Shown: positions 1 through 64,000 of the stretch, piece by piece | How positions within the stretch are numbered: the stretch's first letter is position 1 | Layout: each line of letters begins with the position of its first letter | Assembly (NCBI GenBank): GCA_963711835.1 | Contig: CAVQFQ010000017.1 | Span: 448,001-512,000, forward strand | Reading direction: 5' to 3' | From: an uncultured delta proteobacterium | GTDB taxonomy: Bacteria > Desulfobacterota > RBG-13-43-22 | DNA length: 64,000 nt | Program-made: the position numbers and the translations under genes | The notes under the pieces: model-generated | Database searches by the model: none | Seen by the model: the letters and a program-made list of their open reading frames with translations, nothing else | What the model was told of the DNA's origin: nothing

Positions 1-2
1 TG

Positions 3-257
3 GTCCTGAATAATCAGACCGGCGATCTCCTTTCCGGACCGGAGTTTATCTCCCGGGGATTTCTTCCGGAGGAGGACTATCCGGAATTGATCCAAGAGGC
101 CAAGAACCGGGTTCAGGAAATCCTGGTCCTGCGTCAAACCGAAAACAAGAAAAATTGGCCGGAAATCCAGGAAGAAATTCGAAAGACCCTGCAGCGTTTT
201 TTTGTCAAGGCCCTGGAAAGAAGACCGGTGGTGCTTCCCATCATCATCCCCATGTGA
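3..257 (+). CDS. rnj: Ribonuclease J, C-terminal part (5' end outside window)
   Basis: Frame 3 reads ...GPEFISRGF...RRPVVLPIIIPM*, the characteristic RNase J C-terminus; lies directly upstream of ftsK. Confidence 0.85.
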   Translation, partial: VLNNQTGDLLSGPEFISRGFLPEEDYPELIQEAKNRVQEILVLRQTENKKNWPEIQEEIRKTLQRFFVKALERRPVVLPIIIPM

Positions 258-271
258 GGGGACGAGAGGCC

Positions 272-2446
272 ATGCCCAAAGAACCTAAAAATAAATCCCT
301 TTATTATGAGATCCTGGGGATTTTCCTGGGAGCCATCGGCATTGGCCTGCTCCTGAGCCTCCTCTCCCACCATGCCGTTGATCCTTCATTTAGTTCGCCC
401 CAAGCCGGGAACGTGGCCGTTAAAAACTGGATCGGACGCATCGGTTCTTATTCCTCGGCCTTCCTGTTCGATTGGCTGGGCCTGGCCGCCTTCTGGTTGT
501 GCCTTATTTTTTTTCAGTTGGCCTGGTTTTCCTTTAAATCCGAACGTCAGGCCACCCCGGCCTGGTATGCCCTCGGCTATCTCCTGCTGATTTTTTCCAG
601 CGCTTCCCTGCTGTCCGCCTGGAAGGAGAATTTCCAATATTTCGGTTGGAACTTCCCCTGGGGCGGGGTGGTGGGTCTGGTGGTCTTCCAACGCATCGAG
701 CGGTTTCTCAACCCGCCGGGGACCCATATCTTCTTACTCGCCTTTCTGCTGATCGGATTCATTTTAATCAGCCGGGTTTCTCTGGCCCGGGCGGCGGAGC
801 GGTTTCAGGTCCGTCTCTCCGGACAAGTAAGCCGGTTTCGGGATGACTACCAGAAAAAAAGGGAGCGCAAGAGAAAGGCCAGGGTCCTAAAAGTCGAGCA
901 GGAACAACAGAAGGAGAAAGAAGTCCGCCCGCCGGTGATCGTTCAGGGTCCGCTGGTCAAGGCCGCCCCTCCTCCCCGACCCAAGGTTCAGCAGGAACAA
1001 TTCGCTTTTATGAAGGACCCGGGGGATTTCCAATTGCCGCCCCTGTCCCTGTTGGATGTTTATGAGAAAAAAGACCAGGAGATTCATCAGCAAAGCCTGA
1101 TCATGAACTCCCGGCTCCTGGAAAAAAAATTAAAGGACTTCGGTGTGGACGGGCAGGTCACCGAAGTCTCTCCCGGTCCGGTCATTACCATGTATGAATT
1201 TGAACCGGCCCCGGGCGTGAAAATCAGCCGCATTACCGGCTTGGCCGATGATCTGGCCATGGCCATGCGGGCCGTCAGTATCCGGATCGTGGCTCCCTTG
1301 CCGGGCAAGGCGGTGATCGGCATCGAAATCCCCAACAGCCAGCGTGAGACGGTCGGATTAAAAGAAATCCTGGCCTCCCAGGAATTTATGGGCTCCAAGG
1401 CCAGACTGACCCTGGCCCTGGGCATGGACATCCTGGGCCTCCCGGTGGTGACCAACCTGGCCAGGATGCCTCATCTCCTGATCGCCGGTGCCACCGGCAC
1501 CGGGAAAAGCGTATCCCTGAACGCCATGATCAGCAGCATCCTTTTCAAGGCCAGACCCGAAGAAGTCCGTTTCTTCCTGATCGATCCGAAACGCATTGAG
1601 CTCCTGCCTTACGAAGGGATCCCCCATTTGCTGCATGAAGTGGTGACCGATGCCAAGATGGCCACCCGGGTCCTGCGCTGGGCCATCCGAGAGATGGAAG
1701 ACCGCTATAAAAAGATGGCCGATAAAGGGGCCCGGAATATCGATACCTACAACCAGCGGCTTCTGAAGGACCGCAAAGGGGGGGAATCGGGGAAATATCC
1801 CGAGGAATGGTTGCCCTATGTGGTCATTGTCATCGATGAACTGGCCGACTTGATGATGGTCTCCACCCGGGAGGTGGAAGAATATCTGACCCGGCTGGCC
1901 CAGATGGCCCGGGCGGCCGGGATCCATCTGCTCATTGCCACCCAGCGCCCTTCGGTGGATGTATTGACCGGGATCATCAAGGCCAATTTCCCGGCCCGGA
2001 TTTCCTTCCAGGTTTCCTCCAAGACCGATTCCAGGACCATCCTGGATGCCAATGGGGCCGAAGCCCTGCTGGGATCAGGGGATATGCTTTTCCTGCCTCC
2101 CGGGGTCTCCAAACTGCAGCGAATTCACGGGGCCTTCGTCTCGGAGGCCGAAATCAAGCGCCTGACCGATTTTCTGAAGAAGCAAAAAGAAACGGTCTAC
2201 GACGAAACCCTGCTGGAAGTGGAGGAGGCCGAAACAGCCGAAGGGGATGAGGACCTGGACGAGAAATATGAAGCGGCCCTCAGACTGGTCAGGGAGACCC
2301 GCCAGGTCTCCATTTCCATGATTCAGAGGAAACTGCGCATCGGCTACAACCGGGCCGCCCGCTTGGTGGAAATCATGGAGCGGGAAGGGATCGTCAGTTC
2401 TTCAGAAGGAGGCCGGCCCCGTGAACTGCTGCAAAAAAATTTTTAA
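272..2446 (+). CDS. ftsK: DNA translocase FtsK
   Basis: N-terminal TM helices, Walker A GATGTGKS, IDELADLM, ATQRPSVDV, gamma domain IGYNRAARL; start placed at ATG 272. Confidence 0.97.
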   Translation: MPKEPKNKSLYYEILGIFLGAIGIGLLLSLLSHHAVDPSFSSPQAGNVAVKNWIGRIGSYSSAFLFDWLGLAAFWLCLIFFQLAWFSFKSERQATPAWYALGYLLLIFSSASLLSAWKENFQYFGWNFPWGGVVGLVVFQRIERFLNPPGTHIFLLAFLLIGFILISRVSLARAAERFQVRLSGQVSRFRDDYQKKRERKRKARVLKVEQEQQKEKEVRPPVIVQGPLVKAAPPPRPKVQQEQFAFMKDPGDFQLPPLSLLDVYEKKDQEIHQQSLIMNSRLLEKKLKDFGVDGQVTEVSPGPVITMYEFEPAPGVKISRITGLADDLAMAMRAVSIRIVAPLPGKAVIGIEIPNSQRETVGLKEILASQEFMGSKARLTLALGMDILGLPVVTNLARMPHLLIAGATGTGKSVSLNAMISSILFKARPEEVRFFLIDPKRIELLPYEGIPHLLHEVVTDAKMATRVLRWAIREMEDRYKKMADKGARNIDTYNQRLLKDRKGGESGKYPEEWLPYVVIVIDELADLMMVSTREVEEYLTRLAQMARAAGIHLLIATQRPSVDVLTGIIKANFPARISFQVSSKTDSRTILDANGAEALLGSGDMLFLPPGVSKLQRIHGAFVSEAEIKRLTDFLKKQKETVYDETLLEVEEAETAEGDEDLDEKYEAALRLVRETRQVSISMIQRKLRIGYNRAARLVEIMEREGIVSSSEGGRPRELLQKNF

Positions 2447-2492
2447 GCCCTCGGCGGCCATTCAGGCGCTGAGGAATCAGGTGGGGTGGTCA

Positions 2493-3197
2493 ATGAACAA
2501 AGCAATCCTGTTTTCTTTAGGGGTCCTGTTCGTCCTCTGTTTTTCCCCGGTCCCGATTCCGGCCCAGACCGATGGGGATCTGGATCAAATCCTGAGCCGG
2601 TTGAAAGACCGCTTCGGATCGGCCAAGACCTTTCAAGCCGATTATCTGAGGGATCTCCTGCCCAAGGTGCCCTCCCAATTGCCTCCCCAGTCTTTGCAGG
2701 CTGAAGGGCAGCTTTCCTTCCGGTCGCCCGGCAAGCTTCGCCTGGTCCAAAAAAAACCCCGGTCCGAGCAATTAATCAGTAATGGAGAAAAGGTCTGGTG
2801 GTATGTGCCCGAAGAGAAAGTGGTCTATGTCTATGCCTTGAAGGATTATTATCTCCAGATTAAACCCATCCTGGATTTCTTATCCGGTTTGGGGAGGTTG
2901 GATCAGCATTACCGGGTAAGTCCGGATCCCTCGGTACCTCCGGAGGCTTCTTACTCCGGGCTTATCCTGGAGCCCAAGACCCCCCAAGCGGACCTGAACC
3001 GGATTTTTCTCAAGATCTCCAAATCAACCTTCCTGCCGGTTGAATTTTCCTTTTACAATGTCCTGGGAGACGGCACCCGCTTCCGCTTCAGCCGGATCCA
3101 GAGCGGTCACAGCCTGGCCGATTCCCTGTTCAATTTTACCCCGCCCCCGGGGACGGAATCGGTTTCGCAGACTCCTCAACCGTCTCCCAAGAAGTAG
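2493..3197 (+). CDS. lolA: Outer membrane lipoprotein carrier LolA family
   Basis: Signal peptide, FRSPGKLR...EQLISNGEKVWWY, C-terminal FNFTPPPG; conserved ftsK-lolA synteny. Confidence 0.85.
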   Translation: MNKAILFSLGVLFVLCFSPVPIPAQTDGDLDQILSRLKDRFGSAKTFQADYLRDLLPKVPSQLPPQSLQAEGQLSFRSPGKLRLVQKKPRSEQLISNGEKVWWYVPEEKVVYVYALKDYYLQIKPILDFLSGLGRLDQHYRVSPDPSVPPEASYSGLILEPKTPQADLNRIFLKISKSTFLPVEFSFYNVLGDGTRFRFSRIQSGHSLADSLFNFTPPPGTESVSQTPQPSPKK

Positions 3198-4620
3198 GGA
3201 TATAAAAAATCCGCCAGCGGCGTTTCAGGCCTTCCCGTCGATAGCCCAGCAGGCCTTTGAGCAGGGAAAACTCCAGCGTTTCCTTTTCGCTAACATAGCT
3301 GAAGAGAAAGCCGACCTCGATCCGGCGGGACTCTTTTTCCTTTCGATGGTAATAGAGTCCCCAGAGGAATTTGGAGACCTCTTTCCCCCGGCCGTCCTGG
3401 TAATATTCATACAGCCTGAAGAGCAACCCGTAATGACGCTCGAACCCCTCCCAATCCACCGGCATCAGGTCCGGAAAATAAAAATGGACCATGCCCCGGC
3501 CGTCTTCGGCATAGCGGAAGAGCGGCCAGATTTTGGTCACCCGCTCCCAGCGGTCTTCTTTCTTCCAATAGACCTGATGCACTTTAGTGATCATCATAAA
3601 ACGATTCAGGACCTCATCTCTTTCTTCATCCTCTTCCTTTTCCTGCCGATAGACGAACCAGAACAGAGAAAGCTTCTCACGCGCCTCCACCTTGCGATAG
3701 GTGACCAGGGGCCAGAGATTCAGAGCCAGGGTTTTTTCTCCCCGGGCATACTGAAAAAAGGGCCAGGGCAAATCCCATTGAACGTAATCAAAATTTTTCT
3801 CGGAGTAATAGTTGAAAAAAGGCCAGAGCAGGATGACCTTTTTTTCATTGGGGGATTCCTCGGAGAGATAAAATGGAAACAGGTAGAAAGAGGTCTTGGG
3901 ATAATCGGTATCCAGATATTCCTTTTGATAATGGCCGATGGGCCAGAGGAAAAAAGTCTTTTGAAAGGCCCCTTGACCCTGCTGTTCCTCATGGCCGTAG
4001 AAGGGCCAAATTCTGAATCCCTTCCGGTCTCCGCCTTCGGTCCAGGAGATGACCGGCCAGAGGAGGTGATGGGTGTGGGTTTCCCCTTCGCGGATATGGG
4101 TATAAAGAGGCCACAAAACAAAGCGGATTTCATCCCGGGCAAAGCGGCCTTTGAATTGACCGCCGAAAGGAAAAAACCCGCCATAGGCCTCTCCTTGGCT
4201 GTTTTTTCCCCAGAAAAGGAGAATCAGGTCCGTCTGCTCCTTTTCACCCTCCTCTTCGTTGAGGGATTTGTAAGAGGTAAAAAAAGGGATGAAGCGAACG
4301 AGCCGATATTCCGAAGTCTTCCGAACCCTTCCCAGGGGATAGAGAAATTCCAGTTCGTCGGTTTGATTCGTTAAATCTTCCCGATAAGAGAACAGGGGAC
4401 GGAAGGTCCGCTCCCTCTCCTCCGGGGTTTCCGTCTGGGAATAAAAAGGACCGGCCGCATCCAGGCGGCGGACCTTCTTTTCGGGATCGGTTTGGATGTG
4501 AAAGAAAGGGGCGACGTTTTCCGGGGCAAGATCTTGGGCAAGATGAGCACAACCGGAAGCTAAGCAGGCCGATAAGGCTATGAGTATTATGAATAAGGGT
4601 CCAAGGGTTCGAGGGTTCAT
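3136..4620 (-). CDS. Hypothetical lipoprotein with aromatic-rich (LWPF-like) repeats
   Basis: 494-aa ORF with lipobox-like ASGC and many W/Y-P-F/L motifs; follows mlaD on the same strand. Confidence 0.7.
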   Translation of the reverse strand: MNPRTLGPLFIILIALSACLASGCAHLAQDLAPENVAPFFHIQTDPEKKVRRLDAAGPFYSQTETPEERERTFRPLFSYREDLTNQTDELEFLYPLGRVRKTSEYRLVRFIPFFTSYKSLNEEEGEKEQTDLILLFWGKNSQGEAYGGFFPFGGQFKGRFARDEIRFVLWPLYTHIREGETHTHHLLWPVISWTEGGDRKGFRIWPFYGHEEQQGQGAFQKTFFLWPIGHYQKEYLDTDYPKTSFYLFPFYLSEESPNEKKVILLWPFFNYYSEKNFDYVQWDLPWPFFQYARGEKTLALNLWPLVTYRKVEAREKLSLFWFVYRQEKEEDEERDEVLNRFMMITKVHQVYWKKEDRWERVTKIWPLFRYAEDGRGMVHFYFPDLMPVDWEGFERHYGLLFRLYEYYQDGRGKEVSKFLWGLYYHRKEKESRRIEVGFLFSYVSEKETLEFSLLKGLLGYRREGLKRRWRIFYIPTSWETVEESAKPIPSPGAG

Positions 4621-4695
4621 GGGTCCAAGCTTATAACGTTCGTCGTTTTCCTCTTTTCGCCGAACTCCGAACGCACTCCACCGAACGGTTTCGTC

Positions 4696-5736
4696 CTACT
4701 TAATGATGGTCCCGATGATGGTCCCTAAAATGCTTACCGGAACCTGTTCCTGAAGCCCCTCGGTGGCCTTGGTGACACTGCGCAGGGTGTACTTGGTTTC
4801 TTTATACAAGGAGTCGTCGTTGACTAATTTCCCCAGGGTCCCTTCCCCCTGATTGATTTTTTGCGTGGTTTGATTCAAATTGGCAATCGTTTCCTTGGCT
4901 TCCTTATAGAGGCTGTCGTCGTTGACTAATTTCCCCAGGGTCCCTTCCCCGGAATCAATCTTCTGGGCCACTTTTTCCAAGCTGTTCAAGGTCCTCCTGC
5001 TGTCGTTATAGAATTCTTCGTCCTTGAGAAATTTTCCCAGCGTTCCCCGCCCCTCGCGGACCTCCGTCATGGTGTCCTTTAAACCGGTCACGGTAGCCCT
5101 CATATCCCGGTACAGGGCATCGTCACGGATCAATTTACCCATGGTCCCCTCCCCGTGGGTAAGGCCCAGGGTGATGCTCCGGATATCCTCGGTGGTTTTT
5201 TTGACATTCGCAAAGGTTTCTTTCAGGGTATTCTTACCCTCCTCCGTCCCGATGACTTCTTCCAGACTCTGGGTCACGGACCGGATATTGTCCATGGCCG
5301 GTAAAGCCTTGGCTAAAAGATGATCCAGTTCAATGGTTGATCGGGTCTGGGTAATGACGCCGCCGGCCGCCAGACGCTGACCTTTCTCGGTACCGGGTTC
5401 AAGATCGATATATTTATCCCCCAGGACGCCCTTGGTCCGGATGACGGCCCTGGCATCCGAATAGACGGGGATATCCTTGCGTATGGTCATGGTTACCTTG
5501 GCCTGATTGCCGATCAATTTAACCTCCTTGACCCGCCCCACTTCGATGCCGGCCACCTCAATCGGGCTGTTGACGACTAAACCGGAAACCGAGTCGAAAA
5601 GGGCCATAACCTCATAACCCTTGGCTGATTTGATCTTGTATTTTTCTAATCGCAGGGTCATGTAGGCCAGGACCACCAGACCGATAAAAACAAAAATGCC
5701 CACCTTGATCTCGGTGCTTACTCCCTTTTTCTCCAT
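4696..5736 (-). CDS. mlaD: MlaD/MCE family protein with extended helical repeats
   Basis: EIKVGIFV TM anchor, MCE motifs GIEVGRV and KGVLGDKYI, four GEGTLGKL..D..LY-like repeats; GGAGG RBS before ATG 5736. Confidence 0.9.
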   Translation of the reverse strand: MEKKGVSTEIKVGIFVFIGLVVLAYMTLRLEKYKIKSAKGYEVMALFDSVSGLVVNSPIEVAGIEVGRVKEVKLIGNQAKVTMTIRKDIPVYSDARAVIRTKGVLGDKYIDLEPGTEKGQRLAAGGVITQTRSTIELDHLLAKALPAMDNIRSVTQSLEEVIGTEEGKNTLKETFANVKKTTEDIRSITLGLTHGEGTMGKLIRDDALYRDMRATVTGLKDTMTEVREGRGTLGKFLKDEEFYNDSRRTLNSLEKVAQKIDSGEGTLGKLVNDDSLYKEAKETIANLNQTTQKINQGEGTLGKLVNDDSLYKETKYTLRSVTKATEGLQEQVPVSILGTIIGTIIK

Positions 5737-5767
5737 AAAAACCTCCTTTGGGCTGTGAACCCTTCCC

Positions 5768-6496
5768 TCAGCGACAAAGAGGGGACAAAAATTCCCGAAC
5801 AATGGGATCGGATGACTCTTGAAAGACCTGTGGAGTCCCCTCGATTATGATCTTCCCTTCGTAAAGCATGGCAATGTTATGGGCGATCTGGAAAACACTC
5901 TGGATATCATGGCTGATAACCACACAGGTCATTTTGAATCGCTGTTGGGTATCCATAATCAAACGATCAATGGAAGCGGTCAGGATCGGATCCAAACCGG
6001 TGGTCGGTTCATCAAAAAGGAGAATGTCGGGCTCCAGGGCCATGGCCCTGGCCAGGGCCACCCGTTTGCGCATGCCGCCGCTCAATTCGGCGGGCATCTT
6101 TTCCTCTACCCCGGAAAGACCGACCAGTTCCAGCTTTTCGGCCACCAGCTTTCTGATTTCGCTTCCTTTTAATTGTTTATGCTCCCGGATGGGAAAGGCC
6201 ACATTCTCCCCGACATTCATGGAATCGAAAAGGGCGCCTTCCTGAAAAAGCATCCCGAACCGCTTCCGGATTTTATAAAGCTCTTTCTCGCTCATGCGGA
6301 CCAGGTCCTGGCCATCCACCCAGATCTCCCCATCGTCAGGCCGGAAAAGCCCGATGATATGTTTCAGGAGAACACTTTTCCCACCCCCGCTCCTTCCGAT
6401 AATCACCGTGGTTTGACCGGTGGGGATGGACAGGTTCAGATCCTTTAGAACCGATTGCTTTTTAAACGATTTGCTTAGATTAACGAGCCGGATCAT
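5768..6496 (-). CDS. mlaF: MlaF-type ABC ATPase
   Basis: GRSGGGKS, LSGGMRKR, DEPTTGLDP. Confidence 0.93.
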   Translation of the reverse strand: MIRLVNLSKSFKKQSVLKDLNLSIPTGQTTVIIGRSGGGKSVLLKHIIGLFRPDDGEIWVDGQDLVRMSEKELYKIRKRFGMLFQEGALFDSMNVGENVAFPIREHKQLKGSEIRKLVAEKLELVGLSGVEEKMPAELSGGMRKRVALARAMALEPDILLFDEPTTGLDPILTASIDRLIMDTQQRFKMTCVVISHDIQSVFQIAHNIAMLYEGKIIIEGTPQVFQESSDPIVREFLSPLCR

Positions 6497-6499
6497 AGG

Positions 6500-7273
6500 C
6501 TAAAAAAGAAGTGAGGTAAGCACATAGGTCCCGATTAGGATGCAAACCGAAGAGATGACCACGGCCTCGGTGGTCGCCCGCCCCACTCCTTCCGCTCCTC
6601 CGCTGGTATGATAGCCTTTGTAGCACCCGACCAGGGTCAGGATGAGGCCAAAGACAATGGATTTGACCAGGCCTTGAACCAGATCGGCTAATTCCAGCAT
6701 CTCGATCATTTTGTTCATATAGACCCCGGAATTGATCCCCAGCAGAATGACCCCGACAAAATAGCCGCCGATGACTCCCACTAAAATATTGATGGCCGTC
6801 AGCAGGGGAACCATCAAAATGCCGGCCCAGATCCGGGGAACCACCAGGTAATGAATGGGATTGATGGCCATGATCTGCAGGGCATCGATCTGCTCGGTAA
6901 CCCGCATGGTTCCTATCTCGGCGGCGATACCCGAACCGGCGCGGGCATTGACCATCAAACCGGTCATTACCGGCCCCATTTCACGGGCCAGGGAAAGGGC
7001 CACAATGCCGCCCATCAAACTCTCCCCGCCGAATATTCGAAAGCCGTGGTAGCTCTGCAGGGCCAGGACCATGCCGGAGAAGACCCCGGTCAGGACAACG
7101 ATAAAGAGGGATTTAACCCCCACAAACTCCATCTGTTTGATCACGTTTCTCCCCCGGAAAGGCGGGACAAAGGTCATGGCCAAGGCCTTGAAGAGCATCA
7201 TCAGGATCCCGCCCAATTCATTCATCAAGGTTAGGACGGAATTCCCAAGCAGAAAAAAGAAATGTTGAACCAT
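6500..7273 (-). CDS. mlaE: MlaE-type ABC permease
   Basis: REMGPV, AEIGTMRVTEQIDAL, GVGRATT motifs. Confidence 0.95.
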   Translation of the reverse strand: MVQHFFFLLGNSVLTLMNELGGILMMLFKALAMTFVPPFRGRNVIKQMEFVGVKSLFIVVLTGVFSGMVLALQSYHGFRIFGGESLMGGIVALSLAREMGPVMTGLMVNARAGSGIAAEIGTMRVTEQIDALQIMAINPIHYLVVPRIWAGILMVPLLTAINILVGVIGGYFVGVILLGINSGVYMNKMIEMLELADLVQGLVKSIVFGLILTLVGCYKGYHTSGGAEGVGRATTEAVVISSVCILIGTYVLTSLLF

Positions 7274-7440
7274 AAATCCTTAAAGGGAAGTTCAGCGGAC
7301 GAATTAATCTCCTATCCTCTTAACTACCCGACACGGAGAAGTCAAGAAAAAACAATGGTCCCACTTTTGCTGAGTATTTGTTATAATTTAATAAAAAGGG
7401 GCGCCCGCCGCCTCCCGCCGCCAACGAAAAGGAGTAGGCT

Positions 7441-8070
7441 ATGACCGGAATCATTATCGTGGATATCCAGGGTGATTTTACGCAGCTCATGGACGGCCCC
7501 CTGGGTGTGCCGGGAACCAATCTGGATTATATCCACAAACTTCAAAAAGAGATCGAGCGCTTAAAGGGTTTGGGCTACCCCCTCTGGGCCAGCCAGGACT
7601 GGCATCCGGCCGATCATATCTCGTTCGTTACCAGCCATCCGGGGAAGAAGATTTTCGACCGGATTTCTGTCTCAGGAAGGGAACAAATTCTCTGGCCGCC
7701 CCACTGTCTTCAGGATACCTCGGGTGCGGAACTGTTGGTGGATACGAGCGGATTTGAAGGGGTCATCCGCAAGGGTCAGGACCCCGGATATGACAGTTAC
7801 TCTGTCTTTCAGGACGAGGGAGGTCACGAAACGGGACTCTTTACGCTTTTGAAAGAAAAGGGAATCAGAAAATTAGTCCTTTTCGGTATCGCCACCGATT
7901 ATTGTGTCCGGGCCACAGCCCTGGAGGCCAGAAAGCGGCGTTTTGAGACGATGGTCGTGACCGGACTCTGCCGGGGCGTCTCTCAAGAAACCACGGAGAA
8001 AGCCCTCAGGGAGATGCAGCTAAGCGGTGTGGTTCTCGTGGAGAACCTCGACTCCCTTTTGAGCCAGTAG
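7441..8070 (+). CDS. pncA: Nicotinamidase/pyrazinamidase
   Basis: VDIQGDF, QDWHP, WPPHC, GIATDYCV. Confidence 0.92.
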   Translation: MTGIIIVDIQGDFTQLMDGPLGVPGTNLDYIHKLQKEIERLKGLGYPLWASQDWHPADHISFVTSHPGKKIFDRISVSGREQILWPPHCLQDTSGAELLVDTSGFEGVIRKGQDPGYDSYSVFQDEGGHETGLFTLLKEKGIRKLVLFGIATDYCVRATALEARKRRFETMVVTGLCRGVSQETTEKALREMQLSGVVLVENLDSLLSQ

Positions 8071-8090
8071 ACAGGATCTTAAAGGATGGA

Positions 8091-8140
8091 GCGGAAAGCA
8101 AAAAGTTCTTCTTTGCGTCCTTCGCGCCTTTGCGGTGAAA
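8091..8140. repeat. Half copy of a dispersed palindromic repeat (family of 59620-59762)
   Basis: GCGGAAAGCAAAA..TTCTTCTTTGCGTCCTTCGCGCCTTTGCGGTGAAA matches the right arm of the 59620 element. Confidence 0.65.
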
Positions 8141-8148
8141 GTGAATCT

Positions 8149-8577
8149 CTATTCGCTCTGATTAGCCAGGGCCAAGGCGGCGGCGATTCGGGCCCCGATG
8201 GCCTTGATCTTTTCCAGGTCACCCTGATCCCGGCCGTGTTTCAAATCCGCCTTCGTCTTCTCCCACTGCGGGACCAGGTGAATATGGAAATGATCGACAA
8301 GCTGCCTGGCCACCTTGCCGTTAAGCTGGTAGATGATCATACCTTCGGGTTTTAGAGCCTCCTTGATAGCCATGGCCACCTTCTTGGACGTCCCTATGGC
8401 AGTGAGGAGATCTTTTTCCGTTATGTCAAAAATGGTCGGGTAGTGCCTCTTGGGGATGATCAGACAATGGCCGTCGGAACGGGGATTGATATCCAGGAAG
8501 GCCAGGGTCTCTTGGTCCTCAAAAACCGTTACTGCCGGAGCCTGGCCGGCAACAATCTTACAGAAAATACAATCCAT
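8149..8577 (-). CDS. HIT family hydrolase
   Basis: MDCIFCKI start and HFHIHLVP histidine triad. Confidence 0.95.
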   Translation of the reverse strand: MDCIFCKIVAGQAPAVTVFEDQETLAFLDINPRSDGHCLIIPKRHYPTIFDITEKDLLTAIGTSKKVAMAIKEALKPEGMIIYQLNGKVARQLVDHFHIHLVPQWEKTKADLKHGRDQGDLEKIKAIGARIAAALALANQSE

Positions 8578-8735
8578 AGGTGAAGGGTGCTCCTTTTAAA
8601 AGAGTCAGATCGTCTTTCTTTTGATCTTTTATAGAATCAGGGGGCTTTTTTCAATTATTTTCGTCTGGTGCCTCAAACCTGGGTCATAAGGGCAATCCAC
8701 GACCCTCCGACGAGAGTGCTTCTTGGATAATCCTG

Positions 8736-8764
8736 TTGACAGAAGGAGCCTTTCCGTTTATAAA
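8736..8764 (+). promoter_or_regulatory. sigma70 promoter of tRNA-Arg
   Basis: TTGACA-17 nt-TATAAA ending 10 nt before the tRNA. Confidence 0.7.
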
Positions 8765-8773
8765 CTTTTCAGC

Positions 8774-8849
8774 GCGCCCATAGCTCAGTGGATAGAGCGC
8801 CGGACTACGAATCCGTAGGTCGGGTGTTCGAATCACCCTGGGCGCGCCA
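8774..8849 (+). tRNA. tRNA-Arg (anticodon ACG)
   Basis: GCGCCCA/TGGGCGC acceptor stem, AGCTCAGTGGATAGAGC D-arm, CT-ACG-AA loop, GTTCGAATC T-loop, encoded CCA. Confidence 0.97.
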
Positions 8850-9201
8850 GTTTTTTTTAGCCCCCCCAATTTCTCTTCTTTACCACTTAGGTCTGTTGAT
8901 AGGTAAAAATTACCTCCCCCCCGAATGTCTTCCTTAACTATTCAAGTAATATGTTCCTCGACTCGGTATTATTTTAATCTACCCCAATGTCAATCTTTTT
9001 AAAGCTCCAAGCGCTCCCACACTCCCGGCCAACTTTTTTCCCACCGCCTCTTTAGGTTTCCCAGGAAACTAAGAGTCAAGAGCAGACTCAACCCTTCAAA
9101 TTTATGCAACTTCGAGGTTCACTCCCTTGAAAGGAAGGGTGTCCCTGGTTTTTAAAAGATAGATATTGACAGTAAAATTTAACGTTGTTATTATCTCCAA
9201 C

Positions 9202-9486
9202 ATGGAGGCAAGGCTGCTATTAAACGAACGCCATGTCATAGACAAAGACGCCTTCGTTGAAATGGTGGTCTGGAGATTGTCGTCCCCCCTTGCCGGAAGT
9301 CCTCACCGCTTCAAGTATAGGCTGGCACTGATTATCAAAGGCATTTGCGTTTTGCGCTTCGACAATGAGGCTGGCAAGGGCGATCATAAACACTTTGGCG
9401 AGGAAGAGGTTCCCTACCATTTCACCACACCCCAGGACTTGCTTGATGATTTCTGGGGTGAAGTAGACCATTATTGGAGGCTCTGA
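9202..9486 (+). CDS. DUF6516/TumE-like putative toxin
   Basis: HRFKYRLA...LRFDNEAGKGDHKH motif; paired with a downstream HTH gene. Confidence 0.75.
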   Translation: MEARLLLNERHVIDKDAFVEMVVWRLSSPLAGSPHRFKYRLALIIKGICVLRFDNEAGKGDHKHFGEEEVPYHFTTPQDLLDDFWGEVDHYWRL

Positions 9487-9487
9487 G

Positions 9488-9829
9488 ATGCGTACCGTAA
9501 CATTGGAAGTATCTTCTCGTAAAAAAATCAGTCAACGATTTCAGCGAGCGTTCAAAGGAGAATCGCCGGGGGCCTTTATCAGCTTCGATTCACCTGCGCT
9601 TCTTTTCAGGATACTCTCGGGAAAACGCTGGGACTTGCTTAAGGTTATGACCGGAGCAGGACCGATGACAATTCGTGAGGCTGCGCGACGGCTTGCAAGG
9701 GATATAAAGGCGGTACATGGTGACGTCCATGCACTTTTGAACGCCGGCATTTTGCAGAAAACCGCAAATGGCCTCATTGTTTTTCCCTTTGACGAGGTGC
9801 ATGTGGATTTTATGCTTAAAGCCGCATGA
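9488..9829 (+). CDS. HVO_A0114-like HTH putative antitoxin
   Basis: ISFDS...LSGKRWDLL...TIREAARRLARDIKAVHGDV HTH. Confidence 0.75.
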   Translation: MRTVTLEVSSRKKISQRFQRAFKGESPGAFISFDSPALLFRILSGKRWDLLKVMTGAGPMTIREAARRLARDIKAVHGDVHALLNAGILQKTANGLIVFPFDEVHVDFMLKAA

Positions 9830-10229
9830 ATTTCAGGGTTATGGCGGTGTTAGGTATTTTTCTTCAATAGTCAGGTGCATCCTTGAATTCGTTGACTTGC
9901 GATTCTTCAACCCCCAATTTTATTTTTCCCCCGCAACCCCATCTCCGGCAGCTTAGCTTTGGGAACGGCTCGCTGGCATTCCGGACGGTTACAATACCCC
10001 TGGTTCTTAATCCGGGGATTTGAAAGAAAAAAAGATTGGCAATGCCGACATCGGTTCCGGTCCATGGCGTCCCTCCCGGGGAAACCATAAATCGGTCAGC
10101 GGTTCTCTGAAACGGAAGAAAATTAGAAAAAGAGGAATGGTAGGGGAAGAAAAAGGAAGAAAATAGATCCTTGGCCGGGTTCTACTCCGGTGCCCCTGGC
10201 CTACTTCTTAACCGAAGTAAATGGTAGGC

Positions 10230-11483
10230 TTACTGACTGGTGATGATAATCGGTAACCAGAGCATGGCCGTGGGGATTAAATAGAGCTCGGCGGTGTCGA
10301 TGTAGGCGCCGTTCGTGGCCCCGCCCCCGGCCACCAGGACCTGGCTGTTGGGCAAAAGAGTAGCCGTGTGGTAAGCCCGCCCGGTAGACATGGAACGCGT
10401 GGCGGTCCAGGTCCCCGTGGCCGGGTTGTAGAGCTCGGCGCTGGTCGGGTCGCTCCCGGTGCCCCCGGCCACCAGGACCTGGCCGTTGGGCAAAAGAGTA
10501 GCCGTGTGGGCAGCCCGCGTGGTGGCCATGGAACCGGTGGCGGCCCAGGTCCCCGTGGCCGGGTCGTAGAGCTCAGCGCTGGCCAGGTAGGGCGCACCAC
10601 CCGCTACCAGGACCTGGCCGTTGGGCAGCAGGGTGGCGGTGTGTAGTTGGACGATAATAACCATGGAGCCGGTAGCGGTCCAGGTTCCGTTGCCGGGTCG
10701 TAGAGCTCGGCTTGGTCCGCAGCGAGGAGCCCGCCCCCGGCCACCAGGACCTGGCCGTTGGCCAGCAGGGTGGCCGTGTGTAGGAGGTGAGCCGTGGCCA
10801 GGGAACCGGTGGCGGTCCAGGTCCCCGTGGCCGGGTCGTAGAGCTCGGCGCTGGCCAGGTAGCCAGCTGGTACATTATAGCCCCCGGCCACCAGGACCTT
10901 GCCGTTGGGCAGCAGGGTGGCCGTGTGGTAGTTCGCGGGCCGTGGTCAGGGAGCCGGTGGCGGTCCAGGTCCCCGTGGCCGGGTCGTAGAGCTCGGCGCT
11001 GGCCAGGACACGACTGGCACGTTACAGCCCCCGGCCACCAGGACCTTGCCGTTGGGCAGCAGGGTGGCCGTGTGACAATGCGCGGGCGGTGGTGAGGGAG
11101 CCGGTGGCGGTCCAGGTCCCCGTGGCCGGGTCGTAGAGCTCGGCGCTGTCCAGGATGCCGTGCTGCCTGATACCAACGCCCCCCGCCACCAGGACCTTGC
11201 CGTTGGGCAGCAGGGTGGCCGTGTGATGGGAGCGACGGCCGGTGGTCAGGGAGCCGGTGGCGGTCCAGGTGTCCGCCGCCCAGGCCGCCCGGGGCAGCAC
11301 CAGGCTCAAGGTCAGGATGAGAAAAAGAGAAAAAGCCAACGCCCCGAGATAGGCCCCGGCAGATCCACGCGTGTGCCACGAGGCGCTCTCGTGGAAGATC
11401 TCTGTGAGCGTCTTCATGACGCCCGAGTTGAAGGCCTCGTAACCCCGTCGCACGGTCTCGGCGTTTTTTTCTGCCTCGTTCAT
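10230..11483 (-). pseudogene. Kelch-repeat (7 blades) exported protein, multiply frameshifted; 5' end resembles a SnoaL/NTF2-like N-terminus
   Basis: Seven approx. 140-bp repeats encoding [16 protein letters not shown]...[17 protein letters not shown], spread over several frames. Confidence 0.75.
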
Positions 11484-11842
11484 GGTGTAGTCCTCCTTTA
11501 GGTTGTGATCGGTGATTGGCGTCTACTCCACGATGTTCTTAGCTTACATTATAAGCTTAAAAATAGAAATAGGGTAAATAGCGTAATTTATGAAGTGAAA
11601 TACTGTATTTTAAGAGGTAGAAGTCAGGGTAACGTAACCCTATGCATTGACTGAGTTTGCAGATAAGAGCTGTTAAGGGTGAACTCCCCTTGAGGCGAAG
11701 TCCTGCGGAAGCTTAAATCCCCAGTGCCTTGTTAACGAGTAGCGTTAGAAATCATTCGGGAATGGCCAAAATTAGAAAACACGATTTCAGGAAGAAGGCA
11801 ATACCCCGAATATGGACCAATCATTGGCCCTAAACAAACAAG

Positions 11843-12196
11843 TTAAAACTTGCCCCAATTCTTACCCAAGTATATCTGGATGCCCTGACCGGGGAAATAG
11901 GCCGGATAAAGATTAACAAACTTTTCGAGGTCCGCTGCATAATTTTCATCGGGGAGGACCCCCACAACCTTGGCCAGGAACAAGAGGGCCAGGGATGGGA
12001 CCCGGGAATCTCCACGATTGCAATGAATCAAAAGGTTTTTCCCATCCTCCCAATGCTGCCGGGCAAATCTTAAAAACTCAGAGAAAAGGGCCGGCATGAA
12101 TAACGGCTCGGAAGGATCGATCATGTTCAGGTAGAGGTTATTGGGGCGATCAAGGACCAAATAATGAGGATGGCTTTTTACCTTCTTTGCCACCAT
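11843..12196 (-). CDS. Dual-specificity/tyrosine phosphatase-like protein (possibly 5'-truncated)
   Basis: LIHCNRGDSR CX5R motif. Confidence 0.65.
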   Translation of the reverse strand: MVAKKVKSHPHYLVLDRPNNLYLNMIDPSEPLFMPALFSEFLRFARQHWEDGKNLLIHCNRGDSRVPSLALLFLAKVVGVLPDENYAADLEKFVNLYPAYFPGQGIQIYLGKNWGKF

Positions 12197-12283
12197 GTCT
12201 GTTGATACGTAAAAAAGATCCTTGACACGATTTTCGTGTTTCCCTCTGTGCGATCTTGGAGAAGGTTAATCATTGTAAAGCCG

Positions 12284-13718
12284 TTACTGAGACGCCACCT
12301 TAATTTGGTCGCTCCCCCCGCCTAATACAGTGTAGAGCCTCACTTGGTTGGCGAGCTTGGCCAAGCGAAGCGCAACCAGCCCCTGCTGTGCCGCATAGAG
12401 AGAACGCAGGGCATCCAGGACGCCCAGGTAGCTGTCAATTCCCCTGGCATAACGTGCAGTGGAAAGGCGGTAGGTTTTAGCAGTCGCCTCTACCAGGGAT
12501 TGTTGCGCCGACAACTGCTGCTCCACCGTGCCCCAAACGGCCAGGGCATCGGCCACTTCCCTGAAGGCCGTCTGAATCGCCTTCTGGTATTGGGCCAGGG
12601 CGATTTCCTTTTCTACTTTCGTGGCCTCCAGGGCCGACCACACCCGGGCATCAAAAATCGGTATTTTGATCTGTGGGGCGAAACTCCAGGTATCCGAACC
12701 GGAGTTAAAAAGCCCGGATAGCTGGCTGCTGGCGGTTCCGACCGAGGCGGTCAGCGATATCCGGGGAAAGAGCGCCGCCCTGGCCGCTCCGATATTGGCG
12801 TTGGCCGCCTTGAGCCGGTGTTCCCCGGCCATAATATCCGGTCGATGAAGGAGCACCTCGGAGGAGAGGCCGGCGGATATTTCTGGAAGAGGCTTAATGC
12901 TGCTCAGGTCCGCCGGCACGAGTCTCACTTGGCCTCGGGAACGAGGAGCCGATCAGGAGGTTCAGGGCGTTTTCATCCTGCGCCGCCAGTTGCCTAAAGC
13001 GGGCCATGTCTCCCCGAGCGGTGTCCACTTGCGTTTGAGCCCGATTGAGATCCAGTTCGGAGGCGAGCCCGACTTCATGGCGTCGTTTGATCAATTCATA
13101 GGCGCCTTTTTGCGTTTCCCAGGTGATTTCCGCCAGCTTGAGATTTTCCCTGTCCGCAGCCAGGGTCAGATAGGCGTTGGCCACCGCGGATACCAGCAGG
13201 ATCTGCGTGCTGCGGCGGGCCTGATCCGTGGCCAGGAACTCTTCCAGCGCCCGATCCTTCAGGCTGCGGATGCGGCCGAAGAAATCGATCTCCCAGGAAC
13301 TGAGGCCCAGATTGACGCTGTACTGCTCCGCGGTCATCGATTGCCCGGTGGTCGAAAGATCAGCCGGCACACGCTGTTTGCTCCCATTGGCGGTCGCATC
13401 GATCATAGGGAACAGTTCAGCCCGTTGGATGCCGTATAAGGCCCGAGCCCGTTCGACATTTAAGGCGGCCAGCCGTAGATCTCGGTTGTTGTCCAGGGCC
13501 GTCGCGATCACTTTTTGCAGGCGATCATCGGTGAAAAATTCCCGCCAGGGTAACTCGTTTGCCGTGGGTGTGCCAGACCGCGCGGGTGTTTCTTTGTAGG
13601 CCGCACCGGTGGGCCAACCGGCAGGGACCGGGGCTTCCGGCCTGGTGTATCGGGGGGCCAGGGTGCAGCCGGTCAGAAAGACGAACATTCCAATCGTTAG
13701 AAGGAGGTTTCTATTCAT
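12284..13718 (-). CDS. OprM/NodT-family RND outer membrane lipoprotein (frameshift near 12930)
   Basis: LTGC lipobox, [39 protein letters not shown]; split over two ORFs. Confidence 0.88.
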
Positions 13719-16700
13719 GGGATTGATCCCCTGATGGATTGATTTCCGCCATCTTAGCCGCTTTCCGCTTTCTGTGCTTGCCAAAGGTCTTCTCGATCAC
13801 CACAAAAAAAAGCGGTACAAATAAGGTTACCAGGAAGGTGGCCGTAATCACTCCCCCAAGCACGGCGGTGCCGATGGCCTTTTGCGCGCCTGCGCCCGCC
13901 CCGCTGGCAAAAGCCAGGGGCAGAACCCCAAATCCGAAGGCCAGTGAGGTCATAATGATGGGACGCATCCTCAGTTTCGAGGCTTCCATTGTCGCTTCGA
14001 TCAGGTCCTCCCCTTCTTCCACCCGTGCCTTGGCAAACTGGACGATCAGGATGGCGTTCTTGGTGGTCAGGCCTAAAGTGGTCAACAGACCAAGCTGGAA
14101 ATAGACATCATTGGGCAACCCCCGAAGCGATGAGGCGATCACGCCCCCGATGACCCCCAGGGGCAGGCCCAACAGGATCGAAATGGGGATGGGCCAGCTC
14201 TCATACAGGGCCGCCAGGCACAGAAAGATCACCAGAATGGAAAAGGCGTAAAGGGGAGCGGCCTGGGCACCGGACTGCCGCTCCTGGTAGGAAAGCCCGG
14301 TCCAGTCAAAGCCGATCCCTTGTGGTAACTTCCTGACAAACCCCTCCATGGCCTGCATCGCTTCACCAGAGCTTCTCCCCGGCGCCGCCTCACCCACGAT
14401 GTTCAGGGAAGGAAAGCCATTGAAGCGCTCCAGTTTCGGAGAGCCGGAAGTCCAGTGCCCAGAGGCAAAAGAGGCGAAGGGGACCATCTTGCCCGTGTTG
14501 TTGCGCAGATAGATTTTTTCCAGATCCCCGGGCAACATGCGGTAGGGAGCGTCGGCCTGGACATAGACCCTCTTGACGCGGCCGCCTTGAATGAAGTCGT
14601 TGATATAGGCGCTGCCGAAGGCCGCCGAGATCGTGTTGTGGATCGAGGTGATGGGCACTCCCAAGGCCCCGGCCTTCTCCCAATCCACGTCAATCCGGTA
14701 TTCAGGGACATCTTCGAGACCGTTGGGCCGGACCTTGGTCAATACCGGGTCCTTTGCCGCCAGGCCGAGAAGCTGGTTGCGGGCTGCCATCAGGTTCCCG
14801 TGGCCCAGACCGCCGCGGTCCAGCAACTGAAAATCAAAACCCTTGGCCTGGCCCAGTTCCACCACCGCTGGCGGCGCGAAGGCAAATACCATGGCGTTGC
14901 GGATCTTGGAAAACTCCCCCATGGCCCTTCCGGCCACGGCGCCAACCTTCAGCTCAGGCCGGTTGCGGAGATCCCAATCCTTGAGCTTGACGAAGGCCAG
15001 GCCCGCGTTCTGGCCCCTGCCGGAAAAGCCTACGCCGGAAACCGTCATGAGGGCTTCGACCGCGTTCTTCTCGTGCCCCAGGAAATGATCCTGGACTCTC
15101 TTCATGACCTTGTCGGTTTGCTCCAGGGTCGAGTTCGCCGGAAGCATGGCCTGAACCATAAGGATTCCCTGGTCTTCATCCGGGAGATAGGCGGTAGGCA
15201 TCCGTTTAAAGAGGAATCCCATCGCCGCCACGATCAGAAGAAATATTACCACGTAGCGGATCTTTTTAGAGAGGGACTGGCCCACAAGTTGTAGATACCG
15301 GTCTCTGGCTCGAAAAAAGATGCGCTCAAACCAGCGGAAAAACGGTCGCAGAAACCAGATCCCTCCTTCCGCCGGCTCGTGCCCCTGGGGCACCGGCTTG
15401 AGAAAGGAGGCGCATAAGACCGGCGTCAGGACCAGGGCCACCACCACCGAAAGAAGCATGGAGGCTATGATGGTCACGGAGAACTGACGGTAGATGACAC
15501 CAGTGGAACCGCTGAAAAAGGCCATAGGCCCGAAGACAGCCGAGAGCACCAGCCCGATGCCGATCAAGGCACTGGTGATCTGGTCCATGGACTTGCGGGT
15601 GGCCTCCTTGGGAGAAAGTCCTTCCTCGCTCATGATTCTTGCTACATTCTCCACCACCACGATGGCGTCGTCCACCAGCAGGCCGATAGCCAACACCATG
15701 GCGAACATAGTCAGCATGTTGATGGAGAAACCGAAAAGCCCCAGCACTGCGAAGGTTCCCAGGATGACCACCGGCACGGCGATGGTCGGGATCAAGGTGG
15801 CCCGCATGTTTCCCAGGAACAGATACATGACCAGGAACACCAGCAGGATCGCCTCGAGCAGGGTCTTGACCACCTCCTTGATGGCCACCTTGACGAAGGG
15901 CGTGGTGTCGTAGGGATAAACGATCTTCATACCGGCGGGGAAGAAATGGCTCATCTCTTCCAACTTGGTTCTAACGGCATCGGCCGTATCCAGGGCATTG
16001 GCGCCGGCCGCCTGACGGATGGCCAGAGCGGCGGAGGGCCGGCCGTTGTAATAGGCTTGGATATCGTAAAGTTCGGTCCCGAGTTCCGTTCGCCCCACAT
16101 CCTTGACCCGGACGATGGATCCATCCGGATTGGTGCGCAGCGGGATCGCGGCAAACTCCTCGGGCGTCTTGAGCAGGCTCTGGACAATGATGGCGGCATT
16201 CAGACGCTGGCCTTTGACCGCCGGCGCCCCGCCGAACTGCCCCGCGGACACCTCCACGTTGTAGGCCCGTAGCGCCGTGATGACGTCTTGAACCGTCATC
16301 TGGAAATCGGTCAGCCGGTCGGGGTTGAGCCAGACTCGCATGGCATACTGGCTGCCGAAGATCTCCACCTCACCCACACCCGGCACCCGCGAAAGCACCT
16401 TCTCGAGATTGGACTGGGCATAGTCCCGCAAATCATTCCCATCCATGCTCTCGTCTTCCGAGATCAGGCCGACGATCAACAGGTAGTTCCGGGTGGATTT
16501 GGCCACCTTGACGCCAGAGCGCTGCACCACCTCCGGCAGGCTGGCCATGGCGAGCTGGAGCTTGTTCTGAACCTGGGCCCAGGCCAGGTCCGGATCGGTC
16601 CCTGGGGCAAAGGTCAGCTCGACGCGGGAAGAACCGGCCGAATCACTGGTCGCCGACAAATACAACATCTTGTCGAATCCGGTCATCTTCTGTTCGATGA

Positions 16701-16893
16701 TCTGCGTCACACTGTTCTCAACGGTCTCCGCCGATGCTCCCGGATAAAAGGAGGTAATGGCAATGGATGGAGGGGCGATGGGAGGATACTGCGAGATGGG
16801 CAGATTGTAGATGGCCAAGCCGCCCCCCACCATCAAGATAATGGCGATGACCCAGGCAAAAACCGGACGGTCAAGAAAAAATCGCGATAACAT
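13711..16893 (-). CDS. RND efflux permease, HAE1 (AcrB/MexB family)
   Basis: [45 protein letters not shown]. Confidence 0.97.
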
Positions 16894-16905
16894 AACGCGT
16901 CTCCG

Positions 16906-18117
16906 TCAGTTTGATTTTGGGGCCGGCTGGCCCGTCCTATCAGGCACAGCCCCACCCGTTCCAGTCTCCTTAAAAGGGCCCACCTTTACGGAAGCGCCCG
17001 GCCGCACTTTTTGAAGGCCCTCGACGATCACCTGATCGCCGGGTGTCAGGCCGGAGGTGACCAGCCACTGGTCCTTGATGGCCCGGTCCAGGCCGAGCAT
17101 CCGTTGTCCAACCTTGCCCGCGTTGTCCACAATCAGGGCCACGGGATTCCCCTTGGGATCGCGTGACACAGCCTGCTGGGGAATCAGGATGGCCTGCTCA
17201 TTGACGCCCTCCTTCACCACCGCCCGGACGAACATGCCCGGCAGGAGAATCCGTTGCGGATTGGGAAAGACCACCCGCAGGGTGACCGCCCCGGTGGACT
17301 GATCGACCGTGACATCGCGAAACTGAAGGGTCCCTTCCCGGGGATAGGCTGTGTTATCTTCCAGAATAAGTTTGACCTTTTTCTGGTTTTTCCCATCCTG
17401 GTTCAGGCGGCCGCCTTCCAGTCGCTGCTTCAATCGCAACAGCTCGGAGGTGGATTGGGGAACATCCACGTATATGGGGTCAAGTTGTTGAATCGTCGCC
17501 AGGGGAGAGGGTTGATGCGCCGTCACCAGCGCCCCCTCCGTCACATTGGATTTTCCGATAAGACCGGTGACGGGGGCGATGATGCTGGCGTATCCCAGAT
17601 TGATGCGGGCCGACTCCAACGTTGCTTTCCCAACCTGGATATCGGCTTCAGCCTGTTTCAGAGCGGCGGCGGCATCATCAACGTCCTGCTGACTGACCGC
17701 CTTATCAAGGATCAATTCTCTTAAACGTTCGGCCCTCAACCGGGTCGCCGGCAGATTGGCCTCGGCCCTGCTGAGGACGGCTTTGGCATTGTCAAGGGCC
17801 GCCTGAAAGGGGGCGGGATCGATTTGATAAAGCACTTGACCGGCCTTGACTTCCGAACCTTCGGTAAAGAGGCGTTTGAGTATGAGACCGTTGACCTGGG
17901 GGCGTATTTCCGCCACCCGATAAGCCGATGTGCGGCCCGGCAGTTCGGTGGTCAGCACGATGGACTGCCGGGCTGCCTTGACCGTGGCCACCTCCGGGAT
18001 TGGGGGCGGAGGGGTTGGGGGTTTGCGTTCGCACCCGACCAGGAAGAGGCCAATGAAGGCAGCCGCCAGAGCCAGACCACCAACTTGTAATTCAGCGATA
18101 TTTTTAAGAAGTTGCAT
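16906..18117 (-). CDS. RND periplasmic adaptor (AcrA/MexA family)
   Basis: ELPGRTSAYRVAEIRPQVNG, LLPGMFVRA. Confidence 0.95.
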   Translation of the reverse strand: MQLLKNIAELQVGGLALAAAFIGLFLVGCERKPPTPPPPIPEVATVKAARQSIVLTTELPGRTSAYRVAEIRPQVNGLILKRLFTEGSEVKAGQVLYQIDPAPFQAALDNAKAVLSRAEANLPATRLRAERLRELILDKAVSQQDVDDAAAALKQAEADIQVGKATLESARINLGYASIIAPVTGLIGKSNVTEGALVTAHQPSPLATIQQLDPIYVDVPQSTSELLRLKQRLEGGRLNQDGKNQKKVKLILEDNTAYPREGTLQFRDVTVDQSTGAVTLRVVFPNPQRILLPGMFVRAVVKEGVNEQAILIPQQAVSRDPKGNPVALIVDNAGKVGQRMLGLDRAIKDQWLVTSGLTPGDQVIVEGLQKVRPGASVKVGPFKETGTGGAVPDRTGQPAPKSN

Positions 18118-18179
18118 TAAAAAAACCTCCAGGAAAGAATGATGGGATCGGAGCGATTCCGCAACGTGTCGAAATTGAT

Positions 18180-18803
18180 TTACTGCGCCACCAATCCATT
18201 GAAGATAATGTTCAGGATCACGTCAGGATCCTCAGGGTAAGGATGCCGATCAGGCGAATCCAACCACAGAAATAGAAAGGTCCTGGTGATGCTGTCAAGG
18301 GCGACCGCTAAAAGGTAGGGGTCTGCGATTTTTTTGAATCGTTTTTTTTTAATCCCGCTGGCAAAAACGGCCGCGAGCGTTTGGATGTTCTTTTTCTGTA
18401 TCTCACGGATTTCGGCATCAAGCCCCGCCCTGAGATTGAAGCTCGTTACCTGGGCCTCAACTAAAAAGAGGCGAATCGCTGCAAGGTTGGCCCGAAAAAC
18501 TTCGCCTTTGACCTTGACATAGTTTCGGAGTTTTCCGATTTCGTCATCCCTGGCTTTAATCGCTTCCTGGAGCGCTGCTTGGAATTTATCGGCCAGATCG
18601 AGAATAAGTGTTTGATAGAGATCTTCTTTATTTTTAAAGAATTTGTAGAGCGTGCCGATGGCGAATTCGGACTCCTGGGCGATCTCGCTCATCGAGACGT
18701 TGTAGTATCCCTTTTCCGAGAAAAGATCGAGCGCGGCGGCCAGCATCTCTTGGCGTTGCCTGACCTTTTCTCTTTCCCGCCTGGGAAGTTTCCCCTCTTC
18801 CAT
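18180..18803 (-). CDS. TetR/AcrR family regulator
   Basis: N-terminal HTH ...IGTLYKFFKNKEDL; heads the RND operon. Confidence 0.93.
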   Translation of the reverse strand: MEEGKLPRREREKVRQRQEMLAAALDLFSEKGYYNVSMSEIAQESEFAIGTLYKFFKNKEDLYQTLILDLADKFQAALQEAIKARDDEIGKLRNYVKVKGEVFRANLAAIRLFLVEAQVTSFNLRAGLDAEIREIQKKNIQTLAAVFASGIKKKRFKKIADPYLLAVALDSITRTFLFLWLDSPDRHPYPEDPDVILNIIFNGLVAQ

Positions 18804-19017
18804 TCTTTGGCTCCTAAAATTGAACGTGGTGTCATAATTTAAAATATTAATTCACCTTGTCAAGCAAAATCGAGGCTGGGATTTTCCGATTGAAAGTGAT
18901 TTTAGCGTGCCCCAGCCTATAATACCAAACTTGACCCAATTCGAATACTGATAGACTCCCATAGTTATAAGGCAGAACAGGAGCATGAAATCTCGCGAGG
19001 AATGCTCTCGGCGACGC

Positions 19018-20262
19018 CTATGGGTTCTTTACCCGACAAGCCAAAGGAGAAGTTCTTATCGGCAGACAGGCATTGCAGGAAATACACTCGGCTTTGTCTG
19101 GTCCCTCCCCGGATCGCCAGAGGACGGGGAGGTCCGGCTGGCGGATAAGGGGCCTGGACATTGAGACGAAATCCGCCGCCTTGGCACTCAAGACTTCTTC
19201 TATTTTACTGAACGACCGTAAACCTCCCACTAAGATGACCGCCGCATTCGTCTTTTCTTTGAGTGCTTTCGCACCCGGGAGGAAATAGGCTTCTTGATCA
19301 TAGGTTTTAATGCCGGTCCGAGATTCGGCCAAGAGCACAGGAGGCCACCCCAGTTCCTCTTTCGGGCGGGTGCAAGATTCCCACATGCCTCCGCTGGCCT
19401 CAATGGCCGCGAACCCTACCTCGCCTAAAATCTTTCCCACCTGGACCGCTTCGTTGAGGTCGGGGCCCCCAGGAAGGAAGTCAGTCGTGTTGAATTTAAT
19501 CAGAATGGGGAAACGCTCGCCGACCTTTTTTCTGGCTCGCTGGTAGATGTCCTTGACGATTCTGGTCCGATTCTCAGTGGATCCGCCATATTGATCCTCG
19601 CGCTGATTAGTCCGCGGTGACAAGAAGGAACTCAGAAGCCAGCCGTGAGCAGCATGAAGCTGAACCCCGTCGAAACCAGCCTCTTGGGCCCGCCGTGCGC
19701 CTTCGGCAAAGGCCTCGATGATTTCCTCAATTTCGTCTTGGGTCAACGCCCTCGGCGTCCGATCGAAGGTTGCGTCGTAGACCGCGGAAGGGGCGGTTGG
19801 CTCTACCTCATGGATGGCTTCCGCAGGGGGTGCCATGAGCTCAGGATGCTTTTGAATATAGGCGACCATGGCCGGCGGAAGCAGGGGGAATATTTTAGCA
19901 GTGTTTTCTCGATGAATGACCTGTCTTCCGGGATGATTCAATTGGATCATCACCCTGCAGTCCGGCGCAGCTTCCCGCACTGCCTGTGGGATTTTTTTGA
20001 GACTCTGAATAAAAGAATCGTTATCCGCTCGCATTAAGAGATGGGGCGCCAGCGCCTTGGAGTATACGCCGGCAGCGCCGGTGATTATCAGACCCACACC
20101 CCCTTTGGACAAAGTGCGATAAAGGTCCACTAAAAAATCCGATACCTCACCTTTGCTTGTGGCTGCATTCTCGTACGTGGCCGAACGGACTAAACGGTTT
20201 TTGATTTCGAGATGTCCAATGCGTGCCGGATTAAAGACTATCGAATCTTCCCTGATAGCCAT
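19018..20262 (-). CDS. NADH:flavin oxidoreductase (old yellow enzyme family)
   Basis: KNRLVRSAT, AGFDGVQLHAAHGWLLSSFLSP..N.R.D.YGGS, C-terminal CISCNAC. Confidence 0.92.
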   Translation of the reverse strand: MAIREDSIVFNPARIGHLEIKNRLVRSATYENAATSKGEVSDFLVDLYRTLSKGGVGLIITGAAGVYSKALAPHLLMRADNDSFIQSLKKIPQAVREAAPDCRVMIQLNHPGRQVIHRENTAKIFPLLPPAMVAYIQKHPELMAPPAEAIHEVEPTAPSAVYDATFDRTPRALTQDEIEEIIEAFAEGARRAQEAGFDGVQLHAAHGWLLSSFLSPRTNQREDQYGGSTENRTRIVKDIYQRARKKVGERFPILIKFNTTDFLPGGPDLNEAVQVGKILGEVGFAAIEASGGMWESCTRPKEELGWPPVLLAESRTGIKTYDQEAYFLPGAKALKEKTNAAVILVGGLRSFSKIEEVLSAKAADFVSMSRPLIRQPDLPVLWRSGEGPDKAECISCNACLPIRTSPLACRVKNP

Positions 20263-20433
20263 ATCTCCTCCTTTGCAGTTATCATCTTTTGGGAAAAAGA
20301 ACTCCTTGATATCCCTTAGAAATATTTCTCGTCGACCCCAATTACCCCCTTCACCTACTACTCTTTACTAAGGGCTCTCCTCTGTTCCCGTTAACCTGTA
20401 GATAGCCATAACGGTGGGTCTTTTTAGCCATCC

Positions 20434-21219
20434 TTATGGAAGGAATATTTGTCGTACGTACAGGGGAATGACGCCGACCGCTATAAGCTGCTCAGTCCCG
20501 TCGAACAGCTTGCTCAGTTCAGGCACGGCCACACGGAATTGGTAATTTTTCACCCGGCCTATACCGGCGGGGACGCTCTTGACGATGTCCGTAGCCGTAT
20601 CTGTACGGTAGATACGGAAAAAGCTCGGCTCCGCAGATGAATATACTTTTTGTTCCGACCTAGCCCGTAAAGGGAGGGCCTGCTGGTATTGCACCCGCAG
20701 CTCAATGACCCCCCCGCGAGTATCTCGTACTTCCCAGAAGTCTTCGCCTACCCCAGATTCAAGGTTAGCCATTTTATACGTCTGCTCCCTTCGGATGGTG
20801 GCCCCGACATATTTTTTATATGGGCCCGGGACATTAGTTATGTCGGCCATGAAACCACCGATGATTACGGTGGCCATCTCACCGGTTTGCGTATGCTTTG
20901 CGGGAACTGCGAACGGCACTACCCGATTGACTCCCCCCATATCCGGCTTTCCTTGAGCATCCTGGACGAGAAACGAATCAATAAAGAGGACGAATAAGTT
21001 GGCCTCCTTGAGCGGACCTCCTGGGATCGGCGTTACCTGCCATGGAGGCGGCACCAGCTTCTGAATTTCCGCTTGCCCCACACGCAGGGCTACCATGAGT
21101 CTGGTTTCCACGGTCGATTGGACAAGGGTCTCTGCCCCCGACTGAACGGTAGACCCAAAAACCCAGGCCGAGGCCATTAAAATACCGATGAGAACCCACA
21201 TTGACTTTTTTGTGGCCAT
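20434..21219 (-). CDS. Hypothetical exported protein
   Basis: 261-aa ORF with signal peptide and AAGGAGG RBS. Confidence 0.7.
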   Translation of the reverse strand: MATKKSMWVLIGILMASAWVFGSTVQSGAETLVQSTVETRLMVALRVGQAEIQKLVPPPWQVTPIPGGPLKEANLFVLFIDSFLVQDAQGKPDMGGVNRVVPFAVPAKHTQTGEMATVIIGGFMADITNVPGPYKKYVGATIRREQTYKMANLESGVGEDFWEVRDTRGGVIELRVQYQQALPLRARSEQKVYSSAEPSFFRIYRTDTATDIVKSVPAGIGRVKNYQFRVAVPELSKLFDGTEQLIAVGVIPLYVRQIFLP

Positions 21220-21440
21220 GGTCGTTTCCTCCTTTTTAGTTTTAAAAAATTAGTTGGGTTTTATAAAGAAAGAGCAATTCAAGAAAGGCAGAAAAGAAAG
21301 GCTCCGAAGAGAACCTCTTAACCGCATTGCTCCTGTTCAGGGATGGGGCTCCTTGGTCCCAAAAGGGAGGGGAGAGGGCAGGTAAGGAAACCCTCGCTGC
21401 CCCAACGATCTCCTTTAGATTTAATCCTTATGAATCCTGA

Positions 21441-22332
21441 TCAGATGAGCGTGTCTTCCTGCCAGCCGAGTTTGATAATCTCGATCCGGTTCAGATCGCT
21501 CGGGCCGAGCCGGTATTTCTTGTCGGCCACGACAATGTGAATGGGCTGGACATCCAATTCCCTGTCTTCCCCGAAAAAGGCGACCCTTTTCCTCCGCAGG
21601 AGTTCGGCCCCGACGGCATCCACGGAAACCGGATCCAACCCTACGATCAAGCCCTGATAGGGCCAGAGGTAGCGCCGGTCGATGGAATGCGGGCCTCTCC
21701 CATAAAACTGCGGGGTTAGGGCCACCAGGATGTTCAACCGGGTCTTTGCCTTTTACCAGCGGAAGGGTCCATATCTTTCCCAGATCGGCACAGGCCTCGC
21801 CGTGGTAGGCCGATGGGGAGGGGACGAACATGATGTAATTTTTGAGGCAGGTTCCGACCCCTGACCAGTGGTGGGTTCGCACCGAGCGCACATTCACCAA
21901 GGCCGTGGATTTCAGAAATATGGGGTTGTTGAGTACACCGCGATCATCCACGGCCAGGGCGGTATCAGAGATCCCGACCTCGAGGAGTCGACGGCGGATG
22001 GCCTCCTCCATTTCTACCGGGGTGGCCAGGTGACGCCAGACGTTGCTCTTGATGCCCACCACATCCGACTTTTTAAACAGCCTTTGCCAGGCCTGCAACG
22101 GTGTTTTCTCTCCGACAAGGGCCTGGACGGCCTCATCAAGCATGGTCTGAAGGATGGTGCCGTTCGGCTTGCCCTCCGGACCCAGCACCTTGGAATTACG
22201 GATAAGAACAACCCTGGCCCGGTCCTCCACACCCGCTTCGGACCGGGTCGATGCGCCGAGGCCCATAGTCATTACTAACCCGGCAGTTCCCCGTAAAAAA
22301 TCACGTCGAGTTACGACAAATCGTTTTTTCAT
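21441..22332 (-). CDS. DUF362-like Tat-exported protein (frameshift near 21750)
   Basis: TRRDFL Tat motif, VGIKSN, RTHHWSGVGTCLKN, DPVSVDAVG; split over two ORFs. Confidence 0.75.
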
Positions 22333-23357
22333 AAACACTTCCCCTTCAATTTCGCTAAACTGGCTTGCACCAATTCCTCCGCATCGGACTCCGAAGGGGC
22401 ACCAAAGACAATAACCACGAGCCTTCGGTACCGTTCGGCCCGGGTCCATGAGCCGTCTTCGGCCAGGACGGAGCCGCCCTGACCGGCCTCAGGCAGATAG
22501 GCGGAGCGGAAACCTTTAAGGGCAGAACGCGCCCTGGCCTCGGTGGGATAGCTTGCCAGCAGGAGGTGGATTTTCTTCTTTTCCCTGACATATCGGGCCA
22601 GAACCGCCTGCATGTCGTTCCCCAGACGGAGTATATTTTGGTGGGAGATGAAGAAGCATCGGTTTAACAGGACATGGCTGCGAATGAAACAAATGCGATC
22701 TGCCGGAGGAAACATAGGCAGATCGGGCAGGCAGCGAAGCAGTTGCGGAAGCTCACCGGTTTCTTTTATTCCGGCCGCCATGGCCCGCCCCAGGCTAAGT
22801 ACCGCCCCTTCCATCTCCTTTCCGGTCCCCTCTCCGAGGATGGCGGCAAAAAAACGCCCTTTCCAGAAGCGTAGAAGACTGCCTCCGAATTCCGATCCCT
22901 GGCCTATCCCGGCCTCGGGATCCTGGTGCTCCAAAGAAAAGACTCCGAAGGCATCTTCGGAAGAGGCCATTTTGTAAACTTCGGCTACGATATCCGGTTG
23001 GCCGGGTTTGAGATAACGGCGAACAGACACCCGCTGGACACGGTAGGCCAGGTAAACTTCGGCTGCTCCATCGATGTATTGGAACAGGGTCTTAGGGGTG
23101 TAGGCCTTATCCTCATTGTCCCAGGTCCAGCCGGCTATCTCCGATGGCCAGGCCAGGCGGTCGGTCATTTTACCCTCCTTAGCGCATGATCCAAGGCGTG
23201 GTGCGGGCAACCAGGAAGTAAACCAGAGAAAGAGTACCCCCAGGGCGAGCACAACCTTTGCGGCTCTACGGGTTTCAGGATTCAGGCCAACCTTCTTGGG
23301 TTGTCTCATAATCATAACTAATATTTCAGCCCCATTGTGGAGGGGGAAGTTGTTCAC
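22329..23357 (-). CDS. DUF6599-like exported protein (start uncertain)
   Basis: LFQYIDGAAEVYLAY, EVYKMASSEDAFGVFS, FWKGRFF; ATGA overlap with the DUF362-like gene. Confidence 0.7.
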   Translation of the reverse strand: MNNFPLHNGAEILVMIMRQPKKVGLNPETRRAAKVVLALGVLFLWFTSWLPAPRLGSCAKEGKMTDRLAWPSEIAGWTWDNEDKAYTPKTLFQYIDGAAEVYLAYRVQRVSVRRYLKPGQPDIVAEVYKMASSEDAFGVFSLEHQDPEAGIGQGSEFGGSLLRFWKGRFFAAILGEGTGKEMEGAVLSLGRAMAAGIKETGELPQLLRCLPDLPMFPPADRICFIRSHVLLNRCFFISHQNILRLGNDMQAVLARYVREKKKIHLLLASYPTEARARSALKGFRSAYLPEAGQGGSVLAEDGSWTRAERYRRLVVIVFGAPSESDAEELVQASLAKLKGKCL

Positions 23358-23639
23358 CCCATTCAGTTACTTTAACGCCATAACAAAAAATATGGGGCTT
23401 AACTAATCAAAAGGCCTTCTAATAAAAAGCGCCAGGTTGTTAAGGCAGGTCCGACTCATTCAAACAATGTTTGGTCGGTAGGCCGGTGTTTGGGATCCAC
23501 AGCGCCTGTTCGTCGTAATAGTCCTCGATCATGCTTTCAATATCCTCCGCTCTGAGCGGTCATAGCGGGGCGTCAGGCCGACGACCGACTTCCCGCTGCC
23601 CCTGGATGGCTCTCGGGCAAGGGCGCCTAACCGCCCGGA

Positions 23640-23876
23640 TCAAAGGTTCAACAAGGCATTGATGCGTGCCTTGTCAAACCCGATGACCACTTCGCCGTCT
23701 ACCACCAGGGCGGGTGCGGAGCGAACGCCCAAGCTGAACAGTTCATCGCGAGCCTCTTCGTCGATCATCAGATCTTTTCTCACGAATTTCACCCCTTTGC
23801 CGGTCAGATACTCTGACAGTGCGGTACAGGGGCCTCAGAAGGGTTGCGAATACACGGTGATTTGCCGCTCTCCCAT
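23640..23876 (-). CDS. NrdH/glutaredoxin-like selenoprotein (UGPC motif)
   Basis: MGERQITVYSQPF-TGA-GPCTALSEYL...GVRSAPALVVDGEVVIGFDK...; TGA at 23837-23835 occupies the first Cys of CxxC; AGAGG RBS; downstream hairpin. Confidence 0.88.
23791..23833 (-). promoter_or_regulatory. Putative bacterial SECIS element
   Basis: GUCAGA-GUA-UCUGAC apical stem with loop 23 nt after UGA, plus GCCCCU/AGGGGU lower stem. Confidence 0.65.
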
Positions 23877-24060
23877 ATCGTTTCCTCTTGGTTTCTTCCT
23901 TAGTGCCTCGATTCGCAAATACGGTAACGTATTTTTCTGGGCCGATTGCGATAACTGCTCCCTCAGCACTTAGTCCTGAGGGAATAAATTCGAGATCGAA
24001 TTTATGAATCGATGAACTTAGCGTTAGATCACTTCACTCACTTTAGTCACTTTCCTGGGC

Positions 24061-24951
24061 CTACTGCAATTGCTTGGCCTTCTGCTCCCGTGCCTTCCGC
24101 AGCAGTTCCTGCCGGTACGCCTCCGCATCCTCAGAAATAAAGGGCTGCTCGTCGGTCATGAATTTTTCCATCCAGGCACGGCTTTCGGACCACGCATACG
24201 GCAGATCAACGATGACCCCCGGCCTGTCGGCCTCTTCCAGCAGCTTCAACCCGGCACGCAGGACGTTGCGCTGATTTTCCGGGTCATGGGGCCGCCCCGC
24301 CGGGTTGCCCAGGGGATAGTTGAGAAAAACCTGTCGCGGGTTGCCGGCGCTGGCGGCGATATCCCGTGCGTTGGTGTAGGTGACAGTGGAGATGCCTCCC
24401 GCCTCCAGAACACGGGCAACCAGACTCACGGTCTGATGGCAGATGGGTCAGACGGGCGTCAGCAGAGCCACGTCCACGTGGTCCTCCCTGCACTGCCGGA
24501 GGATTTCCGGTCCGTCCACCTCCGTTGTCTTTCGGTGGCTGTAATTCGGTAGGGTCCGGTAGTAGTTTCTGCTCAGGCTTCCGAATACCCCTTCCCTGAG
24601 GAACTCCCGCATCCGCGTGGTGGGAAAAAAGGCGTTGACGTCGTTCATGTCCGTCTGGTAGCGGTCGTGATCTTGGCTGGTGGACAGGATGCGGGCGGCG
24701 GGCCAGTCGCTGGGCGCCGTGAATACCTCCAACTCATTGGTGCCGATCATTCGGGGCTCTTCCAATGGAAGGCCTTCCTCATTCAACAGGAGGAATGAGG
24801 CTGTGGTCACCAGCGTCACCCGGCATTTCGAGAGCGGCTTCTTCAGCCGCGTGAAGGGGATGTCCTCGTTATAAGCGTAGTTGTAGGTTTTATCGTATCC
24901 TAGACCGCGGTAGTATTCATGGGTTTTCTCGATATAGCGAATATAGTCCAT
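24061..24951 (-). CDS. PrdB/GrdB-like (glycine/betaine/sarcosine/D-proline reductase component B family) selenoprotein
   Basis: ORFs 24448-24951 and 24061-24429 are in frame, joined by TGA (24450-24448): VDVALLTPV-U-PICHQTVSLVARVLEAGGIST. Confidence 0.88.
24419..24437 (-). promoter_or_regulatory. Putative bacterial SECIS element
   Basis: AUCAGAC-CGUGA-GUCUGGU hairpin; loop starts 17 nt after UGA and contains GU. Confidence 0.6.
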
Positions 24952-25200
24952 CTTGGGCCTCCCTGGCGAACAAAGCGCCTCGTATCCCCGGCACCCGCGC
25001 ACACCGCTTGTTTGATAAGAATTTCCTTTTTGATGGAAAGAGTATAAGGAAAAAAAGGCACGGTCAAGGAGAAAAATAAGGCAAAAGGCAATAGGCCACA
25101 TGGGGTCTTCTGAAGAAAAAGGGACCTTGAATATCTGGACTTTAACAATAGAAGGGGATAAGGGAAAAAAGAAGGGCTGATTTCCAAAATTTGGATCCCG

Positions 25201-25235
25201 CTCCGAATTTCGTGCTTCGAATTTCGGATTTTGGA
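25201..25235. repeat. Half copy of the TTCGAA-rich palindromic repeat (family of 42473-42607)
   Basis: CGAATTTCGTGCTTCGAATTTCGGATTT is the near-exact reverse complement of AAATCCGAATTTCGAAGCACGAAATCCG at 42473. Confidence 0.7.
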
Positions 25236-25285
25236 TCTTAATGGCATGAATACAACCGGGTTCTTAAATTATTTCCGTTAAAATT

Positions 25286-26497
25286 TTAAAGAACCCCAAC
25301 AACGGCTTCATAGACTTCATCAACCGGAATGGCCTGGAGACACTTGTTATCTCGGCAAGGGGAATTACGGTGATTGTAGGCCGTCAAACAGGGCGAGCAG
25401 GAAAAGTTGGAATAAAAGACATGGGTTTGGGGGCTTAGGGGCCGGTATAATATGGGGGTTTCCGGACCCATGAAGACAAAGTTTCTGATGGGTGTCATGG
25501 AGGCGAAATGGGCCGGACCGCTGTCGTTGGTGATCAGCACCTGAGCGATTGAAAACAAATCCATCAGCTCGGGAAAGGTGGTTTGCCCGGCAAAATTGAG
25601 GCACCGGGGGTGGTTCACGGCCCGGCGGACCTGCTCATTGATCTCCCAGTCGGCCTTGGCCCCCATCAGAATGAGGTAATGGTCCGGGTTCTGCAAGAGG
25701 CGATCGGCCAAGGCGATGTAATTTTCCAGGGGCCAGGCCCGAATGGGGATCTCCCCGCCGCTGGGATTCAGAACCAGTATCTTTTTGTCTTCGCCGATCT
25801 CGGGATTGAACCCCTTTAGTTTTTGCCAGAGATTTTTTTTGCCCTCTTTGGAAGCCGTATAAGCAGCGGTTTCGATGTCGCCGTCCGGAACCGACCGATC
25901 CATGGTCGGAACATCTTTGGCAGGCAGCTTCAAGACCTCGACCATGGAAAGGAAGGTCTTGCTCATGTGCTGCTGAAAGTTATACTGCACCTTATGGGTA
26001 TGGAAGTTTCCGCGGTATAGCCCTTCCAGGCCATACCTGTAAAATCCCACCCGAAGCAACGCCCCGCTGAAAAAAGTCAGGATGGCGGTCACCCGGGTAA
26101 ACAATTCCAGATCAAAGACCACCTCGATTTTTTCCCGCCGCATCCTAAAAATGACCCTGACCACATCCGCTATAAAGGCGAGAAAAGATTTTTCAGAGAT
26201 AGTCAAGACCTTCTCTTCAGGTATAAGGCCCAGGATATCGACACTGGCCCGGTTTTTTTCAAAGATCAGAAAAAACAGCTCGGCTTGGGGATAGGACCTC
26301 TTCACAACCTTCATAGCCGGATAGGCCAGGATGGCGCTGCCCATTTCGGACAGTTCCAGAAAAAGGAATTTTTTGGGCGCTTTGGAAAAATTTTTAGGGG
26401 GCGAAATCAGTTTCAAGACATAATGGAGGCCGGTCAAAACCCGGCAGACCGGCACCCCGATCCAGTAATCAATCTTTCTGACCAGGTCCACCTTCAT
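25286..26497 (-). CDS. Glycosyltransferase family 9 (heptosyltransferase-like)
   Basis: LSEMGSAIL, LITNDSGPAHFA, CSPC...C...CL; starts at ATG overlapping the upstream stop. Confidence 0.88.
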   Translation of the reverse strand: MKVDLVRKIDYWIGVPVCRVLTGLHYVLKLISPPKNFSKAPKKFLFLELSEMGSAILAYPAMKVVKRSYPQAELFFLIFEKNRASVDILGLIPEEKVLTISEKSFLAFIADVVRVIFRMRREKIEVVFDLELFTRVTAILTFFSGALLRVGFYRYGLEGLYRGNFHTHKVQYNFQQHMSKTFLSMVEVLKLPAKDVPTMDRSVPDGDIETAAYTASKEGKKNLWQKLKGFNPEIGEDKKILVLNPSGGEIPIRAWPLENYIALADRLLQNPDHYLILMGAKADWEINEQVRRAVNHPRCLNFAGQTTFPELMDLFSIAQVLITNDSGPAHFASMTPIRNFVFMGPETPILYRPLSPQTHVFYSNFSCSPCLTAYNHRNSPCRDNKCLQAIPVDEVYEAVVGVL

Positions 26498-27441
26498 GGC
26501 CGCAACCGCCTCTGGAATAGCCGAAGGAATCCATAGCCCAGCAGGACCGCAAACCAGATTGTACAGACCCGAATCAGGATGGTGGCCGCGGCGGCCTGGG
26601 CCTTGGGAACCTGGATCAGGAGGAGCAGACCGGTCATGCTGGCTTCGGCGGCGCCGATACCTCCGGGAAGCATGCTCACTGCCCCGGCCAGGGCGGCGAA
26701 GGCGTAAATAAAGGTGGCCTTCGCCAAAGGAACGGGCCAACCCAATCCATAAAAAACCAGAGCGAAGGCCAGGCATTCAAAGAACCAGGCCAATAACCCG
26801 ATGACCGAGGCCCAGAAGAGGATCTTGAAGCCCATCAGGTCATGAAGGGTATGAAAGGCCTCAGGTATGGACCCCTTAAGTTTGCTGCCCCAGGGAATCC
26901 TTTCCAGCAGCCTCAGGCAAAACCGAAAAGTCCCTTCGGAGATAAAAGGAAGCAGGCCGGCGATCAATACAGTCGTTCCCAGCCAAAGGATTTTGGCCCC
27001 AAAGGCCAAGGAGGCGCTCCCGACCAGCACCAGCACATAGACTGCCAGGAGGTCGGTAAAGCGTTCGGCCAGCACCACCGGTGCTGACCTGGAAATAGGC
27101 ACCTCATAGCGTTCCTTGAGCAAAACCGATTTAATCAATTCGCCCATCTTTCCCGGGGTAACGGTCATCGCCAGGCCGCTCATAAAGATAGTAAAGCTCT
27201 CCCGCCGGGGCAGAGAAATCCCCACCCGATTCAGGTACAATCCCCAGCGCCAGAAGCGGCTGAGGTAGTTGAGGAAGGCCAGGGCCAGGATGGCCGGCAG
27301 GGTGACATACGAAAATCCCTCAAAAGCCCCGACCACCAAGGGCCAGTTCCCATAAAGGGAAAGGCCTAAAAACACAGCCAGGCCCAAACCTAAAAAAAGA
27401 AAGAATTTTTTTGTGAGAAACGAAAACCGGGCTTCAGCCAT
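26494..27441 (-). CDS. Lysylphosphatidylglycerol synthase TM-domain (flippase-like) protein
   Basis: RFWRW, TPGKMGELIK, ERFTDL, PGGIGAAE. Confidence 0.88.
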   Translation of the reverse strand: MAEARFSFLTKKFFLFLGLGLAVFLGLSLYGNWPLVVGAFEGFSYVTLPAILALAFLNYLSRFWRWGLYLNRVGISLPRRESFTIFMSGLAMTVTPGKMGELIKSVLLKERYEVPISRSAPVVLAERFTDLLAVYVLVLVGSASLAFGAKILWLGTTVLIAGLLPFISEGTFRFCLRLLERIPWGSKLKGSIPEAFHTLHDLMGFKILFWASVIGLLAWFFECLAFALVFYGLGWPVPLAKATFIYAFAALAGAVSMLPGGIGAAEASMTGLLLLIQVPKAQAAAATILIRVCTIWFAVLLGYGFLRLFQRRLRP

Positions 27442-27451
27442 GAGCAGATGC

Positions 27452-28366
27452 CTAATGATAGAGGATCAGCATAACAACCAAGGCCCAGCCCAGAACGGTA
27501 AAAAGCAGAGGGCGGTCGGTTAATAAGGTTTCTTCCGGCCGGCCGCCTTCTATTTTTTGATGGACCACATAAAGGTAGCGGAAGATCCCATAGAGAACAA
27601 AGGGAAAGGTAAAGATCAGGTTCCGGGTCTGGAATTTGGCTATGGTTTCTTCCGAGATGGTGTACAAGGCATAGCTCATGACTGTAGTCGCTGTAACAAC
27701 CCCCATCATCTGATCCAACAGATAGGGGGAGTATTCCTTAAGGATCGAACGGTGCTCGACCGCCCCTTCCTTCAAAAAAACCAATTCGTGGCGCCTCTTA
27801 GCCATGGCCAGAAAAAGAGAAAGGAGGGTGGTGCAGATAAAGAGCCAGGGGGAGAGGTGAACGCCGATCACCAAACCCCCGGCCACTACCCTGATGACGA
27901 ACCCGGCGGCAATGGAAAAAATGTCCAGGATGACCTGGTGTTTCAGGAAAAAGGTGTAAAGTATTTGGAGCAGCAGGTAGGCCCCCATGGAAAGCCCAAA
28001 TTCCCTTGAGAGCCAAAAACCGATGACCAGGCTTCCAATCAGGGTTAAACAAGCCACCCATCCCGCCAAGGGCGGGCTTAATTTTCCTGAGGCCAGGGGA
28101 CGGTTTTTCTTGACCGGATGGAGGCGGTCTTCATTGCGGTCCTTGAGGTCATTGATGACATAGACCGAACCGGTCAGGAGACAGAAGAGGATAAAGGCCT
28201 CAATGGTTTTCCGGAAAAGAGGCCCGTCAAACAAATGCTGTGAAAACAAAAGCGGGGCGAAGAGGGCGCCGTTTTTAATCCACTGCTTGGGACGGAAGGA
28301 AAAGACCAGATTTTTAAAGAGAGGGAAAAAGGATTGTAAGGGGGCGGCCATCGCCATCATCTCCAA
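27452..28366 (-). CDS. UbiA family decaprenyl-phosphate phosphoribosyltransferase-like protein
   Basis: RPKQWIKN, YVINDLKD..EDRLHPVK.NRPLASG, KRRHEL, YGIFRY. Confidence 0.9.
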   Translation of the reverse strand: MEMMAMAAPLQSFFPLFKNLVFSFRPKQWIKNGALFAPLLFSQHLFDGPLFRKTIEAFILFCLLTGSVYVINDLKDRNEDRLHPVKKNRPLASGKLSPPLAGWVACLTLIGSLVIGFWLSREFGLSMGAYLLLQILYTFFLKHQVILDIFSIAAGFVIRVVAGGLVIGVHLSPWLFICTTLLSLFLAMAKRRHELVFLKEGAVEHRSILKEYSPYLLDQMMGVVTATTVMSYALYTISEETIAKFQTRNLIFTFPFVLYGIFRYLYVVHQKIEGGRPEETLLTDRPLLFTVLGWALVVMLILYH

Positions 28367-28571
28367 CGGAATACTTTAATAAGCCAAGAAGTGGAATAAA
28401 AAATAAGTACCAAACTATAGGCGATAATCGGGATATTCTCAACAAAATTTCCATTTTTCTTCCTATCCCGAAAAATTCGGATCGGCTTGGGTTGCCGGTA
28501 GGCTGCACGGAGTTGGGCAAGGTCTAAAAAAGGTTGACTTATCTGTTGTTTTGCATCAAAAGAAGCTGATC

Positions 28572-29453
28572 ATGAAGCCCATCGGTGCCCACATGTCCAT
28601 AGCCGGCGGCCTGGCTAAGGCCCTTCAGCGGATCCGGATCGTCGGGGGAGAATGTCTCCAGATCTTTGTAAAACCTAACCTTCAGTGGGAGGCCGGGGAT
28701 TTAACCCTGGATGAGGTGATTCGGTTCAAGGAGGAACAGCAGCGGGCCCAAATTGCGCCGGTGGTGGCCCATGCCTCTTACCTGTTGAACCTGGCCTCAC
28801 CGGACAGCCTCTTGCGGAAAAAATCCATTTTAACCCTGGCCCTGGAACTGGTCCGCTCGGCCAGGTTGGGCATCCCCTACCTGATTATTCACCCCGGCAG
28901 CCATCTGGGGACCGGAGAGGGGAAGGGAATCAAGCGGATTGCCCAGGGGGTGGACCAGGCCTTCAACCAGGCCGGGGTCGAGACCACGATGATTCTTTTG
29001 GAAACAACCGCTGGGTCGGGCAGCCAATTAGGCTCCCGTCTGGAGCATCTCAGGGATATCCTGGCCCAAAGCCGGACCTCTCAACGGCTGGGGGTCTGTG
29101 TCGATACCAGCCACGTCTTTGCCGCCGGGTATGATATAGCGAACCTGAAGGGCTATGAGGATTTTTTCGCCGGTTTCGGGAAGCAGATCGGGTTGGGTCT
29201 TCTGAAGGTTATTCACGCCAACGATTCCAAAGTACACTTAGGTGCTAAGGTGGACCGTCATCAGCAGATCGGTCTGGGCCACCTGGGGACCAAAACCTTT
29301 CAGCGCCTTTTAGCCGATCCCCGGTTGGACGGACGGCCCTTTATCCTGGAAACCCCAAAAGGGAAAAATGGGGAAACCGATTGGGATGTGATCAACATCG
29401 CCCTGTTAAAAAAATTTAGAAAGAAACCAAGCCCCCTTTTAAGAAAAACATAA
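28572..29453 (+). CDS. nfo: Endonuclease IV
   Basis: IGAHMSIAGG, HPGSH, LETTAG, DTSHVFAAGY, HANDSK, DRH, ILETP. Confidence 0.95.
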   Translation: MKPIGAHMSIAGGLAKALQRIRIVGGECLQIFVKPNLQWEAGDLTLDEVIRFKEEQQRAQIAPVVAHASYLLNLASPDSLLRKKSILTLALELVRSARLGIPYLIIHPGSHLGTGEGKGIKRIAQGVDQAFNQAGVETTMILLETTAGSGSQLGSRLEHLRDILAQSRTSQRLGVCVDTSHVFAAGYDIANLKGYEDFFAGFGKQIGLGLLKVIHANDSKVHLGAKVDRHQQIGLGHLGTKTFQRLLADPRLDGRPFILETPKGKNGETDWDVINIALLKKFRKKPSPLLRKT

Positions 29454-29507
29454 AAACCTTATGTCCCCTTCGACGACTCACCTTCGGAGATGAAAACCCA
29501 GACCCCT

Positions 29508-31737
29508 TTAAGGGGCATTCAATAAGCCCCCGGCTTTGCCGATTGTTGTCATCGGCCATAAAAAATACTCATTCACCAATAATTCATCCCGAATCGGATC
29601 CGTTTTCAAATAGTCCGATTTGGATATAATTTTAACTTCACTCGAGAGCCAATTAATATATGGAGGCGATAAATTTAATTCACCTTTTCTATCTTCGAGT
29701 ACCTTGGCCGCCGCCTCCAAATCAAAGGAACTATCGGTTTTGGCTGAAAGGGCGATCGTTTCATAATGGGTCCGGACAAAATCAAAATTTCTTACCAGCC
29801 CGGCCAGGACGCGGTGATACCTTCCCGAATTGTCGGCATTTATATCCAATACATAAACGCCGTCTTTTTTTAAAATTCGGGCCACTTCCTTAAAAAATTT
29901 AACGGACTTTATGCTCGTAGCGCCAACCCAGTTTGTTATAGCCAGATTGTCAACGATCACATCATATTTTTCCGATTCAAATAGCGTAACGGCTACACGG
30001 GCATCGGTGCGGTACATAGTAACTTTCGAATTTTTCATGGCCTGTTCCAGTAATCGTCCGGCCTGGGATCTGCTTAACAGCTCAGGAAGTTCATAGGACC
30101 AGTCGACAATGTCGATTTTCTTTACCCGGCTGTCTTTAGCGAGTTCGCGCACCATCCCGCCTCCGCCAAGACCGAGAACAAGAATTTTCTCCCTTTTAGG
30201 CCATGATAAAGGATAGACCGCCAGACGGACATGCTTGGGATGATCGGGCAAAGCGGACATGTACTGGCCGTTTACATACACCCCGCCGCCGGTTTTATTT
30301 TTATCCCAATCAATGGTAACGACTCCGGTCACACCCTCGAGTCCTTCAAAAAAATCATTTGAAAACCCGTAGATAAATTTATTCCACTGGTTTTGTTTTA
30401 TGGTCAAGGGCAAAATTAATAAGAGTATCAGCGCCGCCATATAGATGGGAGGATTTATATTTATTCCAAGTCGGTTTTTGGGGAGTCCAGGTATGGAAAT
30501 AGACCCGAGCTGAAACCAAGAGCCCAATATAAAGTAATGAGAGAACAGCTACTTTGGTGCCAAAGAACGGGAAAACAATAAATTGAAAAAAAATACCGCC
30601 GACGAATGCCCCCAGTGAATTAGACAAATATAATCGTCCGGTTTGGCCTGGCAACTGTTTGGCATAGGGCGAGGCCATTCTGAGCAAAATGGGAAAAATG
30701 CCGCCTTGAAACACGGCATAGGGAAATACCAGCAGGGCATAAAACAGGAAATAGCCTTGATAGGTATCAGGGCTGGAAAAATATTTTCTAAAAAATACCG
30801 ACCAAAGTATGCCCAGGCTTGATAATAAAAATAAGTGGCCTAACTTCGAACCATTTCGTTCCGGCGCAGATTGGTCATGTTGAGTAAACAACAAGCTCCC
30901 GACACTCAGTCCAAACAGCAGCGGCATCAAAATTCCCGGAAAATTATAAGCGGAAGAGGGCCAGCACACGGCGGCCACCCTAAAAAAAATAATTTCCATG
31001 GCTAAGGTAATCAGACCGGAGATAAAGCTCAAAAACATAATAAAGTTCAAAGGACCTTTCTCCGATGCTGCCGCTGCTGGAAAAGTCGATTCTTTTTCAG
31101 GGGTACTCTGATAGGCCATAGTTTTTCCAAAAAACCGAATAAAAACAGACAAGACAATATTTAATCCCCCTACAAAAAATAGCGTCGTCGGCAGATTAAA
31201 ATTATTGAAAAAGAAAAAAGGAACGGAAAGAATCCCCAAGCTGGCGCCGAAGGTGTTAAACCCATAAATGATGCCGATTTTTTTGCCGTCATACCGCTCA
31301 GGATTGATAAAGGAATTAAACATTAAGGGCAGTGTCCCGCCCATCAAGATGCAGGGAGGCAGCAGAAACAAAAAACAGATACCAATCAGGATTATTTTAA
31401 ATGAATCGACGCTGGCATTCCCGGGATTCAAGAATTGACCGAAAAAAATAGCCAACTTTGACAAAAGGAAATAACTGATCAGGGCGAATAAACCAATGCC
31501 CAACTCGACATTGGCATAGATACCCACGGGACGACTCTTGAATCTTTTAAATACAAAGGCCCCGATGCCCAAACCCAGGAGAAAGGTAGAGGTTACAATC
31601 GCTGAAGAAACCGAATCGCCCCCGAAGTTATAACGAATGATCCTGTCCCAGGCGACCTGGTAAACCAGGCTGCAGAATCCGGAAATAATCACAATGATGA
31701 TAATCACTGTTTCATGAAGTTTGCCAAGTGGTGCCAT
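29508..31737 (-). CDS. Membrane-fused spermidine synthase-like protein, AT-rich, frameshifted near 30450
   Basis: SGFCSLVYQVAW, LMGGTLP, YGFNTFGA TM repeats followed by LVLGLGGG SAM-binding motif and DAR; two overlapping ORFs. Confidence 0.75.
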
Positions 31738-31910
31738 AGTGAACCTTTAATCGACGGGTGGGTTAAGGTTAATTGAATTTCAGAGGTGGCGGTGATTGAT
31801 CACCCTGAAGGCGCCAACTAGGACCGGGTTAAAGGAGTCGCCTGAAAAGGGCTATTTTGTGGAAAGGAGACTGCTCCCGGATCTTTCAAGAAATCGCGAA
31901 AAAATTCTAG

Positions 31911-32666
31911 TTACGATTGGGGATGTCCAGCTTGAGCCCGGTTCTTTAAAAAACTTTCGCCGAGGTAGGCCTTGATGACCTCTTCGTTTTTGATCACCTC
32001 CTGGGGACCTCCCTCGGCGATCTTGGTGCCGCTTTCCAGGACGATCACCCGTTTGCTTAAGCGCATGACCAATTCCATGACATGCTCGGTCAGCAGGAGA
32101 GTGATTTTCTTTTCCTGATTGATCTGTCGCAGCAGGCCGATCAATTCCTCAATCTCGGTGGGGTTCAACCCGGCGGCCACCTCGTCCAGCAGGATCATTT
32201 TCGGCTCGGTGGCCAGGGCGGTGGCCAGGGCCACCCTTTTCTGGGCCGCCACGGGTATTTCAGTCATCAGGTCCTTGGCCCGGCCCTCAATACCCATGAA
32301 GCCCATGACTTCCTGGGAGCGGCGCCTGGCTTCTTTCCTCGAGGCGGTCCGCAGGAAGGCCCCGATCATCACATTTTCCAGAGCATTTAAATCCCCCGAG
32401 GCCACAAAAACCTGGAAGGTCCGGGCCAGGCCCAGCCGGGCGATTTCAAAATCCTTGAGAGGCGTAATGTCCTGGCCGTTAAAAAGGACCTGGCCGGAGG
32501 TCACCGGGTAGTGCCCGGCGATACAATTGAACAGGGTGGTCTTGCCGGCTCCGTTCGGGCCGATGAGCCCGACGATCTCCCCTTCTTCAACCCGGAAGGA
32601 GACCTGCTGATTGGCCCGCAGCCCCCCAAAATTCTTGGTTACCTCCCGAACCTCTAAAAGGCTCAT
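31911..32666 (-). CDS. Branched-chain amino acid ABC ATPase (LivG-like)
   Basis: [29 protein letters not shown]. Confidence 0.92.
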
Positions 32667-33676
32667 CGGGATTTCCTGCCTTGGCGCCGAATCTTTTCCA
32701 CGATTCCCCAAATGCCTCTCGGTTCAAAGGCCGCCACCACCATAATGATGGCGCTGTACAGGATGAGGTCGATTCCGACCAGGCCGGCATGGGCCCCCAG
32801 CCATTCTTTGAGATAGCTTTTCAGCGGAATCAGGATGGCGGCTCCGATGATCGGCCCCCATAAGGAACCCGCCCCGCCCAACATGGCCATCAGGGCGATC
32901 AGGACCGAGATGTCCAGACTCATGGTATCTTCGGGTTCGATATTTTTGATATAGCAGGCATGGAAGGATCCCACGACGCTGACAAAGGCCGTAGCCACGG
33001 CATAGGTTTTGATCTTGGCCCAGTGGACATCAATGCCCAGGGATCGGGCGATATCCTCGTTATCCTTGATCGAGCGCAATTGAAAACCCAGACGCGACTT
33101 GCGGAACCAGTTCATGTAAAAGAAGGCGATAAAAAAGATCCCCAGGATGATGAAGTAATAATAGATATCCTCTTTAAAAATCAGCCGCCAGAAATCCGGG
33201 GGCTGGTATTTTATAGGGGAAATTTCCAGGCCCCGGGAGGCACCCACGAAATTCCAGATCTCAAAAATATCCTTCAGCACCAGGGAAGTGGCAATGGTGG
33301 CGATGGCAAAGTAATGGCCTTTGAGCCGGAATAAAGGATAGCCGATGATAAACGACCAGCCTACGGCGAAGCCCAGCCCGATCGGCATGGAGAACCAAAA
33401 GGGGATATCGTAGCGGATCAACATGACGGCCGTGGTATAAGCCCCGATACCGACATACTGGGCCTTGCCCAGGTCAACCTGGCCGCCGTAGCCGCCGATG
33501 GTATTCCAACCCATGCCGTAGACACTGAACATCAGGAATTGAATCATGGTGGCCATGGCAAAGGAGGAATGGGGGAAGATCGGGAACAGGATGAGAAAGA
33601 GGCCCACCAGAGCGGCCAGGAGGCGGTCCAGGCGGGGGAAATCGGAAAAATCCAGGGCGTTTCTTATTGCTTCCAT
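32663..33676 (-). CDS. Branched-chain amino acid ABC permease (LivM-like)
   Basis: GGYGGQVDLG, LKGHYFAIAT, GGAGSLWGP. Confidence 0.92.
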   Translation of the reverse strand: MEAIRNALDFSDFPRLDRLLAALVGLFLILFPIFPHSSFAMATMIQFLMFSVYGMGWNTIGGYGGQVDLGKAQYVGIGAYTTAVMLIRYDIPFWFSMPIGLGFAVGWSFIIGYPLFRLKGHYFAIATIATSLVLKDIFEIWNFVGASRGLEISPIKYQPPDFWRLIFKEDIYYYFIILGIFFIAFFYMNWFRKSRLGFQLRSIKDNEDIARSLGIDVHWAKIKTYAVATAFVSVVGSFHACYIKNIEPEDTMSLDISVLIALMAMLGGAGSLWGPIIGAAILIPLKSYLKEWLGAHAGLVGIDLILYSAIIMVVAAFEPRGIWGIVEKIRRQGRKSR

Positions 33677-34578
33677 CCGAAGAGACCCCGGGGCCGAAAA
33701 ACCATGATCAGAAAATAGGCCAGGTAAACCAGCGTGTATTTGAGCGAGGTCATGGGGACCTTTTCCATCCAGGTCAGATGGAAGGTGTAGGTGAAAAAAT
33801 CCCAGATCCCCGGCACTTCGGTGATAAGCCCGACGACCAGACCGGCCATGAAGGCCCCGGGCACGCTGCCGAAACCGCCTAAGGCCACAATGGTAAAGGC
33901 GATCATGGTAAAGAGCAGGCCCACGAAGGGGTTGACGGACCAGAAATTGACCAGCAGGGCCCCGGCCAGGGTAGCGGTGGCCCCGCCCAGACCCCAGGCC
34001 AGGGCGTTCATCCTTTCGGTCTTGATCCCCATGAAGCGGGCCCCTTCGGCGTTCAGGGCGGTGGCGGTCAGGGCCTTGCCGATCTTGGTCCGGTTCATCA
34101 ACAGCCAGATCGAACCAAAGGCCAGCACGGACAGGGCCGCGGCCGCCAGCTTAGTCACCGGCAGGACCACTCCCATTCCGGCTTCCAGGCTTTTCCCGAC
34201 CAGGATCCCCTGGTGGATGCCCCGGTCCTCCGAACCCATAAACAATAAGGCCAGATTGCGTAAAAAAAGCATCAGGCCGAAGGTCCCTAAGAGCTGGGCC
34301 AGCATGGGGCCGCGCAGCAGGAACTTGGCCAGCCCGTAATAGCACAAGAGTCCCAAAGCAAATCCCACCACGGCCGCCACCGGCAATCCCCAGAGCGGAT
34401 CCATTCCGGTGGCCTGGGCGGTCAGCAGGCCGGCATACATGCCGATCATCAAATATTCGCCATGGGCGAAGTTGACCATATCCATCACCCCGAAGATGAT
34501 GGTCAAGCCCAGGGCCACAATGGCCAGGACCATCCCCAGCAGGAGACCGGAAACAAGGGCGCTGAGAAGAATTTCCAT
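33664..34578 (-). CDS. Branched-chain amino acid ABC permease (LivH-like)
   Basis: GLTIIFGVMDMVNFAHGE, LGGFGSVPGA, RPRGLFG. Confidence 0.92.
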   Translation of the reverse strand: MEILLSALVSGLLLGMVLAIVALGLTIIFGVMDMVNFAHGEYLMIGMYAGLLTAQATGMDPLWGLPVAAVVGFALGLLCYYGLAKFLLRGPMLAQLLGTFGLMLFLRNLALLFMGSEDRGIHQGILVGKSLEAGMGVVLPVTKLAAAALSVLAFGSIWLLMNRTKIGKALTATALNAEGARFMGIKTERMNALAWGLGGATATLAGALLVNFWSVNPFVGLLFTMIAFTIVALGGFGSVPGAFMAGLVVGLITEVPGIWDFFTYTFHLTWMEKVPMTSLKYTLVYLAYFLIMVFRPRGLFGWKQ

Positions 34579-34715
34579 AGGGCGGGCCCCTAAACCGAAG
34601 ACGTTTTGGAAACGATAATAAATCGGGTGAGCACGTTTTCCTCGGCTGTCGCCTGAGCCGGGAGGAAACGACCGGGACAGCCTCAGGCCGGTCAGGCGGC
34701 CGAAGGCCAAACCGC

Positions 34716-34760
34716 CCGATCCGAGTTCGTCCGGCCTAGGGCTGGACGAACTCGGATCGG
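34716..34760. other. Perfect 17-bp stem-loop between the binding-protein and permease genes
   Basis: CCGATCCGAGTTCGTCC / GGACGAACTCGGATCGG; probably stabilises or attenuates the mRNA. Confidence 0.65.
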
Positions 34761-34804
34761 CTTTCGGCTAGGGGTGTCTCCGGGCCGGCGGCAAAAAAGA
34801 AAAC

Positions 34805-36109
34805 TTAAAAACCCTTAAAAGGGAAAATCATATTGGCGGAAGCCACATCAAAGGGATAAACGATTTCCAGGGTAATGGCACCGTCTTTCCCTTTTTGATA
34901 CTGGCCGATCATCCCCGAACCTAAGATGTTTTGACCCAGATCGTCGCCGCTGGTGGCGAATTTGATGCCGGCCCAGGGAACGATCAGTTGATCACCGGGG
35001 ATAGTAATGGCGTTGGCCGCCTTCTGAATATCGGCCGGTTTGGTGGATCCGGCTTTTTCCAGGACTTCCACCCAGGCCTGGAGGCCGGTAAAGGACCGGG
35101 CCGAAGCGCCGCTCAGGTCGTGGCCGGTTTTATTCTTGTAGAATTCATTAATCTGCCCGGCTACCTTTTTGACCGTGGCCACTTTGGGCAGGAAAACGGT
35201 CCGGGTTAAGACCCCGATAATATCATCGCCCAGGGTGGTCCTGAATTCCGGGGCTTCAAAGCCGGCATTCTGGCCCCAGACGAGCTTGGGCTGGGCCTTC
35301 TGAGCCTTCAGGGTTTTCAGCATCAGGATGGCGTCGGAGGCGTAGGAGGCGAAGAGCATGGCATCGGGTTTAACGGCCTTCAGAGATCCTACTTCACTGG
35401 AAAGATCGGTCGATTTGGAGGCATAGAGGATGGACTTTCGGACATTAAATCCATACTCCTTGGCGAAGGTTTCAATTAATTGCGATACGTGGGAGCCCCA
35501 TTCCGTCTTTTCACAGGCCGAAGCCAGGTCGGCAATCTGGTCTTTGGCTACGGCCTTGACGCCCTTGGCCTTCCCCTCGGTCAACCCTTTCATGAATTCG
35601 AAAAGGTCCCGGGTAAAGGTCACATCATGAGGCGTGGTGCGCCAGAACCATTTGAAGCCCCGCTTGGTCAGATCCGGCGAAGTGGAGGAATCATTGATCA
35701 TCGGTATTCCGTACTGTTCGCAGACCGCACTGACCGTCTTGGTCACGGCGCTGTGATAGCAGCCTAAGATGCCGACCACCTTGTCGTCCAGAATCAGTTT
35801 CTTGGCCAGGTCGGCCCCCTGGGTGGGGTTTCCTTCATGGTCCTTAAAGATCAATTCGATTTTGGCCCCGCCCAGGCTTTTGATGCCGGCGTTTTTGGCC
35901 ATGTTCATGGCGATAGCGGGATAGGCATTATTGACGATCTCCAGAGCCAGTTCGGCCCCGGCCCGAAGTTCCCGCCCTTCCGCGGCGGCTCCGCCGGTCA
36001 AGGGGTAGATGACCCCGATCTTGATCACATCGGCGGCCTGGACCTGTCCCATATTCAGGGACACGAGCGCGGTTAGGGCCAGCACCAAAAAAAACAGGTT
36101 GCGTTTCAT
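34805..36109 (-). CDS. ABC substrate-binding protein (LivK/Leu-Ile-Val family)
   Basis: Signal peptide, IKIGVIYPLTG, GCYHSAVT, WFWRTTPHD. Confidence 0.92.
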   Translation of the reverse strand: MKRNLFFLVLALTALVSLNMGQVQAADVIKIGVIYPLTGGAAAEGRELRAGAELALEIVNNAYPAIAMNMAKNAGIKSLGGAKIELIFKDHEGNPTQGADLAKKLILDDKVVGILGCYHSAVTKTVSAVCEQYGIPMINDSSTSPDLTKRGFKWFWRTTPHDVTFTRDLFEFMKGLTEGKAKGVKAVAKDQIADLASACEKTEWGSHVSQLIETFAKEYGFNVRKSILYASKSTDLSSEVGSLKAVKPDAMLFASYASDAILMLKTLKAQKAQPKLVWGQNAGFEAPEFRTTLGDDIIGVLTRTVFLPKVATVKKVAGQINEFYKNKTGHDLSGASARSFTGLQAWVEVLEKAGSTKPADIQKAANAITIPGDQLIVPWAGIKFATSGDDLGQNILGSGMIGQYQKGKDGAITLEIVYPFDVASANMIFPFKGF

Positions 36110-36249
36110 ACTCTCCTCCTTGGGCTAAAGGGTTTAAAAACACAGGACGGTTCACCGGGTAAACCGTGGGCTACTATAAAAGAAACCCGGGGCTCCTGTC
36201 AAGAGCCTGGACGGGAGCCCGGGTGATCAGGTCTTGAGGGGGTAAAAAA

Positions 36250-37491
36250 TTAATCCTGGCAAAACAAATGGGCAAAAACCAGGGCATCCTTGATCAGGGA
36301 AGAAAGCGGACAGGATTCATTCGGTTGGTGGGCGGTTTCCGAGGAGGTCATCCAGACCGCGGCGGGAAGACCCTCTTTCCGGAAGAAGGCGGCCACAGTG
36401 GCCCCGCCGATGCCCTGGGGACGGGCTTCTCGGCCATAAACAGCCTTGATCGCCTGTTGCAGGGCCAGGACCACCGGGGCCTTATCCGGGGTCGGAGGAG
36501 GGGCCTGGACGGCGTTTATGACTTCCAGGCCTATATGCAGTCCGGTGTCGGTGGCCACCTCTTTGGCGATGCTTTTTATTTTTTTTACCACGTCGGTTAA
36601 GGGATAGGCCGGCAGGATACGGCAATCCAGAAAAAAAATGTCCTGCCCGGGTATGGTGTTGACATTGGGCACATTGGCCTCTTTTTGAGTCGGCTCAAAG
36701 GTGCTTCGGGGGAGATCAAAACGGGGATCTTCCTTATCGAATTGTTCAGGAAGTCTTTCCAAGGCGTTGATCAAGCGCGCGGTTCCCCGCAAGGTATTCA
36801 GTCCCAGGTCCGGCCGACTGGCATGGCATTGCCTGCCGGTCAGGGTGAATTTTAACCACAACAGGCTTTTCTCAGCCACCTCGATCAGGGTGCCTTCCCG
36901 ATTTCCGGCATCCGGAACAACAATTAAATCCTCCGGTCGGAAGAGAGAACGTTTCTTTTTTAAAACATATTCCAAACCCTTTTGACTCCCGGTCTCTTCA
37001 TCGGAAACGAAAATAAGACCAATGGAGGAAGCCGGCTGGATTTTTTCCTTCTGGAGGGCCTTGACGGCGAAGTAGGAGGATACGATGCCGTGCTGGTTGT
37101 CTTCCACGCCCCGTCCGAAAAGGGTCCGCCCTTTTACCTTCAACTGAAAGGGATCGCTCCGCCATAATTTCCGGTCGCCCGGGGGGACGATATCCATATG
37201 GCTCAAGATCCAGACCCTTCTCGAACGGCTCTTCCCCTCAAAAATGGAGAGAAGGTTGGGCCGGCCTTTTGAGGGGACCCGGGCATCCGGGCAGGTCACC
37301 TTAAGGGATCGCCCGGGATGTAAGGCTTTTAATTTATTTTCCAGGTAGCGGGCCTTGGCCTCCTCTCCCTGCCCGCCATTTTGCGGTCCCAAGGCCGGGA
37401 TGGCCGTCAACTCCCGTTGCATGGCCACCATCTCCTTCTGGTAAAGGGTAATCCTTTTTTTTAGGCCTTGCCAAAGACTTCCCGGAATCAT
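36250..37491 (-). CDS. M20 family metallohydrolase (ArgE/DapE-like)
   Basis: SHMDIVPPG, GRGVEDN, SDEETGS, HASRP, AHQPNE. Confidence 0.9.
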   Translation of the reverse strand: MIPGSLWQGLKKRITLYQKEMVAMQRELTAIPALGPQNGGQGEEAKARYLENKLKALHPGRSLKVTCPDARVPSKGRPNLLSIFEGKSRSRRVWILSHMDIVPPGDRKLWRSDPFQLKVKGRTLFGRGVEDNQHGIVSSYFAVKALQKEKIQPASSIGLIFVSDEETGSQKGLEYVLKKKRSLFRPEDLIVVPDAGNREGTLIEVAEKSLLWLKFTLTGRQCHASRPDLGLNTLRGTARLINALERLPEQFDKEDPRFDLPRSTFEPTQKEANVPNVNTIPGQDIFFLDCRILPAYPLTDVVKKIKSIAKEVATDTGLHIGLEVINAVQAPPPTPDKAPVVLALQQAIKAVYGREARPQGIGGATVAAFFRKEGLPAAVWMTSSETAHQPNESCPLSSLIKDALVFAHLFCQD

Positions 37492-38843
37492 TGGATTTTT
37501 CGGAAGGAGGTGACCTTCTGATAGTCTTCCAGTTGAGCGGTTAAAAAATGGACCTGCCGGGAGAGTTCCGGATTTTTTTTCAGGCCCTTCTCCACGGCAT
37601 TAACAGCGTAGATTACGGAGGTGCTGTCCCGGTTGAAGGCCTGGCCTATGTTTTCCAAAGTCTGATTGGTAAATTTTTTGCTGAGGTAGATGGAAAGGTT
37701 CCGGGGATTCAAATGGATCTTTTTCCTGGATTTGGAAATCATTTCCTCGGCTGAAACCCGGAAATATTTCCCCACCAGGTCCTTGATGGCCTTAATCGAC
37801 AGTTCCTGACGTTCCTGGATCTGTTCCCGGACGACCATTTCCGCCAGCGAAAGATCCGGGGCCTGATTGAGTAAGGTGGATTGGGCCGACATCCTGATCA
37901 AACAACTCTCCAACTGCCGGACATCCCGGAAGGGTTGGCTGGCTAAATAGGCCTTGACTTCGGGGTGGAGTCCAATGCCCAAGAGGGTTGTTTTCTTCTC
38001 CACAATCCCTAATCGGGTTTCAAAATCAGGCGGTTCAATGGCGCTTAATAAAGCGGAACTAAATCGTGATTTTAACTTATTGCCCAGGTGGGGAATATCT
38101 TTGGGAGGCAGCGAACTGGTGAAGATGACCTTTTTATTATAATTAAAAAGGGCGTCCAGGGTATAGCCCAATTCGGTCTGAGTGGTTTCTTTCCCGCTTA
38201 AAAAATTAACCTCCTCCAATAACAAAAAGTCGCAGTTCTTTCGATATTTATCCTTAAAGGATTCCATCTTACTGGTTTTTAAGGAAGCGATCATCTCGTT
38301 GGTAAAATCTTCGACTGAAAGATAGAGGACCTTGGCTGCGGGTTTGTGTTTTATGAGGTAATTCCCGACCGCCTGGGAGAGATGGGTCTTGCCTAAGCCG
38401 CTATGGGAAAAAAGAAACAGGGCATTATTATGCATATTCTTGTCTGAAGCCAGGGCTAATGAGGCTTGAAAAGCGAAATTATTCGTGGGGCCGGTTACAA
38501 ACTGATCGAAGGTAAAACTTCCGTTCAGTCGCAGGCATCCCGGCCGGGCAAAGCCCGGAATGAAGAATTGCTCCGGCTTGGAAGAAGGAGGTAAAGCCGT
38601 CTGAGGGGGGGAGACCTGGAAGCCGATCCTGGGAGGAATGGAAGTCATTTCGTTGGCCACAGCCCGGATGGCCGTAACATATCTTTCTTTGACCCAATTC
38701 AGGAAAAATTGGCTGGGGCAGCTTAACAGGATTTCTTCTTCGCCGGCACGAACGACCTCCAGGGGTTCGATCCACATCCGATAGGCCTTTTCGGGGATCT
38801 CGACCTGGAGCCGTTTCTTAATGCCTTGCCAGAATGATTCCAT
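37488..38843 (-). CDS. dnaA: DnaA family replication initiator (divergent, probable paralog)
   Basis: All four domains: MWIEPL, FTFDQFVTGPTNNFA, GLGKTHL, LKSRF, VRQLES, domain IV IGQAFNRDSTSVIYA. Confidence 0.85.
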   Translation of the reverse strand: MESFWQGIKKRLQVEIPEKAYRMWIEPLEVVRAGEEEILLSCPSQFFLNWVKERYVTAIRAVANEMTSIPPRIGFQVSPPQTALPPSSKPEQFFIPGFARPGCLRLNGSFTFDQFVTGPTNNFAFQASLALASDKNMHNNALFLFSHSGLGKTHLSQAVGNYLIKHKPAAKVLYLSVEDFTNEMIASLKTSKMESFKDKYRKNCDFLLLEEVNFLSGKETTQTELGYTLDALFNYNKKVIFTSSLPPKDIPHLGNKLKSRFSSALLSAIEPPDFETRLGIVEKKTTLLGIGLHPEVKAYLASQPFRDVRQLESCLIRMSAQSTLLNQAPDLSLAEMVVREQIQERQELSIKAIKDLVGKYFRVSAEEMISKSRKKIHLNPRNLSIYLSKKFTNQTLENIGQAFNRDSTSVIYAVNAVEKGLKKNPELSRQVHFLTAQLEDYQKVTSFRKIQ

Positions 38844-39625
38844 AAAAAAGAAGTCCCTTACCGAACCTTCGGTCTGCTTCAACATGAATGAGGGTGAATG
38901 ATATCTTAAAAAAGCATCCCACAGCCGACCCCGGGAATGAGGGTCCCTGTGAAGAGGGAAAAGGATCAATTATAAAGAAAGGATCGTTTAGGTTGATTTC
39001 GTTGAAATGAATTGAGTGGAGTTTTATCCGAACTAAAACCTCCTGTCAAACGGAATAAAGCCAATTTTATAGTTAGCTCCTTCCCTGAAGGGCCGGGCGC
39101 CGGAAGGGCCGTGACTTCTGTCTGCCGGATCATCTCCTCCGGCTAAGTGACTAATACTCTTTTTTATAATAAGATTCTAAAAATTTTTAACTAATTGTCG
39201 GGGTTAGCCTGATTCCGGCGAAAAGGAGAAGGTTTCCCCTGTTCAGCGATCTTTTGTTTCCTACCCTTTCCTTTTTTTTTTAAAGCCTGCCCTCCTTTCA
39301 GGGTTACAATTACGCCTTCGCGGATGCCTAATCTTTAAAAAGGGGTGATAATCAAAAGGTTGTTACAAGGCCCAGCCCTCTTCCTATCGCCAATAAACGC
39401 TTCAAGGGAGATCCCTTCCAGAAATGGTATCTTATCAACAGGATATTCCCCTAAAAATTTTTTCACTTTCCCAATTTTTTTTGTTCTTGTCAAATTGCCC
39501 TGATCAAGTAAACTCCCGGTAACCGGTTCTTATAGGGAAAAGATGTTTTCGGCTGAAAGCTGTCCGCGATCAGCTTTCAGCCATCAGTGAAAAACCTTAA
39601 CCAAATGGTTTAAGCGGAGAAAAAA

Positions 39626-39985
39626 ATGATCCTGCGCAATCTCAGTCATCCGGAAGTCATAGCCACCCGCTACCGGGCCCATGAAGGGGGCACGGCCCAC
39701 ATGATTCTGGATACCCGGCATCTCCAAACGTTGATGTTCTTGGCCCAGGCTTCCCTGCCCCCTGGAGAGCGGCTCAGCGGCCATAGCGACCCCATGGAAG
39801 AAATATATATCATCCAGACCGGAAAGGGTCGGATGCAGGTGGGCCAAGAAGTGCAGGAGGTGGGGCCCGGCGATGCCATCCCTATCCCGATCGGTCATTA
39901 TCATGAACTGACCAATACCGGTCCGGAACAGCTTACCCTTTTGGTGGTCGCCGGCTTGATTCCCGGCCGGAACCGCCAGCCATGA
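39626..39985 (+). CDS. Cupin domain protein
   Basis: HSDPMEEIYII..G.G...GDAIPIPIGHYHEL. Confidence 0.85.
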   Translation: MILRNLSHPEVIATRYRAHEGGTAHMILDTRHLQTLMFLAQASLPPGERLSGHSDPMEEIYIIQTGKGRMQVGQEVQEVGPGDAIPIPIGHYHELTNTGPEQLTLLVVAGLIPGRNRQP

Positions 39986-40058
39986 TTTCGTCAATTCCCT
40001 AAGGGAGTTGGACCCCATTGCTTATCGATTTCCTGAAACCGGACGGGCCATTTTTTTC

Positions 40059-40114
40059 TTGACAGGGATTTCCTCCTTGTTCTATATAGAAATTATAAAT
40101 TCTCCATAGAGAAT
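40059..40114 (+). promoter_or_regulatory. Promoter and palindromic operator candidates upstream of the IclR gene
   Basis: TTGACA at 40059; palindromes TTCTATATAGAA (40080-40091) and ATTCTC-N4-GAGAAT (40099-40114). Confidence 0.5.
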
Positions 40115-40118
40115 AAGA

Positions 40119-40901
40119 ATGGCCGACCAATCGGAAAAGAAAAAGATCCACTTTAAACGCGTACCGGCCCTGGATAAGGGCTTCCGAATGTTGGAAATCC
40201 TGTCTGAGGCCCAAGCTCCCCTGGGCGTCACCGAACTGGCCGACCGCCTGGGTTTCCACAAGAGCACGGTTTTCAATATCATGTACACCCTGTTGGATCT
40301 GGGTGTTCTGGAAAAAGCTCCGGCGAACAAGGTTCGCCTGGGAATGAAATTTTACACCTTGAGCCGGCCTTCGGCCGCCGGCGCTTTCATGATCTCGAAG
40401 ATAAGGCCCTTTCTGGAGGAGATCAATCGAAAAACGAAGTTCTCCGTATTCCTGGGAGTACGGTCCGCCCTCAAGGCGGTCATCCTGGATAAGGTGGATT
40501 CCAGCCAGGAGATCCGGGTATCTTCCTCCCGGGGCATGAAGATCCCCCTGATCGCCGGATCTCACGGGAAAGCCCTTTTGTCCCTGCTCCCGGAAAGCCA
40601 ACTCGATGAAATCCTGGTGGAGAGGAACCTAAAGAAATTTACGGCCCACACCTGCACCAACCCCCAGTCCTTTAAACACCTCGTGCGAAAAACGGCCAGG
40701 GATCGATTTGCCCTGGATAACGAAGAATACCTGGAAGGCATACGCTCTATGGCGATTCCCCTCAATTTGGGTCGCCCCGAAGTCCAGACCGCTATCTGGT
40801 TGGTCGGTCTGAAAAACCAGATCGCTGACGAAATGATCCCTAATTTTAGGGACCTTTTGAAAAAAATAGGCCTGCAAATCGAAACCCTCTTCTCAGCGTA
40901 G
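40119..40901 (+). CDS. IclR family regulator
   Basis: VPALDKG...LGVTELADRLGFHKSTV HTH; GKALL; DNEEYLEGIRSMAIP. Confidence 0.93.
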   Translation: MADQSEKKKIHFKRVPALDKGFRMLEILSEAQAPLGVTELADRLGFHKSTVFNIMYTLLDLGVLEKAPANKVRLGMKFYTLSRPSAAGAFMISKIRPFLEEINRKTKFSVFLGVRSALKAVILDKVDSSQEIRVSSSRGMKIPLIAGSHGKALLSLLPESQLDEILVERNLKKFTAHTCTNPQSFKHLVRKTARDRFALDNEEYLEGIRSMAIPLNLGRPEVQTAIWLVGLKNQIADEMIPNFRDLLKKIGLQIETLFSA

Positions 40902-40943
40902 GGCGATGTTTTTCGAAGCAGGCAACAGGAGGTTCCTCTCGAG

Positions 40944-42275
40944 ATGACGGAAAAAGGCAGGCACTACTGGAATCCCTGGCTGGAGACTCTGGATCCGGAA
41001 GGGTTGAGGTCCATTGAGCTGATGAATCTCGGCAAGCTGATTCGCTATGCCAAGGATCATTCCCCTTTTTATCGGGAGAGGTATAAAGACATTTTTCCCG
41101 AGGATATCAAAACTCTTGAGATCGCCAGGCGACTCCCCTTCATCGACAAAGAGGATCTCCGGAAAGCCCAGGAGGGCAAGGAACCGTTTCCTTACGGAGA
41201 AATGGTAGGGGTGGACCTTAAAGAGGTTGCTGATTTTCACCAAACCTCGGGGACCACTGGAAGACCGGTCTATGTCCCTGAATCCTACGAAAGCTGGCAA
41301 TGGCGGGTGGAAGTCTGGTGCCATATCCTCTGGATGGCCGGTTTCCGGGAGACCGACCGTGTCTTTATCCCTTTTGGGTACAACGTCTATGTGGCCTTTT
41401 GGGAAGGCCATTACGCCGCCGAAAAACTCGGCTGCGAAGTGGTCCCCGGCGGCGCCCTGGATACCCTGGGCCGGATCAACAAGATGATTGAAGTGAGGGC
41501 CACCGCCCTGATGAACACGCCCACCTATGGATTGCATCTGGCTGAGGAGGCGTTGAAAAAAGGGATCGATCCCAGGACCATCGGCATTAGAAGAATGCTG
41601 TGCGCCGGAGAGCCCTTGCCCCAGGCCACCCGATTAAGGTTGGAACAGGTCTGGGGGGCCGAAGTGTATGACCATATCGGAGGGACTGAGCCCTGTGCCT
41701 GGGCGGCCATGTGCAGCCGGAGAAAGGGCCTTCACCTGATGGAACCTTTCTTTTTCCTGGAAATCCTGGACCTGGAAACCTTGACCCGGGAGGTAGACCC
41801 CGGGGAACTGGGAGTGGCGGTGGTCACCCCCTTGGGGAGGCGTTCTTTTCCCCTGATCCGCTTTAACACCAAAGACGTGGTCCGGCGGGGGGAGGACGGC
41901 TGCCCCTGCGGGCGGACCTCCAGGATGATCGAAGCCGTGGTCGGACGGACGGACGATTTAAGAAAAATCAGGGGGGTCCTCTTTACTCCGGTTACCGTGG
42001 AAGAGGTCATTCGAAAGGAATTCCCGGAAATCGTTGAATATGAAATCCAGGTGGAGCGCCGGGCACTGATGGACGAAATCGCCCTCAAGGTAGAGTTCCA
42101 GGAAGAAATGTCCTCCGACAATTTTAAGGATTTTTCGCGCCGGATCTCGGAAAGACTGAAAATAAAAACCAACCTGAGATTTCTGACCGTGCTGGTAAGG
42201 CCCGGGGCACTTCCCCGCTACACCTTAAAATCCAAGCGCTTTAAAGACCTGCGGGAGGAAAAGGCCGATGAATAA
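40944..42275 (+). CDS. Phenylacetate-CoA ligase (PaaK/F390) family aryl-CoA ligase
   Basis: TSGTTGRP, AGEP, HIGGTE, PLIRF, CPCGRT, GRTDD. Confidence 0.88.
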   Translation: MTEKGRHYWNPWLETLDPEGLRSIELMNLGKLIRYAKDHSPFYRERYKDIFPEDIKTLEIARRLPFIDKEDLRKAQEGKEPFPYGEMVGVDLKEVADFHQTSGTTGRPVYVPESYESWQWRVEVWCHILWMAGFRETDRVFIPFGYNVYVAFWEGHYAAEKLGCEVVPGGALDTLGRINKMIEVRATALMNTPTYGLHLAEEALKKGIDPRTIGIRRMLCAGEPLPQATRLRLEQVWGAEVYDHIGGTEPCAWAAMCSRRKGLHLMEPFFFLEILDLETLTREVDPGELGVAVVTPLGRRSFPLIRFNTKDVVRRGEDGCPCGRTSRMIEAVVGRTDDLRKIRGVLFTPVTVEEVIRKEFPEIVEYEIQVERRALMDEIALKVEFQEEMSSDNFKDFSRRISERLKIKTNLRFLTVLVRPGALPRYTLKSKRFKDLREEKADE

Positions 42276-42474
42276 GCCGGAGAAAAAATCCTTAGGGGAA
42301 AATCTTGAAGCCATACGGACTATCGTTGACCAGATGGAAAGACTCCTGGGGGATTTGCAGGAACTGGGCCGGGACGCACCGGTCATCGAGAAGAATGCCA
42401 AGGCCATGATGAGTTTCGTTGCTATCCTGCGCTACGGCATATCCGATATTATTACTATTAGAAATTTGGAATAA
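42268..42474 (+). CDS. Small hypothetical protein
   Basis: 68-aa helical ORF overlapping the ligase stop, GGAGG RBS. Confidence 0.6.
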   Translation: MNKPEKKSLGENLEAIRTIVDQMERLLGDLQELGRDAPVIEKNAKAMMSFVAILRYGISDIITIRNLE

Positions 42475-42607
42475 ATCCGAATTTCGAAGCACGAAATCCG
42501 AAACAATCTCAAATTTTCAAAATCTAAATTGTTAAAACAATAACTTCAATTTTTGATATGTGGTCATTCGGATTTGTTTCGAATTTCGAAATTCGGATTT
42601 CGAATTT
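42473..42607. repeat. Palindromic intergenic repeat (TTCGAA/TTCGGA-rich, MITE-like)
   Basis: AAATCCGAATTTCGAAGCACGAAATCCGAAAC...GTTTCGAATTTCGAAATTCGGATTTCGAATTT inverted arms. Confidence 0.7.
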
Positions 42608-42680
42608 AACAACCCCCAATCAATCAATTTCTAGGTTTGGTCATGGTCTCTAAAGACAAACCCTATCAGAGGAGGGAATC

Positions 42681-43658
42681 GTGAGACTGCCCAAATTTAA
42701 TTATCTGGAGCCCGAAAGCATCGAGGAAGCAGCTTCTATGCTCCTGGATGACGAGGGGGCCAAGATACTCGCCGGAGGGACGGATCTTCTGGTCAACATG
42801 AAACATCGCCTTGAGGTCCCGGCGACCCTGGTCAACTTGAAGAAGATTAAGGGGCTGGATGCCATCCATCTGGATAACGGAAACTTGAGGATCGGAGCCC
42901 TGACGCCCCTGAAAAAAATAGTTCAGGATCCCTCCATTGTAGAAAAAATTCCGGTCCTGGCCCAGGCGGCCTCCTCAGTGGGCTCTTACCACCACCAGAC
43001 CATGGGGACTATCGGCGGCAATATCTGCCAGCAGAACCGATGCAAATATTATAATCAGTCTCAATGGTGGAGAAGCACCAATGTCCCATGCCTCAAGGTG
43101 GGTGGGGCCGTCTGCCACGTGGTCCAGAAGCAGGAGACCTGTTTTTCCAGCTACTGCGGGGACCTGGCCCCGGCCCTGTTAGCCCTGGAGGCCAGGGCCA
43201 TTTTCAGGAGCCGGATAGACTTCCGGGAAGTCCCGCTGGAAGAACTTTTTTCAGGAGACGGCCAGGCCCCCCTGGCAATAAAAAAGGGGGAGATCCTTTC
43301 AGAGATTGTCATTCCTAAGAGTTCTATGAACGGAGATTCAACCTATGTCAAGTTTGCCAACCGGGAAAGCATTGATTTTCCCATCGTCGGCATGGCTTTT
43401 CAGACCTCTCCGGAGAAGAGGGAATACCGGGTCGCCTTTACGGCCGTGGACCGGCGCCCCCTAAGAGGGCGCCAGGTTGAATCGCTCCTCAATGGCAAGG
43501 CTTTGACCCAGGAACTGATAGAAGAGGCTTCCGAACTGGCGACCCGAGAGGCCAAGCCGGTGAAAAATTCCATTTATTCACCGGCCTATAAAAGAAAGTT
43601 GATGGGTATCCTGCTTCAAAGCGTCATGAGCAAAAGGATAAGGGGGTTAAACGAATGA
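42681..43658 (+). CDS. hcrB: 4-hydroxybenzoyl-CoA reductase beta-like FAD/[4Fe-4S] subunit
   Basis: AGGTDL, TIGGNIC plus the Cys-rich insert RCKYYNQSQWWR...CLK.GG..CHV...C typical of HcrB. Confidence 0.8.
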   Translation: MRLPKFNYLEPESIEEAASMLLDDEGAKILAGGTDLLVNMKHRLEVPATLVNLKKIKGLDAIHLDNGNLRIGALTPLKKIVQDPSIVEKIPVLAQAASSVGSYHHQTMGTIGGNICQQNRCKYYNQSQWWRSTNVPCLKVGGAVCHVVQKQETCFSSYCGDLAPALLALEARAIFRSRIDFREVPLEELFSGDGQAPLAIKKGEILSEIVIPKSSMNGDSTYVKFANRESIDFPIVGMAFQTSPEKREYRVAFTAVDRRPLRGRQVESLLNGKALTQELIEEASELATREAKPVKNSIYSPAYKRKLMGILLQSVMSKRIRGLNE

Positions 43659-44131
43659 AACAAATTATTGAACTGTCCATCAATGGCGACCGGGTCGAAG
43701 TGCCGGCGTCGCCTAATAACACCCTTCTGGAGATTTTAAGGGACAAACTGGGACTGATGGGTACCAAGCGGGGCTGTGATCTCGGGGCCTGCGGGGCCTG
43801 CACGGTCCTGATCAACGGGGAGGCCTTTCTCTCCTGTATCATGCTGGCTATGGATGCGGTTGGAAAAGAGATTACGACCATAGAAGGATTGGGCGAGGGG
43901 GGAGCGCTTCATCCCCTGCAGCAGGCCTTTGTCGAAAAGGGCGGCATCCAGTGCGGCTTCTGCACCCCGGGCATGATCCTGACCGCCCAGGCGGTCTTGA
44001 ACGAAGATAAAAACCCCACCGAGGAGACCATTAAGAAAAAGATGGCCGGCAACCTCTGCCGCTGCACCGGATATAAAAAAGTCATTGAAGCGGTCCTGAG
44101 CGTCCCCGGCCAGGTCGGGAAGGAGGTCTAA
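43655..44131 (+). CDS. hcrC: 2x[2Fe-2S] subunit (HcrC/CoxS-like)
   Basis: GCDLGACGACTV, QCGFCTPG, NLCRCTGY. Confidence 0.8.
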   Translation: MKQIIELSINGDRVEVPASPNNTLLEILRDKLGLMGTKRGCDLGACGACTVLINGEAFLSCIMLAMDAVGKEITTIEGLGEGGALHPLQQAFVEKGGIQCGFCTPGMILTAQAVLNEDKNPTEETIKKKMAGNLCRCTGYKKVIEAVLSVPGQVGKEV

Positions 44132-46417
44132 ATGGAAAAAGAATTTCAGGTCGTCGGACAGCGCCTGCCCATGCATGATGCGGCCGCCAAGGCCAAAGGA
44201 ACGGCCCTATTCACGGACGATATCGTTCTTCCGGGAATGCTTCATGGAAAGATTCTAAGGAGTCCCCTACCTCATGCCCGAATCCTGGCCATCGATATCT
44301 CCCGGGCCAAGAAACTTCCCGGTGTAAAAGGCGTGGTAACCGGCCAGGATATCCCGGATCGGCAATACGGCATTGTGCCCAAGGCCAGGGATGAATACGC
44401 CCTGGCCCGGGGGAAAGTCAGATATATCGGTGATGATGTAGCCGCTGTCTGCGCCATCGATCCGGAGATTGCCGAAGAGGCCCTCGAACTGATTAAAGTG
44501 GAATACGAAGAGCTTCCGGCCGTATTTGATCCCCTGGAGGCCATCAAAGAAGATGCCCCGGTAATACATGAGGGTGTTAAAAATAATACCTCCATTTATA
44601 TCCGGAAGGAATTCGGTGATGTGGAAAAGGCCTTTGCTGAAAGCGATTACGTCTTTGAAGACTCCTTCTATTCCCAGCCGGTCAATCATGCCCCCCTGGA
44701 ACCCCACGCGGCCCTTGCCCAGTATGATCCGCTACGAGGTGAATTCACCGTCTATTCCTCTACCCAGATACCCTTCTTCCTGCGACGGAATCTCTCGGCC
44801 ACACTCAAGGTTCCGGAATCCAGTGTTCGGGTCATCAAGCCCAAGGTGGGCGGCGGGTTCGGACAAAAAATAGACATGTTCGCCAAGGATTTCTGCGCCG
44901 CCTGGTTTGCTAGGGAGACGGGCCGGCCGGTCAAGTTTGTCTATGAGCGGGAAGAACTCTTCATCGCCACCCGGCAGCGGCATCCCATGACTATAACGGT
45001 TAAGACCGGCATGAAGAAAGACGGCACCATCATGGCCCAAAAATTCAAGGCCTATGCCGACGGCGGGGCCTATAACAGCACGGCCCCGACCATGATCGCC
45101 CTTTCCTGTTATTTTCTCATGATCCCCTACCGGGTGCCCAACCTGATTTACGAAGGGCATCATGTTTACACCAACAAACCGGTGGGCGGAGCCATGCGGG
45201 GCCACGGTATCCCCCAGGCCCGTTTTGCCGTGGAACGCCAGTTGGATATGATCGCCGATCGAATTGGTATTGATCCGGTTGATCTGCGGTTGAAAAACAG
45301 CATTCATGCCGGCGAGCCGCATCCGGCCAAATTTATCATCAACTCCTGCGGCTTTTCCGACTGCGTCGTCAAGGCGGCTGAGGCCATAGGCTGGAAGGAG
45401 AAAAGAGGAAAAATGCCCAGAGGAAGAGGCGTGGGAATCGCCGGGGCCTCTTTCCCCAGCGGGGTCAGCAACATGAGTCATATCAGCTCCGGGGCGGTGG
45501 TTCAATTGGGGCAGGACGGCGCCGTCAATGTCCTTTCCGGGGCCGCCGACATCGGTCAGGGCGCTGAAACGGTCATCTCTCAGATTGTTGCGGAGGTGCT
45601 GGGCGTGCCCATGGAGGATGTCAGGATCACCGCCGCCGACACAGGCATCACTCCCCTGGATCCGGGGACTTTCGGAAGCGGCGTGACCGTCAGGGCCGGC
45701 AATGCGGCCCGTTTGGCTGCCCTGGTGGTCAGGGAGAAGATCTTCAAATTCGTGGCCGACAAACTGGAAGCCAATAGCGACGATCTGGTGGCCCGGGATA
45801 GGACCATCTTTGTCAAAGGTTCTCCGGACCGGGGGATGTCCTTGAAGGAGGCCATCAAAGGGTATCAGTATGCGGACCTGCCCATGCCCATTATGGGAAG
45901 ATCGGCCTGGTTTCCACCGGCTACCGAACCAACCACCCTCTTCAAGGAAGACGGCAATTTCGCACCCAGCTATTCCTTTATGGCCCAGGCGGCTGAAGTG
46001 GATGTTAATCTGGAGACCGGTCAGGTGAAACTTCTGAAGATGGTCACGGCCCATGACTGCGGCCGGGCCATCAACCCCATGCTGGTTGAGGGCCAATTGG
46101 AAGGTTCGGTTGTGGGCGGTATGGGACAGGCCCTCTATGAGAACGTCATTGTTGAAAAAGGGCAGGTGATGAATCCTTCTTTTCTGGATTATGGTTTCCC
46201 CACCTTTCTTGAGATGCCCGAAATAGAGGCCATCGAGGTTGAAACCGACGACCCGGTGGGGCCCTTTGGGGCCAAGGAAGCCGGCGAAGGAACCCAGTTA
46301 TCCCCGGCCCCGGCCATTGTCAATGCCATCTATGATGCCATCGGCATTGATTTCAAGGAACTGCCCGTCACACCCGAAAGGGTCCTCCAGGCCTTGGAAG
46401 AGAAAAAGAAACCTTGA
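44132..46417 (+). CDS. hcrA: Molybdopterin-binding subunit (HcrA/xanthine oxidase family)
   Basis: GGGFG, AMRGHG, DIGQG, GQLEG, GAKEAGEG. Confidence 0.8.
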   Translation: MEKEFQVVGQRLPMHDAAAKAKGTALFTDDIVLPGMLHGKILRSPLPHARILAIDISRAKKLPGVKGVVTGQDIPDRQYGIVPKARDEYALARGKVRYIGDDVAAVCAIDPEIAEEALELIKVEYEELPAVFDPLEAIKEDAPVIHEGVKNNTSIYIRKEFGDVEKAFAESDYVFEDSFYSQPVNHAPLEPHAALAQYDPLRGEFTVYSSTQIPFFLRRNLSATLKVPESSVRVIKPKVGGGFGQKIDMFAKDFCAAWFARETGRPVKFVYEREELFIATRQRHPMTITVKTGMKKDGTIMAQKFKAYADGGAYNSTAPTMIALSCYFLMIPYRVPNLIYEGHHVYTNKPVGGAMRGHGIPQARFAVERQLDMIADRIGIDPVDLRLKNSIHAGEPHPAKFIINSCGFSDCVVKAAEAIGWKEKRGKMPRGRGVGIAGASFPSGVSNMSHISSGAVVQLGQDGAVNVLSGAADIGQGAETVISQIVAEVLGVPMEDVRITAADTGITPLDPGTFGSGVTVRAGNAARLAALVVREKIFKFVADKLEANSDDLVARDRTIFVKGSPDRGMSLKEAIKGYQYADLPMPIMGRSAWFPPATEPTTLFKEDGNFAPSYSFMAQAAEVDVNLETGQVKLLKMVTAHDCGRAINPMLVEGQLEGSVVGGMGQALYENVIVEKGQVMNPSFLDYGFPTFLEMPEIEAIEVETDDPVGPFGAKEAGEGTQLSPAPAIVNAIYDAIGIDFKELPVTPERVLQALEEKKKP

Positions 46418-46468
46418 CAGGAAACCGGCAATTCCTTAAAATAAAAGTAAGGCAAAATATTCCTTACT
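46414..46468 (+). promoter_or_regulatory. sigma70 promoter and operator of the TA module
   Basis: TTGACA-17-TAAAAT overlapping the hcrA stop; palindrome AGTAAGG-N9-CCTTACT. Confidence 0.7.
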
Positions 46469-46480
46469 TAGAGGTGACGC

Positions 46481-46720
46481 ATGATCGTCGCAAAAATAAC
46501 GTCCAAAGGGCAGGTGACCATCCCCAAAAAGGTCAGGGAAAAACTTGGGGTTCAGCCCGGAGAAGGTCTGGGTTTTGAAGAAAAAGGAAACCTGATTCTT
46601 ATCAGGAAAGCGGTAACCAAATCTCCCTTTGACCGGTGGGTGGGTAAGCTGAAACATCTTAAGGGGCGACGAAGCGACGACCTGGTCAGGGATATTCGGG
46701 GTCATGATAACGGCCGTTGA
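46481..46720 (+). CDS. AbrB/MazE-family antitoxin
   Basis: AKITSKGQVTIPKKVREKLG. Confidence 0.92.
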   Translation: MIVAKITSKGQVTIPKKVREKLGVQPGEGLGFEEKGNLILIRKAVTKSPFDRWVGKLKHLKGRRSDDLVRDIRGHDNGR

Positions 46721-47199
46721 CACCAACTATTATCCTCGATGTCCTTATTCCGGATGAACCTTTCCGACCGTCCTCCAAAAACCTTTTGGACCTGCATTTA
46801 TCAAAGGGCAAGCTCATCCTTTGCGAGATCGTCTTTGCCGAACTGGCAGCTCACTTCCCATCCGAACCTGAACTCAGACTGTTTCTGACCGAAACCGGGA
46901 TGCGGCTGGAATATTCAAACGAGAAGTCGCTCTATATTGCCGGCACCAGATGGGCCAACTATGCCAAAAAGGGAAACAAAGACCGGTTTATTTGCGGCCA
47001 ATGCAACCAGGTCTTTGCTGCAGCCTGCCCGAAATGCTCGACGGCCTTCACCAAAAGGCTTCATGTCTTGGGGGATTTCCTCATAGGGGCCCATGCTCTG
47101 GTAAAGGCCGACTGCCTGCTTTCCCGTGACCTCGGGATCTATAAGACCTACTTCAGGGATCTCAAGGTAGTCAACTCGAATAATCCATCGGCCGGTTAG
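46704..47199 (+). CDS. VapC/PIN toxin with Zn-ribbon insert (1-nt frameshift near 46728)
   Basis: MITAVDTN(+1)IILDVL, EIVFAEL, CGQC..CPKC, GDFLIGAHA, LSRD. Confidence 0.8.
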
Positions 47200-47258
47200 A
47201 GTGACAGCCTTATATTTTCAGCAGCAAATTCGATGCAAAGAAAATAGAGTTGATAAAC

Positions 47259-47303
47259 AGACCTGAACCTCGCTCCGCTTTTTCTTGTACTATAATTACC
47301 AGA
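47259..47303. repeat. 45-bp direct repeat, copy 1 (copy 2 at 51675-51719)
   Basis: AGACCTGAACCTCGCTCCGCTTTTTCTTGTACTATAATTACCAGA is identical in both places and begins with the REP-like core. Confidence 0.9.
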
Positions 47304-47468
47304 TAACTAAGAGCCAAGAGCAGACCCTTTCATCGCCCTGCAAAAAAAAGATAGTTTTTTGCAATGAAGATTTTTTTCTCTTGACATGGCCTTTTAATGG
47401 GTGACTCTTTCACTTCTGTGATATCTTCAAAATACCTTCTTGCCATGCTTGCCTGTCGTCTCCTCTAC

Positions 47469-47553
47469 GTCTAACACCGTATTCAGCCGCCGACCGACCA
47501 CCCATTAGGAGAAATACTCGCTACCCACGGTCGGCTGCAATAATTGGTTGGCA
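47469..47553 (-). mobile_element. Integron attC site
   Basis: On the minus strand TGCCAAC...GTTAGAC with imperfect stem TATTGCAGCCG/CGGCTGAATA (one extrahelical base), directly after the relE stop. Confidence 0.8.
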
Positions 47554-47556
47554 GGT

Positions 47557-47892
47557 TTACAGTTTCAAATCGATAAGTCTTCTCAGAAGAATATCCTCAA
47601 CGTTCTGCCGGGAATCCAGCACAGACAGAACGTATACCTTGTTCTCCGAAACTCTATATATGATCCGCCATGGTGGAATAATCATCTCACGATACTGCGT
47701 AACCCCGTGATCCAGCAATTCCGGAACAATACGGCCTCTATCAGGGAAAACTCGAAGCCTTGACGCTCTTTCCTTAATGCTTTTGAATACCTCGTTAGCT
47801 TGATGAGGGTTATCGTCGGCGATGTACTGAACGATCGTAATAAGATCGCTCTCTGAAGTGTCCGACCATCGCACGTCGTAGCGTTTCTTCAT
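47557..47892 (-). CDS. RelE/ParE family toxin
   Basis: YDVRWS..SESDL..I..YI, FPDRGRIVPEL, YRE...WRIIYRV, LDSRQN. Confidence 0.92.
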   Translation of the reverse strand: MKKRYDVRWSDTSESDLITIVQYIADDNPHQANEVFKSIKERASRLRVFPDRGRIVPELLDHGVTQYREMIIPPWRIIYRVSENKVYVLSVLDSRQNVEDILLRRLIDLKL

Positions 47893-48170
47893 TTCATCTT
47901 TTCTTTCAGAATTGTCTCAATGTTTGCAAATACTTCTTCCTGAGACTTTGTTTTTCCGCGTCTCACGTCTTCTTCGCCTTGGGAAAGGAGCTTCAAAATC
48001 CCTATGGCGTTCCTCATGTTTTCATAGCTCTTAGGGTCCTGGAGCACGGCCCGGGGTTCTCCATTTTGGGTAATGATCACAGGCCGATGCGTTTCATTTA
48101 TTTGTTTCAACAAATCGGGAGCCTTTGATTTTAGATAAGTAATTGGCTTGATATCTTTTGAAATATTCAT
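47889..48170 (-). CDS. Phd/YefM family antitoxin
   Basis: DIKPITYLK...RPVIITQNGEPRAVL; ATGA-coupled to the toxin. Confidence 0.92.
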   Translation of the reverse strand: MNISKDIKPITYLKSKAPDLLKQINETHRPVIITQNGEPRAVLQDPKSYENMRNAIGILKLLSQGEEDVRRGKTKSQEEVFANIETILKEKMK

Positions 48171-48378
48171 GTCATCACCTCCAGTCTTTATATGGTACTA
48201 TAAAAAGACTGGTTGTCAATTCTTTTGGTGTTTCCTGCTCTCGCCAAATCGGGAAAACCGTCTTTTTTAGCCTCAAAAAACTCATTATAGGCCCATTTTA
48301 AAGGGTACAGATGATAATATTCCCTGCCAGATCAAGAAGTTGTCGAGGCCCGACCCCGTTAAGTAAGTCCTATTTATT

Positions 48379-49266
48379 TCAAACATTGGCTTTCACAGCA
48401 TGTTGAGAAATGGCGTCTACTATTTCTGCCCAAACCCCTTTTGGCATGTCATGCCCCATTCCATTAATTATAAATAATCTTGCCCCTGGTATCACCCGAG
48501 CTGTATTTTTTCCTCCTTCGACCGGTATCAGCGGATCATCAGCCCCATGAATTACAAGTGTTGGGACTTTAATAGTTGAAAGCGACGGTCTTCGATCGCC
48601 ATTGACAAGAATAGCTATGTTTTGACGAGCCATTCCCTGCGGGTAGTATGAACGATCATAGCTCTTCTCTATGAACGTACGAGCTCTCTTTTCCTCAAAT
48701 GGAAATCCTGGACTCCAAAGCCTCCGCCATATATTCATATTGTGTTCAATATATGCTTCGCGTTCCTCTGGTGCCGGCGCGATAACAGTAGCTATTGTTT
48801 CCGGTTCCCCCTGCGGAAGATCAGGATTTCCTGTGGTCGACATTATTGAAGTGAGACTCAGGACATGTTTTGGATGTCGATAGGAGATAACCTGGGCTAT
48901 CATACCGCCCATTGAAGCACCACAGATATGTGCCTTCTCAATGCCTAAAGCATTAAGTAAACCAACGGCGTCATCTGCCATATCATCGAGAGAATATGCT
49001 GATTCCACAGGCTTGCCTTCCATTAAAGCTTTGATTGCAGCCGGAAAGTCAGGAATTCCTGCTTCTTCAAATTTTGTCGAAAGACCTGCATCCCGGTTGT
49101 CAAACCGAATCACAAAGTAACCATTTTTTGCAAATAACTCGCAGAATTCGACTTCCCAAAAAATCATCTGAGCCCCATTACCTGCAACTAATAATAATGC
49201 CGGGGTAGAACTATCACCGAAAGTATCATATTCAATCTGGATTCCATTGGCCGTCACATTAGGCAT
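48379..49266 (-). CDS. Alpha/beta fold hydrolase
   Basis: RFDNRDAGLS, GASMGG nucleophile elbow, HGADDPL, GMGH; AT-rich. Confidence 0.92.
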   Translation of the reverse strand: MPNVTANGIQIEYDTFGDSSTPALLLVAGNGAQMIFWEVEFCELFAKNGYFVIRFDNRDAGLSTKFEEAGIPDFPAAIKALMEGKPVESAYSLDDMADDAVGLLNALGIEKAHICGASMGGMIAQVISYRHPKHVLSLTSIMSTTGNPDLPQGEPETIATVIAPAPEEREAYIEHNMNIWRRLWSPGFPFEEKRARTFIEKSYDRSYYPQGMARQNIAILVNGDRRPSLSTIKVPTLVIHGADDPLIPVEGGKNTARVIPGARLFIINGMGHDMPKGVWAEIVDAISQHAVKANV

Positions 49267-49454
49267 TGCTGACTCCTTTTCCTGTTAATATCGTGAATTA
49301 CTATATTTATCTTGACCCACAACATGGGCGTCATTCGGAGCCGGCTTTTTCGGCGATCGAGGTTTGGGGCCAGGTCTTGAAATATCACTTTTATTGTTTC
49401 CTCTACCTCACTATCAATCGGGCGAGAAGTAGGGCTGAACCAAGGATAACCGGT

Positions 49455-49823
49455 TTATTCGATCCTGATCTTTGCGGCCCCTTTTTCCTTCTTCAGTAAG
49501 GTAGGGTCCTCTAATAATCTTCCCACCATGTTGACCTCGCTGGCCGGGACCGGATCGGAACCGGTGCTCATGGGGGTTGGACCGAAAAATATGGCCAGGG
49601 CTTTGCCCGGAGGCCAATACCCGATATCACCGGCCTTCACCCTCCGGGTGGCCGATTCATCCAGGGGCATATTGACCGGAATCTCAAAATAGAACTCATC
49701 GCCCCATTCATTAGGCCGGGTTTCGAGGGGGAGGCTGGCGAAAACGGCCTGGGCACAAGGAGAATCGAAGAGTTCGGCGTTTAGGGTTGTCTGTCCGATG
49801 AAAATTTTAATTGGGTTCGGCAT
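49455..49823 (-). CDS. Cyclophilin-like fold protein
   Basis: WGDEFYF, GDIGYWPPGKALAIFFGPTP, PASEVN. Confidence 0.85.
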   Translation of the reverse strand: MPNPIKIFIGQTTLNAELFDSPCAQAVFASLPLETRPNEWGDEFYFEIPVNMPLDESATRRVKAGDIGYWPPGKALAIFFGPTPMSTGSDPVPASEVNMVGRLLEDPTLLKKEKGAAKIRIE

Positions 49824-49870
49824 AGTTGAAAATAAAGAAATCGTGCCTCTCTATCTAAGGTCTATCTAAG

Positions 49871-49931
49871 GCCCAACATCGGGCGTCAGTGGCGCGGCAC
49901 CGCCGCGTTCGCCTGGATGCACTGGTTAGCC
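49871..49931 (-). mobile_element. Integron attC site
   Basis: Minus strand GGCTAAC...GTTGGGC with stem GCATCCAG/CTGACGC. Confidence 0.78.
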
Positions 49932-50224
49932 ATTTGCTAAAAACCCTTTGTGAAACATGACAGTGCCTTTATAGGGCCAAGGCCATACCAATTAAGGCTG
50001 CCATCGGAAATTGCTATAGGCGAGAACGCTATATGGCCGACCACTTTTCCATTAACTTCTGCGACTAGCGAAATGGTCAGCGCATTGGCATCACGTAATG
50101 CATTTATTATGAATTGTTCCGTATGATTACTAATTGCAAGATTCTGGAAGGCTGCAATGGTAACTTTCGATATCGCTTCAATATCTGAAATTGTTTCATT
50201 CCTTATGATCATTTTAAACTCCAT
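49926..50224 (-). pseudogene. GNAT acetyltransferase gene cassette with internal deletion
   Basis: IIRNE...LTISLVAE...VGHIAFSP...WYGLGP jumps directly to the C-terminal GTVMFHKGFLANG* in another frame. Confidence 0.75.
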
Positions 50225-50263
50225 ATTCGGACAGGATATTTATTTGGTGGCTAATGGGTCATA

Positions 50264-51192
50264 GGGTCAGGTCTTGAAATATCACTTTTTATTTTTCTCT
50301 GCTTTTGCCATCACCTTACTGACAGTAGTATAATGAATTCCCAAATAGTCCGCAATTTCTTTCAGGGTATATCCTTGGCTCATATGAGCACGGCGGATGC
50401 TTATATTTCTTTGGTCTTTTGTTTTCTGTCCCCTAAAAATATTATCGAGGCTTGGCCTGCCTATATATCTCTGTGAGCGAGGAATTTCCTTTATCTGTTT
50501 TTTGTCTTCTAAAACATCCTTGAATTTTTCAACAAATTCCTCTTCTCCCAACAATACTTGATTCTGAAGCTCTTCCCATGAAGCACTCCCATGGATTCCC
50601 TCCTGTACAAACGACCGGTATCGCCTTTTGGCAATAGTTCTTCGAGAGTTGAAAAAACCCAGAATCCAGCCAGTGGTGAGGTACTCCGGCTCTTTGCCTA
50701 TTCCTGCCGTGGCCAGATAGCTGCTCCATCTCCAAGCCTCGATCTTTTTGACTATCCCGGCCCGCACAGGATTCAATACAACATATCGGCAGAGTTCAAG
50801 AAGATAGTTTTCTTTTTGGACTAAAATTGCCTTGAAACGTCCTTGAAAAATATGACCAGGTTTTTGGTGTCTTCTATTATAGCGTTGAGTATAGACACCG
50901 TTCAATTGGCGCATACCTGACGAAAGGTTGGCATCGGGTGTTTCGATCATAAGATGGTAGTGGTTATCCATGAGACAATAGGCATGACAGAGCCAGTTGT
51001 ATCGTTTGACAACGGAGCCTAAGATAGAAAGGAATATCTGCCGATCCTGATCATCTTCGAATATATCTTTACGCCCATTCCCTCGGGATGTGACATGATA
51101 GACTGCACCAGGATATTCAATTCGTAACGGTCTGGCCATAAGATAATCCTAATAAAAAATTACTTATATTCTGATATTTCAAGACCTGACCC
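50264..51192. mobile_element. RAYT/REPtron-like element with perfect 21-bp inverted ends
   Basis: GGGTCAGGTCTTGAAATATCA (50264-50284) and its exact reverse complement (51172-51192) bracket the transposase gene. Confidence 0.85.
50282..51139 (-). CDS. REP-associated tyrosine transposase (Y1 HuH, RAYT-like) with C-terminal HTH
   Basis: YHVTSRGN, AYCLMDNHYHL (HuH), FQGRFKA, YVVLNPVRAG, WSSY, TLKEIADYLGIHYTTVS. Confidence 0.9.
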   Translation of the reverse strand: MARPLRIEYPGAVYHVTSRGNGRKDIFEDDQDRQIFLSILGSVVKRYNWLCHAYCLMDNHYHLMIETPDANLSSGMRQLNGVYTQRYNRRHQKPGHIFQGRFKAILVQKENYLLELCRYVVLNPVRAGIVKKIEAWRWSSYLATAGIGKEPEYLTTGWILGFFNSRRTIAKRRYRSFVQEGIHGSASWEELQNQVLLGEEEFVEKFKDVLEDKKQIKEIPRSQRYIGRPSLDNIFRGQKTKDQRNISIRRAHMSQGYTLKEIADYLGIHYTTVSKVMAKAEKNKK

Positions 51193-51202
51193 CACTGACC
51201 CC

Positions 51203-51510
51203 TGGGACAGGCCCTCTATGAGAACGTCATTGTTGAAAAAGGGCAGGTGATGAACCCTTCTTTTCTGGATTATGGTTTCCCCACCTTTCTGGAGATGCCC
51301 GAAATAGAGGCCATCGAGGTTGAAACCGACGACCCGGTGGGGCCCTTCGGGGCCAAGGAAGCCGGCGAAGGAACCCAGTTATCCCCGGCCCCGGCGATTG
51401 TCAATGCCATCTACGATGCCATCGGCATTGATTTCAAGGAACTGCCCGTCACCCCGGAAAAGGTCCTTCAGTCTTTGGAGGAGAAAAAGAAGCAGTCCCA
51501 AGAAAGATAG
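51203..51510 (+). pseudogene. Duplicated 3' end of hcrA
   Basis: 51203-51491 is a near-identical copy of 46122-46410, with a different C-terminus (KKKQSQER*). Confidence 0.92.
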
Positions 51511-51711
51511 CCTCCCCTTTTTCTTCTCGTGAGGTTATCGTGCCTCCAACCGTTTCTTTTATCGCCTCAAAGGTACGATGGTTTGAATTGTGGCGTTTTG
51601 GCACAGCACCCAATTGCCTAAAGAACCCCAAAATTTAATCAGGCATCTAAAAACAAGTTAGAGGTCAAGAAAATAGACCTGAACCTCGCTCCGCTTTTTC
51701 TTGTACTATAA

Positions 51712-52128
51712 TTACCAGACTGAACGGCTCACCTCCTTCTTCAGCAGCGCAGCGTTTCGTTCCAGGAATTCCATCACGGACTCAACCGCTGCCATCTCAA
51801 CAAGCCCGAGTCCGTAGTGACTCGCCAAGTAGCAGAACGCAAAGGCCAGACGCGGATCTGACAACACCGCACCCTGGCTCGCGAGGTTCGCGACGTAGCT
51901 GGCCAACGCCGAGTCGGTCGCACGCTTCAGGGTCGCGCCGCGAGAAGGCAGGCTTCGAAACTTCAGGGCTACCGCGGGAGCAAGGTGAAAGAGCTCCTGC
52001 TCGTCAATGCGTTGACCGACGGCGGGGCCGAAGGGAATTGCCTCTCGAGCGTCTGCGTACGCCGCCCGGATTTCCTCCAGCCACGCTTCCGGCGTTGCTG
52101 GGAGCTCTCGTTGTTCCAGTCTCTTCAC
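51712..52128 (-). CDS. Hypothetical cassette protein
   Basis: 138-aa ORF directly after an attC; stop codon lies inside the 45-bp repeat. Confidence 0.65.
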   Translation of the reverse strand: MKRLEQRELPATPEAWLEEIRAAYADAREAIPFGPAVGQRIDEQELFHLAPAVALKFRSLPSRGATLKRATDSALASYVANLASQGAVLSDPRLAFAFCYLASHYGLGLVEMAAVESVMEFLERNAALLKKEVSRSVW

Positions 52129-52142
52129 ATCTTCCTCGTGAA

Positions 52143-52206
52143 GCCCAACGCCCCGGCTGACCCGACGGGTGCTTTTGCCCGGTCGGTGTCGAGCCGGTTG
52201 TTATGT
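52143..52206 (-). mobile_element. Integron attC site
   Basis: Minus strand ACATAAC...GTTGGGC with stem CCGGCTCGAC/GTCAGCCGG; TCACATAAC is complementary to its cassette start TTATGTGA. Confidence 0.82.
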
Positions 52207-52213
52207 GAAGCGA

Positions 52214-52624
52214 TCACTTTATACTCACAGGAGGTGCTTTTGATGAAACGTTTTCTTTTGTGGTGGCGGTCTCACCAAGTTCTTTCAGAGGTGTTGTCGC
52301 CTTTGTACTTATGCCTTTATCAATCTTGGTTTGTGGCTGGGTATGTTCTCTCTGCCACCAGCGAATATCTGGACCGTATTTTTGGATTAATCCTCCAAAT
52401 ATTGCGGATAGGGCGCTGATAATGGCAGCGATTATGACGATTCGTTTGTTTAACTTGTGTTGCTCTACCATGATTTCTCTATTTAATCGTTGCTGCTCTT
52501 TTATTAGGTGCTCCTCCCATTCCATTTGTGCAAGAAACGGAGCAGGGCTGCCATCTTTAAAATCCCTTGCTTTTGCCAGAGCAATTTTGGCTTTCTCTTC
52601 CTCTGTCATGGCTTTATCGGTCAT
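52214..52624 (-). CDS. Hypothetical single-TM cassette protein
   Basis: 136-aa ORF filling the space between two attC sites, GAGG RBS. Confidence 0.7.
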   Translation of the reverse strand: MTDKAMTEEEKAKIALAKARDFKDGSPAPFLAQMEWEEHLIKEQQRLNREIMVEQHKLNKRIVIIAAIISALSAIFGGLIQKYGPDIRWWQREHTQPQTKIDKGISTKATTPLKELGETATTKENVSSKAPPVSIK

Positions 52625-52633
52625 TTATTCCTC

Positions 52634-52689
52634 ACATAACGCGAAGTTCACCGGGAGCGTTAGCGATCCGGGGGAACGTCTTGATAGAC
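52634..52689 (-). mobile_element. Integron attC site (degenerate R'' box)
   Basis: Minus strand GTCTATC...GTTATGT with GTTCCCCCGG/CCGGTGAAC stem. Confidence 0.6.
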
Positions 52690-52698
52690 CACACACAG

Positions 52699-53130
52699 TT
52701 ATAATTCCTTTTTTTGCCACGCAGAATAAACAAAATAAAATGCGGGTACCGCTATAATGGGTATGAGTAATGCACCAAATCCTTCAGAACGAAAGAACAC
52801 ATAAGTAAACGAAACAGTCCCGATCAATATAACTAATCCAAATACTACAGCAACAGTACGCATATGCGCGTTTGCAAACAATGAAGAGCAAGTTTTTAAT
52901 GCAGCGAAAGCAGATAATCCATTCATTAGCATGCCACGAATAATTGCTGTCAGCAGACCGGGGTTGTCTGCCTCGCTAGCACCACCAAATCTCTCCGGAA
53001 TAAATATTTTACCGAAAAAAATTAATAATTTTTCAAGTACCGGTGTTACCAGATAAATCATGATCAGATAGATAGCAACACTTGCAAGTGCTGCAACAAT
53101 AGTTTGCCAGATAGAAGAAGAACGATTCAT
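52699..53130 (-). CDS. Hypothetical membrane cassette protein
   Basis: 143-aa AT-rich ORF with about 4 TM segments, followed by an attC. Confidence 0.7.
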   Translation of the reverse strand: MNRSSSIWQTIVAALASVAIYLIMIYLVTPVLEKLLIFFGKIFIPERFGGASEADNPGLLTAIIRGMLMNGLSAFAALKTCSSLFANAHMRTVAVVFGLVILIGTVSFTYVFFRSEGFGALLIPIIAVPAFYFVYSAWQKKEL

Positions 53131-53454
53131 ATTGCTACTCCAAATAATAGATTCATACGGTCTTTCGGGTTCGTCTCAACATATTGTGATTATTGGTTTT
53201 AATCCTCTGGTTTATTCACCACTGCAGTAGGCTTCCCATTGCCACACATGCAAGCCCCACCCGGAAAAAAATTTTGTCAATGTAGCATACGGTCGCTTCG
53301 CGGTACGATCCATCTTCGGCTGTCTTAACGATGTATTTCCATACTTCTTTTCTTTCTTGCTCCTCGCTGAAAGGGTATATTTATTCTCGATTTTGATCGC
53401 GAAAGCCAAGCATATCGTCCCCAATATAACAAGCAATATGCCACCATGACCCAA

Positions 53455-53568
53455 TGAAGGGGTCAGGTCTGCTCTTGGCTCTTTCTTTTTCCCCCTACGC
53501 CAACTCCATTTTAATTTCCCCCCACCTCAACTCTAGCACCTTATAATCCCAAGGTCAGCCACCTGAAA
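53455..53568. repeat. Approx. 110-bp direct repeat starting with the REP-like motif, copy 1 (copy 2 approx. 54471-54581)
   Basis: GCTCTTTCTTTTTCCCC..TACGCCA..CTCCATTT.AATTTCCCCCCACCTCA.CTCT.GCAC.TTATAATCCCAAGGTCAGCC.CCTGAAA in both copies. Confidence 0.85.
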
Positions 53569-53827
53569 GGCCACCTCCAAGGAGCCGGAAAATAAAAAAG
53601 GCCCTGCTGCTCGATTATGAGGCAGGGCCTTCACGTTCCATTCATCCTCCCGCATTTAAGGTTAGACGAGAAAAAGAAAAGGGAAATTAACCGGATAGCC
53701 AGTGAATAGCATAGAAAATTTCCCCTGTCAATACATAGCGGGTTTTGGGATTTATGGAATTTTTTCCTAAGGCTTGACAAGGCCGCCTTACTAATGTATT
53801 GTATTTTGTAAGGAGGATTTGCAACCT

Positions 53828-54070
53828 ATGCTCGTCAAGATCACCAGCAAGCGACAAGTTACCTTTCCGGCACAGGTTTTGAAGGCACTGGGAGTTCATC
53901 CCGGTGAAAGTCTCGAACTGGTGAAGGGACCGGACGGCTTTCTCCTGCGCCCCCGCCGCATTGATACTTCCCGACTGGCGCCCCTGCGAGGGAAACTTAA
54001 CCGCGGCCAGGGAAATTTCAACCTCGAAACTTTTCGAAATGAGCCCCATGACCAAACGCTTCGGGATTGA
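53828..54070 (+). CDS. AbrB/MazE-family antitoxin
   Basis: MLVKITSKRQVTFPA; upstream TTGACA and CCTTAC..GTAAGG palindrome. Confidence 0.88.
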   Translation: MLVKITSKRQVTFPAQVLKALGVHPGESLELVKGPDGFLLRPRRIDTSRLAPLRGKLNRGQGNFNLETFRNEPHDQTLRD

Positions 54071-54446
54071 CACCTCTATCCTGGTTCGTCTGGCAACCGG
54101 GGATCCTAAAGCTGGATTTGAACAGTGCATGCGAAGGCTAACTCGGTTGGTCGAGGAAGGTCAGGCCGAAATCTTCGCCTCTAATCAAGTTATTGGCGAA
54201 GCCTATATTGCCTTGCAGCACCACTATGGGGTCAGCAAATCGGACGCGCGTGCCGCCCTGACCAGTGTCCTGAGCAGCGGAATGGTGTCTCCCTTGAATG
54301 GAATATCCGTCTTCGAAGACCTCGCAGCCAGGGGCGGTTGCGGTCTTCTCGATCGATTGATTGCCGGCGATTATCGACGCGCGGAATTGGTCACTCTCAC
54401 TCTGGATCGTCGGATGGTTTCCCTCCCGGATGTTCAGGCTTTATAA
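54048..54446 (+). CDS. PIN/VapC toxin
   Basis: GIDTSILVR, VIGEAY, DRLI, TLD. Confidence 0.85.
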   Translation: MTKRFGIDTSILVRLATGDPKAGFEQCMRRLTRLVEEGQAEIFASNQVIGEAYIALQHHYGVSKSDARAALTSVLSSGMVSPLNGISVFEDLAARGGCGLLDRLIAGDYRRAELVTLTLDRRMVSLPDVQAL

Positions 54447-54630
54447 CTCTTCAGTTAGATCAATTTAATAGGGATCAAGTCCTGCTTTTAGCTCTTTCTT
54501 TTTCCCCTACGCCATACTCCATTTCAATTTCCCCCCACCTCACCTCTGGCACATTATAATCCCAAGGTCAGCCCCCTGAAATGCCGATCCCAAAAAACTT
54601 TCTTCCGGCCCTTGACTTTCATAAAATAGG

Positions 54631-54649
54631 ATTAATAATAATTATTATC
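54631..54649. promoter_or_regulatory. Fur/PerR-like box upstream of tpx-cooS
   Basis: ATTAATAATAATTATTATC matches 15/19 of the Fur consensus GATAATGATAATCATTATC; TTGACT at 54612. Confidence 0.55.
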
Positions 54650-54670
54650 AAAAAAGGGGAGGGGACAACT

Positions 54671-55186
54671 ATGGAAGAACGGACTGGTCTGGTAAGCCTG
54701 CAAGGGAATCCTCTGACATTATTAGGCCCGGAGCTTAAAGTGGGAGACCAGGCGCCGGAGTTTGAGGTCTTGGATAATAATCTGTCTCCCATCCAGTTGG
54801 CTTCATTTAAAGGAAAGATAATCATCCTGGCTTCGGTACCCTCTCTGGATACGCCGGTGTGTGACCTGGAAACCCGGCGTTTCAATACCGAAGCCGGAAA
54901 ACTGGATCCGGACATCCGGATACTGACCATCAGTATGGATTTGCCTTTTGCCCAGAAGCGCTGGTGCGGGGCAGCCGGGGTGGATAAGGTCGTTACGCTT
55001 TCCGACCACCGGACAGCTTCTTTCGGAAGCGCCTACGGCGTCCTGATCAAGGAACTGCGCCTCTTGGCCAGGGCTGTTTTTGTCTTGGACCGGGAGGGAG
55101 TCATCCGCTATATCCAGGTCCTCCCGGATCTGGCCCAGGAGCCGGATTATGACGAAGTAATCAAGGTTGTTGAAAAACTGGTCTAA
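54671..55186 (+). CDS. tpx: Thiol peroxidase
   Basis: SVPSLDTPVC, ISMDLPFAQKRWC, LLARAVFV, EPDYD. Confidence 0.95.
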   Translation: MEERTGLVSLQGNPLTLLGPELKVGDQAPEFEVLDNNLSPIQLASFKGKIIILASVPSLDTPVCDLETRRFNTEAGKLDPDIRILTISMDLPFAQKRWCGAAGVDKVVTLSDHRTASFGSAYGVLIKELRLLARAVFVLDREGVIRYIQVLPDLAQEPDYDEVIKVVEKLV

Positions 55187-55204
55187 ACATAAAAAGGAAA
55201 CCCC

Positions 55205-57181
55205 ATGGAAACTGAAAAAAAGAACGAAAACAAGATTGCCCCTTTGAAGATTCAAGATGTGACCACCTGCAAGGCCACGGCCCAGATGCTCGAAAAGGCC
55301 GAAAGAGACGGGGTTGAAACCGCCTTTCACCGGGCGGCCGTCATGAAGGCCTGCCCGATCGGGGCCGAGTCGGCCTGTTGTAAGCACTGCGCCATGGGAC
55401 CTTGCCGGCTGAGCGGAAAGGATCCCTACGGCAAGGTCGGGGTCTGCGGTGCGACCATTGATACTATTATGTCCCGGAATTTTGCCCGTATGGTAGCCGC
55501 CGGCGCTGCCGCCCACACCGACCACGGGATGAGCATGCTGGAGTTGTTCCGGGAGGTGATCAACGGGAAAATCAAAGATTATTCCATTAAAGACCCTATA
55601 AAGCTGGAAGCCTTGGCCCTTGAACTTGGAATAGAGGTGGAAGGCCGAGCCCTGATCGAAATTGCCAACGAGGTCTATCGTGAACTGGAACGGACCTATA
55701 TTCAGGTGGAGGGTGAAATTCCTTTTGTCAAGCGGGTGCCTGAGAAAACGCTGGAAACGTGGCGCAAGCAGGGCATTGTTCCCCGGGGAGCCATGCGCGA
55801 GATCATGGAATTGATGCACCGGACCCATATGGGGGTCGATCAGCATTACGAGAATATCACCAAACAATCCAGCCGAACGGCCCTGGCCGACGGCTGGGGC
55901 GGCTCCATGGTGGCCACCGAAATTTCCGATATCCTCTTCGGAACGCCGATCCCGGTAAAGGTGGAAGTTAACATGGGCGTCCTTAAAGAGGAAGAAGTCA
56001 ACATCATCATCCACGGCCACGAACCGAATCTTTTCGAGTCCATCCTGGCTTCGGTCAATGACCCGGCCCTGCTGGCCGAGGCCAAGGCCGCCGGGGCCAA
56101 GGGTTTGAATCTGGTCGGCATGTGCTGTTCCGGTTTGGAAATGGTCTCCCGCCACGGGATTCCCCATGCCGGCAACTTTATGTCCACCGAGGCCGTTCTG
56201 GTAACCGGTGCGGTGGATGCCTTGGCCGTTGATGTCCAGTGCATCAAGCAGGGACTGGCCAGGGTGGCCGAGTGCTACGGGACCCGGATGTTCACGACCA
56301 ATCCCCGATGCCGGATTGAAGGGGCCGAACATATTGCCTTCCACGAGGACCAGCCCCGGGCCTGCACCGACGCCATCGTCAGGATGGGCATTGAACGATT
56401 TAAAAATAGAAAGCTGCCCATAGAAATACCCCAGATACGGAATATCGGGGTACATGGTTTTTCCCATGAATATATCAATTACATGCTGGGGGGGACCTTC
56501 CGGGGTTCTTACCGGCCCCTGAACGACAACATCATCAACGGCCGGATTCGAGGGGTCGCCGGGGTTGTCGGTTGTACCAACCCCAGGGTCAAACAGGACT
56601 GGGTCCACGTCGAATTGGTTAAGGAACTGATCAAAAACGATATCCTGGTGGTCCAGACCGGCTGCTCCCAGATCGCCCTGGCCAAGGCCGGCCTGTATCT
56701 TCCCGAAGCCGCTTACCTGGCCGGACCGGGTTTGCGGGAGGTCTGCGAGGCCGTGGGCATGCCCCCGGTTCTGGGCCTTGGCGCCTGTGTGGACAACAGC
56801 CGCGTTTTAACCGCCTGCGCGGAAATGGTCCGCAACGGGGGCCTGGGCAACAGCATCGCCGATCTGCCGGTAGCCGGAGCCGCCCCGGAATGGATGAGTG
56901 AAAAGGCCATCTGCATCGGCCAGTATTTTGTGGCCTCGGGTGTTTATACCATCTTTGGAGTCACCTTCCCCATTATCAAAGAGACCAAATTTCACAAGCT
57001 CCTTTTCGAAGGGTTGGAGGAAGGGGGATTGGGGAAATGGGGCTTCACCGCCGATCCTTATGAAATGGCCCGAATGATGATCGAGCATATCGACCGCAAG
57101 CGCCAGGCCCTCGGCATTGATAAGAGCCGGGAGAGAGTCCTGGTCGATATGGATACCCGGCGCCAAATGGAGGCGGCTTAG
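55205..57181 (+). CDS. cooS: Anaerobic Ni-carbon monoxide dehydrogenase catalytic subunit
   Basis: CPIG...CCKHCAMGPC, HGHEP, MCC, DVQC, VGCTN, TGC, GACVDNSR, PEWMSEKA. Confidence 0.95.
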   Translation: METEKKNENKIAPLKIQDVTTCKATAQMLEKAERDGVETAFHRAAVMKACPIGAESACCKHCAMGPCRLSGKDPYGKVGVCGATIDTIMSRNFARMVAAGAAAHTDHGMSMLELFREVINGKIKDYSIKDPIKLEALALELGIEVEGRALIEIANEVYRELERTYIQVEGEIPFVKRVPEKTLETWRKQGIVPRGAMREIMELMHRTHMGVDQHYENITKQSSRTALADGWGGSMVATEISDILFGTPIPVKVEVNMGVLKEEEVNIIIHGHEPNLFESILASVNDPALLAEAKAAGAKGLNLVGMCCSGLEMVSRHGIPHAGNFMSTEAVLVTGAVDALAVDVQCIKQGLARVAECYGTRMFTTNPRCRIEGAEHIAFHEDQPRACTDAIVRMGIERFKNRKLPIEIPQIRNIGVHGFSHEYINYMLGGTFRGSYRPLNDNIINGRIRGVAGVVGCTNPRVKQDWVHVELVKELIKNDILVVQTGCSQIALAKAGLYLPEAAYLAGPGLREVCEAVGMPPVLGLGACVDNSRVLTACAEMVRNGGLGNSIADLPVAGAAPEWMSEKAICIGQYFVASGVYTIFGVTFPIIKETKFHKLLFEGLEEGGLGKWGFTADPYEMARMMIEHIDRKRQALGIDKSRERVLVDMDTRRQMEAA

Positions 57182-57236
57182 ACCGTCCCCCGGCCGGAAT
57201 ATGGATTTCAGGGAGAAGCCGTAAAGGTGTTAAGGG

Positions 57237-58757
57237 ATGAAAGCAGTCTCGGCTCTTGAATACCACCGGCAAACCAGCTATCAGCGTCATAAGATGACCG
57301 CCCATTTTATGGATTGGGCCAACCAGCCCAATCCTTATAAAGGGTATCCCGGGGTTGAACCCATCCTGCTTCCCCAGGATACCTCCTTTCCCAATGACCT
57401 CCTTTCGCAAGTCTTGAAAAAGGAGTCCGAAGGCCAATTCCCGGCCTGGATCCAGCAAGAGCAACTGGCCCGGATTTTTCAACTTACCTACAGTCTGACC
57501 GCTAAAACCCGGCAACCCGAGGGAAGCTTTTATTACCGCAGCGTAGCCTCGGCCGGGGCCCTCTATCCCACTGAAATCTATCTGGCGGCCCAGGGCATAA
57601 AGGGTCTGGATAATGGACTCTACCATTTCTCCATTGCCCAGCAGGGTCTGAATCCCCTCCGGAAAGGAGACTTTTTAACGGTCCGGGCCAAGGTCGATCC
57701 AAACGAGGGGGAGCCTCCTGGGCTTCTTTTCTTCTTGTCGGCCATTTTATTCCGAAGTGCCTGGAAATATCGGGACCGGGCCTTCCGCTATCATCTCCTC
57801 GACACAGGGCACCTGATTGAGAATTTGCTCCTGGCCTTAAAAGCCCTTGGCCTCCCCGGTTCGCTTTCGTATGATTTTGATGACCGGCAGGTTACCCGAT
57901 TTCTGGGCCTGGATGCCCAAAGGGAGATTCCTCTGGCCCTGGTTGCGGTTGCCGAAGCCAAACTCCAAACCCGGGATCCCTTGAAGGTCATGCCGGAACT
58001 GGCCCCGGCCATGATCAGTGCCTGTCAGGTTTCCCAGGCCGAAAGGCCATACCCTTTGATAGAGGCGGCTTATCAGGCCGGGAGTACCGTGCGCCGGCCG
58101 GAGGAAGCAAGCTCCGACAACCTCCCTTCGATCGGATTGACTCCAAAGCAGGAGATCCCTTTACGACCAGCGCCAGCCTGGCCGGAAATTATGGCTTATC
58201 CGGATGCCGTTATCCAACGGCGCTCCCGGCGCAATTATTTGAAAGACCCTATTCCCCGGGAAGCCCTGACGGCCTTACTGGAAAGCCTGACTCGTGATGA
58301 AACGGATCGAACCCGGGGATTGCCGGCCGTCCCCGACCTTCTTTCTCTCGGCCTTTTGATCGGACGGGCCGAGGGATTTGAACCGGGTTTTTATCTGTTG
58401 GATCCCTCAAGGTCCCATTTGAGTTTGGTTCATCCGGGGCTATTTATGAAGGCCATGGCCCGGATCTGTTTGGACCAGGACTGGCTGGCTAATGGGGCCG
58501 TCCATTTTCTCTTTATCACGAATCTCAAAACACTGGAGGAGCGTTTCGGGGCGCGGGGCTATCGCTACGCCATGCAGACGGCCGGCCGGTTGGGAGAACG
58601 GTTATATCTCCTTAGTACCGCACTGGGCCTGGGCTGCTGCGGCATCGGGGCTTATTATGATCAGGAAGCGGCGGACCTGTTGGGGCTGGATGAAGCCTCC
58701 CGGCTTCTCTATTTGGTGGCTGTCGGACCGGTTAAAAAAAGTTCTATGACCAAATGA
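57237..58757 (+). CDS. SagB/ThcOx-type tandem nitroreductase-domain protein
   Basis: RSVASAGALYPTEIY, WKYRDRAFRY..LDTGH, RRSRRNY, GCCGIGAYYD. Confidence 0.88.
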   Translation: MKAVSALEYHRQTSYQRHKMTAHFMDWANQPNPYKGYPGVEPILLPQDTSFPNDLLSQVLKKESEGQFPAWIQQEQLARIFQLTYSLTAKTRQPEGSFYYRSVASAGALYPTEIYLAAQGIKGLDNGLYHFSIAQQGLNPLRKGDFLTVRAKVDPNEGEPPGLLFFLSAILFRSAWKYRDRAFRYHLLDTGHLIENLLLALKALGLPGSLSYDFDDRQVTRFLGLDAQREIPLALVAVAEAKLQTRDPLKVMPELAPAMISACQVSQAERPYPLIEAAYQAGSTVRRPEEASSDNLPSIGLTPKQEIPLRPAPAWPEIMAYPDAVIQRRSRRNYLKDPIPREALTALLESLTRDETDRTRGLPAVPDLLSLGLLIGRAEGFEPGFYLLDPSRSHLSLVHPGLFMKAMARICLDQDWLANGAVHFLFITNLKTLEERFGARGYRYAMQTAGRLGERLYLLSTALGLGCCGIGAYYDQEAADLLGLDEASRLLYLVAVGPVKKSSMTK

Positions 58758-58771
58758 AGGTTAGTACCTTT

Positions 58772-59018
58772 TTTTTGCCACAGACGAACGCAGACCCTGC
58801 GTATGCGATCCGCGGGCAGGCGCGGCGGAATTTTTATTCCCGTTCGACCCCGGACAATACCTACGGGGCAGGCTATGAACGGGCATAACACGCCATCGCT
58901 TCGCGAGGAAAAACTTTAGTTGCGCCAAAGGCGCTGACGATTAGGGTGGCGGCATGCGGCGAGCTCAGCCGAGCGGCAAGTCGCCGCCACCCTGTCTTGT
59001 CTTTGTCTGTGGCAAAAA
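58772..59018. repeat. MITE-like element with 14-bp inverted termini
   Basis: TTTTTGCCACAGAC ... GTCTGTGGCAAAAA. Confidence 0.65.
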
Positions 59019-59097
59019 TCTTTTCCGAATTTTTTGGGTTGGGAATAAAGAGTAAAAGCAGGCCATAAATAAAATCTAAAATAAAAGGAGACCACCC

Positions 59098-59592
59098 ATG
59101 AGCAAGACCGAACAAAATTTATTGGAAGCCTTTGCCGGCGAATCCCAGGCCAACCGAAAATATCTGGCCTTTGCCAGAAAGGCCGAGCAGGAGGGGTACC
59201 CGGCGGCCGCAAAACTGTTCCGAGCCGCAGCCGAAGCGGAAACCATTCATGCCCACGCCCATCTGCGGGTTTTGGGCAAGGTGGGCAAAACCGCGGATAA
59301 TCTGAAGGAGGCCATTGCCGGAGAAACACACGAGTTCAAGGAGATGTATCCCCTCATGATCGCCACCGCCCTGACCGAAGGAAATAAGGGCGCCGAGCGC
59401 AGCTTCGCTTATGCCAATGCCGTGGAAAAGGTCCATGCCGACCTCTATCAAAAAGCCCTTGATAATTTAGGCCGGGCCGGGGAAGTGGACTATTACGTCT
59501 GCTCGGTCTGCGGCAATACCGTAGAAAAGGAAGCCCCGGAAACCTGCCCGGTCTGCGGCGCCAAGGCCAAGGCCTTTTTTAAGGTAAGTTAG
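59098..59592 (+). CDS. rbr: Rubrerythrin
   Basis: AFAGESQA, EAETIHA, EKVH, C-terminal CSVCG...CPVCG. Confidence 0.95.
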   Translation: MSKTEQNLLEAFAGESQANRKYLAFARKAEQEGYPAAAKLFRAAAEAETIHAHAHLRVLGKVGKTADNLKEAIAGETHEFKEMYPLMIATALTEGNKGAERSFAYANAVEKVHADLYQKALDNLGRAGEVDYYVCSVCGNTVEKEAPETCPVCGAKAKAFFKVS

Positions 59593-59619
59593 CTTCTAAA
59601 TAGTGCAGCAATATTTATA

Positions 59620-59762
59620 TTCACCGCAAAGACGCAAAGGACGCAAAGAAGAATATTTTTGCTTTCCGCTGAGACGGCGGAAAGCAAAATGAAAAATTCT
59701 TCTCTTGGCGATCTTAGCGCCTCGAACGAGTCCCGCTTTTAGCGGGACGAGTGGGCGGTGAA
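59620..59762. repeat. Palindromic intergenic repeat
   Basis: TTCACCGCAAAGACGCAAAG...GCGGTGAA termini with internal TTTTGCTTTCCGC/GCGGAAAGCAAAA hairpin; related short copy at 60014-60066. Confidence 0.7.
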
Positions 59763-59785
59763 AAAATTTTATTAGGAGATAACGT

Positions 59786-59995
59786 ATGGCCAAGCCTGAC
59801 GAGATGTACCAATGCCAGTCCGTCAATTGCGGCTGCATTTACGACCCGGACCGGGGCGACAAGCGCGGTAAGGTGCCCAAAGGCACCTGCTTCGCCGATC
59901 TTTCCGATGAATGGCGCTGTCCGATTTGCGGTGCTACCAAGAAAAACTTTCGGCCGCTGGGCGGTCCCGACTCCACCGCCGCCGAAAGAGCCTAA
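59786..59995 (+). CDS. Rubredoxin
   Basis: YQCQSVNCGCIYDPDRGD...WRCPICGA. Confidence 0.92.
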   Translation: MAKPDEMYQCQSVNCGCIYDPDRGDKRGKVPKGTCFADLSDEWRCPICGATKKNFRPLGGPDSTAAERA

Positions 59996-60114
59996 ATCCT
60001 GCACTGCTTTTTATTCACCACGAAGACACAGAGAACACCCCGTGCCCTTTGTGCCTCTGTGGTGAAATAGTCTGTCTGCTTCTATCTGTAGCTAAAAAAA
60101 TCTGGAGGAGAATC

Positions 60115-60555
60115 ATGGCCAAAGTACTGATTGTCTATACCACCCGGACCCAGGAGACCAGAAAGATTGCCGAGCTGATCGCTGAAGGGGTCCGGTTCGA
60201 AGGTGCCGAGGCGGAGGTGAAGGACGCCTCCGGGATTAAAAAAGAATCCGACCTTCAGGGTTACGAGGGCTATGCCTTCGGATCTCCGACCTACCACGGG
60301 GACATGCTGCAACCCATGAAGACCTTGCTCTTTATGGCGGAAAAAGCCGATCTGGGCGGAAAAGCCGGCGGGGCCTTTGGGGCTTTCGGCTGGAGCGGCG
60401 AAGCCCCGGATCGGATTTTCGGGACTATGAAGAATATCTTTCAGATGAACATGGTCTCCGAACCCCTGCGTCTCAAATCCACGGCCCTGGGCGGCGCCGT
60501 CCAGATGGCCCAGGATTACGGGCGGAAAATCGGCAAAAAAGCCGCCGGATCTTGA
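60115..60555 (+). CDS. Flavodoxin-domain protein
   Basis: VLIVYTTRT..T..IAE, FGSPTYHG, AFGAFGWSGEA; GGAGG RBS. Confidence 0.9.
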   Translation: MAKVLIVYTTRTQETRKIAELIAEGVRFEGAEAEVKDASGIKKESDLQGYEGYAFGSPTYHGDMLQPMKTLLFMAEKADLGGKAGGAFGAFGWSGEAPDRIFGTMKNIFQMNMVSEPLRLKSTALGGAVQMAQDYGRKIGKKAAGS

Positions 60556-60875
60556 AACTCGGGGGGTTCCCCTGACCCGACCCCTTAACCGGAGCAGAGG
60601 AACCCCGCCGGGTACGATCCCTGACTTTCCCTCTGGCGCTGTTCCGCGCCTTTTATCTTTTTTCTGCCCTCCCCATACCATAGAGCCGGAAAGTGTAATT
60701 AGCTTGACCCTTCCCGGAGTTTCTTTTATATTTACTGATGGATTTTCGACTTCAGGTTACCCGCGCTCAACCAGGCATTGCACCTGGTGCCTGGCCGCAC
60801 CCATCCCAAAAATGGAAAAGGGAATGGTTTCTTAAATCCCACTAATTGAAGGACTAAGATAGGGCACTATTTCCC

Positions 60876-62673
60876 ATGGCGCAGATTCGCAATTTCAGCA
60901 TCATCGCCCATATAGACCACGGCAAATCGACCCTGGCCGACCGCCTGATCCAGTACGCCGGCCTGGTGGATGACCGCCATTTCCGCGACCAGATCCTGGA
61001 TACCATGGATATCGAGCGGGAGCGGGGCATCACCATTAAGAGCAATACCATCACCCTGCCCTACACCAATCGGCAAAGGGGAACCCTTCGAACTGAATTT
61101 GATCGATACGCCGGGCCATGTGGATTTTTCTTATGAGGTCTCCCGGGCTTTGGCTTCCTGCGAAGGGGTTTTGCTCTTGATCGATGCCTCCCAGGGGGTG
61201 CAGGCCCAGACCCTGGCTACGATGTATGCCGCTGTCGAACAGGATTTGACCATCATCCCGGTTATCAACAAGATTGATCTCCCTTCCGCGGATATCGAAA
61301 AGGTCAAGGAGCAGATCGAAATCGATCTGGGCCTGGATTCCGAATCGGCCCTGCTCTGCTCGGCCAAGGAGGGAATCGGCATCGAGGATCTCCTGGAAGC
61401 CATCACCGAGCGCCTTCCCCCGCCCACCGGGGAAAAGGAAAAACCGCTGACCGCCCTGATTTTTGACGCCCATTATGATCCTTTTCGGGGGACCGTGGTA
61501 AGCTGCCGGCTTTTCAACGGCTCGGTTCAGCCCGGGGACACCATCCGTCTCATGTCCAACGGGGCCACGTACCTGGTAGAGGAAGTGGGCATCTTTCGCC
61601 TGATCCGCGAACCGCGGAAAAGTCTTTCGGCCGGTGAGGTGGGCTACCTGATCGCCGGTATTAAGACGGTCGGCGATACCCGCATTGGGGATACCGTCAC
61701 CCTGGACAAACAACCGGCCTCGGAGGCTCTGCATGGTTTTAAAGAAGTCAAGCCGGTGGTCTTTTCTTCCATCTATCCTATTTCCTCCGAGGATTACCAA
61801 CCCCTGTCCGAGGCCCTGGAAAAATACAAGCTCAATGATGCCGCCCTGATCTATCAGAAGGATTCCTCGGCCGCCCTGGGGCAGGGCTTCCGCTGCGGTT
61901 TTCTGGGCCTGCTGCATCTGGAAATCGTGCAGGAGCGCCTGGAGCGGGAATACAACCAGTCCATTATCATGACCATGCCCAGCGTCCAGTATCGCTATAC
62001 CCTGAAAAATGGCGAGGTCATCATCGTGGATAATCCCCAAAACTATCCCGATCCCACCACCATAGAGACCTCCGAGGAGCCCACTATCCGGGCCACCATT
62101 TTAATCCCTGATTCCTATTTGGGGGCCATTATGACTCTCTGCCGGGAACGGCGTGGAGAAAATCCCCAGGTCCACTACCCGGCTCCGGACCGGGTCGAGA
62201 TGAAATACGACCTGCCCCTGGCCGAAGTGATTTATGATTTTTATGACAAGCTCAAAAGCCTGACCCGCGGCTATGGGTCCTTTGACTATGAATTAGTCGG
62301 CTATAAGGAAAGCGATCTGATTAAGCTGGATATCCTGGTCAACGGAGAGAAAGTTGATGCCCTGTCGCTGATGGTCCATCGGGACCGGGCCCGGGCTCGG
62401 GCCCTGCAAATCTGCGAACGCCTGAAAGAGGAAATCCACCGGCAGCTTTTCAAAATCCCTATTCAAGGGGTTATCGGCGGGAACATCATCGCCCGGACCA
62501 CCATCTCCGCCTTCCGGAAGGATGTCACGGCCAAGTGTTACGGAGGAGACATCACCCGGAAACGAAAACTTCTGGAAAAGCAGAAAAAAGGTAAACAAAG
62601 GATGAAGATGGTCGGCTCGGTGGAAATCCCCCAGAGTGCCTTTGTGGCGGTATTGAAATCGGAAAATGACTGA
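60876..62673 (+). CDS. lepA: Elongation factor 4 (1-nt frameshift near 61075)
   Basis: [20 protein letters not shown] then [11 protein letters not shown]...[18 protein letters not shown] in a shifted frame. Confidence 0.95.
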
Positions 62674-63790
62674 AAAAGAACGGCCGGGATTGTATGTTCA
62701 TGTCCCTTTCTGCCGGAGCAAGTGCCCTTACTGCGGCTTTTATTCCACCACGGACCGCACTCTGCTGCCGGAGTGGTTGGAGGCCATAAGAAAAGAAGGC
62801 GCTTTTTACAGGGGGTGGTTCCCTTCATTCGACACCCTTTATCTGGGGGGCGGCACGCCCGCGCTTCTCTCGGAAAACGAGTTGGGCGGCCTCATCGAGG
62901 GTTTGTATAAAAACTTTTCCTTCAGGCCCAAGACGGAAATGACCATCGAGGCCAACCCCAATGATTTGACTCCCGGCAAATTGCGCTGTCTGGCTGCCCT
63001 GGGTTTCAACCGTCTCAGCCTGGGGATCCAATCGTTTCAGGAGAAGGAACTGCAGCTCCTGGGAAGGAACCATAAAGCCGGAGATGCCGAGCAGGCCATC
63101 CATGAAATCAGGGCCGCCGGGTTTAAGAACCTGAGCCTTGACTTGATTTACGGCCTTCCCGGACAAACCCGGGAAACCTGGCAGGCCGATCTTGAAAGGG
63201 CTTTGTCCTTTAATCCCGAGCATCTTTCCTGCTATCAATTGGCGGTCGAAAAAGGAACCCGCTTCTGGGGTCTGAAGGAAAAAGGGCAGATGGTGCTCCC
63301 GGGTGAAATTCAAGAAAAAAAATTTTTCCTAAGGACCTCTGAATTCCTGGAAACAGCCGGCTATGTGCAGTACGAGATCTCCAGCTTCGCCCGAGGAGAG
63401 GCTTATGTTTCCCGGCATAACCAGAAGTACTGGCAGCGGCTGCCTTATCTGGGGCTGGGCCCCTCGGCCCACTCCTTTCAGGGAAACCGGCGCTGGTGGA
63501 ACCTCCGCTCTCTCAAACCGTACTGCCGGGCCCTGGCGAAAGGGAACTTGCCCATTGAAGACCATGAAGACCTTTCCCCGGAGCAGATCAGGCTGGAAAC
63601 CCTTTGCCTGGGGCTGCGCACCCGTTCCGGGGTGGACCTGACCCGGCTGGATGACGATGGGAGGCTGAAAACAAAGCTGCCTGAGTTAGAGCGATCCGGA
63701 TGGGCGACAGTTAGTGATCATCATATCCGGCCTACCCGGAAAGGATTCTTGGTCGCCGATCGCCTGCCCCTCTGGCTGACCTCATCGTGA
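62666..63790 (+). CDS. hemW: Radical SAM heme chaperone HemW
   Basis: LYVHVPFCRSKCPYCGF, YEISSFA, HNQKYW, GLGPSAHS; follows lepA. Confidence 0.9.
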   Translation: MTEKERPGLYVHVPFCRSKCPYCGFYSTTDRTLLPEWLEAIRKEGAFYRGWFPSFDTLYLGGGTPALLSENELGGLIEGLYKNFSFRPKTEMTIEANPNDLTPGKLRCLAALGFNRLSLGIQSFQEKELQLLGRNHKAGDAEQAIHEIRAAGFKNLSLDLIYGLPGQTRETWQADLERALSFNPEHLSCYQLAVEKGTRFWGLKEKGQMVLPGEIQEKKFFLRTSEFLETAGYVQYEISSFARGEAYVSRHNQKYWQRLPYLGLGPSAHSFQGNRRWWNLRSLKPYCRALAKGNLPIEDHEDLSPEQIRLETLCLGLRTRSGVDLTRLDDDGRLKTKLPELERSGWATVSDHHIRPTRKGFLVADRLPLWLTSS

Positions 63791-64000
63791 ACCGGAACGA
63801 TCCCATTACCTATCCGATCGACGGCTGCCTTGATCTCCATACCTTTCGCCCCCGGGAGATCAAAGCCTTAGTGCCCGACTATCTCTTGGAATGCCGCAGA
63901 CGGGGTATTCATCAGGTCCGGATTATTCATGGGAAAGGAAGCGGGGTCCTGCGCCGCCTGGTCCATTCGATCCTGGAACAGCGGCCGGAGGTGGAATCCT
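63787..64000 (+). CDS. Smr domain protein (runs off window)
   Basis: IDGCLDLHTF...VRIIHGKGSGVLR. Confidence 0.88.
   Translation, partial: MNRNDPITYPIDGCLDLHTFRPREIKALVPDYLLECRRRGIHQVRIIHGKGSGVLRRLVHSILEQRPEVES

Follow-up and report, generated by a model that had tools for sequence, protein, structure and literature searches.

The 64,000-nucleotide stretch of DNA analysed here (the window) encodes two neighbouring selenoproteins: a stand-alone PrdB-like enzyme, with the redox pair Sec168/Cys171, and a small glutaredoxin-like protein, with the pair Sec14/Cys17, that likely re-reduces the enzyme, a reading to which we assign a probability of about 60%. As the first-pass annotation had described, the two genes are co-oriented, here on the minus strand, and each contains an in-frame TGA within a U-x-x-C motif, with a hairpin 17-23 nt farther on. 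The features of the pair are as follows.

24958..24963, minus strand: Shine-Dalgarno-like GGGAGG, 6 nt upstream of the PrdB-like ATG, from direct reading of the sequence
24951..24061, minus strand: PrdB-like selenoprotein gene, 296 aa with TGA read as U; ATG 24951..24949, TAG 24063..24061
24448..24450, minus strand: Sec168 UGA codon of the PrdB-like gene, motif T-P-V-U-P-I-C-H-Q-T
24419..24437, minus strand: SECIS-like hairpin of the PrdB-like gene, 7-bp stem AUCAGAC/GUCUGGU, loop CGUGA, loop start 17 nt past the UGA
23877..24060, minus strand: spacer between the two genes, 183 nt (8-221 nt at other loci)
23883..23888, minus strand: Shine-Dalgarno-like AGAGGA upstream of the glutaredoxin-like gene, from direct reading of the sequence
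23876..23640, minus strand: glutaredoxin-like (YruB/NrdH-like) selenoprotein gene, 78 aa; ATG 23876..23874, TGA stop 23642..23640
23835..23837, minus strand: Sec14 UGA codon of the glutaredoxin-like gene, motif P-F-U-G-P-C, from a 35-sequence alignment
23791..23833, minus strand: SECIS-like nested hairpin of the glutaredoxin-like gene, apical loop GUA at 23809..23811

Reading both UGA codons as Sec repairs two mis-called genes. The open reading frame track (translation table 11) does split the PrdB-like gene, into 24448..25101 and 24061..24429, and retains the redoxin as a 50-aa tail only (23640..23792). The start of the PrdB-like gene falls on the same Met in homologues. The terminal TGA of the glutaredoxin-like gene is a true stop that coincides with the ends of its homologues, which use TGA in 24, TAG in 8 and TAA in 3 cases (n = 35); with readthrough, the frame would stay open for approximately 38 further codons without a U-x-x-stop.

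Both UGA codons are, by comparison with 80 of at least 594 related loci, conserved Sec codons followed by predicted SECIS hairpins. The column of Sec168 holds TGA at 69 loci and TGC or TGT at 10, with one unresolved, and full-length database homologues have Cys at this position. Approximately 100 of the best 120 database homologues of the PrdB-like protein end at exactly 167 aa. Because the TGA is shared by so many loci, alternates with Cys at ten and recurs as the end point of these database entries, its conservation lies far beyond chance. Similarly, of the 36 partner redoxin genes, 10 have TGA at the Sec14 codon and 26 encode Cys there. Homologues therefore carry Cys or Sec at both TGA positions, in keeping with the Sec assignment first proposed for them.

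Bacterial SECIS elements are described in the bSECISearch literature as hairpins just 3' of the UGA with a G in the apical loop, and both genes have a hairpin of this kind near the UGA. That of the PrdB-like gene, folded alone, is no stabler than its shuffles (z +0.39), and its support comes from comparison with relatives: the full 7-bp stem is present in 59 of 70 Sec forms and the loop CGUGA in 62 of 70, the hairpin is missing in all ten Cys forms, and compensatory C-G to U-A and G-C to A-U changes are seen in the stem. The Ser codon within the hairpin is AGT in 62 of 70 Sec forms, compared with none of the ten Cys forms. On this comparative evidence, the hairpin is maintained through synonymous codon choice, and in Sec forms only. 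The redoxin hairpin has an inner element GUCAGA-GUA-UCUGAC, whose loop starts 23 nt past the UGA, and a minimum free energy of -20.8 kcal/mol (z -2.12; 5 of 200 shuffles fold equally well), and it recurs in the eight Desulfobacterales-type Sec forms. A search of Rfam over positions 20000-29000, with E thresholds up to 10, returned no relevant family. The genome encodes the machinery that Sec insertion calls for, with selA, selB, selD and tRNA-Sec (selC) all over cut-off, which answers in the affirmative a question that the first-pass annotation had left to be checked.

The larger protein appears to be a member of the PrdB/GrdB superfamily and is not PrdB. Its NCBIfam match to TIGR04483 (PrdB) reaches 108.4 bits (E 3.6e-31, profile positions 20-234 of 238) where the equivalog cut-off is 300 bits, and identity as a true D-proline reductase PrdB was rejected on this score. 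Homology to the PrdB of the Clostridium sticklandii type extends across nearly the whole profile and includes the Sec of the U-x-x-C motif, here U168-P-I-C171. On the other hand, the window's protein is approximately 55 residues longer, has no adjoining PrdA gene and is accompanied by a glutaredoxin-like partner instead. The PF07355 (GRDB) score of 25.9 bits exceeds the gathering score of 22 but covers no more than profile positions 275-345 of 347, and TIGR01918 ('various_sel_PB') reaches 36.2 bits, below its cut-off of 65.45; GrdB-type profiles are matched in their C-terminal part only, at 35-45 bits against cut-offs of 602-800. GrdB-type proteins, in which Sec is the nucleophile at the carbon beside a carboxyl-type group, measure approximately 430 aa, require a GrdE-type partner and feed GrdA/GrdC, unlike the 296-aa protein of the window.

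We take the PrdB-like protein to be an enzyme and not a scaffold because approximately 30 columns are invariant in an alignment of 65 sequences and because its predicted fold is confident (pLDDT 91.5, pTM 0.90). In the predicted structure, Sec168 follows strand 161-165 and stands where helix 169-184 begins. A sequence search of the PDB with the PrdB-like profile A1 gave nothing meaningful (best E 0.033, to a designed protein), a Foldseek search of the model against the PDB gave no match at E ≤0.001, and a wide VIA-align comparison gave generic Rossmann-like matches only (LacI-type, SDR), at Z 7-9, which is the background level; among these PDB sequence and structure searches, no PrdB or GrdB structure was found that would anchor the active site. 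LacI-family ligand-binding domains are among the best structural matches (Z 8-9), and in two fusions the PrdB-like domain is joined to an XRE-type HTH (P0262) or a Ser/Thr kinase domain (P0155). Both findings could mean that the domain senses redox state or a ligand and acts in regulation, not catalysis. We give this hardly any weight: Z values of 7-9 are also reached by models without a real match, both fusions are single representatives, P0155, possibly a chimera, is missing approximately the first 80 domain residues, and no DNA-binding or signalling domain is found in the window's protein.

The pyruvoyl proproteins and GrdA were at first reported to be lacking from the window, and it indeed contains no match to PF09338 (PrdA/GrdE) or PF04723 (GrdA). 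When the search is widened to the genome, there is still no prdA or grdE by the pair, but the genome as a whole is not free of Stickland genes: a canonical grdB(U)-trx-grdC cluster occupies C17:33-2881, and contig C11, the only one with PF09338 matches, carries a GrdE/GrdB cluster in which such a match stands beside another GrdB-like frame. The PrdB-like protein might thus be a genuine Stickland-type B subunit that uses a GrdE/PrdA-like proprotein and Grd components from elsewhere in the genome, and PrdB is its best NCBIfam match. We judge this very unlikely, since the clusters on C17 and C11 each own a B-type selenoprotein and the PrdB score is one third of the cut-off. Furthermore, the neighbour families common to the 80 loci include no PF09338-type gene, and the PF09338 proprotein is absent in all five chromosome-level genomes that carry the orphan family, by a search whose validity is controlled by the matches that it did find in the window's genome. 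The orphan PrdB-like enzyme occurs in genomes without any pyruvoyl proprotein.

The smaller protein has the glutaredoxin fold, as indicated by PF00462 (48.1 bits, gathering score 22.9, residues 7-65) together with U14-G-P-C17 near the N-terminus, an active site that is thioredoxin-like. It scores 70 bits against TIGR02196 (YruB) and 44.3 bits against TIGR02194 (NrdH), below the respective cut-offs of 88.55 and 85.75. Identity as a UXX-star selenoprotein (NF041212) was rejected, at 35.8 bits against 66 and with no U-x-x-stop in the protein.

The pairing with the redoxin is conserved, and the first-pass interpretation is in part supported. A glutaredoxin-like gene lies directly downstream of the enzyme gene, on the same strand and after a gap of 8-221 nt, in 36 of the 80 loci, which span Desulfobacterota, Alpha- and Betaproteobacteria, Methylomirabilota and Acidimicrobiia; besides the redoxin, no gene family is common to more than 9 of the 80 loci. 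Three orthologues with at least 92% identity, from the window's own order, retain the Sec-redoxin at the same spacing. The partnership is not obligatory, because no redoxin was found beside the enzyme gene in the other 44 loci, and 8 of 11 loci from the window's own order have none within 1.5 kb of it. Optional as well is the second Sec, given that a Sec enzyme with a Cys redoxin is the commonest state of the pairs (19 of 35). Against the pair as a unit stand the 183-nt gap and its unconserved spacer, in which alignment with six relatives revealed no conserved element and of which the genome has no repeat copy, so that co-transcription is no more than a possibility. A scan for promoters and terminators gave no more sites than shuffles did, and none between the genes on the minus strand. 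The flanking genes of the window encode a family 9 glycosyltransferase and a DUF6599 protein, which offer no clue to function and whose synteny is not kept in close relatives; none of its flanking genes recurs by the pair in the 80 loci, save for distant OYE homologues (L088, L053, L061 and L026).

In the redoxin-recycled enzyme that we favour, the Sec168 selenolate would attack the substrate, Cys171 would resolve the adduct to leave an intramolecular selenenylsulfide, and the U/C-x-x-C site of the redoxin would reduce that bond. The redoxin would in turn be recycled, probably via thioredoxin reductase and NADPH and not glutathione: thioredoxin reductase is the likely donor because two TrxB genes of the genome exceed the cut-off, no GshB is found over cut-off in the genome and the U-G-P-C site is thioredoxin-like. 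We infer all catalytic steps of this cycle, as well as the direction in which electrons flow through it. A Sec-to-Sec relay between redoxin and enzyme, as the first-pass annotation had put forward, is plausible. The closest known arrangement is the Sec-glutaredoxin that reduces a Sec-MsrA in Clostridium (Alkaliphilus) oremlandii, a 'tandem use of selenocysteine' (Kim et al. 2011, as cited in the relevant part of PMC13188914). Both systems share a U-x-x-C glutaredoxin-fold protein that is proposed or shown to re-reduce a Sec enzyme; the MsrA target is unrelated, however, and the redoxin here is a YruB/NrdH-like U-G-P-C protein, a putative partner that is mostly a Cys form elsewhere.

The same Sec-Grx/Sec-MsrA tandem, together with the U-x-x-C redox motif in each protein and the abundance of the family in metagenomes of the oxic surface ocean (GOS: 235 Sec and 110 Cys forms, from the pertinent section of PMC2398784), could instead suit a thiol/selenol system for stress defence or repair, acting on oxidised small molecules or proteins and not in catabolism, in the manner of methionine sulfoxide reductase with glutaredoxin or of peroxiredoxin-type systems. 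We hold such a role to be distinctly unlikely. Pfam and NCBIfam scans of both proteins gave no similarity to Msr, Prx or AhpD, no conserved regulator or stress gene was found beside the PrdB-like gene in the 80 loci, and many invariant polar residues away from the U-x-x-C motif suggest a defined small-molecule pocket.

As to what a redoxin-recycled PrdB-like enzyme may act on, fusions and neighbouring genes hint weakly at a CoA-activated carboxylic acid. Acyl-CoA synthetase::PrdB-like fusions and an enrichment of acyl-CoA genes seem to provide a new lead. All seven of the longer homologues combine an N-terminal acyl-CoA synthetase (PF00501 and PF13193) with a C-terminal PrdB-like Cys form, in approximately 810 aa; this architecture appears in separate 50%-identity clusters (P0134, P0132 and P0135), and the fusions P0135 and P0123 are collinear, with 43% identity across the junction. 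Genes for an acyl-CoA ligase, a family III CoA-transferase or an acyl-CoA dehydrogenase account for 14 of the 111 genes within 400 nt, compared with 13 of 378 genes farther away at the same loci (odds ratio 4.05, one-sided Fisher p = 6e-4, a test that ignores relatedness, with L036, L043 and L049 being near kin). At L024, a close relative with 81% identity, a same-strand ligase gene precedes the PrdB-like gene by 62 nt, and OYE- or FabK-like enoyl reductases adjoin the PrdB-like gene at L088, L018 and L019.

Taken at face value, this evidence would have the PrdB-like enzyme reduce an acid activated as its CoA thioester, with the acyl-CoA made by a ligase or CoA-transferase; a substituent next to the thioester carbonyl would be removed by Stickland-type Se-C chemistry without a pyruvoyl subunit, and the product would then enter beta-oxidation-like steps. 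There is precedent in a GrdB/GrdE-like fluoroacetate reductase operon for a new substrate in the superfamily, to which GrdB, GrdF, GrdH and the fluoroacetate reductase candidate FarB/FarE all belong as it diversifies to new substrates (from the passages of PMC10838667 on these proteins). A CoA-thioester substrate would refine the redoxin-recycled enzyme by its substrate class and would not exclude it, and we offer it as a tentative and rather unlikely reading. The window has no ligase, CoA-transferase or dehydrogenase neighbours, a member of any of the three families occurs within 4 kb at only 23 of the 80 loci, and all three are widespread in Proteobacteria. The hypothesis was also drawn from and counted on the same 80 loci, and no redoxin adjoins the fusion genes. 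The neighbouring enzymes all fall below every NCBIfam equivalog cut-off and therefore do not identify a substrate. A class-level search of 400 genomes found the family in four, too few to re-examine the enrichment, and a metagenome scan with the fusion protein P0126 yielded nine loci, where the fusion gene lacks an adjacent redoxin and ORF calls alone reveal no informative neighbour.

Orphan PrdB-like proteins could, more broadly, form a pyruvoyl-independent branch of the Stickland reductases, in which a thioester, supplied as acyl-CoA by a fused or adjacent ligase or CoA-transferase, would replace the pyruvoyl imine in activating the carbon attacked by Sec, and a dedicated redoxin would recycle the enzyme. 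We consider this unlikely; if true, it would place reductive C-X cleavage in the carboxylic-acid catabolism of non-fermenting, often aerobic bacteria of soil and ocean. A CoA-thioester substrate would extend Stickland-type selenium chemistry to non-fermenting bacteria, and concrete starting points for finding the substrate of the PrdB-like enzyme are its conserved redoxin partner and the fusions with acyl-CoA synthetase.

The pair had been called hidden and uncharacterised, which is apt for its function, yet both families have been listed among selenoproteins since 2005: 'Proline reductase PrdB' and 'Grx' were catalogued in the relevant sections of two marine surveys (Zhang, Fomenko & Gladyshev 2005, PMC1088965; Zhang & Gladyshev 2008, PMC2398784). 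As described there, the Sargasso Sea/GOS 'PrdB' family is like the present one in its PF07355 type, its U-x-x-C motif and its Cys homologues; it is abundant outside Stickland fermenters, and the loci related to the window's include many marine Alphaproteobacteria. We infer that the two families are the same from motif, Pfam family and taxa, and not from alignment. In the relevant passages, the surveys file the family as proline reductase and mention neither the missing PrdA nor a redoxin neighbour. A family among the commonest bacterial selenoprotein families of ocean metagenomes still carries the label "proline reductase" but lacks the partner subunit of that enzyme. Among CC-licensed main texts in PMC and bioRxiv, we found no description of an orphan PrdB subfamily, its redoxin partner or the ligase fusion, and the phrase 'PrdB-like' is absent from them.

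Two minor observations concern the window's genome and its transcripts. The selD gene of the genome itself carries a TGA. RNA-library contigs from three runs span the UGA unchanged, one of them identical over 158 nt, which is weak support for the Sec codons since such libraries can also contain DNA; parts of the stretch are uncovered by these contigs, and contigs with loose ends account for the high summed depth at 23878-23931.

Two adjacent genes on the minus strand become legible when TGA is read as selenocysteine (U). Under translation table 11, gene 1 falls into two ORFs and gene 2 shrinks to a 50-residue remnant, in agreement with the first-pass annotation, which had stated that the ORF track splits one gene and misses the other. 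The pair consists of the following features:

24963..24958, minus strand: Shine-Dalgarno-like GGGAGG before the gene 1 ATG, read directly from the sequence
24951..24061, minus strand: gene 1, PrdB-like enzyme, 296 residues with TGA as U, one recoded codon
24450..24448, minus strand: U168 codon of gene 1, in the motif T-P-V-U-P-I-C-H-Q-T
about 23888..23883, minus strand: Shine-Dalgarno-like AGAGGA before the gene 2 ATG, read directly from the sequence
23876..23640, minus strand: gene 2, glutaredoxin-like redoxin, 78 residues, second TGA as stop
23837..23835, minus strand: U14 codon of gene 2, in the motif P-F-U-G-P-C

Redoxin homologues share this endpoint, an L-L-x-L followed by TGA (24), TAG (8) or TAA (3), indicating that the terminal TGA of gene 2 is a real stop. 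The 183-nt spacer between the genes is unconserved in an alignment of relatives, and the genes on either side of the pair, which encode a family 9 glycosyltransferase (upstream) and a DUF6599 protein (downstream), were not found again next to it in relatives. Between the glycosyltransferase and PrdB-like genes lies a 25-nt element (25207-25231) with the inverted repeat CCGAAATTCG...CGAAATTCGG, which recurs at no fewer than 14 further genome sites with 93-100% identity, perhaps as a repeat of REP-like or terminator-like type. At 23878-23931, in the spacer directly upstream of the redoxin gene, RNA-library contigs from two sediment runs accumulate, their ends loose to the left and right, and one such contig omits 159 nt of spacer (23886-24046), which fits the relatives that have short spacers. 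Farther away, an ordinary efflux operon (13711-18803, minus strand) encodes a TetR regulator, a membrane-fusion protein and a 1060-residue AcrB-type RND pump.

Several lines of evidence point to selenocysteine at both recoded codons. The source genome (28 contigs, 3.9 Mb, 89% complete) carries selA, selB, selD and tRNA-Sec, and its selD itself contains a TGA. About 100 of the best 120 of 887 gene 1 homologues are exactly 167-168 residues long, indicating that they were cut off at the UGA. Among 12 full-length homologues aligned, 11 have Cys at the U168 column, within an invariant C-P-x-C-H-Q-T; the one exception, P0003, has Trp, probably a translated TGA. Of at least 594 related loci in species-representative genomes, the best 80 were compared: at the U168 codon 69 have TGA, 10 have TGC or TGT, and one is unresolved. 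Three runs supply RNA-library contigs that span the gene 1 UGA with the codon unchanged, one of them identical over 158 nt, although such contigs are not proof of transcription.

Downstream of the gene 1 UGA, a hairpin with a 7-bp stem (ACCAGAC/GUCUGGU) and the loop CGUGA recurs in the family. The full stem is present in 59 of 70 Sec forms, the window counted, and in none of 10 Cys forms, and 62 of the 70 share an identical loop. Synonymous choice maintains the hairpin: AGT encodes its serine in 62 of the 70 Sec forms compared with 0 of 10 Cys forms. Compensatory changes occur in the stem (C-G to U-A in 11 sequences, G-C to A-U in two). The window's own stem has one G-U pair, and its isolated fold is no more stable than shuffled sequences (z +0.39), so that support for this hairpin is comparative. 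The gene 2 hairpin (loop GUA, z -2.1) is the same in eight Desulfobacterales-type Sec redoxins and differs from that of two Methylomirabilota Sec redoxins.

Profile comparisons place gene 1 in the PrdB/GrdB superfamily, closest to PrdB, yet show that it is not PrdB: it matches nearly the full PrdB equivalog profile TIGR04483 (E 3.6e-31) with 108 bits against a cut-off of 300, only the C-terminal part of the GrdB, GrdF and GrdH profiles (35-45 bits), and Pfam GRDB barely above threshold (25.9 bits). Its AlphaFold model (65 sequences) is of high confidence (pLDDT 91.5, pTM 0.90), has U168 opening a helix after a strand, and resembles no solved structure beyond generic Rossmann-like folds. Gene 2 has a glutaredoxin fold (PF00462, 48 bits); YruB and NrdH are its nearest types, but it scores under both cut-offs.

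The gene 1 protein appears to act outside the canonical Stickland systems. As first claimed, the window contains neither GrdE/PrdA nor GrdA, with no match to PF09338 or PF04723. Genome-wide, PF09338 matches on contig C11 only and PF04723 has no match; the GrdA gene perhaps lies outside contig ends. Two Stickland-type clusters occur elsewhere in the genome, both possessing a B-type protein of their own:

C17:33-2881 (L017): canonical 457-residue GrdB(U), then a thioredoxin and a GrdC-like gene, ~470 kb from the pair
C11:1-2400 (L014): second GrdE/GrdB-like cluster with broken frames, readable only with several frame changes

Furthermore, PF09338 is found in none of five chromosome-level genomes carrying the orphan family, from which it follows that this family can do without a pyruvoyl proprotein.

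The proposed two-gene unit is supported by its neighbourhood: in 36 of these 80 best loci the next gene after that of the enzyme, co-oriented and at a spacing of 8-221 nt, encodes a redoxin homologue, and every other neighbour family is common to at most nine of the 80. Paired loci occur in Desulfobacterota, Alpha- and Betaproteobacteria (including Bordetella bronchiseptica), Methylomirabilota and Acidimicrobiia. Their commonest state is a Sec enzyme with a Cys redoxin (19 loci), followed by Sec/Sec (nine loci and the window) and Cys/Cys (seven); Cys/Sec is found in none, and the enzyme column is unresolved in one. Within the window's order, 16 of 21 genomes have at least one PrdB-like gene, with TGA in all matches and up to four paralogues per genome, whose identities (G006-G025) fall into bands of 81-96%, about 40% and about 31-34%. 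The copy at G008:C4 contains three TGAs and is possibly broken. Sec-redoxins follow three orthologues with at least 92% identity; in the 1.5 kb around two 81% orthologues and six ~40%-identity paralogues, none was found.

By analogy with PrdB/GrdB and thioredoxin-fold redoxin chemistry, Sec168 would attack the substrate, Cys171 would resolve the adduct to a selenenylsulfide, and the redoxin would reduce it. The redoxin U-G-P-C is similar to C-G-P-C, the thioredoxin active-site motif. Given this likeness, two thioredoxin reductases above cut-off in the source genome and no glutathione synthetase above cut-off, NADPH with thioredoxin reductase is the expected electron donor. Recycling of one selenoprotein by another has a precedent in the Sec-glutaredoxin and Sec-MsrA pair, as cited in passages of PMC13188914.

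Passages of PMC1088965 rank a U-x-x-C "Proline reductase PrdB" as the Sargasso Sea's third most abundant known selenoprotein family (42 sequences), those of PMC2398784 count 235 Sec and 110 Cys sequences of it in GOS, and both name a U-x-x-C glutaredoxin. Sections of recent reviews still take PrdB as D-proline reductase (PMC9312934, PMC13188914), and a full-text search of CC-licensed PMC and bioRxiv main texts gave no evident description of the orphan subfamily or its redoxin partner. The suggestion of an uncharacterised redox system thus stands for the function but not for the selenoproteins, as the window holds a further member of a known selenoprotein pair. Although very common, the annotation "proline reductase" is incorrect for the orphan family.

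Fusion to an acyl-CoA ligase offers a testable route to the substrate of the PrdB-like family. All seven longer homologues join an N-terminal acyl-CoA synthetase to a C-terminal PrdB-like Cys form, and an exhaustive search of representatives found this architecture in separate clusters as well. Two such fusions, P0135 and P0123, align collinearly at only 43% identity, so the fusion was kept despite extensive divergence. Acyl-CoA ligases, family III CoA-transferases or acyl-CoA dehydrogenases make up 14 of 111 genes less than 400 nt from the pair (80 loci) compared with 13 of 378 farther genes of the same loci (odds ratio 4.05, with p 6e-4 in a one-sided Fisher test that ignores kinship, the hypothesis being drawn from the same loci). 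None of the three adjoins the pair in the window, none of the neighbouring acyl-CoA enzymes reaches an equivalog cut-off, and a class-level sample of 400 genomes, intended for independent comparison, contained only four carriers. We put the chance that the substrate is a CoA thioester at roughly one in six.

At 3.4 kb downstream from the pair is an Old-Yellow-Enzyme-family flavin oxidoreductase gene (19018-20262, minus strand), and homologues with 36-38% identity directly adjoin or lie less than 1.4 kb from the PrdB-like gene in loci L088 and L053. At four marine alphaproteobacterial loci without a redoxin (L045, L047, L054, L056), an O-methyltransferase gene (PF00891) follows the PrdB-like gene on the same strand after 12-58 nt. 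P0262 combines an XRE-type HTH, a divergent PrdB-like domain and a long C-terminal extension, and P0155 a Ser/Thr protein kinase domain and a PrdB-like domain without its first ~80 residues; either regulatory roles of the fold or chimeric assembly might account for them.

Follow-up and report, generated by a model that had tools for sequence, protein, structure and literature searches.

The end of a TIRtron abuts an integron cassette at its crossover point in an integrase-less array of an uncultured delta proteobacterium

Several kinds of mobile element live in integron cassette arrays. The IS1111-attC group and the group IIC-attC introns, which employ DEDD transposases or reverse transcriptases, occupy a fixed place inside attC, with both halves of the site flanking the element. 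The locus described here is likewise a mobile element in a cassette array, but a gene tail, rather than a second attC half, lies at its other flank, and no enrichment of R boxes was seen among 167 element ends.

Elements with HUH enzymes have also been linked to cassettes. An IS200/IS605 element has been reported beside an integrase-less array (CALIN), and its authors speculated about HUH-driven mobilisation (PMC7923331). Like the element studied here, this element, ISHahl1, is a Y1/HUH element at the edge of an integrase-less array that it might, in its authors' speculation, move; unlike the present one, it has hairpin ends and a tnpB gene and sits after an intact attC, and the parts of the report that we draw on mention no joint at a crossover point (PMC7923331). 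Integrase-independent deletions between the nic site of the HUH relaxase TrwC and attC were described in 2023 (PMC10127599). Such deletions may be akin to the present case, in that an HUH cut site is joined to attC without an integrase, folded single-stranded attC having been suggested as a hot spot; they differ in the place of the attC break, which falls within the variable terminal structure, and in the enzyme, a plasmid relaxase, whereas an R box and a putative TIRYT are concerned here (PMC10127599, in the sections used).

A further related system is the TIRtron, described by Di Nocera, De Gregorio and Rocco in 2013 as a RAYT-like gene flanked by terminal inverted repeats (TIRs), the protein being called a TIRYT (PMC3733652). 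These elements share with ours an HUH/Tyr protein, non-REP TIRs fitting the motif GGGGWSAS (common to many members, though not to all) and few or no dispersed copies; unlike our locus, the passages of that paper on which we rely concern neither integron cassettes nor stutters at the ends, nor ends acting as breakpoints (PMC3733652). TIRtrons, CALINs, elements in attC sites and an IS200/IS605 element beside a CALIN are therefore all known already. In the literature covered, to which subscription journals did not belong, we found no TIRtron or RAYT end at a cassette boundary or replacing attC at the crossover, no account of TIRtron ends recurring at truncated attC sites, and none of a TIRtron stutter.

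A TIRtron with perfect inverted repeats

The locus lies in a window of 64,000 nucleotides, the whole stretch of DNA that was analysed, from an uncultured delta proteobacterium (contig CAVQFQ010000017.1 of assembly GCA_963711835.1, positions 448,001 to 512,000). The genome measures 3.9 Mb in 28 contigs and is 89% complete with 6.4% contamination. The product of a minus-strand gene (50282..51139) is 285 aa long and is a Y1/HUH tyrosine transposase resembling RAYTs; a helix-turn-helix lies at its C-terminus. The protein scored 51.7 bits against the Pfam Y1_Tnp model (cut-off 23) and 92.4 bits against NF047646, the NCBIfam equivalog model of the REP-associated tyrosine transposase or RAYT (cut-off 80), which bears out its earlier identification as a RAYT, vs. 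19.6 bits against the IS200 model (cut-off 55). Its sequence contains H60-Y61-H62 and RYVVLNP (Y119), which we take, by analogy, to be the HUH motif and the catalytic tyrosine, respectively. A PDB sequence search with the transposase gave no matches at E <= 0.01.

A perfect 21-bp inverted repeat (50264-50284 and 51172-51192, 100% complementary), starting GGGGTCAG, flanks the gene on both sides. The left repeat, GGGTCAGGTCTTGAAATATCA (50264..50284), overlaps the stop codon of the transposase gene, and the right repeat forms, together with the extra sequence just outside it, the unit 51172..51202. The right end reads GGGGTCAG and the left end, after its stutter, GGGTCAGG, in agreement with GGGGWSAS. 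Folded alone, the element ends gave -0.1 to -0.8 kcal/mol (z 0.4-0.7), no better than shuffled sequences. The 17-nt core of the TIR occurs three times in the 3.9-Mb genome, in each case within 49371-51188 of the window (3 observed vs. 0.12 expected in the window), and allowing up to 2 mismatches yielded four matches in the genome, three at the locus and one in unrelated sequence. The genome holds a single full copy of the element.

The element is thus a TIRtron, a RAYT-like gene framed by TIRs, and not a REP-flanked RAYT. An IS200/IS605 element was rejected because the IS200 model scored below its cut-off, TIRs are present and there is only one full copy. A REPtron was rejected because there is no hairpin at the ends and no dispersed REP family, the three copies of the core all being local. 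The resemblance to REPtrons lies in the score against the RAYT model and in other organisms, where the same end sequence forms REPIN-like inverted doublets; in contrast to REPtrons, this element's ends do not fold and the genome contains no dispersed family. The doublets were seen in three metagenome contigs (L217, L207 and L238), where two end repeats point towards each other, separated by 15-20 nt that contain no gene.

Relatives of the TIRYT protein were found in many phyla (101 proteins, with 80 loci kept), and by our own reading of the output, inverted repeats with GG(G)TCAGG or a close variant frame the gene at 44 of the 49 loci examined. The genome itself has about 10 matches to TIRYT paralogs, each with short inverted repeats of its own. 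A metagenome scan with the exact core matched at least 123 stretches, and the 80 loci examined among them had 80 distinct flanks. Contigs from three of the sequencing runs compared (X1, X3 and X4; see below) join both ends with other content in between (50288-50294 to 51170-51174).

A second type of end repeat, GGGGTCA(G/A)GTCTGCTCTTG(G/A)CTCTTA, is dispersed, occurring in the window at 47309-47330, 53461-53483 and 9088. About 14 of the 19 matches listed look genuine, giving about 14 places in the genome, which suggests a putative TIR family that does spread here. Two of its copies bracket the cassette region, facing outward. A looser end-core pattern was discarded, since its 282 matches fell mostly in coding sequence; it served only to point to two other types of end.

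Both ends carry tandem extra copies of their outermost bases, GGGTCA-TA-GGGTCA on the left (50256-50269) and TGACCCC-AC-TGACCCC on the right (51187-51202). The earlier note had seen in this extra TGACCC(C) a feature of the junction. The copies are indeed present at both ends, but they mark the family and not the joint: the 8-nt junction word is tandemly repeated at 9 of 56 metagenomic ends vs. 49 of 1680 random control positions, and stutters ending ...GGGGTCA lie just outside the repeat in relatives (L028, L030, L033) and in other phyla (L049, with about six copies, L070, L071 and L075). Copies of flank plus GGGGTCA were also found at loci L163, L178, L184, L195 and L219. As a trait of the whole TIRtron family, present in many phyla, the tandem TGACCC(C) is uninformative about the cassette junction. 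That the copies end in ...TCA hints at the place where the enzyme may nick, or at slippage during copying.

The cassette array and its joint to the element

To the left of the element lies an array of cassettes, read on the minus strand. The first holds a GNAT acetyltransferase pseudogene (49937..50224, minus strand), which is frameshifted and lacks about 215 nt internally, the GNAT homologs in two other genomes (G013 and G011) having that much more between two aligned blocks; the intact G013 homolog scores 47.3 bits against Acetyltransf_1. The attC of this cassette (49870..49932, minus strand) runs from R'' TGGCTAAC to R' G↓TTGGGCC, the arrow marking the crossover point, as judged from sequence, fold and a contig from run X3 (record 21). 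That contig carries the cyclophilin-like cassette and stops at 49877, which is the start of the next cassette at the crossover point. The cyclophilin-like gene (49455..49823, minus strand; PF04126, 141.5 bits) is followed by the remaining 3′ part of an attC (49315..49358, ending G↓TTGTGGG on the minus strand, limits by inspection) and an alpha/beta-hydrolase gene (48379..49266, minus strand; PF00561, 93 bits). A strict fold screen for attC gave one site in the window, a false one, and a relaxed screen of 46300-55000 gave five, two of which match sites seen by eye. Given this poor yield, the limits of the attC sites were set by inspection, by the folds of four sites and by the breaks in homology.

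Seven matches to the integron integrase model TIGR02249 were found in the genome, all of them outside the window and below the cut-off (best 152 vs. 265 bits); truncation or internal deletion has affected the two best. No intI gene passing the cut-off in this 89% complete genome, the array is a CALIN, and the integrase gene and attI that would stand beside the array in a complete integron are absent here. As in other CALINs, attC-like sites stand between the genes (here GNAT, cyclophilin-like and hydrolase), the start of the cassette is complementary to its own R'', and homologs break at the crossovers; unlike them, the first cassette is preceded by a transposon end instead of attC or attI, and one attC is 5′-truncated at another such end. 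The array contains or adjoins three toxin-antitoxin pairs (46481-47199, 47557-48170 and 53819-54446), of the types MazE/AbrB-like with a 160-aa partner matching no Pfam model, Phd/YefM with ParE, and MazE-like with a weak PIN match (22.5 bits, below the cut-off of 23.6), respectively.

At the joint itself, the + strand from 50248 to 50284 reads TGGCTAA-T-GGGTCA-TA-GGGTCAGGTCTTGAAATATCA. On the minus strand this is AGACCTGACCC-TA-TGACCC-A, followed by TTAGCCA, just as the earlier note had read it. TTAGCCA (50248..50254, minus strand) represents the first bases of the GNAT cassette and is complementary at 7 of 7 positions to TGGCTAA in the cassette's own R'' box (49925-49932; GTTAGCCA on the + strand, TGGCTAAC on the minus strand), which upholds the complementarity claimed before; the cassette has a start of the TTRRRY kind. 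Only nine nucleotides (50255..50263, TGGGTCATA) separate the cassette start at 50254 from the conserved element at 50264. They are a stutter copy of the element end and contain neither attC nor attI; no part of the attC that formerly preceded the GNAT cassette is left at the joint. Base 50255 is A on the minus strand, where the core site of attC or attI would have G, and the element's stutter follows it. The word GGACAGG in the leader of the GNAT cassette (50229-50235), 29 nt outside the left repeat, is the same core-like word as that at the right junction (51204-51210), which may be chance.

The identity of TTAGCC as a genuine cassette start can be judged from relatives. A GNAT paralog cassette on contig C12 of the same genome (L040; itself frameshifted) has its start, G↓TTAGCC, 39 nt ahead of the ATG and its end at GGC-TAA-C, where R'' overlaps the stop codon, and the G013 and G011 homologs end in the same way. 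Among the sequencing runs compared (X1-X4; at most 0.18 of the sampled words occur in any of 22 runs), X4 has a contig (record 31, about 92% identical) that matches the window over 50002-50254; beyond it, from position 50255, two X4 contigs bear no likeness to the window, and the consensus of the loose X4 ends starts with C (agreement 0.63), as in canonical GGCTAA↓C. In X1 and X3, two contigs each match the window from 50264 on only, with different flanks before it, so that 50255-50263 is a local stutter. It should be noted that the contig pieces and joints listed from X1-X4 span neither 50254-50264 nor 51202/51203, which speaks neither for nor against the two joints. TTAGCC is, in view of the paralog and homolog ends and the breaks in the X4 and X3 contigs, a genuine cassette start, in an array read on the minus strand.

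The earlier note had left room for the 7-nt match to be chance, should homologous GNAT cassettes start elsewhere or no further joints of this kind turn up. The paralog starts at the very same point and the X4 contigs break at 50254, which argues against chance, even though a second junction at the crossover point was sought and not found among the same-family loci, the metagenome loci and the 167 ends. The cassette boundary does sit on the end of a Y1 element, with no attC or attI, as claimed, but that end is a non-folding TIR and not the REP it was thought to be. The further proposal, that a circular cassette was integrated at the element end, found nothing in its favour: downstream of the joint the GNAT cassette continues into an ordinary array, the joint reads A↓TT, the intI genes are all broken, and other ends have truncated partners.

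Since the joint falls on the crossover point to the nucleotide, an integrase acting off target deserves consideration. A non-canonical site in the A/T-rich sequence flanking the element end would have served IntI as partner for the attC before the GNAT cassette, the outcome being an insertion of cassette DNA or a deletion of the intervening stretch. Rearrangements at secondary sites are documented (PMC10127599, in the parts consulted), and the broken intI genes imply that integrases were once present. We nevertheless regard this as unlikely. The base before TT is A, and for IntI1 the pairing of GTT with ATT recombined at 3.4x10^-3 of the wild type (PMC2811028, as excerpted), while the secondary sites described keep G-N-T (PMC10127599, same parts); the A↓TT found here is at odds with a G-N-T partner crossed over after G. 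Moreover, the partner site would need to coincide with the outer edge of the element, an integrase cannot have made the element's other junction, at the gene tail, which contains no GTT, and no intI in this 89% complete genome exceeds the cut-off (152 vs. 265 bits).

The right end and other ends as breakpoints

The right end of the element is joined to a piece of a molybdenum-hydroxylase gene. This piece (51203..51502, + strand) is a second, displaced copy of that gene's 3′-terminal ~100 codons and begins with TGGGACAGGCC directly at the element; the first copy (46122..46421, + strand) lies in an intact gene (44132-46417). The joint at 51202/51203 is exact and contains no GTT. The two tails are 94.6% identical to each other vs. 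81-83% to those of five relatives, and differ at 11 of 94 codons, nine of the changes being synonymous and two non-synonymous, with no indel. From this pattern of mostly synonymous differences and from the levels of identity, we infer that the tails probably represent two functional alleles brought together, rather than a duplication left to decay.

The tails bracket a block of 5,081 nt (46122-51202) comprising a gene tail, toxin-antitoxin genes, cassettes and the TIRtron. One edge of the block is the right end of the TIRtron; a sequence like the repeat core lies at the other. At the joint, the hydroxylase gene reads GGGACAGGCC, with 8 of 10 positions identical to the repeat core (GGGTCAGGTC), inverted relative to the right end. 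The toxin-antitoxin genes downstream of the first tail copy are on other contigs in relatives (e.g. G019 and G018), and after the molybdenum-hydroxylase stop codon the locus has nothing in common with the five relatives compared. A short repeat (47225..47306, with a copy at 51654-51722, 98% identical) contains a TIR-like core, GGTTCAGGTCT, on the minus strand; a 49-nt stretch of it (47255-47303 and 51671-51719, 98% identical), which includes this variant of the end core, follows each gene-tail copy at a different distance.

Tails differing by about 5%, as strains do, raise the question of an assembly artefact, in which two strain variants were joined via a common element and the cassette and gene-tail flanks never stood on one molecule. 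The genome does resemble a metagenome bin (28 contigs, 6.4% contamination). An artefact of this kind would touch only the pairing of the flanks, however, as the joint between cassette and element lies in unique sequence, and the contig is 770 kb long; we consider it very unlikely.

A second TIRtron end in the array also sits at a break. Between the cyclophilin-like gene and the 5′-truncated attC is a solo remnant of a different TIRtron variant (49359..49420, the inner limit of ~49420 set by eye), made up of an end repeat (49367-49387) and about 35 nt from the 3′ end of a transposase gene and joined to the truncated attC. X1 and X2 contain the same remnant and cyclophilin gene at 98-99% identity and diverge left of 49364 and 49359, respectively, into another type of attC. 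We had also considered that the solo end abuts an R'' box (GGCCCCAAAC); this was rejected, as X2 shows the conserved unit reaching 49359.

Further cases occur elsewhere in this lineage. Of a long palindromic attC type (~130 nt or more), three intact copies stand in a second cassette array, on C12 (G000:C12:131843, 132719 and 134395). A fourth copy, on contig C10 (G000:C10:46380-46460) is cut after GGTGTCCAA, with a related type of end 6 nt later, and a copy in X2 breaks at the same point as that on C10 (+/-1 nt), next to the window's solo-end type. These mid-attC joints of C10 and X2 resemble the TrwC-attC deletions more closely than the joint at the GNAT cassette does (PMC10127599, from the sections used). 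On contig C5 (G000:C5:298780-299080; L003/L012), the inverted repeat of a TIRYT paralog directly adjoins the beginning of the C-terminal ~75 codons of an intI gene, no other part of that gene being present. A second intI on that contig (G000:C5:91500-92400; L001) is internally deleted, with about 55 N-terminal and 130 C-terminal codons in different frames. Since the right end and other such ends abut truncated genes or attC sites, it is the element, rather than the cassette, that appears to be the active partner.

To what extent this reflects a general link between ends and attC can be gauged from counts. An R box abuts the repeat at none of 19 further ends from 17 same-family loci, and a strict R box lies within 18 nt at 2 of 167 ends in all collections vs. 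32 of 1670 controls, i.e. without enrichment. Flanks of ends fold no better than controls (means of -5.0 vs. -5.45 kcal/mol, respectively, p = 0.88), indicating no preference for hairpins. These counts of R boxes and folding energies leave no general preference of the family for attC sites or hairpins, and the joints to attC are a feature of this array-rich lineage. What the outer flanks of 168 ends do show is A/T-richness at positions -1 to -3, with no fixed sequence.

The region as a whole is a mosaic of repeats, pseudogenes and truncated sites, and a joint might have arisen in such a decaying array with no site-specific enzyme at all, by illegitimate or homologous recombination, for instance between two copies of the element, its coincidence with the crossover position being accidental. 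An exchange between element copies would yield unrelated flanks of the sort observed. Yet both sides of the joint lie on functional boundaries, the edge of the element and the crossover point, which is not expected of random breaks, and an exchange between copies only pushes back the question of how one copy met a cassette start. We therefore judge non-specific recombination to be improbable, to about the same degree as a reaction by the integrase.

Possible origin of the joint

The reading that we prefer, and hold tentatively, is that the joint was made by the element's own transposase, which would have joined the element's end to DNA at the attC that once preceded the GNAT cassette. The TIRYT would nick at the outer edge of the G-run and then join the end to a free end in single-stranded DNA. 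A nick at this place is suggested by the stutter copies, which end ...GGGGTCA in many genomes. The R-box TAA of attC would offer an A/T-rich patch in DNA that readily becomes single-stranded, suiting the A/T-rich -1 to -3 flanks. The event may have been an insertion into attC followed by loss of the site's second half, for which no trace was found, or else a deletion from the element end up to the R box.

Transposase action is preferred because it calls for a single coincidence, the position in attC, which the R-box TAA renders less improbable, because the other breakpoints fit it and because the TrwC deletions provide an analogue. What counts against it is that the joint lies exactly at the crossover of the integrase, a coincidence of about one in tens by our own estimate, and that ends at large favour neither attC, outside this lineage, nor hairpins. 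TIRYT assays have so far only been proposed (PMC3733652, in the passages used), and we found no report in the literature of a biochemical test of any TIRYT; both the nick site and the joining step are putative.

In a separate event, the molybdenum-hydroxylase gene of a strain differing by about 5% would likely have received the 5,081-nt block 46122-51202. Its right end would have been joined at the TIR-like sequence in the hydroxylase gene, leaving the old gene tail downstream. This transfer, for which the evidence is one duplication and one similarity of 8 in 10 positions, may be extended to a broader and more doubtful proposal that we put forward as speculation: TIRYTs could be integrase-independent movers and editors of cassette blocks that attach their ends to single-stranded attC, let end-like sequences stand in for true ends and carry multi-gene blocks between genomes, in the present case 5.1 kb (a gene tail, toxin-antitoxin genes, three cassettes and the TIRtron) that would restore the target gene with its own copy of the tail.

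The locus provides, at nucleotide level, joints of TIRtron ends with cassette and attC boundaries, together with a block duplication bounded by a TIRtron end. If these joints are scars of decay only, the locus is an ordinary mosaic. If the transposase makes them, there would be a second, integrase-free route for reshaping, and perhaps moving, blocks of cassettes. The locus offers defined substrates for a first biochemistry of TIRYTs, and it bears on how CALINs arise, move and decay.
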